Shown: positions 1 to 36,120 of the stretch, piece after piece | Position numbering within the stretch: the first letter of the stretch is position 1 | Layout of the letters: each line of letters opens with the position of its first letter | DNA from: a virus | Virus record (IMG/VR): IMGVR_UViG_3300045988_120383 | Direction: 5' to 3' (one strand) | Length of the DNA stretch: 36,120 nt | The notes under the pieces: model-generated | Databases searched by the model: none | What the model saw: only the letters and a program-made list of their open reading frames with translations | What the model was told of the DNA's origin: nothing | Position numbers and translations under genes: made by a program

Positions 1-55
1 AAGAACTCGCTCGTAGAAGATGAAGCTAATTAAATAATGATAAGATGATGCAATA
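1..55. repeat. Terminal direct repeat, copy 1 (identical to 36066..36120); circular-closure overlap
   Basis: The first 55 nt (aagaactcgctcgtagaagatgaagctaattaaataatgataagatgatgcaata) recur exactly as the last 55 nt of the window. Confidence 0.9.
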
Positions 56-60
56 TTTCT

Positions 61-82
61 CCCCGGAGCTGATACTCCGGGG
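61..82. terminator. GC hairpin between the endolysin stop and the integrase end (weak terminator candidate)
   Basis: ccccggag-ctgata-ctccgggg forms an 8-bp stem. It is followed by aatattttt on the + strand. On the - strand it lies 8 nt after the endolysin stop but has a poor U tract. Confidence 0.3.
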
Positions 83-89
83 AATATTT

Positions 90-1064
90 TTAATATAACT
101 GGAATTTATCAAGCGCAATGCCGAAACATCCGGCATATCCGTCCTGCCCGTTTCCTACTTCATTGTCGAATTGCCACGGATAGTAACCGCCGCCAATCGG
201 AGCAACTCTGTACTGCGCTTTTTGATAACCATATTTTGCAACAATATCCGCCGGAGTATCATAATATACCTCTACGGCATCGATCACAGCTCCCGGATAT
301 CCAGCATAGCCGTTGTTTGCGTCAGACCAGTTACATCCGGTTACGTAAGGTAACCATCCCTTGCCCTTTACATGCACGCGGTATTTTACAGTACCTTTAT
401 TAACCTTTATCGCGATACCGGCGATTGTACGACCCGGAAGTCCTGCAAAATCAGACAGGTTATTCACAAAGGGCAGGATTGTTCCGTCGGTCAACATAAC
501 GCCATAAGTAAACACAATGCCGGGATCACCGGATGCTGCACTGCTTCCGCCTCCACTGACAACCGGAGCATCCGGCAACTTGTCCATTCCCATATACTCA
601 CGGATTTTATTAATAAAATATGTTTTACAGCCAGATGTGCCCCCATGAATCTCTACAGATCTGTGCGGGCACGCTGTCGCGAATACCTCCTTGTGCAGCC
701 GGATTGTATTCGTGTTTGGAACGATACCGTACTGCTTACACTTCTGCGCCGCCAACTTCAACGCATTCTCTTCATTTTTCTTAAAGATTTCCAAATCCCC
801 CATACTCTGACAGACCTCGATCGAATAATAGTTCCGGTTTCCGTCCGTCTGCCCGCAGTGCCATGCTGCGTAGGCATCATCTTCCGCATACAAGATCCCG
901 TCACTAGCTACATAAGCGTGAGCAAATCCGTTTTCTAACGGATGCGTTTGCAGCCATTTTCTGTAAAACGCTGCATTTGCATTTTGTGATCCTGCATCGT
1001 TGTGAATAAAAATTCCTCTCGGATTTCCACCTCTAAGTCCTGCTACTCCTCTACAAATACTCAT
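90..1064 (-). CDS. Endolysin: N-acetylmuramoyl-L-alanine amidase (Amidase_2/PGRP-type) with C-terminal ChW-like wall-binding repeats
   Basis: ORF 90..1115. The ATG at 1064 (MSICRGVAG...) is preceded by a GGAGAAG RBS, whereas the 1115 start is a GTG with no RBS. Motifs GIFIHNDAGS, AWHCG, YYSIEVC and ATACPHRS are present. Two C-terminal repeats of the form YRV..G.GW...GYAG..IDA follow. The gene sits directly after the holin. Confidence 0.85.
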   Translation of the reverse strand: MSICRGVAGLRGGNPRGIFIHNDAGSQNANAAFYRKWLQTHPLENGFAHAYVASDGILYAEDDAYAAWHCGQTDGNRNYYSIEVCQSMGDLEIFKKNEENALKLAAQKCKQYGIVPNTNTIRLHKEVFATACPHRSVEIHGGTSGCKTYFINKIREYMGMDKLPDAPVVSGGGSSAASGDPGIVFTYGVMLTDGTILPFVNNLSDFAGLPGRTIAGIAIKVNKGTVKYRVHVKGKGWLPYVTGCNWSDANNGYAGYPGAVIDAVEVYYDTPADIVAKYGYQKAQYRVAPIGGGYYPWQFDNEVGNGQDGYAGCFGIALDKFQLY

Positions 1065-1111
1065 GTTCTTCTCCTTTCTTCCGGCATTTGCACCGGCGCA
1101 AAAGAGGACGA

Positions 1112-1591
1112 TCACTCGCCCTCTGAATCTCCATCTTTATTTACGACCTTGTCTGCAACCTCTAAACCTTTAATCAATATAATCGGCACGTTAAATCCAG
1201 CTTCTACGAAATTTTCCAAAATCGAGCGAATCTCATTTATAAGCAAGCTGGCCAGTACGAACCATCCAAGCAATGTAGTGATCCCTAAATCTACACCGAT
1301 CGCCTTACCGATCTCGATAAAGATTGCCGATGCCCCAAACGCAACCATAATCATAAGCCAGTACCCCAACTTCTTAAGGACGCCTTTCCAGCCTCTGACA
1401 GAGTTTTCTTTGTTGGCCATCTTGCTCTTCATCCACCCGGTTATCCAGTCTGCTACATTAAGTAGCAAAAAGGCTGCAAATAAGATCCAGTGCTCTCCTA
1501 ATATGTAGGACAACACCGCCACAATCGCTCCTGCAATCGCATTGTATCCGTCAATAATTTCTTCTGCATAATTCATTTTCATATTCCTCAC
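1112..1591 (-). CDS. Holin (toxin-secretion/phage-lysis holin family, Phage_holin_4_1, TcdE/phi-LC3 type)
   Basis: 159 aa with 3-4 TM segments. Motifs NVADWITGW, SVRGWKGVLKKLGYW and LLINEIRSILENFVEAGFNVP are present, with a charged C-terminus. It lies immediately upstream of the amidase. Confidence 0.85.
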   Translation of the reverse strand: MRNMKMNYAEEIIDGYNAIAGAIVAVLSYILGEHWILFAAFLLLNVADWITGWMKSKMANKENSVRGWKGVLKKLGYWLMIMVAFGASAIFIEIGKAIGVDLGITTLLGWFVLASLLINEIRSILENFVEAGFNVPIILIKGLEVADKVVNKDGDSEGE

Positions 1592-1603
1592 TTTCCTTTC
1601 TCG

Positions 1604-2365
1604 TTATGCAACTTCTTTCCAGAGACTCTCGGATCCAACTGCACCCGGTTCCCACACATTGCTGTCTACAAGAGACTCCCACGTTTTCCCTTTATGTGTT
1701 ACCCTATCACCTTTTTTGTATGGGTTTGTGCTGTTTGGCTGCTCCCACGGCAATACTTTTCCGGTCGGATCTGTAAGCACCTTAGCATATAAACTTGAGG
1801 CGGTGTCCGGCGCCCAGTCCGCTTGAGATGTATGGTTTTGGAGTACCTTATATAGCGCATCTTGGTAAGTAATATACTTTCCAGTCTTGTAGGCTACTCC
1901 ATCGCCGCTCCATAAATCGTACAGATCTGCTACCTTAAGAGCCTGCTCATCATCTGTAATTTTCTCTGCAGATATTTTAGCCATCGCAAAGACAGACGCA
2001 TACGTTCCCGGTGCTCCACCGTTGCCACCGTTTTCCTTCAGTGCTTCTATGTCCTGCTTCGCTGTTTCCAACTTAATCCCCATGTCATCCAATCGCTCCT
2101 CTGTTGACAGACCGGCTTTATTATTTACAACTCCATAAATTCCACCCGGATATATCTCAGTATGATCGTATCCCGTGTAATTTTCCAAGGTATCTATGAT
2201 CTGCCCACGTTCTGTGACGTTCATCACCTTTGTTTTTGTTGCATCCTCAAAGATTTCTTTCAGCTTTTCCGGCGCAATTCCGATTGTCAAGAATCGCACC
2301 GCACCACCGATTTTTTCATATGACTGTATCGGCATATCAGTTGCATCATTAAAAATAAGTTTCAT
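1604..2365 (-). CDS. Tail-associated protein with two C-terminal CBM5/12-like carbohydrate-binding repeats
   Basis: 253 aa. The repeats are YKTGKYITYQDALYKVLQNHTSQADWAPD and YKKGDRVTHKGKTWESLVDSNVWEPG (aromatic-G-x-V/I...W.P pattern). It lies between the tail fibre region and the holin (XkdW-like position). Confidence 0.5.
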   Translation of the reverse strand: MKLIFNDATDMPIQSYEKIGGAVRFLTIGIAPEKLKEIFEDATKTKVMNVTERGQIIDTLENYTGYDHTEIYPGGIYGVVNNKAGLSTEERLDDMGIKLETAKQDIEALKENGGNGGAPGTYASVFAMAKISAEKITDDEQALKVADLYDLWSGDGVAYKTGKYITYQDALYKVLQNHTSQADWAPDTASSLYAKVLTDPTGKVLPWEQPNSTNPYKKGDRVTHKGKTWESLVDSNVWEPGAVGSESLWKEVA

Positions 2366-2464
2366 GTTATCATTCCTTTCTAAAAGATCTGTTTTCTGAC
2401 TCCGATTGGAATACGCAATAGGAAAGATGCGTTACAATTAAATACACCAAAAAGTAATTAATTA

Positions 2465-3346
2465 TCAAGCACACTCCCACTCAGCGTCGATAAAAAGGTA
2501 ATTATTTGTAGCTTTTGGGATGCAGAAAAACAGATTGCCGTTTGCTTTTGCTAAAGATGTACAAGCGACTGGGTTTTTATACGTTCCGTCTGATGCCACT
2601 ACATTTACAACAGTGTCATTTAATGGGCGATACTGTGGCGGTATCGAAAAAACATTGTCGTACACGTTGTTTGCAACTATTGTGGCAGTTGTATAGATTT
2701 CTATGTTTAGATGCACCGTTTTACCGATTTTATACGAGTTGCTTGCTATGGCTTCCCACACTCCTGCTCTTACGCCCAGATCCGTGGGCGTGAGCGTCTT
2801 TTTATCATGGTGAGCCTGTAATTGTAACAAATATGTATTTAACATAGGGATTGTCGGGACGCTCTCGAACATTTTTTCTACTTTTGTGATGCTTAACCCT
2901 TCAATTACCACTCGATAGAGCGGCATTTCCCTGATTTTTCCCGATTCGTAGAGGTTGTTTTGTGTCAGCGTCGGATCCGTTGCCGACCCGGTTGTGGATG
3001 CGCCCTGTTTGACCTCTAATGTGTAGGTGTCGATGCCACCTGTTCCCGTAGTGATGAATTTTGCTATGATGATGTCGTTTCGGTTTCTGCCGGATTGCCC
3101 GTTGACAATCTCACAGTCAATATAATCTCCGTACGGGATGCGGGCAAAATGTCCGCCTACTACGATAACTCCGTCTTTTACTCGTACTTTGTTGTTACTG
3201 ATCACCTGACTTTCACATTGCTGGCCGATCATCATGACCCCATCTGATCCGACAATGCTCTGATAAATCGCTGCGTCGTCTTCCGCGTAAATATGTGCCT
3301 CCGCCGCTGGGTCGGTATTGATTGTAATTCCTTTCAGTTCTCCCAT
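2465..3346 (-). CDS. Putative receptor-binding / tail fibre protein
   Basis: 293-aa ORF and the last large gene of the tail module. Coupled ATG directly abutting the upstream stop at 3347. No motif recognised; the call rests on position only. Confidence 0.35.
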   Translation of the reverse strand: MGELKGITINTDPAAEAHIYAEDDAAIYQSIVGSDGVMMIGQQCESQVISNNKVRVKDGVIVVGGHFARIPYGDYIDCEIVNGQSGRNRNDIIIAKFITTGTGGIDTYTLEVKQGASTTGSATDPTLTQNNLYESGKIREMPLYRVVIEGLSITKVEKMFESVPTIPMLNTYLLQLQAHHDKKTLTPTDLGVRAGVWEAIASNSYKIGKTVHLNIEIYTTATIVANNVYDNVFSIPPQYRPLNDTVVNVVASDGTYKNPVACTSLAKANGNLFFCIPKATNNYLFIDAEWECA

Positions 3347-4540
3347 CTAGTCATCTCCTTTTACTTTATATTCTGTTGTTGTTTTTCCGTTTTTTGTTTT
3401 TATGATTTTTCTAACGATCGGCTTTTGTAGTCTCGTTCCTGTAATTTCTTCATATCCGCCGACGATGTCGCCGATTTCCAAGTCGATCCCTTCTACGTTT
3501 ACGTCGATGCTTTTATAGTTTTGCAGCTCTTTTAGACGCTTTGCTCCATCCTCTTCCAGCTTTTCTTTGTCTGCGCTCGAAAACTCATAAACCGCTTCAT
3601 TTTCTTCAAGTCCAGTGTAATACGGGGTCTTTCCGATGCTCCCGTCCTTTTGGACGTATAAATGCAGAATGATCCTTTCTTCGTTTTGTCCTTTTCCGGC
3701 ACAGATTAAGTGATTCACGCCACCTCTGTAATCTTTTACGGTAAACTGCACCTCTCCATCTTGCGAGTATTCCAGCGTTTCCGAATAGTTTTTGATCTGT
3801 ACGGCTCTGACGGAAACGTATCCATAATCAAGGTTTTCCGGCTCAACGTAGCTGATCTGCAGGCGATATCCTTGAGCGCTTAACATTTTATCGACTGCAT
3901 CATATAACGTGACGTATCGGTCGATCTGCCAACCTGTGACGGTGATCCCTGCCTTTTCTTCCGGCACAAAAAAAAGACCGTCGAATCGGTCTTTGATAAG
4001 ATCTCTCAAAATATCGTTTAAATCTCCGCTTACTGTCAGGTGATCCTTTCCCTCCGGCGGTTCTATGATTTTTCGCTTTAGCAGTCCTCTCCACGTTGTG
4101 CCGCACCACACAATTTCTTGCGTTTTGGTCATCACTTCAAGACTGTTTAGGATTCCGCCGTATTCTGTTCTCGGTACAAAAATGCGATTTCCGTACCAGT
4201 ACCGCTCTTTTGTCCACTCTTCCTGCGGCAAGCAGATTTCAAAGTCGTCCGCATCTCCAAGATCCATGTCGATCGCAACGCTCTGATCTAAAAATCCCAG
4301 CTCTTCTCCGTTTTTTCGGGCAATGGTAAATTCTAGCGGAAATAGATCTGCATTTCGCACAATCAAGTCCCGAGTTTCTTCCGTTACTCCACCATTATCC
4401 CCAGTTGCGGTAATCATTACCGGGTAAACCACTTCTTTCGTTTTCGTTGCCGGCGCGTTTAGTTTTCCTTGATAGCGATTTTCTCCGATTTCCGGTAAAT
4501 TCTGCGCTCTCCCATTTAGCGCTGCTTCCACCCGCTCCAT
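3347..4540 (-). CDS. Tail tip/baseplate protein (Tal position; siphovirus Gp37-like minor structural protein)
   Basis: 397-aa ORF immediately after the distal tail protein. Its start overlaps the upstream stop by 25 nt. The call rests on synteny. Confidence 0.4.
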   Translation of the reverse strand: MERVEAALNGRAQNLPEIGENRYQGKLNAPATKTKEVVYPVMITATGDNGGVTEETRDLIVRNADLFPLEFTIARKNGEELGFLDQSVAIDMDLGDADDFEICLPQEEWTKERYWYGNRIFVPRTEYGGILNSLEVMTKTQEIVWCGTTWRGLLKRKIIEPPEGKDHLTVSGDLNDILRDLIKDRFDGLFFVPEEKAGITVTGWQIDRYVTLYDAVDKMLSAQGYRLQISYVEPENLDYGYVSVRAVQIKNYSETLEYSQDGEVQFTVKDYRGGVNHLICAGKGQNEERIILHLYVQKDGSIGKTPYYTGLEENEAVYEFSSADKEKLEEDGAKRLKELQNYKSIDVNVEGIDLEIGDIVGGYEEITGTRLQKPIVRKIIKTKNGKTTTEYKVKGDD

Positions 4541-5358
4541 CTTGGTTCGCTCCTTTCCTCGTAAATTACGAGATCCCAGTCGAATTTACCCGACCACACA
4601 ACTTTTTGCCGGCCGGGCGGGATTTTCTTGAAAAATGTCTTTCCTTTTTCCCGGTTGTGAAACGCGTTGACTTGTTCGCCGTTTTTTGACACTTTCGTAA
4701 TGATCCTCGTGCGGCTGTCTATCTCCAGCCGCTCTCCTTGCTCTAAAACAATGTTGACCAAATAGCTTTTATCTCCGATGATGACTTGAGGGTTTGCAAC
4801 CGGCCCATAAATTACAAGTGTAAAATTTGCGTCTGTAAAATGAGGGTTTTGGATGTATGTGTTGTTCATGCCATTCGCGTAGCGGCATGGGTAACGCCCG
4901 GGGTAGCGTTTATTGTCCGTAGACGATGCGCCGTAGCTGTGAAACGTGTACGGGTTTTCTGTGATCCAAAATGGATACGGTGCGTACACATTCATTTTTT
5001 TCCTTACGGTGCGTGCTAAATTGCACTCTTCGTATTTTGTTCCTACTATATAGCATTCGATGTATCCCCCTTTGAAGTATAGCTTTCCCGGGGATTTCGC
5101 CTGTAAATCTCTTTCTGTGATTCTGTGCAATCTTTCTGCCGACTCGGCTCGTTCTTCCTTGTTCCCTCGGAAGTCCAATATCATTTCATACCTTTTGGCT
5201 TTTTTTCCAAAACCGTTTATTTTGCTTCCTATTTTTAATTCGCTTTCGTCTAACTCCCACTCGTAATCATATAGTCCCGCTTTTTTAATCTGCGTTTTGA
5301 TCCGATTGTCCGAAAGATTTATTTCTTCCCCTGTGCTCCCGCTTTTATACACGAGCAT
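4516..5358 (-). CDS. Distal tail protein (Dit; phage tail family protein)
   Basis: 280 aa, directly downstream of the tape measure gene with a 14-nt overlap. Size and position are typical of Sipho_tail/Dit. Confidence 0.6.
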   Translation of the reverse strand: MLVYKSGSTGEEINLSDNRIKTQIKKAGLYDYEWELDESELKIGSKINGFGKKAKRYEMILDFRGNKEERAESAERLHRITERDLQAKSPGKLYFKGGYIECYIVGTKYEECNLARTVRKKMNVYAPYPFWITENPYTFHSYGASSTDNKRYPGRYPCRYANGMNNTYIQNPHFTDANFTLVIYGPVANPQVIIGDKSYLVNIVLEQGERLEIDSRTRIITKVSKNGEQVNAFHNREKGKTFFKKIPPGRQKVVWSGKFDWDLVIYEERSEPRWSGWKQR

Positions 5359-8300
5359 GGAACATCACCCCCAAATCAGACAGCGTCCTTGTTACCTCTC
5401 TATTTCCTATATACGCCACCAGTTTCATTTTGCTCATTCCTTCCAGTATTGTATCCCGAAAGATATTTTGTTCTTTAATTCCGGCTCTGCCTGCTTTTGT
5501 ATCAATTTTTCCGTTTATGTCACTAAAATTCAGTGACTCCATAACGGAGCTTTTTACGGATTCCGCGCGATCTTTTACTCCCATTCCGTAAGAGTCCATC
5601 GTGTTATTCCCCATGCGCCTAAACACATGAGACGGCGAATGTATTTCAAGTTTTTCGTTTGCTGCCCTGATGGCTGCCCCTGTCGCTTCCGTTATCGCAT
5701 ATATCACTTGTGATTTTCCCTGTTGTATTCCCAGCGCAAGTCCTTCTGGTATCCTCGTTCCTATATTTGCAAATTGTGTTACTGTCAGCATAGAGTTTAG
5801 CTGATTTATAATCGTCATTGCAACTCCCGTGCTTGCAATCATCACAGTTGCTTTCCCTAAATTCATCCCATTCGCAAGCCCTTGATCCACATAAATTCCC
5901 GATCGTGTTGTTTTTGCGGATGGGGAGCGTACGTCGAGTCCGTTGTTTACAGATTCAATCACTTTCACTCCTAAATCATGCCCTTGCGCTTCCGCTGCCG
6001 CTTGAGCATCTTGCATCCCTTTCACGAGGCCCGCAACCGTGTTTGCTCCGCTTTGCTGCATGATCGGAGCTAAGTTTTCCATTCCTCCGGCTATATTTGC
6101 CGCTCCACTCTCAAGTAACTGCTGCCCCCACTGATCGGTCATGCCTTTTATGTCAACGCTCTGACTCCAAAGCTCATTCGCTTTCGCGAGTTCTTCATCT
6201 GTCATGGATGCGAATGCAGCGACATATCCCGATCCTTGTGGACCCATCTCTGCAAGTTTTTGTAAGATCCCCTCATTAATTCCTTTGTTTGCGAGTGTGG
6301 AAAGATTCTGTTCCCATTGCGTCACGCCGTCTACTTGGCTTTGCATGTTCGACAGAAGCTGTTGTGTAGATATTTCTGCGCCACCGTCAAATGCCTCGAA
6401 CATGTCCATCTGTGAGGACAGTGCGCTTTGTACGCTTTCTTGCATTGTCAACACACTGTTTGTTACATCTGTCGCGAGTTGTTGTTGCGCTGCTGACAAT
6501 CCCTGGTATGCCGCCAGTTCTTCCCCAGCTTGCTCGATACTTGCTTTTGACGCTTCCTGTTTTTCCGTTTCCGCATCCGCATTCGCCTGTTTTGCTGCCG
6601 TGTTGTCGTCGGTTGCCTGTGTGTTTCGTTCTGCCTCCTCCGTATTTTTCTGCATATACTCGTAAGCGCTTTGATACTTGTCGTTTACTTCATTGCATTT
6701 TTCGTTCAGCTCTCCAAGCGCTTCCGTCTGTTCTTTTTGTCTTTCTTTTAGTTCCGCCTCTGCTTCGCTTACATCGGACAGCGCTGTATAATAATCCGTC
6801 AGCTCTCCGTTGAATTTGATCTGTTTTTCTGTTCCTTTTTCAACGGTTTCATAGTTTCCGTTTAAAAGGTTTTGTCGATCCTGTTCAAGTTTTTTTAATT
6901 CATTATCAATGTCTGCAAGGTTTTGTTCCGCTTCGTATCTCGCTATGTCTGCATCTACAAGTTTTTCTGATATTTCTATCATTTTTTCTTGTACCGCTGA
7001 AGCTTTTGCCAGTTCTAGCGCTGCGTCTGCCGATCTTCGCACCTGTTCTTCATTTCTGTTTAGTTCCCCTGTATTTTCATCAACTGACAGTGACAGCTCC
7101 GGGAACATCGTATTTAATTGACTCGTGATCGCGTTCATTTGTGCGATTTCACCCTTTGTTTTTCCCGTTTGGGATTCTAATGAGTACAGTTTTGCGATCA
7201 GTCCGTCAGCAACCTTCTTCTGTGCTTCTACTGTCTGCACGGAATCTTTTGCACTGTCAGTTGTTTCTTCTAATGCGTTCGACGTCTCTTTTAGTTTCTC
7301 TATATTCTTATCTGCTTCTTTTGCAAGCTCGCTCGTTTCTTCTTTCGCTTCTCGTAGACCCGACGAAAGAGCCGCGACTGCTGTTGTCGTGGCCGCTATT
7401 CCCAGTACGACAAGCGCGATCGGATTCGCTGAAAGCACGGCGTTAAAAGCTCCCTGCGCCGCTGTTGCCGCTCCGGTTGCCGCTGTATTTGCAGTTGTTG
7501 CCGCCGTTCCTGCTGCTGTTGCTGCTGTGTTTGCCGTTGTCGCCGCCGTCGATGCGTTTTCTGCTGCCGTTGCCGCTGTTTTTGCTACTGTATGTGCTCC
7601 AAGCCATTTGATCCCGCCTTTGATCCCTTTTTGCGTATCGTCTAAAAGTTTTACAAGTTCGTTTCCTTTTTTTACAACAAACATTCCGGCAATCACCGGT
7701 GCTGCCGCTTTTGCTAATACCGTAACCGCGCCGATATTGTCTTTTAGGACTTCCATTCCTTTTTTTGCCGTCGGTAAAAATTTTTCCAACATCGGCGTCA
7801 TTACGTCTATTTGAAATGTTCGCCCCAGTGTTTTCCATTGTTTTGCCACGCTATCATATTGAATCGATTTAATCTCCTGCATCGTTCCGCTTACATCTTT
7901 ATAGGCGTTATTCGCTTTATTTAAAGATGTAATCACTTTCATGGCGTTATCTTCACCAAGTGCGCTCCATGTGTTGCTTGCGATCGTAAGCGCTTGTTGT
8001 TTGTTCTCCATGTTTGCCAGATCGGATATTACAGACTGGAAAACTTGTTTTGTAGAAGCCTCTCCGTTTTTCCACTGTTCAAATAATATTTTTGTATTCC
8101 CTGAAAATGAATTGATATTTTTTTCGATTCTTCCGTCTGCCAAGCTGTTTCCGAACTCCTTTACGAAGTCGTTTACCTTGTCCAGATTGTATGCGCCAGA
8201 ATCTAACCCATTTTGTAATATCGAAAACATTTCCTCTGCCGAAAATCCGGCTTGTCCCCATAATTGACTATACTCCGCTAAGTTGTCCGTCAGTTCCCCG

Positions 8301-9349
8301 GACTTATCCAGACCATTCTGGGCGCCTTTTGCAATATAATCAAACGCCTGCTCTGCCGTTAACCCCATGTTGTCCATGAGCGCGTCCGCTCCTCGGATCG
8401 AATCGCTTAAATCTATTCCGAACGTCTCGTCTAGCGCCATGGCGCTTTCTGTCATTTCTTTTAGCTTTGATGGATCTGTTTCGTTTGTGTATTGTTTCAC
8501 GAGGGCCATCGTATCCGCAACGTCGCGAATTGAGTCGCCATACCCCGCAGAATAGACTTCCTGCATTTCCTCTTTGTATGCTTTTGTTTCTTCCGCCGTT
8601 GCTCCGGTACTTGCCTGTAAACGGTTCTGTGCTTCTTCTAGTTCAAGTGTTCCTTGTATCGCGCTTGTAAATGCGTCTTTTCCAATTTCCACCGCTGTAT
8701 TTGTGATATTTGCTTTTAATATCGTTCTTATTTCCGTTAGTTTCTCGACTGTGTCGTCTGCTTTATTTCCAAATTCGTCAATACTTTTCGCGCATCTATC
8801 CCAGCTTTTTTCTGCTTCTTTCAGGTATGTATCGTTTTCGTTTAACGCTTTTGTCGCTCGGATTGTCTGCGCTTCCGCGTTATTTAGCTGCTTTTTCCAG
8901 TCATTCACGCGGTTTCCGGCTCTTTGATATGTTTCTTCGCCTTTGCTTACGATTTTTTCCAATCCTTCTACTTGTTCCTGTTGTTCTTTTAGCGCTTCCT
9001 CCGTCGTATCGGATGATTTTTCCAGCTCTTCCAATGCGCTTTTTGCCTGCTGCAGCTTGCTTTTGTATTCGGCTAATTTGTTACCGACTTTTTCATACTG
9101 CTCTTCTGAATTTTTCAGTCCCTTTTTAATTGTTTCTTCTTTCTTTACGTGTTCGTCCAGTGTCCGTGATAAAACATCGTGTTTCTTTTTTAGCGCGTCG
9201 AGCGTGTTTGCGTTGCCTTCCGTCTGTGCTTCCACTAATTTCATCTCTGATCTTAACGTCCCTACGCTTTTATTACATGCAGATGTCGCGGTTCTAAATT
9301 CTTTTTCGCCGTCTAGTGTGATATATGCCCCAATATTCTTCTTTGCCAT
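5345..9349 (-). CDS. Tail tape measure protein
   Basis: 1334 aa with long coiled-coil Glu/Lys/Ala-rich stretches, an Ala/Thr-rich hydrophobic core (AATAAENASTAATTANTAAT...) and a TP901-type core (YSAGYGDSIRDVADTMALVKQY). RBS GAAGGAGGTGAG precedes the ATG at 9349. Confidence 0.95.
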   Translation of the reverse strand: MAKKNIGAYITLDGEKEFRTATSACNKSVGTLRSEMKLVEAQTEGNANTLDALKKKHDVLSRTLDEHVKKEETIKKGLKNSEEQYEKVGNKLAEYKSKLQQAKSALEELEKSSDTTEEALKEQQEQVEGLEKIVSKGEETYQRAGNRVNDWKKQLNNAEAQTIRATKALNENDTYLKEAEKSWDRCAKSIDEFGNKADDTVEKLTEIRTILKANITNTAVEIGKDAFTSAIQGTLELEEAQNRLQASTGATAEETKAYKEEMQEVYSAGYGDSIRDVADTMALVKQYTNETDPSKLKEMTESAMALDETFGIDLSDSIRGADALMDNMGLTAEQAFDYIAKGAQNGLDKSGELTDNLAEYSQLWGQAGFSAEEMFSILQNGLDSGAYNLDKVNDFVKEFGNSLADGRIEKNINSFSGNTKILFEQWKNGEASTKQVFQSVISDLANMENKQQALTIASNTWSALGEDNAMKVITSLNKANNAYKDVSGTMQEIKSIQYDSVAKQWKTLGRTFQIDVMTPMLEKFLPTAKKGMEVLKDNIGAVTVLAKAAAPVIAGMFVVKKGNELVKLLDDTQKGIKGGIKWLGAHTVAKTAATAAENASTAATTANTAATAAGTAATTANTAATGAATAAQGAFNAVLSANPIALVVLGIAATTTAVAALSSGLREAKEETSELAKEADKNIEKLKETSNALEETTDSAKDSVQTVEAQKKVADGLIAKLYSLESQTGKTKGEIAQMNAITSQLNTMFPELSLSVDENTGELNRNEEQVRRSADAALELAKASAVQEKMIEISEKLVDADIARYEAEQNLADIDNELKKLEQDRQNLLNGNYETVEKGTEKQIKFNGELTDYYTALSDVSEAEAELKERQKEQTEALGELNEKCNEVNDKYQSAYEYMQKNTEEAERNTQATDDNTAAKQANADAETEKQEASKASIEQAGEELAAYQGLSAAQQQLATDVTNSVLTMQESVQSALSSQMDMFEAFDGGAEISTQQLLSNMQSQVDGVTQWEQNLSTLANKGINEGILQKLAEMGPQGSGYVAAFASMTDEELAKANELWSQSVDIKGMTDQWGQQLLESGAANIAGGMENLAPIMQQSGANTVAGLVKGMQDAQAAAEAQGHDLGVKVIESVNNGLDVRSPSAKTTRSGIYVDQGLANGMNLGKATVMIASTGVAMTIINQLNSMLTVTQFANIGTRIPEGLALGIQQGKSQVIYAITEATGAAIRAANEKLEIHSPSHVFRRMGNNTMDSYGMGVKDRAESVKSSVMESLNFSDINGKIDTKAGRAGIKEQNIFRDTILEGMSKMKLVAYIGNREVTRTLSDLGVMFHARV

Positions 9350-9372
9350 TTTTTCTCACCTCCTTCGCGATA

Positions 9373-9405
9373 TAAAAAGAACACTTATTCGAAAATAAGT
9401 GTTCT
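9373..9405 (-). terminator. Rho-independent terminator downstream of the moron ORF, about 25 nt upstream of the tape measure RBS
   Basis: On the - strand: agaacacttat-tttcga-ataagtgttct (11-bp stem) followed by TTTTTA. Confidence 0.65.
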
Positions 9406-9444
9406 AATTGTTTTTTGTCCCGAAAATCATTCGTTTTTTCCATT

Positions 9445-9762
9445 CTATTTTTTTGTCAATTTTTCCGCATACTCTTTTACATATTTCTTGTACTCTTCTC
9501 GGCGGTATTCTTTGTATCTTGAAACTTCTATTCTTCCCCGGCTTTCCAGGGAACGAAGCATCATCCAAATCTTTTTTATAAGCACCGGTGTTAATCCGAA
9601 TACTATTCCAACAATCAACCTCTCCGCTTTCATTTCTGTTATTGCTGTATATATTCCCGCAAATATTCCCGATGCGAACCATATCATCATGTAGGGGTGC
9701 ATTTTCCACATGTAGCTTATTGTCGCTCTTACCAAAATGATATAAGGGTTATTTTTCTTCAT
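9445..9762 (-). CDS. Small two-TM membrane protein (moron inserted between the tail chaperone and the tape measure gene)
   Basis: 105 aa with RBS GAAGGAGG. Hydrophobic helices are MMIWFASGIFAGIYTAI and LIVGIVFGLTPVLI, followed by a Lys/Arg/Glu-rich tail. It is bounded by a hairpin upstream and a terminator downstream. Confidence 0.7.
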   Translation of the reverse strand: MKKNNPYIILVRATISYMWKMHPYMMIWFASGIFAGIYTAITEMKAERLIVGIVFGLTPVLIKKIWMMLRSLESRGRIEVSRYKEYRREEYKKYVKEYAEKLTKK

Positions 9763-9774
9763 TTCGTGCCTCCT

Positions 9775-9816
9775 TCATGGATTTATGATAACATAATTTT
9801 ATTTATAAATCCATGA
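9775..9816 (-). promoter_or_regulatory. 12-bp inverted repeat spanning the gpT stop and abutting the moron RBS; its loop holds a possible extended -10 (TGtTATCAT)
   Basis: tcatggatttat (9775..9786) pairs with ataaatccatga (9805..9816). The 18-nt AT-rich loop contains tgttatcat on the - strand. There is no U tract, so this is not a terminator. Confidence 0.3.
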
Positions 9817-10413
9817 GGGATTCCACTTTTTTCTCCTCTTCAAATATCATTCGTTTCATTTTGTAGTTATGCATCCGTTTAAACTCTTTGAAGAGATCCG
9901 CCCACTTTCCGAAATACATGTGGGCGATCTCTTTTTCTGTGTATCCGATCTGCATCCCTGTAAATATAACCCACGCAAAGTTTATTCTTTCCCCTTCTCC
10001 TTCCTCTGCGTGGTTTTCGGGTTTTTTCTCCTGAAACACCTTGCGAACTCTGCGTGTAAAATTTCCGCTAATTCCTTCGGTGCCATATCCACCTTCCTGG
10101 TTAATGTTTTTCCTGAGACTTCCTGAATCTCCTTTCCATTTTCCCGTTCGATCTCGATTCCTTCCTGTACCATCCATTCAAGCGCATCACGCAGCGTTTC
10201 TATTTTTGGTTCTCCGTAAAATCCGACGAGTCTTCCTTCCTCATTTCTTTTATATTCCCCGTTTTCATCCACGGCTGGGGTAAATCCGTTTAGCCCGTTT
10301 TCAAATTCCGACAAGTCCTCGTATTTATCCTGTATCCTTTCCAATACGAGAATATCACACTTGATCGGATATTTTTCTCCTGATAATTCAATGTAATTTG
10401 TCTTTTCAAACAT
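9803..10413 (-). CDS. Tail assembly chaperone frameshift fusion (gpGT-like, -1 PRF)
   Basis: The overlapping ORF 9803..10177 is in the -1 frame relative to 9982..10413. Slipping at AAAAAAC gives ...RRKK/PENHAEEGEGERINFAWVIFTGMQIGYTEKE... Confidence 0.7.
9982..10413 (-). CDS. Tail assembly chaperone (gpG-like)
   Basis: 143 aa, positioned between the major tail protein and the tape measure gene. It ends just after an A_AAA_AAC slippery site. Confidence 0.75.
   Translation of the reverse strand: MFEKTNYIELSGEKYPIKCDILVLERIQDKYEDLSEFENGLNGFTPAVDENGEYKRNEEGRLVGFYGEPKIETLRDALEWMVQEGIEIERENGKEIQEVSGKTLTRKVDMAPKELAEILHAEFARCFRRKNPKTTQRKEKGKE
10021..10027 (-). promoter_or_regulatory. -1 programmed ribosomal frameshift heptamer A_AAA_AAC
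   Basis: The - strand reads AGG AGA AAA AAC CCG. The heptamer has the X_XXY_YYZ form in the zero frame and lies 13 codons before the gpG stop. Confidence 0.65.
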
Positions 10414-10434
10414 GTTGCTGCTCCTCTTCTTTTC

Positions 10435-10989
10435 CTACAATTCTTCTACTTTTCCGAATTTTGTGTTGATCCATTTTAATGCATCCTCGCTCGTGTCGAA
10501 CGCCTCGAAATCTTTCCAATCCCCGTTCTCGTTCGCAATCGCCCTACCTGTAATCGACGGGGTTTTGTATTCGATCGAATCACCTTTTGTGCTGTAATCC
10601 TCCGACGGTTCTGAAAACTTTACTTTATACAGTACGTTTCCAATAAACTTTCTCACGCCGTCCACCTTTTCCACGGATATCCAACCCATTCCGACATATT
10701 TCGCCTGATCGTCTTTATTAAAGGTTGCGCCCGTTTTTCCTTCATTTACTTTGTGTCCGAACATTTTTTCGTGCGCCTCGATCGGGATTGTGCTCGTATT
10801 CAATGTTACTTCTGCGTAATTAAATTCTTTGTCATACTCCACTTGTGCGTCGTCCGCGTTCAAACTTCCTTCTGCGTAGTTCGGCGTTACCTGCAGCCCG
10901 ATTGCCTTTCCAAATGCAAACGGCTCTCCGTATACTTTCGCTCCTGTTATTTCTGCAATAATCGGTTTTCTTAATCCTACATATGCCAT
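10435..10989 (-). CDS. Major tail protein (phi13-family-like), paralogue 1
   Basis: 184 aa beginning MAYVGLRKPIIAEI..., with GKAIGLQVTPNYAEG. Position is canonical, upstream of the chaperones. Confidence 0.75.
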   Translation of the reverse strand: MAYVGLRKPIIAEITGAKVYGEPFAFGKAIGLQVTPNYAEGSLNADDAQVEYDKEFNYAEVTLNTSTIPIEAHEKMFGHKVNEGKTGATFNKDDQAKYVGMGWISVEKVDGVRKFIGNVLYKVKFSEPSEDYSTKGDSIEYKTPSITGRAIANENGDWKDFEAFDTSEDALKWINTKFGKVEEL

Positions 10990-11000
10990 ATTTTTTCCTC

Positions 11001-11546
11001 CTAAATTCCTGCCTTTTCATCAATCCAAGCATCTGCTTCCGCTTTGCTTGTAAAACGTTTCTTTGTTCTCCAGTTTCCGTTATAATCCGGGGTTGCCGTT
11101 CCCTTTACACTTGGGGTTATATATGTGATTGCATCTCCCTTCGTTTCATGGGTCTGTCCTTCTTCCCGGAATAAAACTTTATGTATCCAATATGCGACGT
11201 AACTCGTCGCTCCTGCGATTACTTCTCTCGTTACAATCCCTAATCCGATCGGACTTGCCCTATTGTTTTGATTCGCTATCGTTTCATCGGCATTGATTTC
11301 ATACCCGAACATAACCCCTTCTGAATGTTCTGACATTTCGCTTATTTCGAGCGTTATGTCCGCGCTTCTTATTTCTTCCGCCGGATCTGTTTCGTTTATG
11401 TCTTGATAGTCACTTACGTCCTCATAATTCGGCGATATTTCATATTTTACAGCTTTCCCGAATCTTGTTCCGTTTTTGTAGGACACCACTCCGTCTCGTT
11501 CCTCATAGACCGCAATCACCGGGTGCGCCAAGCCTACATATGCCAT
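11001..11546 (-). CDS. Major tail protein paralogue 2
   Basis: ATG at 11546 (TAATG overlap, RBS GGAGGAAG) gives MAYVGLAHPVIAVY..., with GKAVKYEISPNYED and TKGDAITYITPSVKG. It is collinear with paralogue 1 (TKGDSIEYKTPSITG). Confidence 0.7.
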   Translation of the reverse strand: MAYVGLAHPVIAVYEERDGVVSYKNGTRFGKAVKYEISPNYEDVSDYQDINETDPAEEIRSADITLEISEMSEHSEGVMFGYEINADETIANQNNRASPIGLGIVTREVIAGATSYVAYWIHKVLFREEGQTHETKGDAITYITPSVKGTATPDYNGNWRTKKRFTSKAEADAWIDEKAGI

Positions 11547-11923
11547 TACTCTTCCTCCGTATAGCATTCAATGCATAAATGATTGTAGCCTGTTTCTTTT
11601 TCGTAGTTTGTGTAAATTCCCGTAACGGTAAAGCCGTTCTCTCTTAGCTTTTTTTGAGTTTCCTTTCGCATTCCTATATAATTCCCTTTCGTAAAAACAT
11701 GTATTTGCATGTGTTGCACCCAGTCTTCATCTGCATCATCTGCATAATACCCCGGTTCTTCTATTTCCGGGTTGTATATCGCATAGGTGTCCGGTGCGGA
11801 ATCGTATGGGCATTTTAGCGGCCACACATTCCCGCTGAATAACTCTCCGATCGCTTGTTCTATTTTTTCATTTACACTCACTTTGTCACCTCGTTGAATT
11901 TCTGTTGCATTATCTTTAAACAA
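11546..11923 (-). CDS. Tail terminator / tail-tube connector candidate
   Basis: ORF between the gp10-like protein and the major tail proteins. The ORF-track start is a TTG at 11923. The alternative GTG at 11881 forms a GTGA overlap with the upstream stop and has a GAGGTG RBS. Confidence 0.4.
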   Translation of the reverse strand: MFKDNATEIQRGDKVSVNEKIEQAIGELFSGNVWPLKCPYDSAPDTYAIYNPEIEEPGYYADDADEDWVQHMQIHVFTKGNYIGMRKETQKKLRENGFTVTGIYTNYEKETGYNHLCIECYTEEE

Positions 11924-12288
11924 TCGCTTTCGGATGATTTTATCGCGGGTGATATGACGGGTCGAGCCTGTTGTTTCTGTGTTCCGTAGTTTAGGTACGC
12001 AAGTTTTTCATTGTTCCGAACACCTTTTTTGTCTTTTCCTTCCGCTGTTACCATCACATAATGACCGTACACGTTTTTTCCCGGTTTCTTCGCTTTGATA
12101 CTATCTTTCAAGTCTCCCGTCGCATACCCTTTATTCGCCGCTTTTGACACTTGGTTTTTTAACTCTTTTTCGAGCGTTGGCGCTGCCGCGTTTAAAAGCT
12201 CCGGCGCGTATTCGTCAATGTTCCCAAGTTTTTCCAGCTCTCTTGCAAATTCATCAAATCCTATCGGCTGAAATCCCATTACCCACAA
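11878..12288 (-). CDS. HK97 gp10-family tail completion / head-tail joining protein
   Basis: 136 aa with GVRNNEKLAYLNYGTQKQQARPVISPA, typical of gp10-family proteins. An ATG at 12279 (TAATG overlap) is an alternative start. Confidence 0.65.
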   Translation of the reverse strand: MWVMGFQPIGFDEFARELEKLGNIDEYAPELLNAAAPTLEKELKNQVSKAANKGYATGDLKDSIKAKKPGKNVYGHYVMVTAEGKDKKGVRNNEKLAYLNYGTQKQQARPVISPAIKSSESDCLKIMQQKFNEVTK

Positions 12289-12590
12289 ATCACCTCCATC
12301 TTTGCTTTTCCCGTCTTATATGTCCTCTTTATTTCGTAAACTCTTCCGTCGTGTTCTACTTTCCTTGCATATTCTGTTTTGCCGTTTACGGTGTGTCTTG
12401 TCTGTTCCCAGTCTTCCTGTCGGATTTCAAAAACCGCCTCTACTTTCACGCCCGCTCTCATGGACTCATAAGCTTCTTGTCTCTTTACGGATTTTTCTCG
12501 ACAATATGCCTCGTATTTCTGGCTTTTAGATATCGGAAATCCGTCTTTGTCTTTCGTAATTGTCTCCCATACTAATTCAAGCGTGTCCAC
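12279..12590 (-). CDS. Head-tail adaptor / head closure protein
   Basis: 103 aa, with size and position typical of the SPP1 gp16/Phage_H_T_join class. The tail sequence is HDGRVYEIKRTYKTGKAKMEVICG. Confidence 0.55.
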   Translation of the reverse strand: MDTLELVWETITKDKDGFPISKSQKYEAYCREKSVKRQEAYESMRAGVKVEAVFEIRQEDWEQTRHTVNGKTEYARKVEHDGRVYEIKRTYKTGKAKMEVICG

Positions 12591-12591
12591 C

Positions 12592-12885
12592 TTATTCTCC
12601 TTTTTCCTTGCCGTAGTCGCCCGATAAACTCATTGCGTCCCGCAGCGCTCCGAATGCAGTTCTGAAGCGGTCTGTGTCTTCATCGTATCCGTAATTCCCT
12701 TTGCAATACAGTACAACCGCCTGATAGTATGTCGGGTCTGATTCATCTCCGTATACTCCTGCTAGTTCGAGTTCTTTTCTGCACGAGAGGACAAGATCCT
12801 TGATCTCATCCTCCGCCGCTTTTGACATCGCTCGCACTCTTGCTTTTAGTTTTTGTATTAAATCCTCATTCACTTCCCGATTCAT
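12592..12885 (-). CDS. Head-tail connector (gp6-like, Phage_connect_1)
   Basis: 97 aa with AEDEIKDLVLSCRKELELAGV...YYQAVVLYCKGNYGYDED, typical of the QLRG/gp6 connector family. It is the first gene after the capsid block. Confidence 0.6.
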   Translation of the reverse strand: MNREVNEDLIQKLKARVRAMSKAAEDEIKDLVLSCRKELELAGVYGDESDPTYYQAVVLYCKGNYGYDEDTDRFRTAFGALRDAMSLSGDYGKEKGE

Positions 12886-13006
12886 TCAGCGCCTCCAAAA
12901 GCTCGTTTTTCGTCATGCTGCTATATCTTTTTATCCCTGCCAGCTTTGCGGCCTTTTTCAACTCTGCCGCCGTAGTTTTTTCTTCGTAAACAACGTGATT
13001 TTCCAT
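12866..13006 (-). CDS. Small Rho_N/SAP-like domain protein (46 aa; not in the ORF track)
   Basis: ATG at 13006 with a TGATG overlap on the capsid stop. MENHVVYEEKTTAAELKKAAKLAGIKRYSSMTKNELLEALNESGSE matches the T..ELK..AK..GI...S.M.K.EL..AL motif. Confidence 0.5.
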   Translation of the reverse strand: MENHVVYEEKTTAAELKKAAKLAGIKRYSSMTKNELLEALNESGSE

Positions 13007-14214
13007 CACGCCGAATACTTTTTTGTTATAGTCACAAGTGAATTCAGATCAATCGCTTTTCCGTCACAAATCATAACCGCTTTTGTGATCTGGTCTTCTG
13101 TTTCGTCATCCTCGTAAGTTTTTACACGCATCGCATAATTTGTATTGTACATATAATCCGACCAGTCAAATAAAAACGCTACAACCGTATCTGCTTTCAA
13201 TGATGCGTCTAAACTCGGCATATATTCGTTCAAAACAACTCTTCTGCCCAATAACGTTCTTTCCGGCGTTCCGTTAATGCCGTAATTCGTTCTCGCGATC
13301 GGTTGTCCGTTCGCGTCGGTCATTCCCACGAATTTCATAAACGTTTTTTTCGTCATGTTCCAAACCGCGCCGTTTTCGTAGGCGAGCGGGAGCGCCGCCT
13401 CTGCATCAATCAGCGTTTTGTATCCCGGCTCTGCTTTTGCGTCAATGTCCACGTTCTGACCTGTTATAACCGTCTCTTTTAAGACGCCTTTCGGCTGACC
13501 CGATCCCATTCCTGTGATAAATGCTTGTTCCTGCGCTTTCACCATCGCTTCTGATACGCTTTTTACAAAGACCGTTTCAAAGACTTTCAAGGACATCACC
13601 GATGTTTCGAGTGTCATCGAAATCGCGCATCTTAATTTGTATCCCTTGATGTCAATCTGTCCTGTCGTCTTCTTCTGTTTGTCCGACGTTTCGCCTTCTG
13701 CAACCCAGGTCGCAACCGGTTTTACACTTGACGTCGGGATTGTCGCCCCTGCCGGATATGCCGTTTTTGTTACCAGTGGAACGATCATTCCGATTGTTTC
13801 CATTTTTTCAATAATCTGATTAATAACCGTCGGAGAAATAACCGCGCCTACATCTGTTGTTTTTGTGTTTTCATTCGCGTTCGTGAATTTCTCCGGGATC
13901 GCGATTCCTCTCGTCACATAATTCATAAACGCTTTCCTGTATTCCTCGGTATCATACATATTTTCTTCATGTTCTTTTATTGTGTTTGTGAAATTCATTT
14001 TTTCACCTGGTGTTCCGAGCATGCTCATCGCCTGCGGTTCTTTATTTAACGCGTTAAAATTCGCCTGCGCTTGCGCAATCGTATCCCATGCGTCATCGAG
14101 TTCTTTCACTTCGTCCATTTTCGCTTCCGCCTCTGCTGCTTTCCCTTGATCCAGTAAAGCCTGTGCTGCGTTCATCAGTTCCGCTCTTTTTTCTTCGTAC
14201 TGCTTTTTTCTCAT
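13006..14214 (-). CDS. Major capsid protein, HK97 family
   Basis: 402 aa with an N-terminal coiled-coil delta-like domain (KRAELMNAAQALLDQGKAAEAEAKMDEVKELDD). It follows the ClpP-like protease and the portal. Confidence 0.9.
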   Translation of the reverse strand: MRKKQYEEKRAELMNAAQALLDQGKAAEAEAKMDEVKELDDAWDTIAQAQANFNALNKEPQAMSMLGTPGEKMNFTNTIKEHEENMYDTEEYRKAFMNYVTRGIAIPEKFTNANENTKTTDVGAVISPTVINQIIEKMETIGMIVPLVTKTAYPAGATIPTSSVKPVATWVAEGETSDKQKKTTGQIDIKGYKLRCAISMTLETSVMSLKVFETVFVKSVSEAMVKAQEQAFITGMGSGQPKGVLKETVITGQNVDIDAKAEPGYKTLIDAEAALPLAYENGAVWNMTKKTFMKFVGMTDANGQPIARTNYGINGTPERTLLGRRVVLNEYMPSLDASLKADTVVAFLFDWSDYMYNTNYAMRVKTYEDDETEDQITKAVMICDGKAIDLNSLVTITKKYSA

Positions 14215-14903
14215 CGTTTTTCTCCTTTTAATTTTAAAAAATTTAATTTTTGCTGTAATATAAAAACGGATTCATCTTTCGACGTCTCCGTTTCTTTCAT
14301 TGCTTTTCTTGCTTTTTCCATTGCTTCTTGTGACGGTAATTGAAAACCGTGTCCTGCTGCCAATATTTCTCTCTCCGACTCCTCAAACATAATTGCATCA
14401 ATCAATCCTCTTTCTTTTGCTTGTTGTGCTGTAAGCCATGTTTCCGCCTCCATCATTTCAATGACGTCTTCTTCGCTCATCCCTGTTTTTGCAATATATG
14501 CCGTGCTTAAAGCTTTATCCGCTGTTCTTAATACTTCCGCGACGTGTTCCATGTCGCTGTGATTCCCTCTCGCCCCTGTGCTTACGCAGTGCACCATCAT
14601 AAGAGACGTCGGTGTCATGGAGCAATGTCCGGCCATGGCGATAATCGACGCCGCGCTGCAAGCTTGTCCGGTAATAAAGATTTTTACGTTATCCTGCTGC
14701 CGCAAAAGTGTGTAAATCTCTGATCCTGCATCAATTACGCCGCCCGGAGAGTTAATGTAAACCTCAATTTCATCCCCCGGCTGTACTGCGTCAATTACTT
14801 TTTGTACATCTCGTGGGCAAGTGCTGTCTTCTTCCCACCAGTCGTAAAACCATTTGTAATCGTTCGGGATGATTGCGCCTCTTATATCGATCTTATGTTT
14901 CAT
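14211..14903 (-). CDS. Prohead maturation protease (ClpP/S14 family)
   Basis: Motifs INSPGGVIDAGSEIY, QACSAASIIAMAG (Ser) and LMMVHCVSTGARG (His). ATGA-type coupling to the capsid gene. Confidence 0.9.
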   Translation of the reverse strand: MKHKIDIRGAIIPNDYKWFYDWWEEDSTCPRDVQKVIDAVQPGDEIEVYINSPGGVIDAGSEIYTLLRQQDNVKIFITGQACSAASIIAMAGHCSMTPTSLMMVHCVSTGARGNHSDMEHVAEVLRTADKALSTAYIAKTGMSEEDVIEMMEAETWLTAQQAKERGLIDAIMFEESEREILAAGHGFQLPSQEAMEKARKAMKETETSKDESVFILQQKLNFLKLKGEKR

Positions 14904-16155
14904 CTTCTTTCACCTCTTTCTCTTTTAACAACATGACCATAACTTGTGTCATAGCCGCGTAGTTTTCTGCGTTCATTTTGTTCAGACAGTCTTTTAAAAG
15001 ATTTACAACTTGCGTGTCAAGTCGCCTGATCGGCTGATCTCCTCCCGGTATCGGTGTCATGTTCATTGTTTCGCGCCATTCGTTCGGCGTCATTGCCCCG
15101 CGATCTACCATCGCCTGAAACGCAAGTTTTGTCGTTAGGCTGGCGCACTGCAGATTATTTGCTTCAAAAACAATTCGATTCCCAAACCCTCGTTCTTTTC
15201 TTGAGAAGATCCCAACTGTATATGTTTGATGCATCTGTACGACAATCGGCTCTATTTCTGCTTCGTAATATGCCGTCCACTCGTTTTCCGTGTAATCGCT
15301 TTGCACGATTTTTTTATTTGTGTTAAAAAACGAATAGATCCGTTCTATCGTCCGATCTGTTTGCGCTGCGTTTGGTACATAGTCTTTCGGTTCAATTCTT
15401 TGTACGTCTGCTTTTGCATCTACTCCCGCCGCTCCAAAGGTATCTGTTTCCACTGCTAAATAATTCTTAACGAATTTTTCTACATTGCTTTTAATGTCTT
15501 CGTCTCGCATGGAAGTTTTAAAATTTAAGAGCCATCTTACAACGCCGCTGTTTTTAATCGCCCTTATAATTCCCCGGTCAATCGTCCCTATTACATCCAT
15601 CATAGGCGCGATCGCTTCCACCGGACTTTCTCCGAAAATGTCGTTTTCGTTGTAATCTTGTTTCAAATGAATGATATCTTTGTACGGAAACGTTCCGCTT
15701 TTCCCGTTTCTATACTGGAATTTTAAAAACAATTCTCCTGTATCGTTATACTTTGTTTCTACTATTGTGCATGGTATCGGGTACATCTGTATCGCTTTCC
15801 CGTTTTCATCCCGTACAATTAATATAAACGCATTATTGTTTAGACAAAGCTGCGTCGCCACTTTCTCCTGCATCTGCTGCGCCGTCATATATGGGTTTGG
15901 TTCTGACAATAAAAAACGGATATTTGCATCCGGGTTGACTTTCAGTCCTCCCGCCGGATCATCTCGGATGTGTTTCCCCGTAAGTTTTCCAATCGCCTTT
16001 ACTTTCGGACGTATACACGCCCTCACGATGTCGCTTTCATATAGTTTTCCGTTCCATGCATAGTGTAGTTCGCCTGTAGTTGTTACCATCTGCAGCACAT
16101 TCTTTTCTTTTTTCGCGGTCTTTTCTGTTGGTTCTCTCTTCCAAAATGGTTTCAT
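14893..16155 (-). CDS. Portal protein (HK97 family)
   Basis: 420 aa, lying between TerL and the protease. Size and order are typical. Confidence 0.85.
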   Translation of the reverse strand: MKPFWKREPTEKTAKKEKNVLQMVTTTGELHYAWNGKLYESDIVRACIRPKVKAIGKLTGKHIRDDPAGGLKVNPDANIRFLLSEPNPYMTAQQMQEKVATQLCLNNNAFILIVRDENGKAIQMYPIPCTIVETKYNDTGELFLKFQYRNGKSGTFPYKDIIHLKQDYNENDIFGESPVEAIAPMMDVIGTIDRGIIRAIKNSGVVRWLLNFKTSMRDEDIKSNVEKFVKNYLAVETDTFGAAGVDAKADVQRIEPKDYVPNAAQTDRTIERIYSFFNTNKKIVQSDYTENEWTAYYEAEIEPIVVQMHQTYTVGIFSRKERGFGNRIVFEANNLQCASLTTKLAFQAMVDRGAMTPNEWRETMNMTPIPGGDQPIRRLDTQVVNLLKDCLNKMNAENYAAMTQVMVMLLKEKEVKEDET

Positions 16156-16172
16156 ATTCCCTCCGTTTGCAT

Positions 16173-16197
16173 AAAAATAACGCCTACTATGGCGTTA
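16173..16197 (-). terminator. Intrinsic-terminator-like hairpin between terL and the portal gene
   Basis: The - strand reads taacgcc-atagta-ggcgtta followed by TTTTTAT. The stem includes the terL stop codon. Confidence 0.4.
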
Positions 16198-17886
16198 AAT
16201 TAATGACATATATTCGTTATAATTATTTTGCAGCACTACATACGCGTCGAGCAGCGCCGCCGTTCCGTCAATCCTTCGTCTCGGCTTACTCGTTTTAATC
16301 GGCTGAATATTGTCGTTTCGATCGATATCTACAGCCGTGTTGCAGAGACACCACTTGTCTACCGGATTGTTATTGTATACGATCAAATTGTTTTCCAAAT
16401 CCGCTCCCAAGTTCTTCATCGGCTGTGATAGCGTCTTTTTCCCCTGTATTATCGGGATCATTGCCGCTTTCCCGAAGTATTCCTGCATATCCTCTACAAA
16501 GTAAGCCGCGCTCCATGAATCGTAACCGATCATATTTATGTAGATATCATATTTTTCTTGAATCTCTACAAACCAAGCTTTGACATCTTTGTACGATATC
16601 TTGTTCCCTTTGCACGTTCTTACATATCCTTTTTCAATCCATATATCATAGGGGATCTTATCCTCTGTGATCCTTTTTTCCACAAGGTCTTCCGGTATCC
16701 AATACATAGAGAGTGTATAAATTTTTTCGCTTTCAGGGATCTTAAACAGTACTTTCGCCGCTGTTAAGTCTGTTGTTGATGACAGGTCTACTCCTCCGAC
16801 TCCGTATCTTGGTTTTAAGTCTTCTACGCTGAATGTTTCCGTGTTGTTTGCCTGCTCAAATGTCAGCCATGCTTCTGACGATGTTTCACGGATGTTGAAC
16901 TCTTTGCATAGCAAGTTTTTTACAAGTAGCGGATTTTTCTTTGCTTTCTCCACTTTATCCTTAAGGGTCTGTTTATTTTTGATCGTCCCGAGTCCCGGAT
17001 TCGCTTTTTCCCAGCAACTCTCATCCGTCCACTCTTTTCTGTTGTCAATCTCGTAAATAAATGCAATGAGATGTTCGTCTTTGTATCCTTCCGGGTCGTC
17101 GTATCCGTTGATGACCATTTCCGCTTCGTCATATTTTTGGTCGTAGATATCTTCTCTGATTGTTCCCGCTGTCGATGTAATATACACAAGCGGCTGTTCC
17201 CTCGCAGACACTCCGTCCGCCATGATGTCATATAGCGCTTTTCCTTGCTTCCATTGATGGATCTCATCCATTAGCACACAATGTATATTTAACCCGTCCA
17301 GTGTGTCGCTGTCGGACGCTAGCGGTTTAAAAACTCCATCGTTAAAATCTGTATCCAGTTCCGCCACGAGCGATCTGACTCTTTTACTTAAAGCCGGTGA
17401 TTTTCTAACCATTCTTTTTGATTCAAGCCATATAATTTTACTTTGATCCTTTTTCGTCGCCACTGCATACACTTCCGGTCCCATCTCTCCGTCCGCGGTC
17501 AGCATGTACAGACCTACGATTGACGCTAACAACGACTTTCCGTTCTTTTTTCCTACAATGAGGATCGATTCTCTGTATTTACGATTTCCCTCGATATCGA
17601 TAAAGCCAAATACTGTTGCCAAATGTGCTTTTTCCCATAACTCCAGCTTTACGCGTTTTCCGCCGCATTTTCCTTTTGAGTGCCTGCAAAAGTTTTCTGC
17701 AAACTCTAATATGTGATTTCCTCGCTTGGGGGAGTAAAAATATTCTCCAGGGTATTTTATATCTTTTACGACTTTTTTGTATGTCCTGCGTATCTTGTCA
17801 CCTACATTGATATTACCTTTTTCTATTTCCTCCCAGTATTCCAGGATCGGATTATATGCGAGCGGATATTTAATCATCTCTGCCAT
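16195..17886 (-). CDS. terL: Terminase large subunit (Terminase_1 family)
   Basis: 563 aa with Walker A VGKKNGKS and Walker B VLMDEIH. Its start overlaps the terS end. Confidence 0.92.
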   Translation of the reverse strand: MAEMIKYPLAYNPILEYWEEIEKGNINVGDKIRRTYKKVVKDIKYPGEYFYSPKRGNHILEFAENFCRHSKGKCGGKRVKLELWEKAHLATVFGFIDIEGNRKYRESILIVGKKNGKSLLASIVGLYMLTADGEMGPEVYAVATKKDQSKIIWLESKRMVRKSPALSKRVRSLVAELDTDFNDGVFKPLASDSDTLDGLNIHCVLMDEIHQWKQGKALYDIMADGVSAREQPLVYITSTAGTIREDIYDQKYDEAEMVINGYDDPEGYKDEHLIAFIYEIDNRKEWTDESCWEKANPGLGTIKNKQTLKDKVEKAKKNPLLVKNLLCKEFNIRETSSEAWLTFEQANNTETFSVEDLKPRYGVGGVDLSSTTDLTAAKVLFKIPESEKIYTLSMYWIPEDLVEKRITEDKIPYDIWIEKGYVRTCKGNKISYKDVKAWFVEIQEKYDIYINMIGYDSWSAAYFVEDMQEYFGKAAMIPIIQGKKTLSQPMKNLGADLENNLIVYNNNPVDKWCLCNTAVDIDRNDNIQPIKTSKPRRRIDGTAALLDAYVVLQNNYNEYMSLI

Positions 17887-18145
17887 TTACAAAACCTTCA
17901 AACCCATCATCTTGCGGCGGTGCATTTTTTTCTTGTTCTTTTGGTAATAAATCTGTAAGTTGTTTTATGATCGCGGAATAGTTTTTTATCATCGTGTTAT
18001 AGATTTCGACCTCCGAGCATTTCTTTATCCCTTTTTGATTCGCTCCGTTCTGGTATTCTTCTGTGTATCCTTTTTCGTTTATGATTTTTCTTAGTTCGTA
18101 TAAAGACGCTGCCATAAACGCCGCCTCATCCACAAGCGATTCCAC
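17870..18145 (-). CDS. terS: Terminase small subunit (P27 family); N-terminus uncertain
   Basis: The annotated GTG at 18145 has no RBS. The frame stays open upstream to 18283 (KDGVNYNEKSKDDIIKAEKRKLAGIYTRLDKKTKKS) with no canonical start. An RBS-preceded ATG at 18249 is one frame off, across a G4 run (18244..18247). Confidence 0.7.
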   Translation of the reverse strand: MESLVDEAAFMAASLYELRKIINEKGYTEEYQNGANQKGIKKCSEVEIYNTMIKNYSAIIKQLTDLLPKEQEKNAPPQDDGFEGFVNGRDD

Positions 18146-18376
18146 CGACTTTTTTGTTTTTTTATCAAGTCTCGTGTAGATTCCCGCAAGTTTTCTTTTT
18201 TCTGCCTTTATGATATCGTCTTTGCTTTTTTCGTTATAATTTACCCCATCTTTTACCTTTTCCTTTCTTTTCTTCGTTGTCTTTTAACGCATTTACCTAC
18301 ACCCCTTCGCGTGAAATTTCCTGTGTGTTAGATGTATCTCCGACTGTGGTCAGCCGGTTTTTAAAAAATTATGAAT

Positions 18377-18694
18377 TTATGGGGGGAGTTCGCGCAAATC
18401 TCCATCTTTGTCAAATTCATATCGTATAAGTCTCTCTGCTTCTCCATCTTTTGCCCCCTCTTTTTGATGGCAAATATGACAGTCGTACTTTAAATTATTA
18501 ATTCCTAGCGTTATGTTTACGTCGTTGATATTCTCCGGCGTCAGCTCGATTTTGTGATGTACAATATATCCTGGCCGTTCTCTGCATGTTTCGCATAACC
18601 CGCCGTCGATTGCTCTCCTCTTTGCTATATATGCTTCTCTGCATTTCTTCCATTTTTGGGAGCTGTAGAAGCTTCTTGCAAATTCTTTTGCCAT
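18377..18694 (-). CDS. HNH endonuclease (packaging-associated)
   Basis: 105 aa with CETCRERPGYIVHHKIELTPENINDVNITLGINNLKYDCHICH (C..C...HH...N...C..CH). It lies directly upstream of terS, as in cos-type HK97-like phages. Confidence 0.85.
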   Translation of the reverse strand: MAKEFARSFYSSQKWKKCREAYIAKRRAIDGGLCETCRERPGYIVHHKIELTPENINDVNITLGINNLKYDCHICHQKEGAKDGEAERLIRYEFDKDGDLRELPP

Positions 18695-18765
18695 TCTCGT
18701 TTTCCCTCTTTCTTTGTATGCAAAAAGCAGCCGACTTTCGCCTGCTGCCCTTTGTGTTTCTCTGT

Positions 18766-19000
18766 TTACTTTTCTTCAATTCTTTTATCTGCTAATTCTC
18801 GGAATACTTCCGATAATTCTTCGCACTCTTCTTTGGTTAAATCATGTCCGAAACAATAGTCGCAACATTCCACCAGTGTGATGTTTTCTCCGTTCCATTC
18901 CAGCGAAAATACTCTGTCTTTTTTCTCCCAGTTGTTTTAAAAGTTGCTCATGCTTTTTAACTACCTCTTTATCTTTGTATTGATCGTAATTGCAAAACAT
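18766..19000 (-). pseudogene. Small Cys-rich protein gene split by a frame break in an A6 run
   Basis: ATG at 19000 gives MFCNYDQYKDKEVVKKHEQLLKQLGEK. After the A6 run (18919..18924) the +1 frame continues as KDRVFSLEWNGENITLVECCDYCFGHDLTKEECEELSEVFRELADKRIEEK* to 18766. The ORF-track frame ends in low-quality sequence at 18842. Confidence 0.5.
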
Positions 19001-19028
19001 GTCATCACTCTCTTTCAAAATAGTTTTC

Positions 19029-19057
19029 AAAAAAAGGACACCCTTTCGGATGTCCTT
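19029..19057 (-). terminator. Rho-independent terminator after the late-regulator gene
   Basis: The - strand reads aaggacatcc-gaaa-gggtgtcctt followed by a run of T residues. Confidence 0.7.
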
Positions 19058-19156
19058 GCGCGTTGTTTTGAGGGGGTTGTTTCCCTCTTTGTCTTTTAAT
19101 TCAGTTTATACTATATCACATTTGCGAGTCTCACGGAGTCTCATTTTATAAAATTT

Positions 19157-19576
19157 CTATAAAATTTCAAAGTTTTCCAGTGCACTATCGTATATTCTGT
19201 ATAGTTTTGCCTTACTTACTCCCATTTTTCGTTGTATCGCTTTATTGTTTTCTCTAAGTAAATAGTACCTTGTAAGCGCTTCTTTTTCTTGTTCATCATT
19301 CATTTTGTTTATTGCTTTCCTGATGCGTTCGTACTGGATCACGCTTTCAACCCATTCTTTTTTTAACTCCTCCATGAGACTTTCGATTTTTGTGTAGTAA
19401 TCTGATAGATCCTTTCGACTGCTGCCCCGTGGCATCCCATCACCTTGCAGCGTTGGAAACATCGTGTCGAGTCTTAGCTGTTGCATTTGATCTTTTATTA
19501 GAGCTTCTCTGTTCTTTGTTTTTATGTATCCCTTGAGGTATTCTTTTTTCTGTTCGATCTCTTCCCATTTCTGCAT
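19157..19576 (-). CDS. Late-gene transcriptional regulator (ArpU/RinA/sigma-70 region-4-like)
   Basis: 139 aa. The C-terminal HTH region is EKEALTRYYLLRENNKAIQRKMGVSKAKLYRIYDSALENF. Position immediately upstream of the packaging genes is typical. Confidence 0.6.
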   Translation of the reverse strand: MQKWEEIEQKKEYLKGYIKTKNREALIKDQMQQLRLDTMFPTLQGDGMPRGSSRKDLSDYYTKIESLMEELKKEWVESVIQYERIRKAINKMNDEQEKEALTRYYLLRENNKAIQRKMGVSKAKLYRIYDSALENFEIL

Positions 19577-19708
19577 TATTATTACCTCTCGTTCTTCTCC
19601 AGTATTCCAGTACGGTTTCTTTTCTCAACTGCTGCCCCTGCGCTCGGATCAACGCGGCGGTACTTGGTTCGTTTGTTTTGTTCAATGTATCACACTCCTA
19701 AATTTTAA

Positions 19709-20230
19709 TTACTTGTTGTTCCAAAAGTCTTCCATTTCCTGTTGCGTGTTCTTGTGTTCCTTTTCGTGTTTTTTCGGTTTGTACGATTCTGGAAGTGGTT
19801 GCCATGCTATTACTTTCCGCTTCACAAGTCTATCCTCCTTTTCACACCTCCATTTTCCATCAATCGTATAAGATGTTCCGGATTTTCTTGTTCCGTCCTC
19901 CAACTCATATGTTATATTTACTTCTTCAGAATTCTTTTCCCACATAGCATTCGACCATTTATTTGTGTCTTTAAATTTTTTAAATGTAGAATCTGTTTCT
20001 TCCGGCAATCTCTCTTCTACCGGAATCCAACCATCATTAATGCTGGAATCAATGATTTTTGCGATTATAACAATCTCCTCCAAAGCTCCTTGATTTCTTG
20101 CCACATCTGTAATAGTCCCCATTTTTTTCTCATATCTCACAAGTGCTTTTCTATAGTCCACTCTTTTTTCTATCTCTTCCAAAATCTTCTCTAGAGCGTG
20201 TTTGAAAAATAAAAATTGCACAAAACGCAT
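19709..20230 (-). CDS. DUF551-like early protein; native 5' end severed by the IS, and the current ORF starts inside the IS end
   Basis: GWIPVEERLPEE is a DUF551-like motif. The first 12 codons (MRFVQFLFFKHA) are IS-derived. The native ATG-AAC-GTA lies at 21084..21076, on the other side of the IS. Confidence 0.55.
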   Translation of the reverse strand: MRFVQFLFFKHALEKILEEIEKRVDYRKALVRYEKKMGTITDVARNQGALEEIVIIAKIIDSSINDGWIPVEERLPEETDSTFKKFKDTNKWSNAMWEKNSEEVNITYELEDGTRKSGTSYTIDGKWRCEKEDRLVKRKVIAWQPLPESYKPKKHEKEHKNTQQEMEDFWNNK

Positions 20231-20270
20231 GTTTCATTTCCCTTTTTCATGATAAAATAAAGAAAAAGGG

Positions 20271-21043
20271 GTGTTCACTATGTTGAGACGATATGAGTTA
20301 ACAGATGAAGAATGGAACCGTATTGTACCATTACTCCCTCCTGAAAATACAGGAAAGCAGGGACGTCCACGAAAAGATAACCGCATCATTCTTAATGGGA
20401 TGGTCTGGTTAGCACGCAGTGGTGCACCCTGGCGAGATCTTCCAGAACGTTATGGTTCCTGGCAAACTGTATATAGTCGTTTTCGTAAATGGATTGATGA
20501 CGGGATTCTGGATAATATTTTTCGCATTCTAAGCCTGGAGGCTGAACTGGAAGAATTATCTATAGACGCTTCCATTGTTCAGGCTCACCAACATAGCGCA
20601 GGTGCTAAAAAAAGGGGGCCTCGAATGAAATCGGACACAGCCGTGGAGGAGCCAGTACCAAAATCCATGCAATAGTAGATTCTTATGGCTATCCAGTGTA
20701 CTTTATGATCAGTGGAGGGCAGCGTAATGATATCAATTATGCAATTCCTTTACTGGATCATATCGAAATAGATGGAAGCAAAGTTCTGGCAGACCGTGGA
20801 TACGACAGTAATCAATTGATAGATTACATTTACGATCATGGCGGTGAACCAACCATTCCATCCCGCCGAGGAGCTAAATTTGAACGTCGCTGCGATTGGT
20901 GGTTTTATAAGGAAAGACATCTGGTCGAAAATTACTTTCTGAAATTGAAAGCATTTCGCCGAATAGCAACACGTTATGATAAATTAGCATTCACCTACTT
21001 AGGCTTCTTATGTATTGTCTCGATATTAATTTGTTTAAAATGA
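20271..21043 (+). CDS. IS5-family DDE transposase (orfA-orfB fusion through a -1 shift at an A7G run)
   Basis: orfA is MLRRYELTDEEWNRIVPLLPP...GRPRKDNRIILNGMVWLARSGAPWRDLPERYGSWQTVYSRFRKW. A -1 shift at 20607..20614 yields ...GHSRGGASTKIHAIVDSYGYPVYFMISGGQRND...ADRGYDS...ATRYDKL. Confidence 0.85.
20607..20614 (+). promoter_or_regulatory. A7G slippery run for transposase frameshifting or transcriptional slippage
   Basis: The sequence is GCT AAA AAA AGG. orfB (frame 2) is -1 relative to orfA (frame 0). Confidence 0.6.
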
Positions 21044-21080
21044 ACAACTTAAAATGTTTTTCAAACACGCTCTAGTACGT

Positions 21081-21497
21081 TCATAATATCGACTCACCTC
21101 TCAATGCCTTTTCGTTTCTTAACCTATGCCATAGTGCAACACCACTGTTATCTGTGTCGATTTCATTTTTCCATTTATCCCAATTTGCCGGAATAAATTC
21201 ATCCCACTCTTTGTCTGGTAAGGAAATAGAAAGACTGTCTCTAGCTTTATCATCAACATTGAGAGGCGGTTTCCACAGATTTATGTAATATATTTCGTAT
21301 AGATTCATATCCGCTTCCGTCTCAAACATTGTGTATTCTATTTTTGTAACATTATGTATGTCAATCGCCCGGTGCATGGGCTTTGCAAACATATGCCCTC
21401 TTATCCGCGCCTGCAGCGGTTGTTTTGTTCTTCCAAGGTATGCCAGACAGTTTCCATACCAAATTCTGTATAAAATAAAACCTTTTGGACTTGCCAT
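21081..21497 (-). CDS. GIY-YIG-like nuclease domain protein
   Basis: ATG at 21497 (RBS GAGGTGGAG, TGATG overlap). FILYRIWYGNCLAYLGRTKQPLQARIRGH...EIYYINLWKPPLN resembles GIY-x(n)-YIG...R...H...E...N. Confidence 0.5.
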   Translation of the reverse strand: MASPKGFILYRIWYGNCLAYLGRTKQPLQARIRGHMFAKPMHRAIDIHNVTKIEYTMFETEADMNLYEIYYINLWKPPLNVDDKARDSLSISLPDKEWDEFIPANWDKWKNEIDTDNSGVALWHRLRNEKALRGESIL

Positions 21498-21667
21498 CAC
21501 TCCACCTCTAAATCCCCTTTTATCAACCTGTTATATGTCCAATCAAGCAACATAATCAAATCCGCCTTAGTTGTACCGTTATGCGTTTCAAGTGCCAATT
21601 CTTCCTTTACAATTCGCAGCTTTTCTTTATCGCTGCAATCACAAAAACCTTGTCTGTTATACTTCAT
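21497..21667 (-). CDS. Small hypothetical protein (56 aa; not in the ORF track)
   Basis: MKYNRQGFCDCSDKEKLRIVKEELALETHNGTTKADLIMLLDWTYNRLIKGDLEVE. RBS GGAGGTGGAG, with stop/start overlaps at both ends. Confidence 0.5.
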   Translation of the reverse strand: MKYNRQGFCDCSDKEKLRIVKEELALETHNGTTKADLIMLLDWTYNRLIKGDLEVE

Positions 21668-22083
21668 CACTCCACCTCCAACAAATCTGCATTATCAAAA
21701 ATGTTGCCGATTACTTCAACACAGTTCCTTTCACATACATAAAAACCAAGATTGCAGGCGTCTGTGTGCATCTCTTTTCCAAATACATAACTGTAATCTA
21801 ACTGCCAATCTCCTTTATTGTATGTCACGATTTCAGGATATTTTTCTTTTCTATTGCAGATATCATTCTCCCAAATCTTATTACCGTTCTTGTCAGTAAG
21901 TCCTGTGTACTGGCAGATGGTGCCGGGGTCGATTTCAATCCATTCATTTTCTCTTTCATCAAAACCTATTTCTTTATTTAGGATCGGAAGCATATAGCGG
22001 CGTTTCCTGCAATAAACATAATATCCTTCCACCCATTCACCATTATCTTTTCTCTTTGCTTTAAAAAGTATTTGTCTATTCAT
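21667..22083 (-). CDS. YopX family protein
   Basis: ILFKAKRKDNGEWVEGYY...ICQYTGLTDKNGNKIWENDI...EVIGNIFDNADLLE is the hallmark YopX pattern. Confidence 0.85.
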   Translation of the reverse strand: MNRQILFKAKRKDNGEWVEGYYVYCRKRRYMLPILNKEIGFDERENEWIEIDPGTICQYTGLTDKNGNKIWENDICNRKEKYPEIVTYNKGDWQLDYSYVFGKEMHTDACNLGFYVCERNCVEVIGNIFDNADLLEVE

Positions 22084-22173
22084 CTTCTACCTCATTAAAA
22101 CTCTAATCTAATTCCCGTATATTCCAGATGTTGTATTCATATGTGTCATGTTCTGCAATTTCTTCTTCGCCCC

Positions 22174-22557
22174 TTACTTGTTCTCTCTGATCCCTAGCTC
22201 AATCCCTAGTTCCTTTTTGATTATTTTTATGTAATCATTCCAACTTGCCATGTCATCCATGATGCATTCCGCTTTTTTGTTAAATCGCCTGATAAATCGG
22301 TCACATCTTTGTGTTCCGAAGCCGAACTCGTCATGTAGGGTCGCTACGGAAAGGATTGTTACTGTATCCACTGTCTGTTCTTTGATCTTGATTGTCGCTC
22401 TGTTAATATCTTTTTTTGCTAAGGCGGTGCGGATTCCAGTGATGTTCCTGAATTCGATTTCTTTTTCCAGTGCTTCGACACCCTCATTTTTGACGATTTC
22501 GAGTGCCATTAATAACCCGTCTTCCCGCCCTGTTATGTAATCGTTTCTTTTCGCCAT
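22174..22557 (-). CDS. Hypothetical early protein
   Basis: 127-aa ORF, co-oriented with its neighbours. No motif recognised. Confidence 0.5.
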   Translation of the reverse strand: MAKRNDYITGREDGLLMALEIVKNEGVEALEKEIEFRNITGIRTALAKKDINRATIKIKEQTVDTVTILSVATLHDEFGFGTQRCDRFIRRFNKKAECIMDDMASWNDYIKIIKKELGIELGIRENK

Positions 22558-22662
22558 TGTTTTTCCTCTTTTTTATCCTTTTTTCAAGATGTCAAAAATT
22601 CCACTTTAAAACAGTAATTACTGTTTGTAGCGGGTTTTTGATTGATCCTTTTTTCTATCCTT

Positions 22663-22818
22663 TTATACTATAATCTCTTCGGCGCTTATGCAGTATTTGT
22701 GATGCAGCTCTTTCCCGGATCTGTAATAAAGATCGCCTGTTTCGGCGCTCCATCCCCAATCAGTCACGTTATAAACGGTCTTGATGCCTGTTTTTGTTTT
22801 AATTTTTAAAATCCTCAC
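22663..22818 (-). CDS. Small hypothetical protein (51 aa)
   Basis: GTG at 22818 preceded by AAGGAGAAAAAC. The longer ORF-track start at 22905 lacks an RBS. Confidence 0.45.
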   Translation of the reverse strand: MRILKIKTKTGIKTVYNVTDWGWSAETGDLYYRSGKELHHKYCISAEEIIV

Positions 22819-22917
22819 GTTTTTCTCCTTTCTCCCGCCGCATAAAACGGCGGGGAAACCTGTATTTACTGGTTGCGCGTGACATTTTATATGTATCATC
22901 GCCATACGGCGGAGGTA

Positions 22918-23283
22918 CTAAAGATAGTTCTTTCTTGCGATCCGCTCCCATTCTTTTCGGGTGTGGGTCTTTTCAAATTCTATTTGTGCGATTTTACAGA
23001 GCAGCTCTCTTGTTTCCCGGCTGTTGTGTACCGCCTGCTGCCCCGTCCGATGATGCTCAATGCATAGGTCTACTTTTAACCCGTTTTCTTCAGATATCGC
23101 TCTTTGTCCTGCCCCGAACAGGATATGATGCTCTTCCGTCTGCTTTACGGAATAGTCACCATTTAACCGGGCGCATAAGTAGCAAATGCCCTTTTGACTG
23201 TTTAAAATGCTTTTTTTGTGGATTTTCCGTTTTTTCTTCTTTCCCGTCTTCGGGAAAGCCATGTCCGAATAGTCAATGCTCAT
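22918..23283 (-). CDS. Zinc-finger HNH/NinG(Rap)-like nuclease candidate
   Basis: 121 aa with a basic N-terminus (KTGKKKKRKIHKK). CYLCARL...TEEHHILFG...LCIEHHRTGQQAVHN gives a C..C/HH/C..HH pattern. Confidence 0.4.
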   Translation of the reverse strand: MSIDYSDMAFPKTGKKKKRKIHKKSILNSQKGICYLCARLNGDYSVKQTEEHHILFGAGQRAISEENGLKVDLCIEHHRTGQQAVHNSRETRELLCKIAQIEFEKTHTRKEWERIARKNYL

Positions 23284-24637
23284 CTTCTGTCTCCTGTGTG
23301 TATAATTCGTGAGTTCCGTTTAGGATCTTCAGTTCTTCCAGTGATTGAAACGAGAACCCCATCTGCTGAAGTAATCTATAGAAGTCTCTTAGGCATTTCA
23401 TCCCTTTTTTGTAGTGTCCGTAATAGTCGGTTGCTTCGTACGGCTCTGCCGTCCGGGTCAAGAGGATCAGCATTTGCTTTTCTTGGCTTATTTCTGCAAA
23501 TTCTTTTTCGATCCGTTCTTTTTCTTCTTTCGCTTCGTATACTTTTTCGATCCCGTAAAATTCATACACTGCATTCATGTGTGCTACGCTTCCGCCGTCC
23601 GTTATCCGGTTTATCATGATCTTCCATCCTGTTTCTTTTACGTTGACTTCTTTGGGTATCGTGATTTTTCCCGACACAAGTTCTTTGATAAAATCGTCCC
23701 TTTCCCTTCTCATTCTTTTCAGGATTTCCGTTATTTTTCTTTTGTTTTCCTTGATTTTCTCCGTTTTCTTTTCCTGCTCCGTTTTCTTTTCCTGCTCCGT
23801 TTTTTTCTTGCTCTTTTGTATTACTTTTTTTACTACATAGATCCTATCGTAGTATTGATAATAATAGAGCTGATCTTTTGTATCTTGCAGATTGATTTTT
23901 GTTTGATCCTCCCACCGTGACAGATCAATATTTGTTATCTCTTTCCATTTCCCGGTCCATCTTTCTTCTTTTGCTTTTTCGGGTGCGACTTTTACTCCTT
24001 TTTCTTCCAGCATTTCAAACACTATTTGAGCGTTTTTCTTTATTTTTTCTTCTTTTACGGCTTGTTTTGCTTTCCATGCGATTTCGCGCGACGACGCGGC
24101 AGTCTTAAGGATTTCATTTCTTTTTTCAACGTCTTGTACCTTCTCCAGTTCGTAAAGGTCCGTTAATGTGAGTTGGAAGTCCTTATTTTCTTCGCGATTC
24201 GTGAGCATTTCCTGATCCAGTTTTGCAAGATTTAGCCTATGCCGCACTGTACTTTTGCTAAATCCGGTCTTTTCCGCGATTGTTGTTTCTGTTTCTCCTA
24301 AGTCCAACATCAGCTGGAATCCTTGTGCTTGCTCGCTTACTGATAGATCGCTGCGCTGCATGTTTTCCAACAGCATCGTTGATATTTGCTCTTTTTCTGT
24401 CATGTCTACAACAGAACAGGGCATTGTTTTCAATCCCGCTTTTCTCGCTGCCGTCAGTCTTCGGTTTCCGATTACTACAAGATAGTGGTCTTTTTTGTCC
24501 GGGTTTGGTACTACAGTCAAATTTTGCATTACGCCACGAGCTTTTATGCTTTCCGCCAGCTCGTCAATGTCGGTGTATACTTTCCGCACGTTCTGCGGGT
24601 GTATGTCTAACTGTTCGATTGCAATATCTTGTATCAT
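23273..24637 (-). CDS. ParB/Srx-domain protein (ParB-like nuclease / partition-like DNA-binding protein)
   Basis: ATG at 24637 (RBS AAAGGAGAG, ATGA overlap). IEQLDIHPQNVRKVY...LAESIKARGVMQNLTVV...VVIGNRRLTAARKAGL is the ParB N-terminal signature, followed by an HTH (TIAEKTGFSKSTVRHRL). Confidence 0.8.
   Translation of the reverse strand: MIQDIAIEQLDIHPQNVRKVYTDIDELAESIKARGVMQNLTVVPNPDKKDHYLVVIGNRRLTAARKAGLKTMPCSVVDMTEKEQISTMLLENMQRSDLSVSEQAQGFQLMLDLGETETTIAEKTGFSKSTVRHRLNLAKLDQEMLTNREENKDFQLTLTDLYELEKVQDVEKRNEILKTAASSREIAWKAKQAVKEEKIKKNAQIVFEMLEEKGVKVAPEKAKEERWTGKWKEITNIDLSRWEDQTKINLQDTKDQLYYYQYYDRIYVVKKVIQKSKKKTEQEKKTEQEKKTEKIKENKRKITEILKRMRRERDDFIKELVSGKITIPKEVNVKETGWKIMINRITDGGSVAHMNAVYEFYGIEKVYEAKEEKERIEKEFAEISQEKQMLILLTRTAEPYEATDYYGHYKKGMKCLRDFYRLLQQMGFSFQSLEELKILNGTHELYTQETEDEH
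23759..23808. repeat. 18-bp tandem repeat (about 2.7 units) inside the ParB-like gene
   Basis: ctccgttttcttttcctg occurs twice plus a partial copy. It encodes KKTEQEKKTEQEKKTEK. Confidence 0.8.
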
Positions 24638-24894
24638 ATCTGCTCTCCTTTCAGTAATTTTTCCACTTCCCACCAATTAAATGATCTTTTGATCCCGTAG
24701 GGGTTTTCAAAAAGTGCGTGATGCGGGAACGTCTTTAAAAAGCGCATCCGTTTCTTGATGACGGTGTGTCTTTCGCTTCTTTCCGCCTGCTGCCTGAAGT
24801 TTAGTGTGTATATCTTTCCTTCAACAAGTCTTAGGCGGTTGCCGATGTATTCTCTTGCGTTTTTCGCGCATCTTGCTTCTTTCGTAATTCTCAT
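24634..24894 (-). CDS. Hypothetical early protein
   Basis: 86-aa ORF, translationally coupled on both sides. Confidence 0.5.
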   Translation of the reverse strand: MRITKEARCAKNAREYIGNRLRLVEGKIYTLNFRQQAERSERHTVIKKRMRFLKTFPHHALFENPYGIKRSFNWWEVEKLLKGEQI

Positions 24895-25320
24895 TTATAA
24901 CAGTTCCTCTCTTAACAATCCCTGATAATCGTTGCTGTCGCAAAAGCGAAATTCCGTTTCGTGTTTCTCCGCTTCCTCAAGATACATTTGCCACAATTCT
25001 CTGTTTTGCACTTCCGCACCTGTGGCTTTTTTCCACTCGGATCGCCGCCACTTCTCCGGCGCGTCTTGCTCTGATATGTTTTTGATGTAAGCGTTATCCG
25101 TGTGAATTACAACATGGCACTGCTCTTTTAATTTTTGCAAGGATTTTATGATTGCGATCAGCGTCAATCTGTTGTAAGTAGATTCGCATTCTTCTCCGCT
25201 AATGATCCGGTACGCTTCGTCTCCGCTTGACCTAGTAAATACTAGGGCAGAGGCGTATTTCCCGTCTTTTACGACGGGGGATTTTATGGTGGTTTCTATG
25301 TAGATATTTACTGTTTTCAT
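24895..25320 (-). CDS. RNase HI-like protein with a non-canonical active site
   Basis: It aligns by eye to E. coli RNase HI. VNIYIETT corresponds to VEIFTDGS, TYNRLTLIAII to TNNRMELMAAI, VVIHTDNAYI to VILSTDSQYV, and VQNRELWQ to VKNVDLWQ. Confidence 0.6.
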   Translation of the reverse strand: MKTVNIYIETTIKSPVVKDGKYASALVFTRSSGDEAYRIISGEECESTYNRLTLIAIIKSLQKLKEQCHVVIHTDNAYIKNISEQDAPEKWRRSEWKKATGAEVQNRELWQMYLEEAEKHETEFRFCDSNDYQGLLREELL

Positions 25321-25321
25321 T

Positions 25322-26083
25322 TTAAATCCTCCTGTGGATTCTGATTAGTGTGTATCTGCGGTATCTCATCCCCGTAGCCGGGTTGATCCCCTCGTAACTG
25401 TTTGCGATGTAATAGCCTTTTTTGGGTTTTACTTCTTTTTGCCAGCGTACAAGTTTTTGGGATTTTGGTTCGGGTAACGGCATATTTTTCGCATGGTTGT
25501 AGCTCGTTTCTTTTAGTCGCGGTTTTCCTTTGCTTCCGTCCGATTTCTTCTCTCTTGTCTTTTCGTTTTTTGTCATATAATTTGCCAGTTTTGTAAAATC
25601 CTCATCGTAAAACCGGCTTTTTTTGATCTGCGTAATATAGACTGCTCCGTGTTCCCACGCGTCTTCGATCCATTCTGCCGCCCCTGATGTCTTTTTAATG
25701 ACTAGATGGATGTGCCATGCTCCCTTTGTCCCCCGCTCTATGTTTCTGATCCAGTAAAACGGAGTGTTTGCCTTTTTATATTTCGGACGGAGCTTTCGGA
25801 GTGCTTTTTGCAAGTCTTTTAGTGCCGCTGTCATGTCTTTCGGTCTTTGCTCGACTTTGTAGGTGTATGTTACAAAGTAGTCTCCTGTGTCAAAGTATTC
25901 GATTAGCAATCGTCTGCATATCTTTGCTCGGTTGGCTTGGTTGACTGCCGCCATCTGTTCCGGCGTCGGTTTCTTTTTCTTTTGCCGTGCCTTTCCTTTT
26001 GCTCCATATCTTCCGTCTGGATATTCCTCTACGTCGTAGACGTCTCCGCCCCGTAATTTGTACGTTTTTCTCCGTGTTGCCAT
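25322..26083 (-). CDS. HUH-superfamily rolling-circle replication initiator (Rep)
   Basis: Motif 1 is YFVTYTY, motif 2 is AWHIHLVI (HUH) and motif 3 is LANYMTKN (Y..K). The N-terminus is basic. Confidence 0.65.
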   Translation of the reverse strand: MATRRKTYKLRGGDVYDVEEYPDGRYGAKGKARQKKKKPTPEQMAAVNQANRAKICRRLLIEYFDTGDYFVTYTYKVEQRPKDMTAALKDLQKALRKLRPKYKKANTPFYWIRNIERGTKGAWHIHLVIKKTSGAAEWIEDAWEHGAVYITQIKKSRFYDEDFTKLANYMTKNEKTREKKSDGSKGKPRLKETSYNHAKNMPLPEPKSQKLVRWQKEVKPKKGYYIANSYEGINPATGMRYRRYTLIRIHRRI

Positions 26084-26126
26084 CTTTTATCTGTCCTAAC
26101 TTTAATATCTTTATCGAGGTTTAAAA

Positions 26127-26140
26127 GCGGGAGTCCCCGC
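26127..26140 (-). terminator. Small attenuator-like hairpin in the rep leader
   Basis: The - strand reads gcggg-gact-cccgc followed by TTTTAAA, about 45 nt upstream of the rep ATG. Confidence 0.3.
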
Positions 26141-26149
26141 GTGTATCGC

Positions 26150-26178
26150 TTGACTTCCCGCCTCTTATTTGATACAAT
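26150..26178 (+). promoter_or_regulatory. Near-consensus sigma-A promoter reading antisense to the rep leader
   Basis: TTGACT (26150..26155), 17-nt spacer, TACAAT (26173..26178), with an extended -10 TG (TGaTACAAT). Confidence 0.6.
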
Positions 26179-26184
26179 ATATTT

Positions 26185-26247
26185 GTCCTAACAAGAGGCG
26201 GGAACGCCATCTTTTAAGCGCATCAGTTGCTGTGATGCGCTTTTTTT
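26185..26247 (+). ncRNA. Candidate countertranscript (ctRNA), about 63 nt, antisense to the rep mRNA leader
   Basis: It is bounded by the promoter above and by the terminator aagcgcatca-gttgctg-tgatgcgctt+T7 (26216..26247). The 5' end (u)guccuaac is complementary to the rep SD region at 26092..26100. Confidence 0.45.
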
Positions 26248-26386
26248 AATTGATTACATATGTACCGCCGCGCTTTTTTTGCTTTTCGCGCGCATACGCT
26301 TCGACTTCCGATCTGGTCATTGTCTTGCACTCTAATGCGTACGGATCTCCCCAGCGGATGATCCACAAAATAACTTCTTCTTTCAT
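26246..26386 (-). CDS. Small hypothetical protein (46 aa; not in the ORF track)
   Basis: ATGA overlap with the upstream stop. MKEEVILWIIRWGDPYALECKTMTRSEVEAYAREKQKKRGGTYVIN. Confidence 0.45.
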   Translation of the reverse strand: MKEEVILWIIRWGDPYALECKTMTRSEVEAYAREKQKKRGGTYVIN

Positions 26387-26628
26387 TTCATGAGGTGTTT
26401 CGCTGCTTCTCTCGCTATTTCTTGTGCTGATTTTTTTATTTCCTCTTCTATTTCTTCTTGCGTCATTGTGGATGTTTTAACTATTTTTTGCATTGACTTT
26501 TCTGCGTGTTTTTTTCCGTACTCTTCTTCGAGGATTTTTCTTATTCCTCTTAATATCATGACTGTTTCTGCTTCTAATAATATTAAATTTCCTTTTATTT
26601 CCACATTGCCTTTACTGCATTTAATCAT
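26383..26628 (-). CDS. Hypothetical early protein
   Basis: 81-aa ORF with a Glu/Lys-rich C-terminal half. Confidence 0.5.
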   Translation of the reverse strand: MIKCSKGNVEIKGNLILLEAETVMILRGIRKILEEEYGKKHAEKSMQKIVKTSTMTQEEIEEEIKKSAQEIAREAAKHLMK

Positions 26629-26674
26629 CTTTACAAATTCCTTTCTTTCCCGTACAATAATCTTGGTTGTTTAT

Positions 26675-26970
26675 CTATGCGTCCTAGAGGTTGCCGCCTC
26701 TTATGGGCGCTTTTTTGTTCTGTAAACGTCAAAGTCTTCGCGATTGCCTATGCTTCCCCACGATGTGATCTGATCGTTTTTTGTAAGTACAACTGCGTTT
26801 GTATAATCCTGATCGTATTTCAGGCACCATCCTTCGAGCAGTTCTAAGATGCAGTTCATTTCTTCTTCGGCGTCTTTCTTTATTTCTTCGTTCATTTCTT
26901 TGTTCACCTCCTTAGATCGGTCCTGCCTGCAGGATGTAAATAATCACAGCCATCACCGCATTTAACATCA
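26675..26970. repeat. Direct repeat copy A (about 296 bp) of the pair flanking the hexapeptide-repeat gene
   Basis: It aligns with 27662..27955. The 26830..26970 part is near-identical to 27817..27955; the remainder is more diverged. Confidence 0.85.
26701..26907 (-). CDS. Small acidic protein, duplicate A
   Basis: 68 aa. The first 25 residues are identical to the product of 27689..27892. RBS TAAGGAGGTGAAC. Confidence 0.65.
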   Translation of the reverse strand: MNKEMNEEIKKDAEEEMNCILELLEGWCLKYDQDYTNAVVLTKNDQITSWGSIGNREDFDVYRTKKRP

Positions 26971-26986
26971 CACTATCTTCTTTCAT
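26912..26986 (-). pseudogene. Truncated copy of the C-terminal TM segment of the 27897..28121 gene
   Basis: MKEDSVMLNAVMAVIIYILQAGPI*. Its last 18 residues are identical to the C-terminus of the 74-aa protein. TAATG overlap with the hexapeptide gene stop. Confidence 0.4.
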
Positions 26987-27630
26987 TACTCAACGTATTT
27001 TCTATTTCCTACTTCGTTTTCATCCTCTTCGAATCTGAGTTCCATCAGGTCTGCCAGCATCAGGTATTCTTGTGCCTTCTTTGTTTCTCCGTGTGTCTCC
27101 CGGATCTTATCCCGGAACTGTGCAAGCGTCCCGTAGAAGCATCCGCACCGCACACCCACGCCGCCATCTTTGAGACGGAAGAAGGTCGTTGTACGGTTGA
27201 CAGATCCGAAACCGTGAGCGTATGCATAGTCCTCATCGCTGCACACCAGCGCATTGCCGTACACCCACGCATTGCCGTACACCCACGCATTGCCGTACAC
27301 CCACGCATTGCCGTACACCCGCGCATTGCCGTACACCCGCGCATCGCCGGAAACCTGTGCATCTCCGTACACCCACGCATTGTCGTACACCCGCGCATCG
27401 CCGGAAACCTGTGCATCTCCGTACACCCGCGCATTGCCGTACACCCACGCATTGTCGTACACCCACGCATTGTCGTCATGACCAAGGTTTGATTCCTTCT
27501 CCACATACCCGCCAAGTTCTCCGGCTTCCACATCGCCGAACTCAACAAGGGCACGGATGCGGAACAGCTTTGTCCCGAACATATTTGTAATAAATTCATT
27601 TGTTAATTCAAATTTCTTCACTTTCTTCAC
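26986..27630 (-). CDS. Hexapeptide-repeat (left-handed beta-helix-like) protein
   Basis: 214 aa with 13 consecutive [ND]-A-[WRQL]-V-[YSC]-[GDS] hexads. These are flanked by an N-terminal LFRIRALVEFGDVEAGELGGYVEKESNL and a C-terminal VRCGCFYGTLAQFRDKI module. Confidence 0.8.
   Translation of the reverse strand: MKKVKKFELTNEFITNMFGTKLFRIRALVEFGDVEAGELGGYVEKESNLGHDDNAWVYDNAWVYGNARVYGDAQVSGDARVYDNAWVYGDAQVSGDARVYGNARVYGNAWVYGNAWVYGNAWVYGNALVCSDEDYAYAHGFGSVNRTTTFFRLKDGGVGVRCGCFYGTLAQFRDKIRETHGETKKAQEYLMLADLMELRFEEDENEVGNRKYVE
27241..27474. repeat. 13 x 18-bp tandem repeat array (coding)
   Basis: The unit is gcattgccgtacacccac, with point variants. All six frames stay open across it. Confidence 0.9.
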
Positions 27631-27661
27631 CCTTTCTGTTATAATAAAAATGATTTTTTAA

Positions 27662-27955
27662 CTATGCGCCCAGAGGTTGCCGCCTCATTTATGGGCGCTC
27701 TTTTATTCTGCAAACGAGGTCTTCGTGATTTCCTATACTTCCCCATGATGTGATCTGATTATGTTTCACAAGCACAACCGCGTTTGCATAATCCTGATCG
27801 TATTTCAGACACCATTCTTCGAGCAGTTCTAAGATGCAGTTCATTTCTTCTTCGGCGTCTTTCTTTATTTCTTCGTTCATTTCTTTGTTCACCTCCTTAG
27901 ATTGGGCCTGCCTGCAAGATGTAAATGATCACAGCCATCACCGCGTTTAACATCA
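27662..27955. repeat. Direct repeat copy B (about 294 bp)
   Basis: See copy A. Confidence 0.85.
27689..27892 (-). CDS. Small acidic protein, duplicate B
   Basis: 67 aa: MNKEMNEEIKKDAEEEMNCILELLEEWCLKYDQDY... Confidence 0.65.
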   Translation of the reverse strand: MNKEMNEEIKKDAEEEMNCILELLEEWCLKYDQDYANAVVLVKHNQITSWGSIGNHEDLVCRIKERP

Positions 27956-28121
27956 TGCTGGCGACTGTTACTGTGACCAGTCCTCTTGCAGCATTGTCTC
28001 TTTCTTTTCTTTTGCGCTGGATCTTTCGTTTCTCCCGCTTGTGATCCGCTTCCGGAAAATTTCTCCGCTCGATCGGGATCAGTGACAGTTCCGGCACTGT
28101 CGGTAATTTAATCTCTTCCAT
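27897..28121 (-). CDS. Small membrane-anchored protein (basic N-terminal half, C-terminal TM)
   Basis: 74 aa. RBS GAAAGGAAAG. The TM segment is LVTVTVASMMLNAVMAVIIYIL. Confidence 0.55.
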   Translation of the reverse strand: MEEIKLPTVPELSLIPIERRNFPEADHKREKRKIQRKRKERDNAARGLVTVTVASMMLNAVMAVIIYILQAGPI

Positions 28122-28143
28122 GCTTGTCTTTCCTTTCTACCGC

Positions 28144-28296
28144 TTACGCGGTTTTCTCTTTTCGTATTAATGCTTCTCTGATAATCCGACTGCATGCGTC
28201 TATACTGCTTTGGATCTCTTCTTTTGTACGGTTTACATAACTGTCGTCATGCACTCGGATTGTTGCACCTCTTATATGGATTTCTTCAACAATCAC
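28144..28296 (-). CDS. Small hypothetical protein (50 aa; not in the ORF track)
   Basis: GTG at 28296 after AGGAGGTGAAGAAC. (M)IVEEIHIRGATIRVHDDSYVNRTKEEIQSSIDACSRIIREALIRKEKTA. Confidence 0.45.
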   Translation of the reverse strand: MIVEEIHIRGATIRVHDDSYVNRTKEEIQSSIDACSRIIREALIRKEKTA

Positions 28297-28341
28297 GTTC
28301 TTCACCTCCTGTTTATGTTTATGTATTACGGGTTGTACGTG

Positions 28342-28370
28342 TTGCGTTGTCCCCTAAAATCTCCTATACT
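28342..28370 (+). promoter_or_regulatory. Promoter for the + strand cargo gene 28423..28644
   Basis: TTGCGT, 17-nt spacer, TATACT. Confidence 0.45.
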
Positions 28371-28422
28371 GTTAATACAGGACACTGCCATGTCCGAGTA
28401 TTAAAGAAAGGAGAGCAAACAT

Positions 28423-28644
28423 ATGTATGATGTTTATTTTTCATATTTCGATGGAAATGATCACTTGTGCACGAATATAGATAAAATCGAAATTCCTACT
28501 TCATCCGGAATAAGAACATATTCGGGCGATGAAATTGCATCTCAGCATTTTAGGATTCATTCAGAGATTTACCTGTATAGTTCTAGTACAAGCTACACAA
28601 TTTCTACAACTGGGTTAAAAGCCATCGAAATCAGAAAGAAATAA
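28423..28644 (+). CDS. Hypothetical protein, transcribed opposite to the early operon
   Basis: 73 aa with strong RBS AAAGGAGAG. It is AT-rich and has its own promoter. Confidence 0.55.
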   Translation: MYDVYFSYFDGNDHLCTNIDKIEIPTSSGIRTYSGDEIASQHFRIHSEIYLYSSSTSYTISTTGLKAIEIRKK

Positions 28645-28649
28645 TCTTT

Positions 28650-28772
28650 CTATACTAGAACCTCTATACTAATTTCTGTATGGGGGTGCTCTTTCTTTAA
28701 TTCTTCTGCTTTCTTCAAAACATCACTAACATCGTCCATCCTTGTTATGTGAAAAATTATTTTTATTCTCAT
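28650..28772 (-). CDS. Small hypothetical protein (40 aa; not in the ORF track)
   Basis: RBS GAGGAGGTGAAGG. MRIKIIFHITRMDDVSDVLKKAEELKKEHPHTEISIEVLV. Confidence 0.4.
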   Translation of the reverse strand: MRIKIIFHITRMDDVSDVLKKAEELKKEHPHTEISIEVLV

Positions 28773-28833
28773 TATTACCTTCACCTCCTCTTCTGGTTCA
28801 AAGTCCTTTTTATCGGACACCTTTCCTGTTACA

Positions 28834-28988
28834 CTACTCTAGGAAGTATTCGATAGATACTCCGAAGTAGTCGGCAACCTTTTTAATGTGTCAACTCTAG
28901 GCGCTGACTCGTCCCATTTTTTAATGGTTGCATTTCCTATATTGCAATCTTTTTCGAGTCGCGATATTGATACGCCCTTTGTTGGATC
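28834..28988 (-). pseudogene. XRE-family HTH gene remnant with two frame breaks and no start codon
   Basis: Three frames together read ...FEVELIQQR / GVSISRLEKDCNIGNATIKKWDESAPRVDTLK / KVADYFGVSIEYFLE*. The breaks fall at a G3 run and an A5 run. Confidence 0.55.
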
Positions 28989-28991
28989 AGC

Positions 28992-29180
28992 TCAACCTCG
29001 AAATTGGTAAGCTACTGCGAAACCCGTGACTAATATGCATATAAATATCGCATATCCGAGATACAGTCTTGCAATTTCCGGCTGTATCTTTTTCATTACT
29101 TTATGTCCGGCAAATGCTGATATCCATAGTATTAAAAGCATCGTCGTGTCTAATATGTTTTGCATTGTTTTTATTTCCAA
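28992..29180 (-). CDS. Small two-TM membrane protein
   Basis: 62 aa. TTG start after AGGAGAAGTA. The TM segments are TTMLLILWISAFAG and LGYAIFICILVTGFAVA. Confidence 0.5.
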   Translation of the reverse strand: MEIKTMQNILDTTMLLILWISAFAGHKVMKKIQPEIARLYLGYAIFICILVTGFAVAYQFRG

Positions 29181-29358
29181 TACTTCTCCTTTTTCTTCTC
29201 TGTCTATGTAAATTCATCTGGTCTTGCTTCAAAATCCATACAAAATGTAGGGAGTTTATCTCTGAAGCCTATGTAATAAAGCGCTGCGTTCTCTTGTTTA
29301 TACTTTCTTGTTGTGGTAAAATTTTTTATCATAATAACCAATAAAGGAGGTAGCTTAT

Positions 29359-29523
29359 ATGACAGTTCTCGAAGCCATTAACCGTCTTTATGAAGAAATA
29401 AAGAAAGAAATTCTTGATTCTCCCACCGACGAGGCTACAATACTTTACCTTCAAGAAGCGCTAAACGAAGCGAAAAAGACCGTGCTTGATGAATATAAAA
29501 TTTCAACAAAATCAAACAAATAA
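29359..29523 (+). CDS. Small helical protein (54 aa; not in the ORF track), convergent with 29435..29755 and overlapping it
   Basis: RBS AAAGGAGGT is 8 nt before the ATG. MTVLEAINRLYEEIKKEILDSPTDEATILYLQEALNEAKKTVLDEYKISTKSNK. Confidence 0.45.
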   Translation: MTVLEAINRLYEEIKKEILDSPTDEATILYLQEALNEAKKTVLDEYKISTKSNK

Positions 29524-29755
29524 CCCCTATAGTTGTGCTTGTCCCTGCAAGTGCAGCTATTTTTTTGTGCTTTTTGTCTATATATATCTTGGTCCATTCT
29601 TTGTTACTTCTTGCTTTGGATTCTACGAGCCACACAGACGCTTTTACTTCTCTATTGCGTTTCTCGCTTTTTTCTTCAAGTTCTTTTCTTTGGTTTTCCA
29701 GTTCTTCTGCGTTTTTTATTTCCCGGTATATTCTTTTTACGATGTTTGTTATCAA
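29435..29755 (-). CDS. Coiled-coil protein with a C-terminal TM segment
   Basis: 106 aa. TTGA overlap with the upstream stop. The TM segment is IAALAGTSTTIGVICLILL. The last ~30 codons overlap the + strand ORF. Confidence 0.5.
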   Translation of the reverse strand: MITNIVKRIYREIKNAEELENQRKELEEKSEKRNREVKASVWLVESKARSNKEWTKIYIDKKHKKIAALAGTSTTIGVICLILLKFYIHQARSFSLRLALLEGKVL

Positions 29756-29982
29756 GGTTTTGCCTCCTCCGCTTCTTTTTTATCTGCGAAGTCCATCGGA
29801 TCGACTCCGAGGAACGTGCAAATTTTAATCAACTCATGGTCTCTAAGATCCCTATCGCGTTCTGGTTTTGCAAGACTGTCATAAATTGCCCTGTACTGTA
29901 TCTTTGTGCTTCGGGATAGTTCTGATAAATTTATGCCTTTCTTTCTCACATATTCAGACACATTCCGCGTTACAACGCTCAT
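29752..29982 (-). CDS. HTH DNA-binding protein (XRE/Cro-like fold)
   Basis: 76 aa. RBS AAAGGAGG. KGINLSELSRSTKIQYRAIYDSL...ELIKICTFLGVDPMDF. Confidence 0.6.
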   Translation of the reverse strand: MSVVTRNVSEYVRKKGINLSELSRSTKIQYRAIYDSLAKPERDRDLRDHELIKICTFLGVDPMDFADKKEAEEAKP

Positions 29983-30026
29983 TTCATCGCCTCCTTTTTG
30001 TTATGTTTTGTTGCTAACCTCAATGA

Positions 30027-30225
30027 TTAATGACTACCTGCCCAGTGCGTTAAATCTTTTATCATGTTTTTCACTACAAAACCGGTGCACTCTTTCATCT
30101 CTTCTTTACTAGGAACCTTGTGCCGGTTTTTCTCCATGTAGTAAATCAAAGCCAGCGTCGACACTTTCCATTTAAGACATCCAATTGCAAAGAACACCGC
30201 CGCTACCAAAAATATAAATGTCCAT
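30027..30225 (-). pseudogene. Small membrane protein gene with a frame break in a T5 run
   Basis: RBS GGAGGTGA plus the ATG at 30225 opens MDIYIF.., which stops after 17 codons. One T fewer in the run at 30208..30212 would give MDIYILVAAVFFAIGCLKWKVSTLALIYYMEKNRHK...AGSH. Confidence 0.5.
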
Positions 30226-30310
30226 ATCTACGTCACCTCCTCTTTTGTTTCCTCTATCTTTTTTGATAAATCTCCCGATTTCTACGCCCAGAGCGTTGCA
30301 AATTATACGC

Positions 30311-30339
30311 TTGTTTTATCTCTCTTAATCCCCTATACT
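30311..30339 (+). promoter_or_regulatory. Promoter for the + strand cargo gene 30391..30714
   Basis: TTGTTT, 17-nt spacer, TATACT. Confidence 0.45.
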
Positions 30340-30390
30340 TTAGTTACCGGTTCGTGGTGTTACGGAACACTAGGGAAAGGAGTTATTGCT

Positions 30391-30714
30391 ATGCTTACAA
30401 AAGAAGCTAAGACTGTTCTGTATCAGCTCTATAAGGAATACCTTGTGCGCCGTGATGGCAATGTTTCACGGTCTCGTGCAAAATGTTTCTCTTCCGCAGA
30501 ATCGATTCATGCATCTTTGTTTCCGGACTGGTCACTCGAAGACGTTGAAGATGTTCTGCGCGAACTTGGGCGTAATGGTTTTCTCGACAATAGTTACGCC
30601 GACGATACAATCTACGATTGTTCCCTTTCCGATGTCGCCATCGTAAAGATGGAGAATCAGAAAAAGGAAACTCTGCTGACAGTTGCTGACTTTATCTCTA
30701 AATTCATTCCGTGA
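30391..30714 (+). CDS. Hypothetical protein (possibly winged-helix), transcribed opposite to the early operon
   Basis: 107 aa. RBS AAAGGAG. It has its own promoter. Its 3' end overlaps the convergent DUF2829 gene by 11 nt. Confidence 0.6.
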   Translation: MLTKEAKTVLYQLYKEYLVRRDGNVSRSRAKCFSSAESIHASLFPDWSLEDVEDVLRELGRNGFLDNSYADDTIYDCSLSDVAIVKMENQKKETLLTVADFISKFIP

Positions 30715-30934
30715 TAACAGTCCAGTCGTCAGCCATCAGATCATCCGCTGTCGGATTCCATCGCCCTGCTGTTTTTCTCGGTTTTCCATCATGCAATACC
30801 GTGATCAGACACGCATCATAAGAATTCGTCGGAGTAATCTCGGAATATATGTCGGATTCCGGTCTCCGTGCGGATGATCTGATGATTTTTCCATTTTCTT
30901 TCACTGCTTTTTCTACCGCTTCATGTATATACAT
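30704..30934 (-). CDS. DUF2829-like protein (Tad2-like candidate anti-Thoeris sponge)
   Basis: 76 aa. The N-terminal EAVEKAVKENGKIIR and C-terminal GRWNPTADDLMADDWTVI match the DUF2829 W.P...DL.A.DW.V signature. RBS GAAGGAGGTGA. Confidence 0.5.
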   Translation of the reverse strand: MYIHEAVEKAVKENGKIIRSSARRPESDIYSEITPTNSYDACLITVLHDGKPRKTAGRWNPTADDLMADDWTVITE

Positions 30935-30971
30935 CTATGTCACCTCCTTCATTTCTCATTTATAGTGATTT

Positions 30972-31169
30972 TTAATTGTAAAAAATAAATTGCACAGAGC
31001 ATTTATGATATTCTGCAATTCTCTTCTTTACCTCATCACTAGGAAGTCTTTCACCATTTTCATACATCGAATATGTGCTCTGGCAAACATTAATAGCTTG
31101 TGCCACTTCTTTTTGTGTGCGTGTTCCGCGCAATTCCACTAATTTTTTGCCTATCCTTTTCCTATCCAC
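30972..31169 (-). CDS. Cro-like XRE-family HTH regulator
   Basis: GTG at 31169 lies 8 nt after AGGAGG. The ORF-track start at 31178 abuts the RBS. IGKKLVELRGTRTQKEVAQAINVCQSTYSMYENGERLPS. It is divergent from the repressor. Confidence 0.8.
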   Translation of the reverse strand: MDRKRIGKKLVELRGTRTQKEVAQAINVCQSTYSMYENGERLPSDEVKKRIAEYHKCSVQFIFYN

Positions 31170-31211
31170 TTTTATCACCTCCTGTTCACTATTAGTTCCC
31201 TTTGTGTTTTC

Positions 31212-31240
31212 ATACTAGCATTACTATTTTCCTTTGTCAA
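31212..31240 (-). promoter_or_regulatory. Early leftward promoter (P-cro)
   Basis: The - strand has TTGACA (31240..31235), a 17-nt spacer and TGcTAGTAT (extended -10; hexamer 31217..31212). Confidence 0.6.
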
Positions 31241-31275
31241 TCGCTTTGAGTGAATTTTTTTGGTTTTGTGCATTT

Positions 31276-31288
31276 TCACTAAAAGTGA
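31276..31288. promoter_or_regulatory. Operator palindrome TCACTAAAAGTGA
   Basis: Perfect 5+3+5 inverted repeat between the divergent promoters. Additional TCACT/AGTGA half-sites occur at about 31187, 31249 and 31316. Confidence 0.5.
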
Positions 31289-31297
31289 TATGTTGTG

Positions 31298-31326
31298 TTT
31301 ACATAGTTCATACAAAGTGATATTAT
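31298..31326 (+). promoter_or_regulatory. Repressor promoter (P-cI)
   Basis: TTTACA, 17-nt spacer, TATTAT. It overlaps an AGTGA half-site. Confidence 0.5.
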
Positions 31327-31371
31327 AATTTTATAAACTAGATATTTCTATAAAGGCAGGTGAATATAATA

Positions 31372-32046
31372 GTGGATTTCAAAAATATAATATTAGCTCT
31401 TCGCAATGAAAGAGGGTTTAGTCAAGAGCAATTAGCTAAAGTTCTTCATGTTTCTAAAAGTACCGTTGCTATGTGGGAGACAGGTCAACGTCTTCCAAGT
31501 GTTGAAAAATATAAAGAAATTGCTGATTATTTCAATGTTGATATGGATTTTCTTTATGGTCGAACCTCTATAAAGAGGAGAACTCTATTTGATGAATCCG
31601 GTTCTGAATATGTAAATAGTAAACTTGTTACTAGCATTTCACGCAAAAATCAAGGTATTATAATTAACGTTCTCGGTCGTGTTGCTGCCGGTATCCCGAT
31701 CGATGCCGTTACCGATATTATAGATACAGAAGAAATCTCACTGGAGATGGCTCGAACTGGTGAATTCTTCGGGCTTCAAATCAAGGGTGACAGTATGGAA
31801 CCCAAAATTTCCGACGGCGATGTCGTGATCGTTCGGCAGCAAAACGACGCCGAAAGTGGGGATATTGTAATCGCTACAATAAACGGGGACGAGGCTACTT
31901 GTAAAAGGATTAGAAAATACCGAGACGGTATAGAACTTGTTTCAAGTAATCCTTGTTACGAACCTATGTTCTTTTCAAATGAAGAGATAGAAAATAAGCC
32001 CGTAAGAATTATCGGGCGAGTTGTTGAGTTAAGAGCTAAATTTTAA
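31372..32046 (+). CDS. CI/LexA-like repressor (XRE HTH plus S24 peptidase)
   Basis: ERGFSQEQLAKVLHVSKSTVAMWETGQRLPS is the HTH. GDSMEP is the Ser nucleophile motif and ATCKRI the Lys motif. GTG at 31372 lies 9 nt after AGGTG; GTG at 31360 is the ORF-track alternative. Confidence 0.9.
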   Translation: MDFKNIILALRNERGFSQEQLAKVLHVSKSTVAMWETGQRLPSVEKYKEIADYFNVDMDFLYGRTSIKRRTLFDESGSEYVNSKLVTSISRKNQGIIINVLGRVAAGIPIDAVTDIIDTEEISLEMARTGEFFGLQIKGDSMEPKISDGDVVIVRQQNDAESGDIVIATINGDEATCKRIRKYRDGIELVSSNPCYEPMFFSNEEIENKPVRIIGRVVELRAKF

Positions 32047-32126
32047 AGATATAACCACTACGGTGATTATATAAAGTGGTGTTAAAGGAACAGGGGACAA
32101 AAGAAAGAGAGGGAAGTAAAAACGCT

Positions 32127-32873
32127 ATGAAACAAAAAGAAAAATATTTTTTCGATAAAAATGAGGTCATCGGAAATAAAAAAAGAGCTATAAAAACCCT
32201 TAATGAGCTGCTTGAAGCACACATTAAAAAAGCACCTGAAGACAGCACAACAGAAAACGATTCCCATCTCAAAAAAGTAAATCTGCTTTCGTATTGGATC
32301 AATACATATTGTAGATTTATTAAAAAAGAAAAAACATTTGATGCTTCAAAAAATAAAGTATACAAAAGAGGTGAAATTATTCAAGTTGACCTAGGCTTTC
32401 GTATTGGTCATGAAGAAGGCGGATTGCATTATGCGGTTGTTTTAAATAAAAAAGACTCCCCTTATTCCGATATATTAACCGTACTTCCTCTTTCATCTAA
32501 AAAAGAATATACCACACCTAATAAATTCACTATTGATTTGGGAAACGAAATATATGATAAGCTCCATCAAAAGTATATGCAAAAATTCAATAATTCAATT
32601 CAAGATGTGAAAGTATCGCCAAATCCGGTGTATGCCGGAGAGAAAATAACGATAGCTTTTACAGTAGATACAACGGAAGCCGATAAGGTGCAAAAAGAAA
32701 TTGATTTAATGAAAACTGGAAGCATTGGCTTAGTTTCTCAAATCACAACAATTAGCAAAATACGAATAACAAAACCTTTGCATTATTCCGATGCTTTTGC
32801 AGGTATAAAATTAAGCGATGAAAGTTTAAATATAATAGATAAAAAAATCTGCGAATTATATATTGGTAAATAA
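32127..32873 (+). CDS. Long MazF/PemK-fold protein with an N-terminal extension and an internal insertion
   Basis: KRGEIIQVDLGFRIGHEEGGLHYAVVLN, ILTVLPLSSKK and GSIGLVSQITTISKIRI match the three MazF core strands. ATG at 32127; the ORF-track GTG at 32076 is an alternative. Confidence 0.6.
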   Translation: MKQKEKYFFDKNEVIGNKKRAIKTLNELLEAHIKKAPEDSTTENDSHLKKVNLLSYWINTYCRFIKKEKTFDASKNKVYKRGEIIQVDLGFRIGHEEGGLHYAVVLNKKDSPYSDILTVLPLSSKKEYTTPNKFTIDLGNEIYDKLHQKYMQKFNNSIQDVKVSPNPVYAGEKITIAFTVDTTEADKVQKEIDLMKTGSIGLVSQITTISKIRITKPLHYSDAFAGIKLSDESLNIIDKKICELYIGK

Positions 32874-32888
32874 TTATAGTATAAAGTA

Positions 32889-32917
32889 TTGACTTTTGGG
32901 GCATACCAACATATAAT
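32889..32917 (+). promoter_or_regulatory. Consensus sigma-A promoter for the toxin mRNA / leader RNA
   Basis: TTGACT, 17-nt spacer, TATAAT. Confidence 0.7.
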
Positions 32918-32980
32918 GTTATAGAACAAAACACCTTAGCGTGTATAACATTAGGACAATGCAGTTTACCTGCACAACTT

Positions 32981-33007
32981 AGACCCCGTAGTAATACGGG
33001 GTCTTTT
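32981..33007 (+). terminator. Hairpin plus U4 in the leader (terminator of an ~85-nt RNA, or a 5'UTR structure)
   Basis: agaccccgta-gtaa-tacggggtct followed by TTTTA. Confidence 0.5.
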
Positions 33008-33137
33008 ACGTTATACGAAATATACCCGACACTCCCAAAGTCGCCGGAGCATATACGAAGGAAAATGTATTTACCAGGGTAGCCGGAGGACGAGCTTCCA
33101 CCCATTCCGAGAATCCTGTGGAGGGGGGGTGGTAATT

Positions 33138-33221
33138 ATGAGTACATATGAAGAACTCAGTTTGATCATAAGCATTGCGCTTTTGGTTGTAGCCATTCTG
33201 AATTATACGCATAAAAAATAG
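33138..33221 (+). CDS. Type I toxin peptide, BsrG/BsrE/TxpA (Hol-Tox)-like, 27 aa
   Basis: MSTYEELSLIISIALLVVAILNYTHKK has the MSTYE.L..MI hydrophobic-helix-KK pattern of B. subtilis prophage type I toxins. The SD GGAGGGGGGGTGG can pair with ccaccc at 33098..33103. Confidence 0.65.
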   Translation: MSTYEELSLIISIALLVVAILNYTHKK

Positions 33222-33315
33222 CCGTCCTGCCCTGACAAAGCTGACGACTATTTCTTATAGTTTTTTAAGTTGCACCGGAGCGGGTGAGGTGCAGTCACCT
33301 TCCGGCTATCCTGTT
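33211..33315 (-). ncRNA. Candidate antitoxin sRNA overlapping the 3' end of the toxin mRNA
   Basis: The TSS is inferred about 7 nt below the -10. The RNA is GC-rich and structured (ccggaaggtgactgcacctcacccgctccgg). A T6 run coincides with the toxin stop region. The 3' end is uncertain. Confidence 0.35.
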
Positions 33316-33321
33316 AAGTAC

Positions 33322-33349
33322 ATTATAGCAAATGTACCATAAATGTCAA
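33322..33349 (-). promoter_or_regulatory. Consensus promoter for a convergent antisense RNA
   Basis: The - strand has TTGACA (33349..33344), a 16-nt spacer and TGcTATAAT (hexamer 33327..33322). Confidence 0.65.
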
Positions 33350-33390
33350 CTATCTAGATTTTCCAAATAGTTAGAAAGAGGGTGTGATAA

Positions 33391-34284
33391 ATGGATGATT
33401 TTGAAAACAAATTAACTGAATTACATGATCGTGTTCTTAGTAAGGCTCTTACCGAGGATGAACAGAACAGCTATACCGAATCTTTATTTGAATCCATTAA
33501 ACATATCAATGAATATGGAGAGGAGTTTTGGTACGCAAGAGAACTTCAGCGTGCTCTAGAATATACTGAGTGGCGCAACTTTTCTAGAGTTATTGATAGA
33601 GCTGTAACCGCTTGTGAAAATAGCGGAAATGATGTCTTTCATCATTTTGTTGAAGTCAACAAAACGATAGATATGCCTAAATCTGCAACAAAAGAAATTA
33701 CAGATTACGCACTCTCCCGCTATGCATGTTATTTAATTGTACAGAATGGCGATTCCCGGAAAAAGGTGATTGCTCTCGGTCAGACATACTTCGCCGTAAA
33801 GACAAGACAACAAGAATTAATAGATAATTTTAACGAATTAAATGAAGACCAAAAGAGATTAGCTATCAGACGTGAAATGGCAGAGCATAATAAATTATTA
33901 GTAGAAGCCGCAAAAAATGCAGGAGTTGAAACAAACCTTGATTACGCTATCTTTCAAAATTATGGGTATCGTGGTTTATACGGTGGTATGGATGCAAAGG
34001 CTATCCATCACCATAAGGGATTGAAACCATCTCAAAAAATCCTTGACCATATGGGATATGAAGAACTTGCCGCTAATTTATTTCGCGCCACACAAACAGA
34101 GGCTAAAATTAAACGTGATAATATACAAGGGAAAGAAAATGCCAACCAGACGCACTATAACGTCGGTAAAGAAGTTCGTGATACTATTTCACGATTAGGG
34201 GGAACGATGCCAGAGGATCTCCCCACCCCAACTAAAAGCATTAAGCAGATCGAACGCGAGCAAAAGAAACTGGAAGATAGATAG
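33391..34284 (+). CDS. dinD: DNA-damage-inducible protein D (DinD family)
   Basis: WYARELQRALEYTEWRNFSRVIDRAVTACENSG, LSRYACYLIVQNGD, QTYFAVKTRQQEL, GYRGLYGG, ELAANLFRATQTEAKI and LGGTMPEDLP are DinD hallmark blocks. Confidence 0.8.
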   Translation: MDDFENKLTELHDRVLSKALTEDEQNSYTESLFESIKHINEYGEEFWYARELQRALEYTEWRNFSRVIDRAVTACENSGNDVFHHFVEVNKTIDMPKSATKEITDYALSRYACYLIVQNGDSRKKVIALGQTYFAVKTRQQELIDNFNELNEDQKRLAIRREMAEHNKLLVEAAKNAGVETNLDYAIFQNYGYRGLYGGMDAKAIHHHKGLKPSQKILDHMGYEELAANLFRATQTEAKIKRDNIQGKENANQTHYNVGKEVRDTISRLGGTMPEDLPTPTKSIKQIEREQKKLEDR

Positions 34285-34497
34285 AAAAACCGCCCCTGCG
34301 TCAACAGGAGCGGTCAACACGCCCTCTCCGCACAGCAGAGATAGGACGGCTTAACTATAACATCTCCGGAGATGCTACAGCATTCCAACCAAAAAATATT
34401 GTATCATCTTCGGTCAGCTATCGCAATCAGAACATCTGTTTTTGATAGCTGTTATTTTTATACCTTTTTACATATAATTACATAGGAGTGTGATGCA

Positions 34498-36030
34498 ATG
34501 TCTTATTTTATTTATGCTCGTAAATCAAGGAAGGATGCTGATCTCGAAGCGTTGGGAATCGATGTGCTCGAGCGCCATATCACCACTTTGCTGGAGCTTG
34601 CCAAAACGCTGTTGCTTCCGATCGGGGCAATTTATCGCGAAGTCGTCTCCGGCGACAGTATTGATTCCCGCCCGGTGATGTCTCAAGTGATGGCCGAAGT
34701 AGAGTCTTGTATGTGGGACGGATGTCTTGTTATGGACGTTGACCGCCTCGCCCGCGGAGATACGATCGATCAAGGGCGGGTACAGCGTGCATTTTTCTAC
34801 TCAAACACAAAGATCGTTACTCCTAACAAGACGTATGATCCGGCAAACGAGTACGATAACGAATACTTTGAATTTAGTCTGTTTATGAGTCGCAGAGAAT
34901 ACGCAACAATTAAGCGCAGGATGCAGCGTGGCAGAGAACGAAGCAGCTCTGACGGATATTATGTCGGAAATATACCGCCCTACGGATGGCGTCGCGTTAT
35001 CGCTCCTGATGGTAAGCACTTCTCTCTTGCTCCCGATCCAACCGAATCCCCCGTGCTCGATCTGATGTATGATCTATGCGGCAATAAACAATACGGTTAT
35101 CAAAAAGCATGTACTCATATGGCCGAAATGGGAATTTTATCAAGAAGCGGACGCCCGTTTACGCCGTCCACGCTAAAAGGAATTATATCTAATCCGGCAA
35201 ATATCGGAAAAGTTCGCTGGGGACATCGGAAAACGGTTCGTACGGTCAAAGATGGGAAAATTTCTCGTTCTCGCCCGCACTCGTCAGATTATATTCTTGC
35301 CGATGCAGTTTGGCCGCCCCGGATCAGCGCGGACCTTTTCCAGCGTGCCAACCAGCCAAAAGGGAGCTGCTCCGCTCCGGTGCGTGATGACAGACCGATT
35401 CAGAATATTTTTGCCGGTCTTGTCCGGTGTTCCCAGTGTGGCCGGCTGATGGTTCGTAAAAAAGCGCATACTAAAACGCCTTATGACATTCTGATTTGTC
35501 AATATACTGAATGCCCTACAGTCGGTATCCGAATTGATGAGTTAGAGCTCGCCTTGTTGGAATGGCTGCGGAATTACATAGATAAATACGAGCTCACTGA
35601 CGCGTTGCCCGAAGACGTGGAGAACGTCGCTGCAAAAGAAGCGATTGTTAAGAATTTTGAAAAAGAACATGAAACACTTTTAAAGCAACGTGAATCCCTT
35701 TTTGATTTTCTCGAGCAGGGTATCTATACGAAGGAAATTTTTATCGAGCGGTCAAACGCTCTTGAGCGACGCGTAAAAGAATGTATGGAGCACATTATCT
35801 CCGCGCAGAACGACCTTCACGCCACACTCGCACTACAGGCAAACCGTAAAAATTTCGTTCCGCGCTGTAAGAATTTGCTCGGCGAATGGGGTAGACTTAC
35901 AATTCCCGAAAAGAACAGCGCTTTAAAGGTTTTAATTGAAAAAATCATGTTCACAAAGACAAAACGAAACAAAAAGGGGCAGGATCGTTCTGATTTTGAA
36001 ATTGATGTGTTTCCAAAAGTGCCGAAATAG
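34498..36030 (+). CDS. Large serine recombinase (phage integrase)
   Basis: 510 aa. The resolvase domain has YARKSRKD (catalytic Ser) and VMDVDRLARGD. A recombinase domain, a zinc ribbon (CSQCGRLM...C.YTEC) and a C-terminal coiled coil follow. RBS AGGAG. Confidence 0.9.
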   Translation: MSYFIYARKSRKDADLEALGIDVLERHITTLLELAKTLLLPIGAIYREVVSGDSIDSRPVMSQVMAEVESCMWDGCLVMDVDRLARGDTIDQGRVQRAFFYSNTKIVTPNKTYDPANEYDNEYFEFSLFMSRREYATIKRRMQRGRERSSSDGYYVGNIPPYGWRRVIAPDGKHFSLAPDPTESPVLDLMYDLCGNKQYGYQKACTHMAEMGILSRSGRPFTPSTLKGIISNPANIGKVRWGHRKTVRTVKDGKISRSRPHSSDYILADAVWPPRISADLFQRANQPKGSCSAPVRDDRPIQNIFAGLVRCSQCGRLMVRKKAHTKTPYDILICQYTECPTVGIRIDELELALLEWLRNYIDKYELTDALPEDVENVAAKEAIVKNFEKEHETLLKQRESLFDFLEQGIYTKEIFIERSNALERRVKECMEHIISAQNDLHATLALQANRKNFVPRCKNLLGEWGRLTIPEKNSALKVLIEKIMFTKTKRNKKGQDRSDFEIDVFPKVPK

Positions 36031-36049
36031 CGGCGTTTTTCATTCGTTG

Positions 36050-36087
36050 CATCTTCTACGAGCGAAAGAACTCGCTCGTAGAAGATG
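36050..36087. other. Perfect 16-bp inverted repeat between the int and endolysin ends (candidate attP arm/terminator)
   Basis: catcttctacgagcga-aagaac-tcgctcgtagaagatg. There is no U tract on either strand. The right arm lies inside the 55-bp closure repeat, at 7..22. Confidence 0.4.
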
Positions 36088-36120
36088 AAGCTAATTAAAT
36101 AATGATAAGATGATGCAATA
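36066..36120. repeat. Terminal direct repeat, copy 2 (identical to 1..55)
   Basis: Exact 55-nt identity with the window start. Confidence 0.9.

What the first reader, a model, noticed from the sequence alone, without database searches (positions are those of the whole stretch)
26084..26250. Plasmid-style countertranscript RNA module antisense to the leader of the HUH Rep gene
The 162-nt gap upstream of rep contains, on the opposite strand, a near-consensus extended -10 promoter (TTGACT-17-TGaTACAAT, 26150..26178). A strong intrinsic terminator (26216..26247, 10-bp stem plus T7) follows about 40 nt later. Together they predict a ~63-nt antisense RNA.

The 5' end of that RNA (uguccuaac, 26184..26192) is complementary to GUUAGGACA in the rep leader. 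The same 9-mer recurs at 26092..26100, where it contains the only SD-like AGGA in front of the rep ATG.

In the rep mRNA the first copy sits in the loop of a perfect 12-bp hairpin (26155..26166 / 26193..26204), which is a classic kissing-loop target. A small hairpin+U4 (26127..26140) lies between that target and the rep start, like the pT181/pIP501 attenuators. Antisense control of the initiator of this kind is a hallmark of rolling-circle and theta plasmids. It is unusual in a tailed-phage replication module.
Basis: partly seen in the sequence, partly recalled or inferred. Interest (0 to 1): 0.75.

Follow-up and report, generated by a model that had tools for sequence, protein, structure and literature searches.

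The report
Small antisense RNA gene beside phage rep
A gut-bacterium prophage carries a conserved gene for a ~64-base RNA next to its rolling-circle replication gene, read in the opposite direction and matching that gene's ribosome-binding site and start codon, so it most likely holds the replication initiator in check, much as plasmid countertranscripts do.

Summary
On its own the promoter match is at chance level. Comparison with relatives makes it convincing.

In 78 non-redundant lineages of this Rep family (Lachnospiraceae prophages, Rep identity 39-98%), an opposite-strand TTGnnn-17-TAnnnT promoter followed by an intrinsic terminator sits at the same place in 69-70. It predicts a 53-78 nt RNA. 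That is about 400 times the background rate.

The terminator stem covaries in 11 of 11 pairs. The unit travels with rep and a downstream RNase H gene, while the upstream genes vary.

In the window the RNA's 5' tail matches the Shine-Dalgarno region. Similar matches at different sub-sites recur in 10-16 of 69 lineages.

The repeated 9-mer is also the end of a near-invariant 26-nt block resembling the phiX174/pC194 nick site. That block is probably the replication origin.

The kissing-loop and attenuator details stay unproven, and a primer or origin role is a live rival. There is no Rfam match, and I found no paper describing it.

Verdict: a real new antisense RNA family of a known kind, with moderate interest.

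The parts
26150..26178 (+). Promoter of the small RNA: -35 TTGACT (26150-26155), 17-nt spacer, TG (26170-26171), -10 TACAAT (26173-26178)
   Evidence: The same -35 / 17 nt / TAnnnT arrangement sits at the same place in about 72 of 78 lineages, while the -10 sequence itself varies. Close relatives carry TATAAT instead, by a C-to-T change at 26175.
26185..26248 (+). Predicted ~64-nt antisense RNA (TSS inferred 7 nt after the -10): free 5' tail 26185-26192, stem-loop 1 26193-26213, terminator stem-loop 26216-26242, U-run
   Evidence: Fold is -24.8 kcal/mol with z -3.6. Predicted RNAs in 69 lineages are 53-78 nt (median 61). 62 of 69 have two hairpins, the median free 5' tail is 10 nt, and mean z is -4.2.
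26184..26192 (+). 5'-terminal anti-SD segment TGTCCTAAC, a direct repeat of 26092-26100
   Evidence: RNAduplex with the translation start region gives -13.5 kcal/mol, z -4.7.
26206..26216 (+). Anti-start-codon segment GCCATCTTTTA, an exact direct repeat of 26079-26089, which spans the rep ATG (26081-26083)
   Evidence: It has only two copies in the window, and 0 of 100 shuffles reached that. Relative L039 has a different sequence (GGGATGGC) repeated at the same two places.
26216..26247 (+). Intrinsic terminator of the small RNA (10-bp stem, 7-nt loop, T7). It abuts the stop codon of the upstream 46-aa ORF (26246-26248).
   Evidence: 74 of 78 lineages have an antisense-oriented terminator, against 19 of 78 on the sense strand. 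In RNAalifold, all 11 pairs show compensatory changes.
26155..26204 (.). Inverted repeat (arms 26155-26169 / 26190-26204) enclosing the -10 box and the TSS
   Evidence: A helix enclosing the -10 is present in 65 of 69 lineages with unrelated sequences, against 48% of shuffles. G-T versus A-C counts are 36 versus 24, so there is no clear strand bias.
26123..26140 (-). GC hairpin (26127-26140) followed by U4 (26123-26126) on the rep-sense strand
   Evidence: A hairpin with dG <= -6 is present in 63 of 66 lineages. In most it is flanked by an A-run and a T-run, at fixed distance from both the -35 and the block.
26093..26118 (-). Near-invariant block CTCGATAAAGATATTAAAGTTAGGAC. It is the candidate Rep nick/recognition site (origin) and contains the SD-like AGGA.
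   Evidence: It is unique in the window. Core positions are invariant in 72-74 of 74 scored lineages, at Rep identities down to 39%. It resembles the phiX174 origin CAACTTG^ATATTAATAAC and the pC194 origin core CTTGATAATAAGG (PMC7072734).
25322..26083 (-). rep, the HUH rolling-circle initiator (253 aa)
   Evidence: Pfam PF23343, E 5.7e-14. PHROG 3584/3419. H124-I-H126 and Y169 are invariant. The AlphaFold model (pLDDT 88) has as nearest folds SIRV1 ORF119, AAV Rep, circovirus Rep and IS608 TnpA, all weak hits.
24895..25320 (-). RNase HI gene directly after rep, a conserved partner of the module
   Evidence: Pfam RNase_H and NCBIfam. It is present right after rep in 58 of 72 lineages, while other neighbours vary.

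Best explanation
The gap upstream of rep holds a small gene on the opposite strand. A sigma-70-type promoter (26150-26178) and an intrinsic terminator (26216-26247) produce a ~64-nt untranslated RNA with a free 5' tail and two hairpins.

The RNA is fully complementary to the leader of the rep message, about 100-165 nt upstream of the ATG. That message is most likely a read-through transcript of the early lytic operon. In this phage the RNA also carries two short segments that match the rep translation start region itself: nt 1-8/9 against the Shine-Dalgarno region, and nt 22-32 against the start codon.

The most likely function is negative control of Rep synthesis. Pairing with the start region would block ribosome binding. 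Pairing with the leader would make a long duplex that is cleaved or destabilised. Together these would keep the nicking enzyme off in the lysogen and set a threshold or timing after induction.

The neighbouring GC hairpin and invariant 26-nt block are most likely the Rep origin (nick site). The whole stretch would then be a compact cassette of origin, initiator and control RNA that moves as one module.

Shown: the sequence features, their conservation, the covariation and the complementarities. Inferred: that the RNA is made, that rep is co-transcribed through the gap, the direction of regulation, and the origin assignment.

The confidence of 0.6 is for the whole statement. That a small RNA gene exists here I would put at about 0.85.
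For: 1. A promoter-plus-terminator unit sits at the same place in 69-70 of 78 non-redundant lineages. The background is 23 units in 819 kb of scanned strand, which is about a 400-fold enrichment. Sense-strand promoter scores are at chance.
2. The -10 and stem sequences change while the consensus positions and the pairing are kept. All 11 terminator pairs show compensatory changes.
3. The predicted RNAs share one architecture.
4. The unit stays with rep while the upstream ORFs fall into at least 30 unrelated families. Its 3' end abuts whatever stop codon lies there.
5. The window has two independent exact repeats linking the RNA to the SD and the AUG.
6. Complementarity between the RNA and the start region is enriched across lineages: 10 of 69 at p<=0.01 and 16 of 69 at p<=0.05. 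It involves different sub-sites from -30 to +13, including parts outside the invariant block (L050, L039, L062). This argues that selection acts on pairing rather than on one DNA motif.
7. In most of these lineages the complementary stretch starts within the first four nucleotides of the predicted RNA (positions 1-4 in eight of the 16 lineages with p<=0.05).
8. No terminator-like site lies on the lytic strand between the early promoter (31212-31240) and rep, so the sense transcript should cross the gap.
9. The layout parallels pSK41 RNAI (target about 100 nt upstream of the translation start), pMV158 RNAII (5' tail pairing) and lambda OOP (PMC5703833; PMC3349717).
Against: - There are no expression data of any kind.
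- Complementarity to the start region is absent in most lineages, so it cannot be the universal mechanism.
- The two matching segments lie in swapped order relative to their targets. They cannot form one continuous duplex.
- The anti-AUG segment is partly buried in stem-loop 1.
- Masking the RNA's target leaves predicted SD accessibility unchanged (0.64 versus 0.69), and the GC hairpin forms in either state.
- The inverted repeat shows no strand bias.
- Four lineages keep the block and the hairpin but lack the promoter.
- Two further antisense units upstream suggest a more general strategy not specific to rep.
Confidence: 0.6

Rival explanations
1. The RNA acts in replication rather than regulation. 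One version: it primes complementary-strand synthesis, like the RNA-polymerase-dependent single-strand origins of rolling-circle plasmids. Another version: its transcription opens or negatively supercoils the adjacent origin so that Rep can nick. In both, the conserved phage RNase HI removes or processes the RNA.
For: - The RNA has the polarity needed to prime on the rep-sense strand. By analogy with phiX174, that is the strand that would be nicked and displaced.
- The unit lies immediately 5' of the candidate nick site.
- The gap folds strongly as single-stranded DNA (z -7.1).
- In 22 of 69 lineages the inverted repeat extends into the -35 box, so a hairpin in single-stranded DNA would rebuild a duplex -35.
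- rnhA follows rep in 58 of 72 lineages.
- RNA-polymerase-made primers at sso elements are established (PMC5703833; PMC5714925). RNA-based prophage origins exist in mycobacteriophages (PMC7157519).
Against: - The promoter is a complete duplex-type -35/17/-10 promoter, and the RNA ends at a strong intrinsic terminator. That suits a released stable RNA, not a template-bound primer.
- In the hairpin form the -10 would be present only as template strand, which is a poor sigma-70 substrate. This rests on established knowledge of sigma-70, not on a test here.
- The ssoA signature CS-6 is absent (0 in the window; 4 of 78 sense and 0 of 78 antisense, against about 7.6 expected by chance).
- This model does not explain the lineage-specific complementarity to the SD and AUG regions.
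- A 36-kb tailed phage is unlikely to pass through a fully single-stranded circle (inference).
Confidence: 0.15
2. The unit is one of several generic antisense 'brakes' in the early lytic operon. Convergent transcription, or duplex formation with the polycistronic mRNA, damps leaky early expression in lysogens or sets timing. There is no special relation to rep.
For: - The window has two more + strand promoter-terminator mini-units in intergenic gaps of the same operon: 26630-26715 and 27617-27704. They are paralogous to each other and have the same layout, with the terminator over the upstream stop codon.
- In relatives, 19 of the 23 extra units also point against the lytic strand.
- All 8 terminator-like sites in 24000-29500 are on the + strand.
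Against: - Only the rep-proximal unit is positionally fixed across about 90% of lineages, and it travels with rep whatever lies upstream.
- Its spacing to the GC hairpin and the block is fixed.
- It carries specific matches to the rep start region.
Confidence: 0.15
3. The inverted repeat and the repeated 9-mer are DNA elements of the double-strand origin, such as a cruciform or Rep-binding repeats. On this reading the promoter-like and terminator-like sequences are incidental.
For: - HUH origins typically combine a hairpin with conserved Rep sites, and the dso usually lies upstream of rep (PMC5703833).
- The repeat arms covary without strand bias.
- The 9-mer is part of the invariant block.
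- A C-rich/G-rich motif recurs in the repeat arms and the GC hairpin in 18 of 66 lineages.
Against: - This does not explain why TTGnnn and TAnnnT are kept at exactly 17 nt while the surrounding repeat sequence changes freely.
- It does not explain why a T-run-bearing terminator in the matching orientation always follows 25-50 nt after the TSS.
- The loop carries no conserved nick motif.
- The matches to the start region also involve sequence outside the block.
Confidence: 0.05

Closest known systems
pT181 RNAI and pIP501 RNAIII countertranscripts (transcription attenuation of rep)
   Same: All are small constitutive RNAs transcribed against the rep leader, well upstream of the start. A hairpin plus U-run sits just 5' of the rep ribosome-binding site. 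Alternative pairings exist among leader segments (PMC5703833).
   Different: - There is no sequence or structure homology (Rfam).
- The initiator family is unrelated and is confined to prophages.
- The target lies inside a long phage operon, not a dedicated rep transcript.
- Folding shows no RNA-dependent switch.
- The U-run is only 3-4 nt and pairs with an upstream A-run in most lineages.
pMV158 RNAII (48 nt, translation inhibition of repB through its 5' tail)
   Same: Similar size. Both have a single-stranded 5' tail as the likely pairing seed and a terminator hairpin. Both control an HUH initiator whose origin lies upstream of rep (PMC5703833).
   Different: - RNAII is transcribed from inside repB and overlaps the region just upstream of the translation start.
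- Here the RNA gene does not overlap the start region. It matches it only through two short repeated segments, 9 and 11 nt, in swapped order.
- No CopG-like repressor was identified.
pSK41 RNAI (~83 nt, target ~100 nt upstream of the translation start, two stem-loops plus a 5' tail)
   Same: The geometry is the same: two stem-loops, a free 5' tail, and a target about 100 nt upstream of the translation start (PMC5703833).
   Different: - pSK41 works by inducing a hairpin that hides the ribosome-binding site. No such induced sequestration is predicted here. In lineage L050, however, the freed repeat arm could pair with the start codon.
- pSK41 is a theta plasmid with a RepA_N initiator.
Phage lambda OOP RNA (77 nt)
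   Same: Both are self-terminating short RNAs transcribed against the early operon of a temperate tailed phage. Both lie immediately upstream of the replication initiator gene, with the terminator over the end of the preceding gene. OOP is made at a low level in the repressed prophage (PMC3349717).
   Different: - OOP overlaps 55 nt of cII and targets cII.
- Here the overlap with the upstream ORF is at most a few nucleotides, and the upstream ORFs are unrelated between lineages. The conserved partner is rep.
- There is no homology.
ssoA-type single-strand origins of rolling-circle plasmids
   Same: Both are non-coding, strand-specific and highly structured stretches near the double-strand origin. 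In both, RNA polymerase makes a short RNA complementary to the displaced strand (PMC5703833).
   Different: - The CS-6 motif is absent.
- This unit has a full duplex promoter and an intrinsic terminator.
- The predicted RNA is about three times longer than the ~20-nt ssoA primer (primer length from my own knowledge of Kramer et al. 1997, which PMC5703833 cites).

Membership tests
Plasmid rep countertranscripts acting by attenuation (pT181 RNAI / pIP501 RNAIII; Rfam ctRNA families) | Small untranslated RNA from its own promoter, antisense to the rep mRNA leader, ending at its own terminator | tested here: met
   This is predicted from sequence only. Promoter and terminator are conserved in 69-70 of 78 lineages, the terminator covaries, and the RNA holds no ORF (sequence). 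Expression was not tested.
Plasmid rep countertranscripts acting by attenuation (pT181 RNAI / pIP501 RNAIII; Rfam ctRNA families) | Sequence/structure homology to a curated ctRNA family | tested here: not met
   No Rfam hit at gathering threshold in the window or in 20 related loci. Only chance-level hits appeared at E<=10.
Plasmid rep countertranscripts acting by attenuation (pT181 RNAI / pIP501 RNAIII; Rfam ctRNA families) | Rho-independent terminator just 5' of the rep ribosome-binding site whose formation depends on the countertranscript (pre-emptor switch) | tested here: inconclusive
   A GC hairpin is present in 63 of 66 lineages, with U4 in the window. Alternative pairings exist. Constrained folding shows the hairpin forming with or without the RNA.
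Plasmid rep countertranscripts acting by attenuation (pT181 RNAI / pIP501 RNAIII; Rfam ctRNA families) | Acts in trans as a dose-dependent inhibitor of Rep synthesis and sets copy number | not testable with these tools
   This needs genetics. In addition, the element is an integrating prophage with a serine integrase at 34498-36030, so copy control in the plasmid sense is unlikely.
pMV158 RNAII-type translational inhibitors | RNA overlaps, or is complementary to, the rep translation initiation region | tested here: met
   It is met in the window through two repeats: the SD 9-mer and the AUG 11-mer. Across the family it is met in only 10-16 of 69 lineages, and not through physical overlap of the gene with the start region.
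Lambda OOP-like antisense RNAs | Target is the 3' part of the upstream gene (cII), with substantial overlap | tested here: not met
   The overlap with the upstream ORF is about 1 nt in most lineages (range -30 to +26). The upstream ORFs fall into at least 30 unrelated families.
ssoA-type single-strand origin | Conserved CS-6 (TAGCGT/A) and RSB motifs in a ~160-nt folded region | tested here: not met
   CS-6 is absent from the window gap. It is found in 4 of 78 lineages on the sense strand and 0 of 78 on the antisense strand, against about 7.6 expected by chance. RSB was not tested.
HUH rolling-circle origin (dso) upstream of rep | Highly conserved nick/recognition sequence next to a hairpin, close to rep | tested here: met
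   There is a 26-nt near-invariant block at a fixed distance from a conserved GC hairpin. It resembles the phiX174 and pC194 nick sites. Nicking itself cannot be tested here.

The most novel reading that the evidence does not exclude
The RNA may be an origin mask as well as, or instead of, an mRNA regulator. Its 5' end is complementary to the rep-sense strand of the invariant nick-site block.

It could therefore hybridise to the single-stranded or extruded origin DNA and block nicking or re-initiation by the HUH Rep. The conserved phage RNase HI would then be the enzyme that clears the RNA-DNA hybrid and licenses replication.

This would be RNA-guided control of a rolling-circle origin at the DNA level, in a tailed phage. 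Nothing found here excludes it, and nothing directly supports it beyond three observations: the shared sequence, the strand polarity, and the rep-rnhA linkage.
Probability: 0.06. Interest if true: 0.85.

Novelty: new member of a known kind. Interest (0 to 1): 0.55.

Why it matters
Temperate phages that replicate with a nicking HUH initiator must keep that enzyme silent while integrated in the host chromosome. How they do this has not been described. I found no paper on this module in the library searched.

This cassette is widespread in prophages of human and animal gut Lachnospiraceae. The protein search returned 959 or more Rep homologues, and IMG/VR held 489 confirmed stretches.

It offers a compact, directly testable candidate set:
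- a ~60-nt RNA;
- a defined origin-like block;
- Rep;
- RNase H.

A cultured relative, phiCs5676-1, is available for experiments.

If confirmed, it would add a new RNA family to phage regulation. It would also define the origin of a large and so far uncharacterised Rep family, and supply parts for genetic tools in gut Clostridia.

Tried and rejected
- The first genome-contig scan, with the single protein, found nothing. The alignment-based scan worked.
- RNAalifold on a MAFFT alignment of the -35-to-ATG stretch gave no structure, because the hairpin arms were aligned out of register. I used per-sequence folding instead.
- My first block pattern was mistyped and gave 0 hits.
- GC skew follows gene orientation and says nothing about the origin.
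- The profile search of PDB sequences gave no meaningful hit. The fold search gave only weak HUH neighbours.
- I considered a sense-strand promoter for rep inside the gap and found none above chance (and reading of the block).
- I considered a leader peptide. A 29-codon ORF starts at the upstream AAAAGATGGC copy, but it has no SD and is cut to 7 codons in L039, so I rejected it (sequence reading).
- I considered a pT181-type switch and a pSK41-type induced sequestration of the ribosome-binding site. Constrained folding shows neither in the window.
- I tried a strand-of-folding test on the inverted repeat by counting G-T against A-C. It gave 36 versus 24, which is not decisive.
- I tried co-occurrence of the RNA unit with rnhA. 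The counts were 55 both, 10 RNA unit only, 3 rnhA only and 4 neither. The exceptions are too few and too closely related to be informative.
Full report
**Context**

The window is a temperate tailed prophage.
- A serine integrase lies at 34498-36030 (+) and a CI-like repressor at 31360-32046 (+).
- Divergent promoters sit at about 31212-31326.
- All lytic genes are on the - strand: small early ORFs, rep (25322-26083), RNase HI (24895-25320), a ParB-like protein, large terminase, portal, major head protein and tape measure.

Rep is an HUH initiator.
- It matches Pfam PF23343 (E 5.7e-14) and PHROGs annotated as replication initiation.
- H124-I-H126 and Y169 are invariant.
- A confident AlphaFold model has other HUH nucleases as its nearest folds, though the hits are weak.

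Relatives are prophages of Lachnospiraceae and gut viral contigs. The nearest cultured phage is Clostridium phage phiCs5676-1, at 43% Rep identity. The family is essentially absent from PLSDB plasmids.

**The observation**

Taken alone, they are not beyond chance.
- Promoter-like and terminator-like hits in this region are at about the shuffled expectation.
- The 8-mer occurring twice was reached in 14 of 100 shuffles.

The predicted RNA (26185-26248) folds into a free 8-nt tail plus two hairpins (-24.8 kcal/mol, z -3.6). The sense leader is also unusually structured (z -5.9).

**Comparative test**

I collected 189 loci and reduced them to 78 non-redundant lineages, with Rep identity from 39% to 98%. 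The intergenic DNA is unalignable between most of them, yet the same order of elements recurs.

1. *Promoter.* An opposite-strand TTGnnn-17-TAnnnT promoter lies at a fixed distance from the ATG in about 72 of 78 lineages. The -35 is usually TTGACT, and the -10 varies only at non-consensus positions. Sense-strand scores are at chance.
2. *Terminator.* A terminator in the matching orientation follows, giving RNAs of 53-78 nt (median 61) in 69 lineages. Antisense-oriented terminators occur in 74 of 78 regions, against 19 of 78 on the sense strand.
3. *Enrichment.* The same detector run over all 819 kb of scanned strand found 23 units elsewhere and 70 at this one 80-nt position, where 0.18 are expected.
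4. *Covariation.* In an alignment of 23 RNAs, all 11 terminator pairs show compensatory double changes.
5. *Shape.* 62 of 69 predicted RNAs have two hairpins, the median free 5' tail is 10 nt, and mean fold z is -4.2.

The unit belongs to the rep module.
- The ORF upstream of it falls into at least 30 unrelated families, and the RNA's 3' end abuts whatever stop codon is there.
- RNase HI follows rep in 58 of 72 lineages.

No Rfam family matches the window or 20 related loci. I found no paper on it.

I conclude that a small RNA gene is very probably real.

**What it pairs with**

Complementarity to the first 9-mer copy is trivial, since the RNA is encoded opposite it. The informative matches are to the rep translation start region.

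In the window there are two such matches.
- The 5'-terminal TGTCCTAAC matches the SD region at 26092-26100. As part of a longer repeat it is 12 of 13 nt.
- An exact 11-mer, GCCATCTTTTA (26206-26216, RNA nt 22-32), matches 26079-26089, which spans the ATG. It was matched in 0 of 100 shuffles.

Across lineages, complementarity between the RNA body and positions -30 to +15 is enriched: 10 of 69 at p<=0.01 and 16 of 69 at p<=0.05.

The matched sub-site differs between lineages.
- The SD part of the block is matched in the window, L040 and L042.
- The AT-rich part of the block is matched in L043, L187, L069, L151 and L173.
- The spacer plus start codon is matched in L050, L039, L062 and the window.

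Where the start-region sequence differs between lineages, the copy in the RNA gene differs with it. Examples are AAAGTTAGGAC versus AAATTTAGGAC, and AAAGATGGC versus GGGATGGC.

In most of these lineages the complementary stretch begins within the first four nucleotides of the predicted RNA. It starts at positions 1-4 in eight of the 16 lineages with p<=0.05.

This pattern is what selection for RNA pairing predicts. A single DNA-binding motif would not produce it.

Two caveats apply.
- Most lineages lack any such match, so pairing with the leader itself must matter there.
- In the window the two segments are in swapped order relative to their targets, and the second is partly inside stem-loop 1.

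**The block and the hairpins**

The 26 nt before the SD spacer, CTYGATWARRWTATTAAAGWTAGGAC (window 26093-26118, -), are almost invariant in all lineages. They are far more conserved than Rep itself and are unique in the window.

In several lineages the block lies 26-37 nt from the ATG and another SD is present. The block is therefore not primarily a ribosome site.

It resembles the phiX174 origin, CAACTTG^ATATTAATAAC, in the same orientation as rep. It also resembles the pC194 origin core, CTTGATAATAAGG.

A GC hairpin at fixed spacing precedes it in 63 of 66 lineages. I read the hairpin plus block as the double-strand origin. This is an inference.

The inverted repeat that encloses the -10 and the TSS is conserved in 65 of 69 lineages with unrelated sequences. 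Its G-T versus A-C count (36 versus 24) shows no clear strand bias, and in 22 lineages it reaches into the -35. Whether it acts as an RNA hairpin in the leader or at the DNA level is open.

Leader segments offer alternative pairings.
- The right repeat arm can pair with the 3' half of the GC hairpin in 18 of 66 lineages at z < -2.
- In the window, 26198-26217 can pair with 26121-26140.

Constrained folding nevertheless shows the GC hairpin forming with or without the RNA, and SD accessibility is unchanged. The attenuator idea is therefore neither supported nor excluded.

**Mechanism and rivals**

The best reading is a cis-encoded antisense RNA that represses Rep synthesis.
- In this phage it would act partly by direct pairing with the SD and the AUG.
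- More generally it would form a duplex with the leader of the early transcript. That transcript should cross the gap, because no lytic-strand terminator intervenes.
- For an integrating phage, the role is more likely a lock or threshold on a chromosome-nicking enzyme than copy-number control.

The rivals are as follows.
- A primer or origin-activating RNA linked to RNase H. The polarity, position and rnhA linkage fit. The full duplex promoter, the intrinsic terminator, the missing ssoA motif and the start-region matches do not fit.
- A generic antisense brake. Two further paralogous units lie at 26630-26715 and 27617-27704. Only the rep unit is fixed and linked across lineages.
- A purely DNA-level origin structure. 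This cannot explain the conserved promoter geometry or the oriented terminator.

**Comparison with known systems**

- The layout is closest to pSK41 RNAI, which has its target about 100 nt upstream of the translation start, two stem-loops and a 5' tail.
- It resembles pMV158 RNAII in using a 5' tail for pairing.
- It resembles pT181 and pIP501 in having a hairpin plus U-run before the ribosome-binding site.
- Within phages it resembles lambda OOP, a short self-terminating RNA transcribed against the early operon just before the initiator gene.
- It is homologous to none of them, and its Rep family is not found on plasmids.

**Verdict**

The core interpretation, an antisense RNA gene tied to rep, is well supported by conservation. 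The specific kissing-loop and attenuator mechanism is unproven.

Part of what was read as an SD repeat is really a copy of an origin-like block. This is a new member of a known kind and is of moderate interest.

Noticed in passing
window 26630-26715 (+) and 27617-27704 (+): Two further small promoter-plus-terminator units point against the early lytic operon: TTTACA-17-TACAAT and TTCACT-17-TGtTATAAT, each giving an RNA of about 51-53 nt. They are paralogous to each other, sharing the core CTATGCGYCC(T)AGAGGTTGCCGCCTCWT(T)TATGGGCGCTYTTTT. Each sits in an intergenic gap with its terminator over the stop codon of the upstream ORF.
   Followed up: partly
window 26093-26118 (-): A near-invariant 26-nt block, CTYGATWARRWTATTAAAGWTAGGAC, lies before rep in all lineages, down to 39% Rep identity. 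It resembles the phiX174 and pC194 nick sites. It is the likely origin of this uncharacterised Rep family.
   Followed up: partly
window 24895-25320 (-) and related loci: An RNase HI gene directly follows rep in 58 of 72 lineages, while all other neighbours vary. Rep and RNase H therefore form a conserved pair.
   Followed up: partly
window 32889-33010 (+): A near-consensus promoter (TTGACT-17-TATAAT, 11/12) is followed by a strong terminator at 32981-33004. Together they give an ~87-nt unit inside the lysogeny module, opposite a 117-aa - strand ORF.
   Followed up: no
window 24000-29500: All 8 terminator-like sites are on the + strand and none is on the lytic (-) strand. In relatives, 19 of the 23 extra promoter-terminator units also point against the rep strand.
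   Followed up: partly
window 26175 (+); loci L007, L013, L018, L035: Among relatives with 98% Rep identity, the only recurrent changes in the gap are a C-to-T at the -10 (TACAAT to the consensus TATAAT) and length changes in the terminator T-run.
   Followed up: no
window 26121-26140 versus 26198-26217: A 20-nt, 80% complementary long-range inverted repeat links the GC hairpin plus U-run to the part of the leader covered by the small RNA. This is a possible pre-emptor pairing.
   Followed up: partly
terminator stems of the small RNA in many loci (alignment A3): The top of the terminator stem keeps a GCATC...GATGC core in many otherwise divergent lineages.
   Followed up: no
window 26124-26213 (-): A 29-codon ORF starts at the upstream copy of AAAAGATGGC in the leader. 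It has no SD and is truncated to 7 codons in relative L039, so it is probably not a gene.
   Followed up: yes
window 32076-32873 (+) and 26986-27630 (-): A MazE/MazF-like hit lies in the lysogeny region, and a YdcK beta-solenoid repeat protein lies among the early genes.
   Followed up: no

Follow-up and report, generated by a model that had tools for sequence, protein, structure and literature searches.

The window, a 36,120-nucleotide stretch of viral DNA (IMG/VR record IMGVR_UViG_3300045988_120383), encodes a long MazF/PemK-fold protein directly behind its CI-type repressor gene, and directly 3′ of the stop codon of the MazF-like gene lies a candidate small RNA gene with a promoter, a structured RNA of ~87 nt and a terminator. 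We propose, with middling confidence, that the MazF-like gene and the small RNA form a type III-like toxin/RNA-antitoxin (abortive-infection) cassette of lysogens. An earlier note on the same DNA had described the protein as a partner-less, self-contained effector. The RNA gene had been overlooked in that reading, and the self-contained architecture does not hold, as the RNA gene is conserved beside the homologues. The note had also stated that its proposal would fall if homologues carried a conserved adjacent antitoxin that had been missed; in essence such a conserved neighbour was found, although it is an RNA gene and not a protein gene.

Table 1 Features of the repressor–toxin–RNA region (positions in the window; aa numbering from the ATG start)
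Feature	Position	Strand	Details
Promoter-like site upstream of cI	31298..31326	+	TTTACA-17-TATTAT with TG; 10/12 match
CI-type repressor gene	31360..32046	+	HTH_3 (2.6e-17) and Peptidase_S24 (8.4e-32); phrog_4 transcriptional repressor
Spacer, cI stop to toxin ATG	32047..32126	+	80 nt; ribosome-binding site AGAGGGAAG toward the 3′ end
Long MazF/PemK-fold protein gene	32127..32873	+	248 aa from ATG; 265 aa from the alternative GTG at 32076
N-terminal helical hairpin, aa 11–68	32157..32330	+	Helices 11–35 and 46–68
MazF core, first half, aa 78–139	32358..32543	+	Motifs G-x-E-x-G-G-x-H-Y and P-L-(S/T)-S
Insertion within the fold, aa 140–196	32544..32714	+	Helix, β-hairpin, helix
MazF core, second half, and C-terminal helix, aa 197–248	32715..32870	+	Conserved G-S-I-x-L-x-x-Q-I-T-T-I-S-K-x-R-I
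Near-consensus sigma-70/SigA promoter	32889..32917	+	TTGACT-17-TATAAT, 11/12; starts 16 nt past the toxin stop
Candidate small RNA, ~87 nt	32924..33010	+	Covariance-model match, 80.3 bits, E 5e-15; inferred 5′ end
Small-RNA hairpin 1	32931–32944	+	ACAC/GTGT stem, loop CTTAGC
Small-RNA hairpin 2	32960–32974	+	TGCAG/CTGCA stem, loop TTTAC
Intrinsic terminator	32981..33004	+	10-bp stem, then TTTTACG

The open reading frame reported earlier at 32076..32873 on the plus strand exists and holds all three peptide blocks quoted for it. Its ATG at 32127 is the likelier start compared to the GTG at 32076, because the ribosome-binding site AGAGGGAAG is located ~9 nt upstream. From either start the protein is about double the normal MazF length of ~115 residues, as had been noted. 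The protein matched the Pfam PemK_toxin profile (PF02452) with 42.5 bits against a cut-off of 23.1, over profile positions 1–62 of 109 only, since the insertion splits the domain; this was the only significant Pfam match at E up to 1, and no ToxN, CptN, TenpN or AbiQ family was found. Sequence searches of the PDB aligned residues 78–124 and 190–236 with the B. subtilis and B. cereus MazF proteins. The AlphaFold2 monomer model (pLDDT 92.1, pTM 0.83), compared with the PDB by Foldseek as the earlier note had suggested, matched the MazF structures from S. aureus, B. subtilis, M. tuberculosis and E. coli with a probability of 1.0 and target TM-scores of 0.76–0.86, and the top 50 matches were MazF throughout. 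Thus, the fold is the SH3-like β-barrel of the MazF/Kid/CcdB type, and the original fold assignment is borne out. The two additions to the fold also agree with the earlier description: the helical N-terminal extension, put at ~95 residues, comprises 77 residues from the ATG and 94 from the GTG, and the insertion, put at ~55 residues, spans ~57 (roughly residues 140–196). Across the family the insertion is hypervariable in both sequence and length (6–140 residues).

The relatives of the protein form a large family of about 960 clusters (PHROG 1412), which NCBI names “PemK/MazF family toxin” and PHROGs labels “antitoxin mazE-like”; the latter label appears to be without basis, given the family’s match to the toxin profile. 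In the predicted active site, His101 (codon 32427–32429) takes the place of the catalytic arginine, aligning with B. subtilis MazF Arg25 (E. coli R29), and of the 332 family sequences, 328 have His here and 4 have Arg. Ser123 replaces the catalytic threonine (B. subtilis T48, E. coli T52), with Ser or Thr found here in 309 of the 332 sequences, and the adjacent Ser124 is invariant. The family invariants E96, G98, G99, S/T123, Q205, K211 and R213 correspond to RNA-binding and catalytic positions of MazF. As the canonical catalytic arginine is absent, the protein could be inactive or use a different chemistry. Indeed, the protein might not be a nuclease toxin at all, its MazF fold serving RNA binding or regulation after the Arg to His change abolished catalysis, with the RNA as its ligand or cargo in a non-toxic role, for example lysogeny regulation or interference with host MazEF; this would account for the lack of this arginine in nearly the whole family. 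Such a role is also in keeping with the PHROGs label, with the absence of any match of the protein to PADLOC-DB v2 HMMs (zero families at E up to 1) or to NCBIfam, and with CcdB, which has a non-nuclease function on the same fold (PMC5086642). We consider it very unlikely, however, as histidine is a competent general acid/base in many RNases, the retention of Arg in four family members argues for functional equivalence, and neither the Ser/Thr partner nor the substrate-binding motif of MazF (Q205, K211, R213 and E96) varies.

The gene is co-oriented with cI and lies directly behind it. The repressor is, by domain content, of the LexA-like, self-cleaving type. The distance from the cI stop (32046) to the toxin start is 29 nt for the GTG and 80 nt for the ATG, and no promoter-like or terminator-like site was found in this gap, both as reported before; the folding energy of the spacer was no better than that of shuffled sequences (z −1.4). 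The site upstream of cI is the presumed lysogenic promoter, which would drive both the cI and toxin genes. The position had been likened to that of rexAB in lambda, where exclusion genes are co-transcribed with cI in the lysogen. The analogy stands as regards location, with the gene right after cI, on the same strand and with no promoter or terminator match between them, and the location is kept in relatives; there is, however, no sequence or mechanistic relationship to RexAB, which is a two-protein membrane-depolarising system. A survey of the homologues, which the earlier note had called for, showed that the cI-adjacent order recurs in Staphylococcus, Streptococcus and Clostridia phages, in which family relatives are located between repressor and integrase. 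Staphylococcus phage B236 has the order cI, PemK-like gene, terminator and integrase, and the same order is found in Streptococcus phage Javan166 and in gut Clostridia prophages.

The RNA was recognised when small “ORFs” beginning 8–12 nt past the stop codons of the toxin genes proved to be one conserved non-coding sequence. In the window, its presumed promoter is the near-consensus site immediately downstream of the toxin gene, and relatives show the same layout. The word TAG(A/G)AC recurs in the RNA at 32922, 32952 and 32979. Among 12 divergent sequences both hairpins are paired in 100% of cells, with compensatory changes at 7 of the 8 pairs; none of 500 shuffles paired as well, and slid controls paired at 33–46%. 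The intrinsic terminator probably ends the small RNA and, judging by position, the cI–toxin transcript as well. No Rfam family matched the RNA of the window at the gathering threshold, and 13 related loci gave no Rfam match at E up to 1 or 5, the abiF motif RF03085 included. Tandem Repeats Finder (TRF) did not call the two-unit hairpin RNA as a repeat, in the window or on the flanks of all loci; it detected no tandem repeat upstream of the toxin gene in the window and no recurrent tandem repeat on the flanks.

Linkage of the RNA to the toxin gene is near-universal. We counted an RNA unit as a promoter of at least 9/12, 70–100 nt and a terminator, starting 0–60 nt past a stop codon. By this definition a unit follows 73 of 87 family genes; of 544 control genes from these loci, 6 (1.1%) are followed by one. 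By eye, most of the remaining 14 loci also have the unit, in four of them on the opposite strand and yet abutting the gene. The covariance model gave a single strong match per locus, always just 3′ of the gene. Phages of Staphylococcus and Streptococcus and one Streptococcus satellite have the unit too, and it is present at loci that carry no prophage markers: of 28 loci lacking integrase, HTH and M78 genes over a distance of 2.5 kb, the automated scan found the pair in 23 and inspection by eye in the other five. In a second class of the RNA, a single conserved hairpin stands between the copies of an invariant direct repeat, AGAAUAC, and the RNA classes track the protein subfamilies.

These data bear on whether the protein might regulate itself, with the N-terminal hairpin or the insertion restraining the MazF core until a phage cue appears and the RNA being functionally unrelated, as a general small RNA of the slot or a boundary of a cargo hotspot. 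Over the 332 sequences, W57 and E68 in helix 2 of the N-terminal hairpin show the same invariance as the residues of the active site. Moreover, mean-field direct-coupling analysis of this set, in which the top pairs agree with the predicted strands and the helical hairpin, showed that helix 2 co-varies with residues 88–92, 100 and 212, beside the β1–β2 loop, the partners including the end of β1 and the loop itself; in canonical MazF, this loop region binds both RNA and MazE. The hypervariability of the insertion is of a kind often seen in sensor domains, and the RNA unit occurs also behind unrelated cargo genes and, at locus L118, behind cI. Fused CapRel is, in addition, a single-protein prophage defence. 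Single-protein RNase defences are known in prophages as well (HepS, PMC13043305). Nevertheless, essentially no locus has the gene without the RNA, and this holds for chromosomal loci that lack prophage markers and for those with an inverted RNA alike; units of this kind occur at a rate of 1.1% in the controls, and the RNA classes follow the protein subfamilies. The coupling signal, for its part, does not separate intra- from inter-subunit contacts and is no demonstration of inhibition. We thus regard cis-regulation as unlikely, and we infer that toxin and RNA are functionally coupled.

No protein partner emerged in its stead. As the earlier note had maintained, no antitoxin-like ORF flanks the toxin gene on its strand in the window; nine early-region ORFs gave no match to MazE, AbrB or RHH families, so no MazE-like gene was seen among them, and the neighbours at 82 loci are heterogeneous, with no recurrent small protein. 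One of the nine ORFs is Tad2-like. HTH-Xre antitoxins are common, and a same-strand HTH protein lies upstream in 26 of the 82 loci, which raised the question of whether CI doubles as the protein antitoxin of a classical type II module. This was rejected and is extremely improbable, as the identical protein P0021 is found behind two different repressors with other genes intervening, most loci have no HTH neighbour and the upstream genes encode proteins of 35 to 543 residues from unrelated families. Type I-like antisense control was rejected as well: energies of duplexes between the RNAs and the toxin mRNA leaders did not differ between cognate and non-cognate pairs, with a mean rank of 29.8 of 67 for the cognate RNA (Mann-Whitney p = 0.18).

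How, then, does the proposed cassette compare with known systems? Type III toxins have a MazF/Kid-like fold with the β core surrounded by extra helices, and type III systems, which reside on mobile elements and lack a protein antitoxin, use a short repeated structured RNA whose excess over the toxin is helped by a terminator (PMC5086642). The present locus resembles ToxIN, CptIN, TenpIN and AbiQ-antiQ in its MazF-like core with extra helices, its adjacent structured RNA with repeated units and the absence of a protein antitoxin. It differs in three respects. First, the order of promoter, RNA repeats, terminator and toxin of all described type III systems is reversed, with the toxin first and a separately promoted RNA downstream, which some relatives encode on the opposite strand. 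Second, there are only two hairpin units of ~30 nt, and one hairpin in some classes. Third, the toxin matches PemK_toxin and not the ToxN-type families. In comparison with MazEF, PemIK and Kid-Kis, the fold, the G-x-E-x-G-G motif of the β1–β2 loop, the catalytic Ser/Thr position and the Q-I-x-T-I-x-K-x-R substrate-binding strand are shared, while the length, the N-terminal hairpin, the insertion, the His in place of the catalytic Arg and the lack of a MazE/PemI gene set the protein apart.

The nearest tested case is AbiF-RCd22 of C. difficile. AbiF, from the phi027 prophage, is an RNase neutralised through direct binding by RCd22, an RNA of ~100 nt whose gene has a SigA promoter and a Rho-independent terminator and whose two hairpin motifs are joined by a linker (PMC12373285). 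Both loci combine a single prophage-borne toxin, here a predicted RNase, with an RNA that has a promoter, two hairpins and a terminator, and a class-A RNA of the present type even occurs behind an Abi_2 gene at locus L096. By contrast, AbiF is a HEPN toxin and not a MazF fold, RCd22 is located upstream of abiF and co-transcribed with it rather than downstream, and the RNAs described here gave no match to the Rfam abiF motif. HepS of Gifsy-1, a HEPN tetramer activated by phage tail-tip proteins and with no RNA partner reported (PMC13043305), is likewise prophage cargo without a protein antitoxin, and is a lysogen-expressed RNase, as is predicted here. In “type II Gabija” of E. coli, GajC acts together with a helicase, GajB, again with no RNA partner reported (PMC13069673); the present family differs in having no recurrent helicase neighbour. 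The claim that the architecture is undescribed therefore stands in part: the family is named in databases, single prophage RNases such as HepS are known and AbiF-RCd22 is a precedent, but our literature search found no functional study of the long-MazF family or of its RNA. In papers on Staphylococcus, the gene is entered as a “pemK virulence determinant” (PMC6507118, PMC11018700).

From these comparisons we suggest the following mechanism for the type III-like cassette. The protein would be a MazF-fold endoribonuclease with His in place of the catalytic Arg, in which the N-terminal hairpin, packed beside the β1–β2 loop, and the variable insertion may enlarge an RNA-binding or regulatory surface. 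The ~87-nt RNA, presumably made from its own strong promoter and consisting of two short hairpins flanked by the single-stranded word (U)AG(A/G)AC, would bind the protein and keep it inactive. In the lysogen the toxin would be transcribed together with cI, and the RNA would be in excess because it arises both from its own promoter and from the 3′ end of the cI–toxin transcript. Should an infecting phage stop host transcription or degrade RNA, the labile RNA would decay, and the nuclease, once released, would cleave RNA and so abort the infection.

Prophage stabilisation is another conceivable function of this cassette. Indeed, the role of toxin and RNA antitoxin might be addiction, whereby a prophage or genomic island is stabilised, or a shut-off of the host at induction, instead of defence. 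Approximately 40% of the loci have the cassette beside integrases at the edges of mobile elements, many others are isolated two-gene units between housekeeping genes, resembling selfish toxin-antitoxin modules, and transcription of the toxin is tied to that of cI. However, the slot between repressor and integrase is common to exclusion and defence cargo, including the exclusion lipoprotein Ltp and Abi_2, the PADLOC candidate PDC-S13 adjoins the toxin locus, and ~10 of 70 upstream neighbours match defence-system models. We deem a role in addiction or shut-off to the exclusion of defence rather unlikely, although the addiction and defence roles are not mutually exclusive.

If the RNA is an antitoxin, the long MazF proteins would represent a fourth toxin lineage of type III systems, and the first in which the toxin matches the PemK/MazF profile in its own right; the gene order of this lineage is reversed. 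The pairing would moreover account for roughly a thousand “orphan PemK/MazF toxins” in S. aureus, streptococcal and gut Clostridia phage genomes, which are annotated without an antitoxin or mislabelled “mazE-like antitoxin”; members of the family reside on clinically relevant prophages. The repressor–integrase stretch of Bacillota phages is a cargo slot in which putative RNase effectors are repeatedly paired with a small RNA. For defence-gene discovery, the case advises caution, as a view restricted to ORFs can make a “solitary toxin” an artefact.

The RNA unit is not exclusive to the long-MazF gene. A search for RNAs sharing the terminator motif gave 66 matches, ~44 of them behind a long-MazF gene. 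The others are behind PBECR3 nucleases (4), a 171–181-residue protein whose C-terminal tail is SHOCT-like (6), an exonuclease-like protein, a lipoprotein or a membrane protein, or directly behind cI, as in L118. A tentative extension, possible though on balance doubtful, is that long MazF proteins with the His active site and their two-hairpin RNAs constitute an unrecognised, very widespread type III-like family of Bacillota phages, satellites and chromosomes, including S. aureus and Streptococcus prophages, and that the RNA is an exchangeable antitoxin for at least three RNase folds (MazF-like, PBECR3 and Abi_2/HEPN) in the same slot. It would be unusual for one RNA family to neutralise nucleases of unrelated folds, and because the unit is shared with other genes, the RNA could be a backbone feature of the prophage slot instead of a dedicated antitoxin. 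The class-A RNA behind the Abi_2/HEPN protein at L096 came from a separate pattern search. The strict class-A DNA pattern also gave four false positives in Prevotella/Bacteroidales and Ruminococcus coding sequences, none of which was hit by the covariance model.

The gene directly behind the CI repressor encodes a MazF-fold protein, and the earlier note, which had proposed this from the sequence, was right about the protein itself; the three peptide blocks that it quoted are all present in the translation. The start is likely ATG 32127, which follows the ribosome-binding site AGAGGGAAG and gives a product of 248 residues; the alternative GTG 32076 would give 265 residues. The Pfam PemK_toxin profile matches with 42.5 bits (cut-off 23.1), covering only the first 62 of its 109 positions. 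When the PDB was searched by sequence and by profile, residues 78–124 and 190–236 each aligned with one half of MazF from B. subtilis and B. cereus. The fold was borne out by a confident AlphaFold2 model (98 homologues as input; pLDDT 92.1, pTM 0.83), which Foldseek matched to the MazF structures of S. aureus, B. subtilis, M. tuberculosis and E. coli (probability 1.0; TM-score normalised to the target, 0.76–0.86). The protein extends this fold by a helical hairpin at its N terminus (helices 11–35 and 46–68) and by an insertion (about residues 140–196) of a helix, a β-hairpin and a helix between core strands four and five; the C-terminal helix is the usual MazF one.

Across 332 family sequences, residues E96, G98, G99, S124, Q205, K211 and R213 are invariant or nearly so and map to the MazF β1–β2 loop and the Q-I-x-T-I-x-K-x-R strand. 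Of the 332, 309 have Ser or Thr at the catalytic Thr position (B. subtilis T48); at the catalytic Arg position (B. subtilis R25), 328 have His and 4 have Arg. This position-by-position conservation, with His for Arg, indicates an active site that is conserved yet chemically altered, and from the few Arg-bearing members we argue that His and Arg may be functionally equivalent here. Conservation equal to that of the active site is seen at two residues of N-terminal helix 2, W57 (332/332) and E68 (331/332). Direct-coupling analysis of the same sequences, which reproduced the anticipated strand pairings as well as the helical hairpin, revealed strong couplings of helix 2 (residues 50–67) with residues 88–92, 100 and 212, that is, with the end of β1, the base of the β1–β2 loop beside His101 and the K-x-R strand. 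The insertion couples to β1 and the C-terminal helix and varies far more than any other region, with a length of 6–140 residues and a column entropy of 3.0 bits versus 1.4–1.6 in the core.

At 90% identity the family falls into 739 clusters; clustering at 50% identity leaves 959 representatives with E up to 1e-3 (540 of these up to 1e-10), most members being 225–320 residues long. It corresponds to PHROG 1412 (phrog_1412), labelled "antitoxin mazE-like" without visible reason; NCBI names its members "PemK/MazF family toxin". As the family matches the MazF/PemK toxin profile and fold, the PHROG label, which is carried through RefSeq phage records such as NC_007064 and NC_021863, is probably a mislabel. 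Staphylococcus papers give the gene as a "pemK" virulence gene (PMC6507118, PMC11018700) and, as far as the literature searched reaches, the protein family is catalogued yet unstudied.

Among GenBank phages the family is present in 63 Staphylococcus and 48 Streptococcus records, satellites included. Its position is conserved in phages of both genera and in gut Clostridia prophages. The order is cI, PemK-like gene, terminator and integrase in Staphylococcus phage B236; HTH gene, a 157-residue gene annotated "toxin", long MazF and integrase in vB_SauS_760; repressor, long MazF and integrase in Streptococcus phage Javan166; and HTH, Peptidase_M78, sometimes Ltp or other cargo, long MazF and integrase in the Clostridia prophages. 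An identical protein (P0021) stands behind two different repressors. Among 82 loci from species-representative genomes, 33 have a same-strand downstream integrase and 26 an upstream HTH protein, and no recurrent protein neighbour was found. In 28 of the 51 loci with both flanks complete, no integrase or HTH-type marker lies within 2.5 kb and the gene is set among housekeeping genes. One relative alone (L061) has repeats on both sides of the gene: 35 nt in 3.6 copies upstream (4758–4882) and 141 nt in 2.4 copies downstream (5843–6187).

The window is a tailed prophage in reverse orientation, with structural and lytic genes on the minus strand and a plus-strand lysogeny module at its right end. 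As the earlier note had stated, no promoter- or terminator-like site was found from the cI stop to the long MazF ATG, nor was significant RNA structure found in this spacer. Because the nearest plus-strand promoter candidate precedes cI (31298–31326) and the first terminator lies beyond the toxin gene, co-transcription with cI in the lysogen is the natural reading of the sequence. The comparison with lambda rexAB is fair for position and does not extend beyond it.

Features of the lysogeny module and of the RNA unit behind the long MazF gene
Feature	Coordinates	Strand	Remarks
cro-like HTH gene	30972–31178	minus	divergent from cI
CI repressor	31360–32046	plus	HTH_3 and Peptidase_S24 domains
Long MazF gene	32127–32873	plus	between CI and Hol_Tox peptide
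Presumed small-RNA promoter	32889–32917	plus	TTGACT-17-TATAAT, 11/12 match
Candidate small RNA, body	starts ~32924	plus	relatives' arrangement also in the window
Intrinsic terminator of RNA unit	32981–33004	plus	promoter/terminator scan; first terminator past the long MazF gene
Hol_Tox peptide, 30 aa	33129–33221	plus	Pfam PF16935, E 2.2e-6
DinD/Bro-N protein	33391–34284	plus	NCBIfam DNA damage-inducible protein D, 1e-125
Large serine recombinase	34498–36030	plus	last gene listed in the module

The proposal that the toxin is partner-less and self-contained did not hold. In many relatives, apparent small ORFs 8–12 nt past the stop codon proved to be one conserved non-coding sequence composed of a consensus promoter, 70–100 nt and an intrinsic terminator. 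An automated scan located this RNA unit after 73 of 87 family genes (65 of those promoters matching at least 11/12), as against 6 of 544 other genes of the same loci. Inspection by eye found the unit in most of the remaining 14 loci as well; some of them have a −35 box overlapping the stop codon and others a frameshifted gene. In L046, L079, L080 and L082 the unit is on the opposite strand, still abutting the gene. It is found in Staphylococcus phages, Streptococcus phages and a Streptococcus satellite. In the Javan166 locus, the S. pyogenes sRNA Spy779816 (RF02589, 76 bits; 4268–4354, minus) is convergent with and right after the RNA unit (4173–4254, plus), between toxin gene and integrase.

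The RNA class of the window, class A, has two hairpins of 4–5 bp with loops of 5–6 nt (32931–32944 and 32960–32974). Both pair in 12 of 12 aligned divergent members, with compensatory changes in 7 of 8 pairs and up to four pair types; shuffled controls reached the observed pairing and covariation values in 0 of 500 cases, and sliding the partner lowered pairing to 33–46%. A covariance model built from this alignment gave a single strong match in each locus, immediately 3' of the gene in every case (80.3 bits in the window). A recurring single-stranded word flanks the hairpins (TAGAAC, TAGGAC and TTAGAC in the window). Other classes have one longer hairpin, in one such class flanked by an invariant AGAAUAC direct repeat, and the classes track protein subfamilies. 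Rfam scans of the window and related loci found no family matching the RNA, its complementarity to the leader of the cognate toxin is unremarkable, and no description of the RNA was found in the literature searched.

The RNA is not exclusive to the long MazF gene. Searching with the conserved terminator word gave 23 genomic and 43 viral matches, about 44 of which follow a long MazF gene. Full units also follow PBECR3 nucleases (L097, L101, L115, L126). Further units stand behind genes for a 171–181-residue protein whose C-terminal tail is SHOCT-like (six contigs), for an exonuclease-like protein, for a lipoprotein and for a membrane protein; in L118 one follows cI directly. In L096 an Abi_2/HEPN gene (132–779, plus; motif RNSMAH) takes the exact long MazF position before a class-A RNA (876–970, plus; 88.7 bits), with a Hol_Tox-like peptide and integrase next; unrelated RNase cargo appears exchangeable ahead of this RNA. 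Either the RNA is the backbone of a prophage slot, before which cargo is inserted, or it is a modular partner functionally coupled to several nuclease cargoes. We favour functional coupling because the gene and the RNA stay together even in chromosomal loci that lack prophage markers and because RNA class correlates with protein subfamily. Known RNAs also occur at some loci with these units: two skipping-rope copies (RF02924, 49–70 bits) bracket the unit behind PBECR3 in L097 (74–151 and 285–363, minus) and L101 (3709–3777 and 3856–3932, plus), and L118 carries a RAGATH-8 RNA (RF02687, 224 bits; 3878–4151, plus).

Since a putative RNase of MazF fold is near-always linked to a structured repeat RNA with its own promoter, without a protein antitoxin, the pair is most likely a type III-like toxin–antitoxin or abortive-infection cassette, and we class the locus as a putative RNase/RNA variant of known systems. 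Type III toxins share the MazF/Kid fold (PMC5086642); GajC is a split MazF-like effector (PMC13069673) and HepS a single-RNase prophage defence (PMC13043305). The closest experimental precedent is AbiF–RCd22 of C. difficile, in which direct binding of RCd22 neutralises a prophage RNase; this RNA of ~100 nt has two hairpin motifs as well as a SigA promoter and a terminator (PMC12373285). However, the toxin here matches the PemK/MazF profile and has His where MazF has Arg, the RNA is of another family, and the toxin comes first with the RNA behind it under its own promoter, so that the cI–toxin transcript also ends in the RNA sequence. In the lysogen, excess RNA would silence the nuclease; foreign infection, through transcription shut-off or RNA decay, would free it; and upon induction of the prophage itself, toxin transcription would drop with cI while the RNA promoter remained on.

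Other genes of the window merit mention. The Hol_Tox peptide is preceded by a ~120-nt conserved leader (flanks 33010–33350), and, from the other strand, a perfect 12/12 promoter (33349 to 33322) would drive transcription antisense to it, the arrangement of type I toxin–antitoxin systems; similar peptide cassettes come after the RNA unit in L004, L096 and L115. The DinD/Bro-N protein has a further match to PDC-S13 (1e-119), which PADLOC lists as a candidate defence system, and is possibly a second defence cargo between cI and integrase. On the lytic strand, the ORF that comes next after the cro-like gene (30704–30934, minus) matches the Tad2-like (Thoeris anti-defence 2) domain with E 1.6e-10. 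Amid the minus-strand phage genes, two consecutive ORFs of 134 and 115 residues on the plus strand (20271–21043) resemble, by eye, a transposase of the IS5 family split in two; an insertion sequence would then lie inside the prophage. In the early region, a 214-residue YdcK β-solenoid repeat protein (26986–27630) is flanked by near-identical ORFs of 67–68 residues (26701–26907 and 27689–27892, both minus), each starting MNKEMNEEIKKDAEEEMNCILELLE, a local duplication.

Follow-up and report, generated by a model that had tools for sequence, protein, structure and literature searches.

Much work has been done on type I toxin-antitoxin systems in Bacillus, Enterococcus, Staphylococcus, E. coli and C. 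difficile. In the hok/sok fold-back, in aapA1/IsoA1 of H. pylori and in the upstream helix of par RNA I, the toxin mRNA is closed from its 5' to its 3' end and the Shine-Dalgarno sequence (SD) is sequestered. A literature search found no description of a type I system for Lachnospiraceae, which are dominant in the human gut. The peptides called holin-like toxins are the TxpA family, with members in Clostridiales (Fozo et al. 2010, PMC2887945). One member of this family, EF3263 of E. faecalis, has an antisense RNA of ~110 nt that overlaps its 3' end (PMC2887945), and a txpA-type locus of E. faecalis adjoins mazEF (PMC6563280).

The locus described here lies in a stretch of viral DNA of 36,120 nucleotides (IMG/VR record IMGVR_UViG_3300045988_120383), hereafter called the window. 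As judged from its sequence, it appears to be a genuine, very widespread and previously undescribed example of the familiar TxpA/RatA-like type I systems. We consider it probable that positions 33059..33350 form a self-contained cassette of the TxpA/RatA and BsrG/SR4 type, working by the mechanism proposed below, that a [Ruminococcus] torques phage carries as cargo in its lysogeny/integrase region. A first-pass annotation of the same DNA had also placed a type I-like locus here; its toxin family, antisense promoter, anti-SD and 5'-3' motif are supported, whereas its upstream promoter and leader are not.

Like txpA/RatA and EF3263, the locus combines a peptide of the same Pfam family with a predicted convergent antisense RNA of ~100 nt over the toxin 3' end, and like them it has a prophage or prophage-like location, which in the case of txpA/RatA is the skin element of B. 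subtilis (PMC2887945; PMC6563280). The mazEF neighbour of EF3263 recalls the MazF-like gene found directly upstream of the cassette in this phage, but conservation of the cassette does not extend to a MazF neighbour. In contrast to txpA/RatA, the toxin has 27 aa and ends in HKK (TxpA has 59 aa), RNA sequence or Rfam similarity is not detectable, and the 5' half of the predicted antitoxin looks like the toxin 5'UTR and promoter duplicated in inverted orientation. With bsrG/SR4 of the SPbeta prophage the locus shares a Hol_Tox-type peptide with a KK(K) C-terminus, a predicted 3'-overlapping antisense RNA, a partly sequestered SD and an antitoxin terminator loop free for first contact (PMC3834814). 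SR4 extends the SD-sequestering helix of bsrG from a distance; for the present locus, known from its sequence, such an effect is not demonstrable. Its SD helix differs from that of bsrG in consisting of a conserved 5-bp anti-SD helix and an inner hairpin, and an extra helix joins the two ends of the mRNA.

This last feature resembles hok/sok, aapA1/IsoA1 and par RNA I, where the 5' end also pairs with a 3' segment, although the toxin families differ; unlike in these systems, the 3' strand of the lock would lie downstream of the antisense terminator and be targeted by the antitoxin 5' end. The par system of pAD1 (Fst, RNA I and RNA II) is likewise made of convergent RNAs with an intergenic hairpin and repeats in both RNAs (PMC4147584), but the repeats of the present locus are inverted, its peptide is not of the Fst/Ldr kind and its central hairpin is biased to one strand. 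In silico, the antisense gene proved to be convergent and to have a promoter and a terminator of its own, as in the 3'-overlapping type I systems.

The putative toxin peptide

The toxin gene is the following feature:

33138..33221, + strand: toxin ORF of 27 aa, MSTYEELSLIISIALLVVAILNYTHKK, with an ATG start, matching PF16935 and phrog_9488

Genes of 27 codons are below the length limit of most gene callers; the list of open reading frames of the window gives this one as a GTG ORF of 30 aa from 33129. By its sequence, the 27-residue predicted membrane toxin belongs to the known TxpA/BsrG (Hol_Tox) family. The likeness to BsrG and TxpA had been noticed in the first-pass annotation, and a search with Pfam PF16935 (Hol_Tox) bore it out, with a score of 28.3 bits (cut-off 23.3; E = 1.6e-6), while the commonest variant of the family, at 23.7 bits, is barely over that cut-off. 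TxpA and BsrG scored 31.3 and 34.5 bits; with TxpA the peptide shares 43% identity over 23 aa and the N-terminal MSTYE. An identical peptide is entered at NCBI as 'putative holin-like toxin' in [Ruminococcus] torques. Hol_Tox was the sole significant match in Pfam at E <= 1, where Class_IIIsignal stayed below threshold and no Fst/Ldr family matched; NCBIfam and PADLOC gave no model for the peptide.

The peptide consists of a polar MSTYEE, 16 hydrophobic residues (LSLIISIALLVVAILN) and a terminal YTHKK. This layout, with fewer than 60 aa, a single hydrophobic helix and a charged Lys-rich C-terminus, is that of Hol_Tox, and the succession of polar, hydrophobic and Lys-rich parts is kept in 60 of the 63 aligned loci. 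Entropy at the three codon positions is 0.37, 0.18 and 0.83, and codon differences are 14763 synonymous against 6840 non-synonymous, although conservation of residues 1-11 is partly ascertainment since the search pattern fixed them.

The peptide could instead be a phage membrane protein (holin-like, for superinfection exclusion or a membrane modulator) tuned by a cis-antisense RNA, without any addiction or toxin module. Its database name and the annotation of other Hol_Tox peptides as holin-like speak for this reading, as does the host-dependent toxicity of the family, even of TxpA, with related small proteins being non-toxic in tests (PMC2887945). We hold it unlikely: the gene is located in the lysogeny/integrase region and not in a lysis cassette, many non-phage contexts carry the cassette, and the combination, described below, of a toxin promoter that is weak, an antisense promoter that matches the consensus, sequestration of the SD and a 5'-3' lock is the classic design of type I systems. 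The ORF is also frameshifted in one phage copy (L016/L033), as is often seen for toxins.

Extent of the cassette and its upstream neighbour

Relatives of the locus were collected with degenerate DNA patterns, a scan that matched at least 120 genome loci, nearly all from Lachnospiraceae; the cassette is carried by more than 100 species-level genomes and by many gut phages. The loci are phylogenetically related; 107 of them were compared for boundaries and promoters and 63 were aligned for helices and coding. Comparison of the 107 loci, nearly all from Lachnospiraceae, delimits the conserved block to 33059..33350 only, and on the right the -35 of the antisense promoter marks the exact limit of conservation. 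In this phage the toxin gene has an S24 repressor, the MazF-like protein, DinD and a serine recombinase as neighbours, but none of the at least 120 genome loci checked has a MazF-like or DinD neighbour beside the cassette, which makes it independent of its neighbours. Among deposited phages, blastn of the region found only a 35-nt match, in phage phiRg519T2, to the terminator of the upstream unit, and tblastn of the peptide against phages and plasmids found no match.

Upstream of the cassette stands another element:

32889..33007, + strand: separate small transcription unit, as suggested by its contexts, with a promoter at 32889..32917, an RNA of ~84 nt and a terminator at 32981..33007

The TTGACT-17-TATAAT promoter reported for this strand in the first-pass annotation is present at 32889..32917, and had been read there, together with the hairpin and U4 that follow it, as the start of the toxin gene and of a ~215-nt leader. 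A toxin mRNA could then begin at 32889, the hairpin acting as an attenuator and the ~85-nt RNA and the mRNA forming one unit. Several observations agree with such an arrangement. This is the only other consensus promoter of the window and has the same strand as the toxin, the terminator (a 10-bp hairpin, conserved in sequence, then T4) has just four U, the -10 that the cassette itself has in this phage is degenerate, and the unit precedes the cassette in three contexts, namely the window, L053/L055 and L175. On the other hand, the promoter and hairpin are absent before the cassette in its other flanking contexts, and near-identical cassettes have unrelated upstream DNA in L003, L009, L010, L014/15 and L018. 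Conservation of the cassette begins at ~33059, most members have a TATAAT of their own immediately upstream, and the covarying 5'-3' helix begins 2 nt downstream of the transcription start predicted from this internal promoter. Moreover, phage phiRg519T2 has the upstream unit, as do at least 71 viral contigs, most of them with no toxin and mostly with the integrase region following directly. Since the promoter and hairpin thus form an independent unit, the ~215-nt leader would be two unrelated units side by side, and transcription of both as one is, in our assessment, improbable. On these distributions, 32889..33007 is not part of the cassette and its promoter belongs to a neighbouring predicted small RNA.

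Predicted promoter and structure of the toxin mRNA

For the toxin transcript we propose the following features:

33061..33066, + strand: -10 of the toxin promoter, GAAAAT here, with a homologous hexamer in the 107 loci
33073..33315, + strand: predicted toxin mRNA of ~240 nt, based on the conserved block and the 5'-3' helix, with putative ends
33120..33132, + strand: Shine-Dalgarno region GGAGGGGGGGTGG, 5 nt before the ATG, kept in the family
33075..33089, + strand: 5' strand of the long-range helix, CAGGGTAGCCGGAGG, which holds agccggagg (covariation)
33299..33313, + strand: 3' strand of the long-range helix, CTTCCGGCTATCCTG (covariation); the initial ~17 nt of the predicted antisense RNA are complementary to it
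33098..33102, + strand: CCACC as cis anti-SD to GGTGG at 33128..33132 (covariation)
33106..33122, + strand: inner hairpin TCCG...TGGA, between anti-SD and SD (covariation)

In the 107 loci the homologous -10 is TATAAT in 38, AATAAT in 17, CATAAT in 6 and TATAGT in 6; GAAAAT, the form of this phage, is the weakest version of the family and lacks a properly spaced -35. The region mirrors the TATAAT-GTACTTA context of the antisense promoter. Transcription is predicted to start at ~33073, giving a 5'UTR of ~65 nt; because GAAAAT is poor and has no -35, some or most of the toxin mRNA in this phage could be read-through past the U4 terminator of the upstream unit. The predicted 3'UTR passes through the central hairpin up to the 3' arm, and the mRNA must extend to at least 33310, since the 5'-3' helix needs that stretch. 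A candidate terminator is the hairpin at 33274..33306 with its U-rich tail on the + strand, which has a mean of 5.2 U in 9 nt in the family; with only 5 U in the 9 nt after this 3'-arm hairpin, the 3' end of the mRNA is without a canonical terminator.

Pairing of the 3' region of the toxin mRNA with its own 5'UTR had been proposed earlier from a recurring agccgga(g/a)g motif, and covariation supports it. AGCCGGARG occurs in the 36-kb window at 33081..33089 (+), at 33299..33307 (-) and at one unrelated site, 6084, where 0.38 sites are expected and three matches are reached in 2 of 100 shuffles; this count alone is weak evidence, and the significance comes from covariation. The helix has 12-15 bp, and 12 of its pairs are 96.2% paired in the 63 sequences, six of them with double changes; one of them (columns 11:273) occurs as all four Watson-Crick pairs (GC 25, CG 21, UA 6, AU 4). 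Its score was reached by none of 500 shuffles, the minimum free energy fold of 33073..33318 contains it, and its wobble pairs on the + strand are 157 G.U against 15 A.C, an asymmetry that makes it an RNA feature of the + transcript. A long-distance 5'-3' helix of the hok and aapA1 kind is thus found here.

The SD was already suspected to be sequestered by the ccaccc at 33098..33103, and this helix is 94% paired, with changes on both sides in four of five pairs, such as UCAUCC/GGAUGA and UUCCC/GGGAA. The inner hairpin is 90% paired and two of its four pairs are compensatory (CCG/CGG to CUG/CAG). In the local helices the paired share of cells is 90.7% and drops to 39-53% once the partners are shifted against each other, and all five covariation measures exceed every one of 500 shuffles; significance is overstated by such shuffle counts, given the phylogenetic relatedness of the sequences. 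When applied to the alignment of toxin mRNAs, RNAalifold gave the anti-SD helix only, the other helices being hand-specified and tested by pair counts. The length of the G-run of the SD differs between near-identical phage copies.

The predicted antitoxin RNA and its promoter

On the opposite strand the features are:

33322..33349, - strand: antitoxin promoter, TTGACA, 16-nt spacer, TGc and TATAAT, with 12 of 12 consensus positions; conserved
33208..33315, - strand: predicted antitoxin RNA of ~108 nt (from promoter, terminator and fold)
33211..33258, - strand: central long hairpin, putative intrinsic terminator of the antisense RNA (from covariation, fold energy and wobble bias)
33274..33306, - strand: antisense 5' stem-loop, with outer stem GCCGG/CCGGU and inner stem GGUGA/UCACC (covariation)

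The TTGACA-16-TGcTATAAT promoter described before at 33349..33322 is thus present, and it has a counterpart at the homologous position in 88 of 107 loci, where the -10 is TATAAT in 86 and the -35 TTGACA in 60, the spacer sequence being variable. A scan of the whole 36-kb window for TTGACW-N16-18-TATAAT gave two matches only, 32889 (+) and 33349 (-); shuffles give 0.05 expected matches and none of them contains two. Ranked by consensus match (12/12 with a TG extension, against a -10 alone), the antitoxin promoter is stronger than that of the toxin.

The predicted antitoxin RNA is fully complementary to the 3'UTR of the toxin mRNA and its last ~4 codons, the U6 tract of the central hairpin being the complement of the Lys-Lys-stop codons. 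This hairpin folds here at -12.2 kcal/mol on the - strand and at -5.0 on the + strand, and 48 of the 63 loci have the more stable fold on the - strand. Read on the + strand, its core has 19 A.C wobbles against 3 G.U, an asymmetry that assigns it to the antisense RNA as terminator; on the + strand it is taken to be a weak hairpin that is read through. A symmetric bidirectional terminator was considered and rejected on account of the - strand bias and of the covarying 5'-3' helix downstream. In the antisense 5' stem-loop the inner stem is 100% paired, with four of five pairs compensatory, and the wobbles of the outer stem on the + strand (24 A.C against 5 G.U) point to a - strand structure. The Rfam search that had been suggested for the region gave no family: Rfam 15 matched nothing in the window at gathering score or in the homologous locus L035, and in 32700..33500 at E <= 10 there was a chance miRNA match only.

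The arms of the cassette, 33055..33112 and 33270..33333, form an inverted repeat that aligns at 40 of 64 positions (score 48, against 13.5 +/- 6 for shuffled sequences) and includes both -10 regions. The 5' region of the antisense RNA is thus a paralogue of the toxin 5'UTR with its anti-SD, and its CCUCACCC is complementary to the SD GGGUGG of the window. This would allow control like that of par/Fst, with the anti-SD-like 5' end of the antitoxin pairing in trans with the SD and the central hairpin serving as a bidirectional terminator and first contact, all the more as the convergent RNAs of par have a common terminator (PMC4147584). Such control is very unlikely here. Because the arms are inverted and not direct repeats, the two RNAs resemble each other in their 5' regions instead of being complementary there; direct repeats giving complementarity of the 5' ends over the translation start, as in par, were not found. 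The central hairpin is biased to the - strand, and the CCUCACCC motif is buried in the fully conserved antisense helix. Out of 5, the trans pairing reaches 4.59, less than the cis anti-SD (4.71) or the stem within the antisense RNA itself (4.95), and the SD fails to follow changes in that stem (GGAUAG/CUAUC, GGGGAA/UUCCC), so that trans pairing with the SD is out as a conserved feature.

Sharp boundaries, many unrelated contexts and significantly similar arms with both -10 regions would also suit terminal inverted repeats of a mobile DNA cassette, co-varying by concerted evolution of the DNA and not by RNA pairing, but this is hardly credible, as DNA-level homogenisation would give neither the G.U excess of the long-range helix nor the opposite bias of the neighbouring stems, and neither a transposase nor a target-site duplication was seen at the cassette.

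Proposed mechanism

The toxin family, the conservation of both promoters, the four covarying helices and their assignment to strands by wobble pairs were all established in silico. In the type I mechanism that we favour, the weak promoter at 33061..33066, a -10 alone, would yield the ~240-nt toxin mRNA, in which the anti-SD at 33098..33102 would block translation by sequestering the SD at 33128..33132. Pairing of 33075..33089 with 33299..33313 would close the ends of the mRNA and protect its 5' end, so that the full-length mRNA is probably poorly translated. The consensus extended -10 promoter at 33349..33322 (-) would drive an abundant RNA of ~108 nt, ending at the hairpin 33258..33211 and forming a perfect complement of the 3'UTR of the toxin mRNA together with the 3' strand of the closing helix. 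The two RNAs would pair into a long duplex that is then cleaved (by RNase III in the Bacillus models), and duplex formation should also open the 5'-3' lock and expose the mRNA to decay; with cleavage and opening together, no toxin is expected to be made while the phage DNA is present. The transcript ends, the toxicity, the cleavage of the duplex and a role in prophage retention or defence are what we infer from this arrangement.

As the similarity of the arms suggests, the antitoxin gene may have arisen by an inverted duplication of the toxin promoter and 5'UTR. The antitoxin 5' end, having the same sequence as that of the toxin mRNA, may then compete for its 3' partner, and neutralisation may consist in strand displacement that unlocks the closing helix and opens the 5' end to exonuclease, and not in simple duplex cleavage or SD occlusion. 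That these hold jointly (an antitoxin by inverted duplication, neutralisation by unlocking and, in addition, a neighbouring unit that is an undescribed class of RNA) is possible but rather doubtful.

The locus adds little conceptually to the logic of type I systems, what is new being the presumed origin of the antitoxin by inverted duplication and a 5'-3' lock that the antitoxin would target. Its clearly defined RNA architecture could seed an Rfam family, and the cassette could improve annotation of the 27-codon gene. Additionally, it could be a compact tool for counter-selection or stabilisation in genetically difficult gut Firmicutes.

The neighbouring putative small RNA

A search of the window for targets of the predicted 32925..33007 RNA gave just two short matches, an identity of 16 nt at 3617 and a complementary stretch of 11 nt at 3740; their orientations are inconsistent, and both matches are probably due to chance. 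The 32889..33007 unit itself may represent an undescribed class of phage regulatory RNA, located upstream of integrase genes in phages of Lachnospiraceae.

A conserved cassette of a predicted toxin and antisense RNA

[quoted passage not shown] Each element that the first-pass annotation had listed in this region, both promoters included, was found in its place.

Features of the locus and its neighbours (promoters, 10-bp hairpin and ORF were read in the sequence; pairing is from A3, an alignment of 63 whole-cassette sequences)
32076..32873: MazF/PemK-domain protein, 265 aa, domain at aa 97-158
32889..32917, + strand: upstream promoter TTGACT-17-TATAAT
32981..33007, + strand: 10-bp hairpin, then T4
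33073 to about 33315, + strand: predicted toxin mRNA, about 240 nt, ends inferred
33078..33089 with 33299..33310, + strand: long-range helix, 96.2% paired
33098..33102 (CCACC, anti-Shine-Dalgarno) with 33128..33132 (GGTGG), + strand: 94% paired, compensatory changes in 4/5 pairs
33106..33122, + strand: inner hairpin, 90% paired
33138..33221, + strand: toxin ORF, 27 codons, ATG start
33211..33258, - strand: central long hairpin, first noticed through a spurious miRNA match
33274..33306, - strand: 3'-arm hairpin, inner stem 100% paired, compensatory changes in 4/5 pairs
33315 to about 33208, - strand: predicted antitoxin RNA, about 108 nt
33349..33322, - strand: antisense promoter TTGACA-16-TGcTATAAT
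33391..34284: DinD (DNA damage-inducible protein D) homologue, NF008573, 418 bits, Bro-N domain

Relatives were collected with degenerate DNA patterns, the peptide being too short for homology tools, and the toxin locus was found in 20 viral contigs and at least 120 genome loci, nearly all from Lachnospiraceae (Blautia, Mediterraneibacter, Faecalimonas and Coprococcus among them). The cassette is very widespread, with an RNA architecture so far unannotated. Its right edge falls exactly at the -35 of the antisense promoter and the left edge is formed by a -10-like hexamer and, after it, (A/G)T(A/G)(C/T)TTAC; near-identical copies stand beside unrelated left-hand DNA in five viral contigs, and the MazF-like and DinD neighbours of the window occur in none of the at least 120 genome loci listed. 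These edges, varied contexts and absent neighbours argue that the cassette is an autonomous module with a predicted weak toxin promoter and strong antitoxin promoter.

The antisense promoter, described earlier as firing back toward the toxin 3' end, is conserved at the homologous place, with a -10 TATAAT in 86 of 88 loci, a -35 TTGACA in 60 and a spacer of 16-17 nt but variable sequence. The toxin -10 hexamer is TATAAT in 38 of the 107 loci, AATAAT in 17 and GAAAAT in the window only, and no properly spaced -35 was found with it. Across the 36-kb window TTGACW-N16-18-TATAAT matches only the promoters at 32889 (+) and 33349 (-), against 0.05 matches expected from shuffles, none of which held two. 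Directly left of the toxin -10, loci L003, L009, L014, L018, L035 and L053/L055 carry a GC-rich hairpin, CTGCCCCacagGGGCAGGG, of which L010 has the version CCGGCTccgGCCGGG; it lacks a U-tract on both strands, is degenerate in the window (33025..33049) and may be an insulator.

The toxin peptide and its family

With 28.3 bits against a gathering score of 23.3 on Pfam PF16935 Hol_Tox, the peptide MSTYEELSLIISIALLVVAILNYTHKK falls in the Hol_Tox/TxpA family; a further match is to a PHROG of 27 residues and unknown function. TxpA and BsrG score 31.3 and 34.5 bits on the same profile, and the window peptide shares 43% identity with TxpA over the first 23 residues. NCBI already lists the exact peptide as 'putative holin-like toxin [[Ruminococcus] torques]', so databases knew this ORF before, and [Ruminococcus] torques is, by this name, the likely phage host. 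This record and the above-threshold PF16935 score bear out the original assignment to the TxpA/BsrG (Hol-Tox) family. The annotation 'holin-like toxins' denotes TxpA-family members, which have been reported in Clostridiales (Fozo et al. 2010, PMC2887945), and for one of them, E. faecalis EF3263, an antisense RNA of ~110 nt covering the 3'UTR is reported too (PMC2887945).

Among 60 aligned 27-codon ORFs, the entropy at codon positions 1, 2 and 3 (0.37, 0.18 and 0.83) and the excess of synonymous over non-synonymous differences (14763 vs 6840) form a coding signature, the conservation of residues 1-11 being partly ascertainment because the search pattern set them. L016 and L033 share the phage type of the window; a 7-nt deletion in their ORF leaves a 15-residue peptide, a naturally inactivated copy of the putative toxin in an otherwise intact cassette. 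Inside the Shine-Dalgarno sequence (SD), the G-run at 33124..33130 counts 7 G in the window, as in several identical copies, against 8 in L002/L012/L016/L020 and 5 in L009/L011/L014/L018, differences that could be homopolymer length variation altering SD strength, or sequencing error.

RNA structures and transcript ends

Local helices, specified by hand, are 90.7% paired in A3, compared with 39-53% after a shift of their 3' partners by 1-3 columns, and they beat all 500 shuffles on each measure. Sequestration of the SD by a ccaccc element (33098..33103), proposed from the window alone, is upheld by the pairing and compensatory changes of that stem. The most informative structure result is the long-range helix, which substantiates the suggestion that the 3' region pairs with its own 5'UTR through agccgga(g/a)g: one of its positions is GC in 25 sequences, CG in 21, UA in 6 and AU in 4, and an alternative local 5' hairpin is less well paired (78-89%). 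In the window this helix, which the MFE fold of 33073..33318 contains, reaches 15 bp (33075..33089 with 33299..33313). AGCCGGARG itself occurs three times in the window (0.38 expected), a count reached by 2 of 100 shuffles and weak as evidence alone.

Since G.U pairs on one strand are A.C mismatches on the opposite one, their counts (here on the + strand) indicate which RNA folds. The long-range helix (G.U 157, A.C 15) belongs to + strand RNA, while the 3'-arm outer stem (G.U 5, A.C 24) and the central hairpin core (G.U 3, A.C 19) belong to - strand RNA; in 48 of 63 loci the - strand version of the central hairpin is also the more stable one (-12.2 vs -5.0 kcal/mol in the window). By these counts and stabilities the toxin mRNA must pass the central hairpin and reach at least 33310, and it probably ends just beyond the 3' arm, where the + strand has a mean of 5.2 U in 9 nt. 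The - strand bias makes the central hairpin the predicted terminator of the antisense RNA, its U6 tract being the complement of the toxin AAAAAATAG (Lys-Lys-stop), and the 3'-arm hairpin the putative 5' stem-loop. Over its whole length the predicted antitoxin RNA is complementary to the toxin 3'UTR and the last codons.

The upstream promoter and hairpin

The '~215-nt structured leader' initially read before the toxin does not hold as one element. Its promoter and terminator recur together, mostly upstream of the integrase region, in at least 71 viral contigs, and the cassette is inserted behind them only in the window, L053/L055 and L175, so two adjacent units are present. The 35-nt hairpin stretch 32981..33014 matches R. 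gnavus phage phiRg519T2, the conserved terminator is AGACCyCGTAGnAATrCGrGGTCTTTTACGTTA, and a TTGACW-N16-18-TAnAAT promoter lies 68-84 nt 5' of it in phiRg519T2, L053/L055 and 54 of 57 newly fetched contigs. Occurrences include the window (32889..33007), L001 (~2400..2535), L053/L055 and L155-L211; RNA bodies are of several types (about 84-105 nt), no Rfam family matched, and the integrase region normally lies directly downstream. The unit could be a phage sRNA not yet described or a leader of the integrase. Several body types have a 3' part complementary to DNA that surrounds the -10 box. Inside ORF 3347..4540 (-), 3617..3632 has 16-nt identity with the terminator half 32991..33006, and 3740..3750 is an 11-nt complement of 32960..32970; orientations are inconsistent, and both matches are therefore probably chance.

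Toxin mRNA in this phage may also arise by read-through of the U4 terminator of this unit, as the degenerate toxin -10 of the window would favour, but such read-through is not the conserved design.

Proposed mechanism and antitoxin origin

In a TA system of the 3'-overlapping class, with toxicity, ends of the transcripts, dependence on RNase and biological role all inferred, full-length toxin mRNA would be closed by the 5'-3' helix, with its SD sequestered in cis, and abundant antisense RNA would pair with it along about 108 nt, the 3' strand of that helix among them. Phage loss or shut-off of an unstable antitoxin would then permit toxin synthesis. In Bacillus models the antisense duplex is cut by RNase III, and SR4 affects translation too (PMC3834814; PMC6563280).

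The cassette would work like both txpA/RatA and bsrG/SR4. It lacks the direct repeats and Fst-type toxin that define par/Fst. Its 5'-3' helix is similar to hok fbi, aapA1 and the par upstream helix. In Rfam, a search of which the first-pass annotation had proposed, no family matched the cassette, and a literature search found no paper on this subfamily or on type I TA in Lachnospiraceae.

The cassette is conceptually unsurprising, and a point of interest is the origin of the antitoxin. When the right arm (33270..33333) is reverse-complemented, the left arm (33055..33112) matches it at 40 of 64 aligned positions (score 48, against 13.5 +/- 6.0 for shuffles), and the alignment covers the -10, initial transcribed sequence, AGCCGG motif and CACCC element; by this similarity the antitoxin gene appears to be the toxin promoter and 5'UTR duplicated in inverted orientation. 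The antitoxin CACCC was tested as a trans anti-SD in the manner of par, but changes in its own stem are not accompanied by covariation with the SD, and the resemblance is thus read as ancestry rather than mechanism.

Genomic neighbourhood

Positions 1..55 and 36066..36120 are identical direct repeats, so the window probably represents an entire circular phage genome, about 36.07 kb long, with a 55-nt assembly overlap. The cassette lies among accessory genes between an S24/HTH repressor and a serine recombinase. Directly after the repressor, the MazF/PemK-domain gene matches phrog_1412, labelled 'antitoxin mazE-like', with no obvious separate antitoxin gene. The E. faecalis txpA/ratA locus also adjoins mazEF (PMC6563280), but in our case the MazF-like neighbour is not conserved with the cassette. 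The DinD homologue directly downstream matches the PADLOC candidate defence family PDC-S13 (E = 1e-119), and the stretch from repressor to integrase resembles a cargo or defence islet. Among related contigs, L185 matches the Rfam tmRNA gene at 562..905 (+; 138 bits), which suggests integration beside tmRNA, and L159 carries a skipping-rope RNA at 2800..2879 (-; Rfam, 46.3 bits). Elsewhere in the window, ORF 26986..27630 contains 13 tandem copies of an 18-nt unit (27198..27529); on either side lie the two copies, 92% identical, of a 237-nt direct repeat (26734..26970 and 27719..27955).
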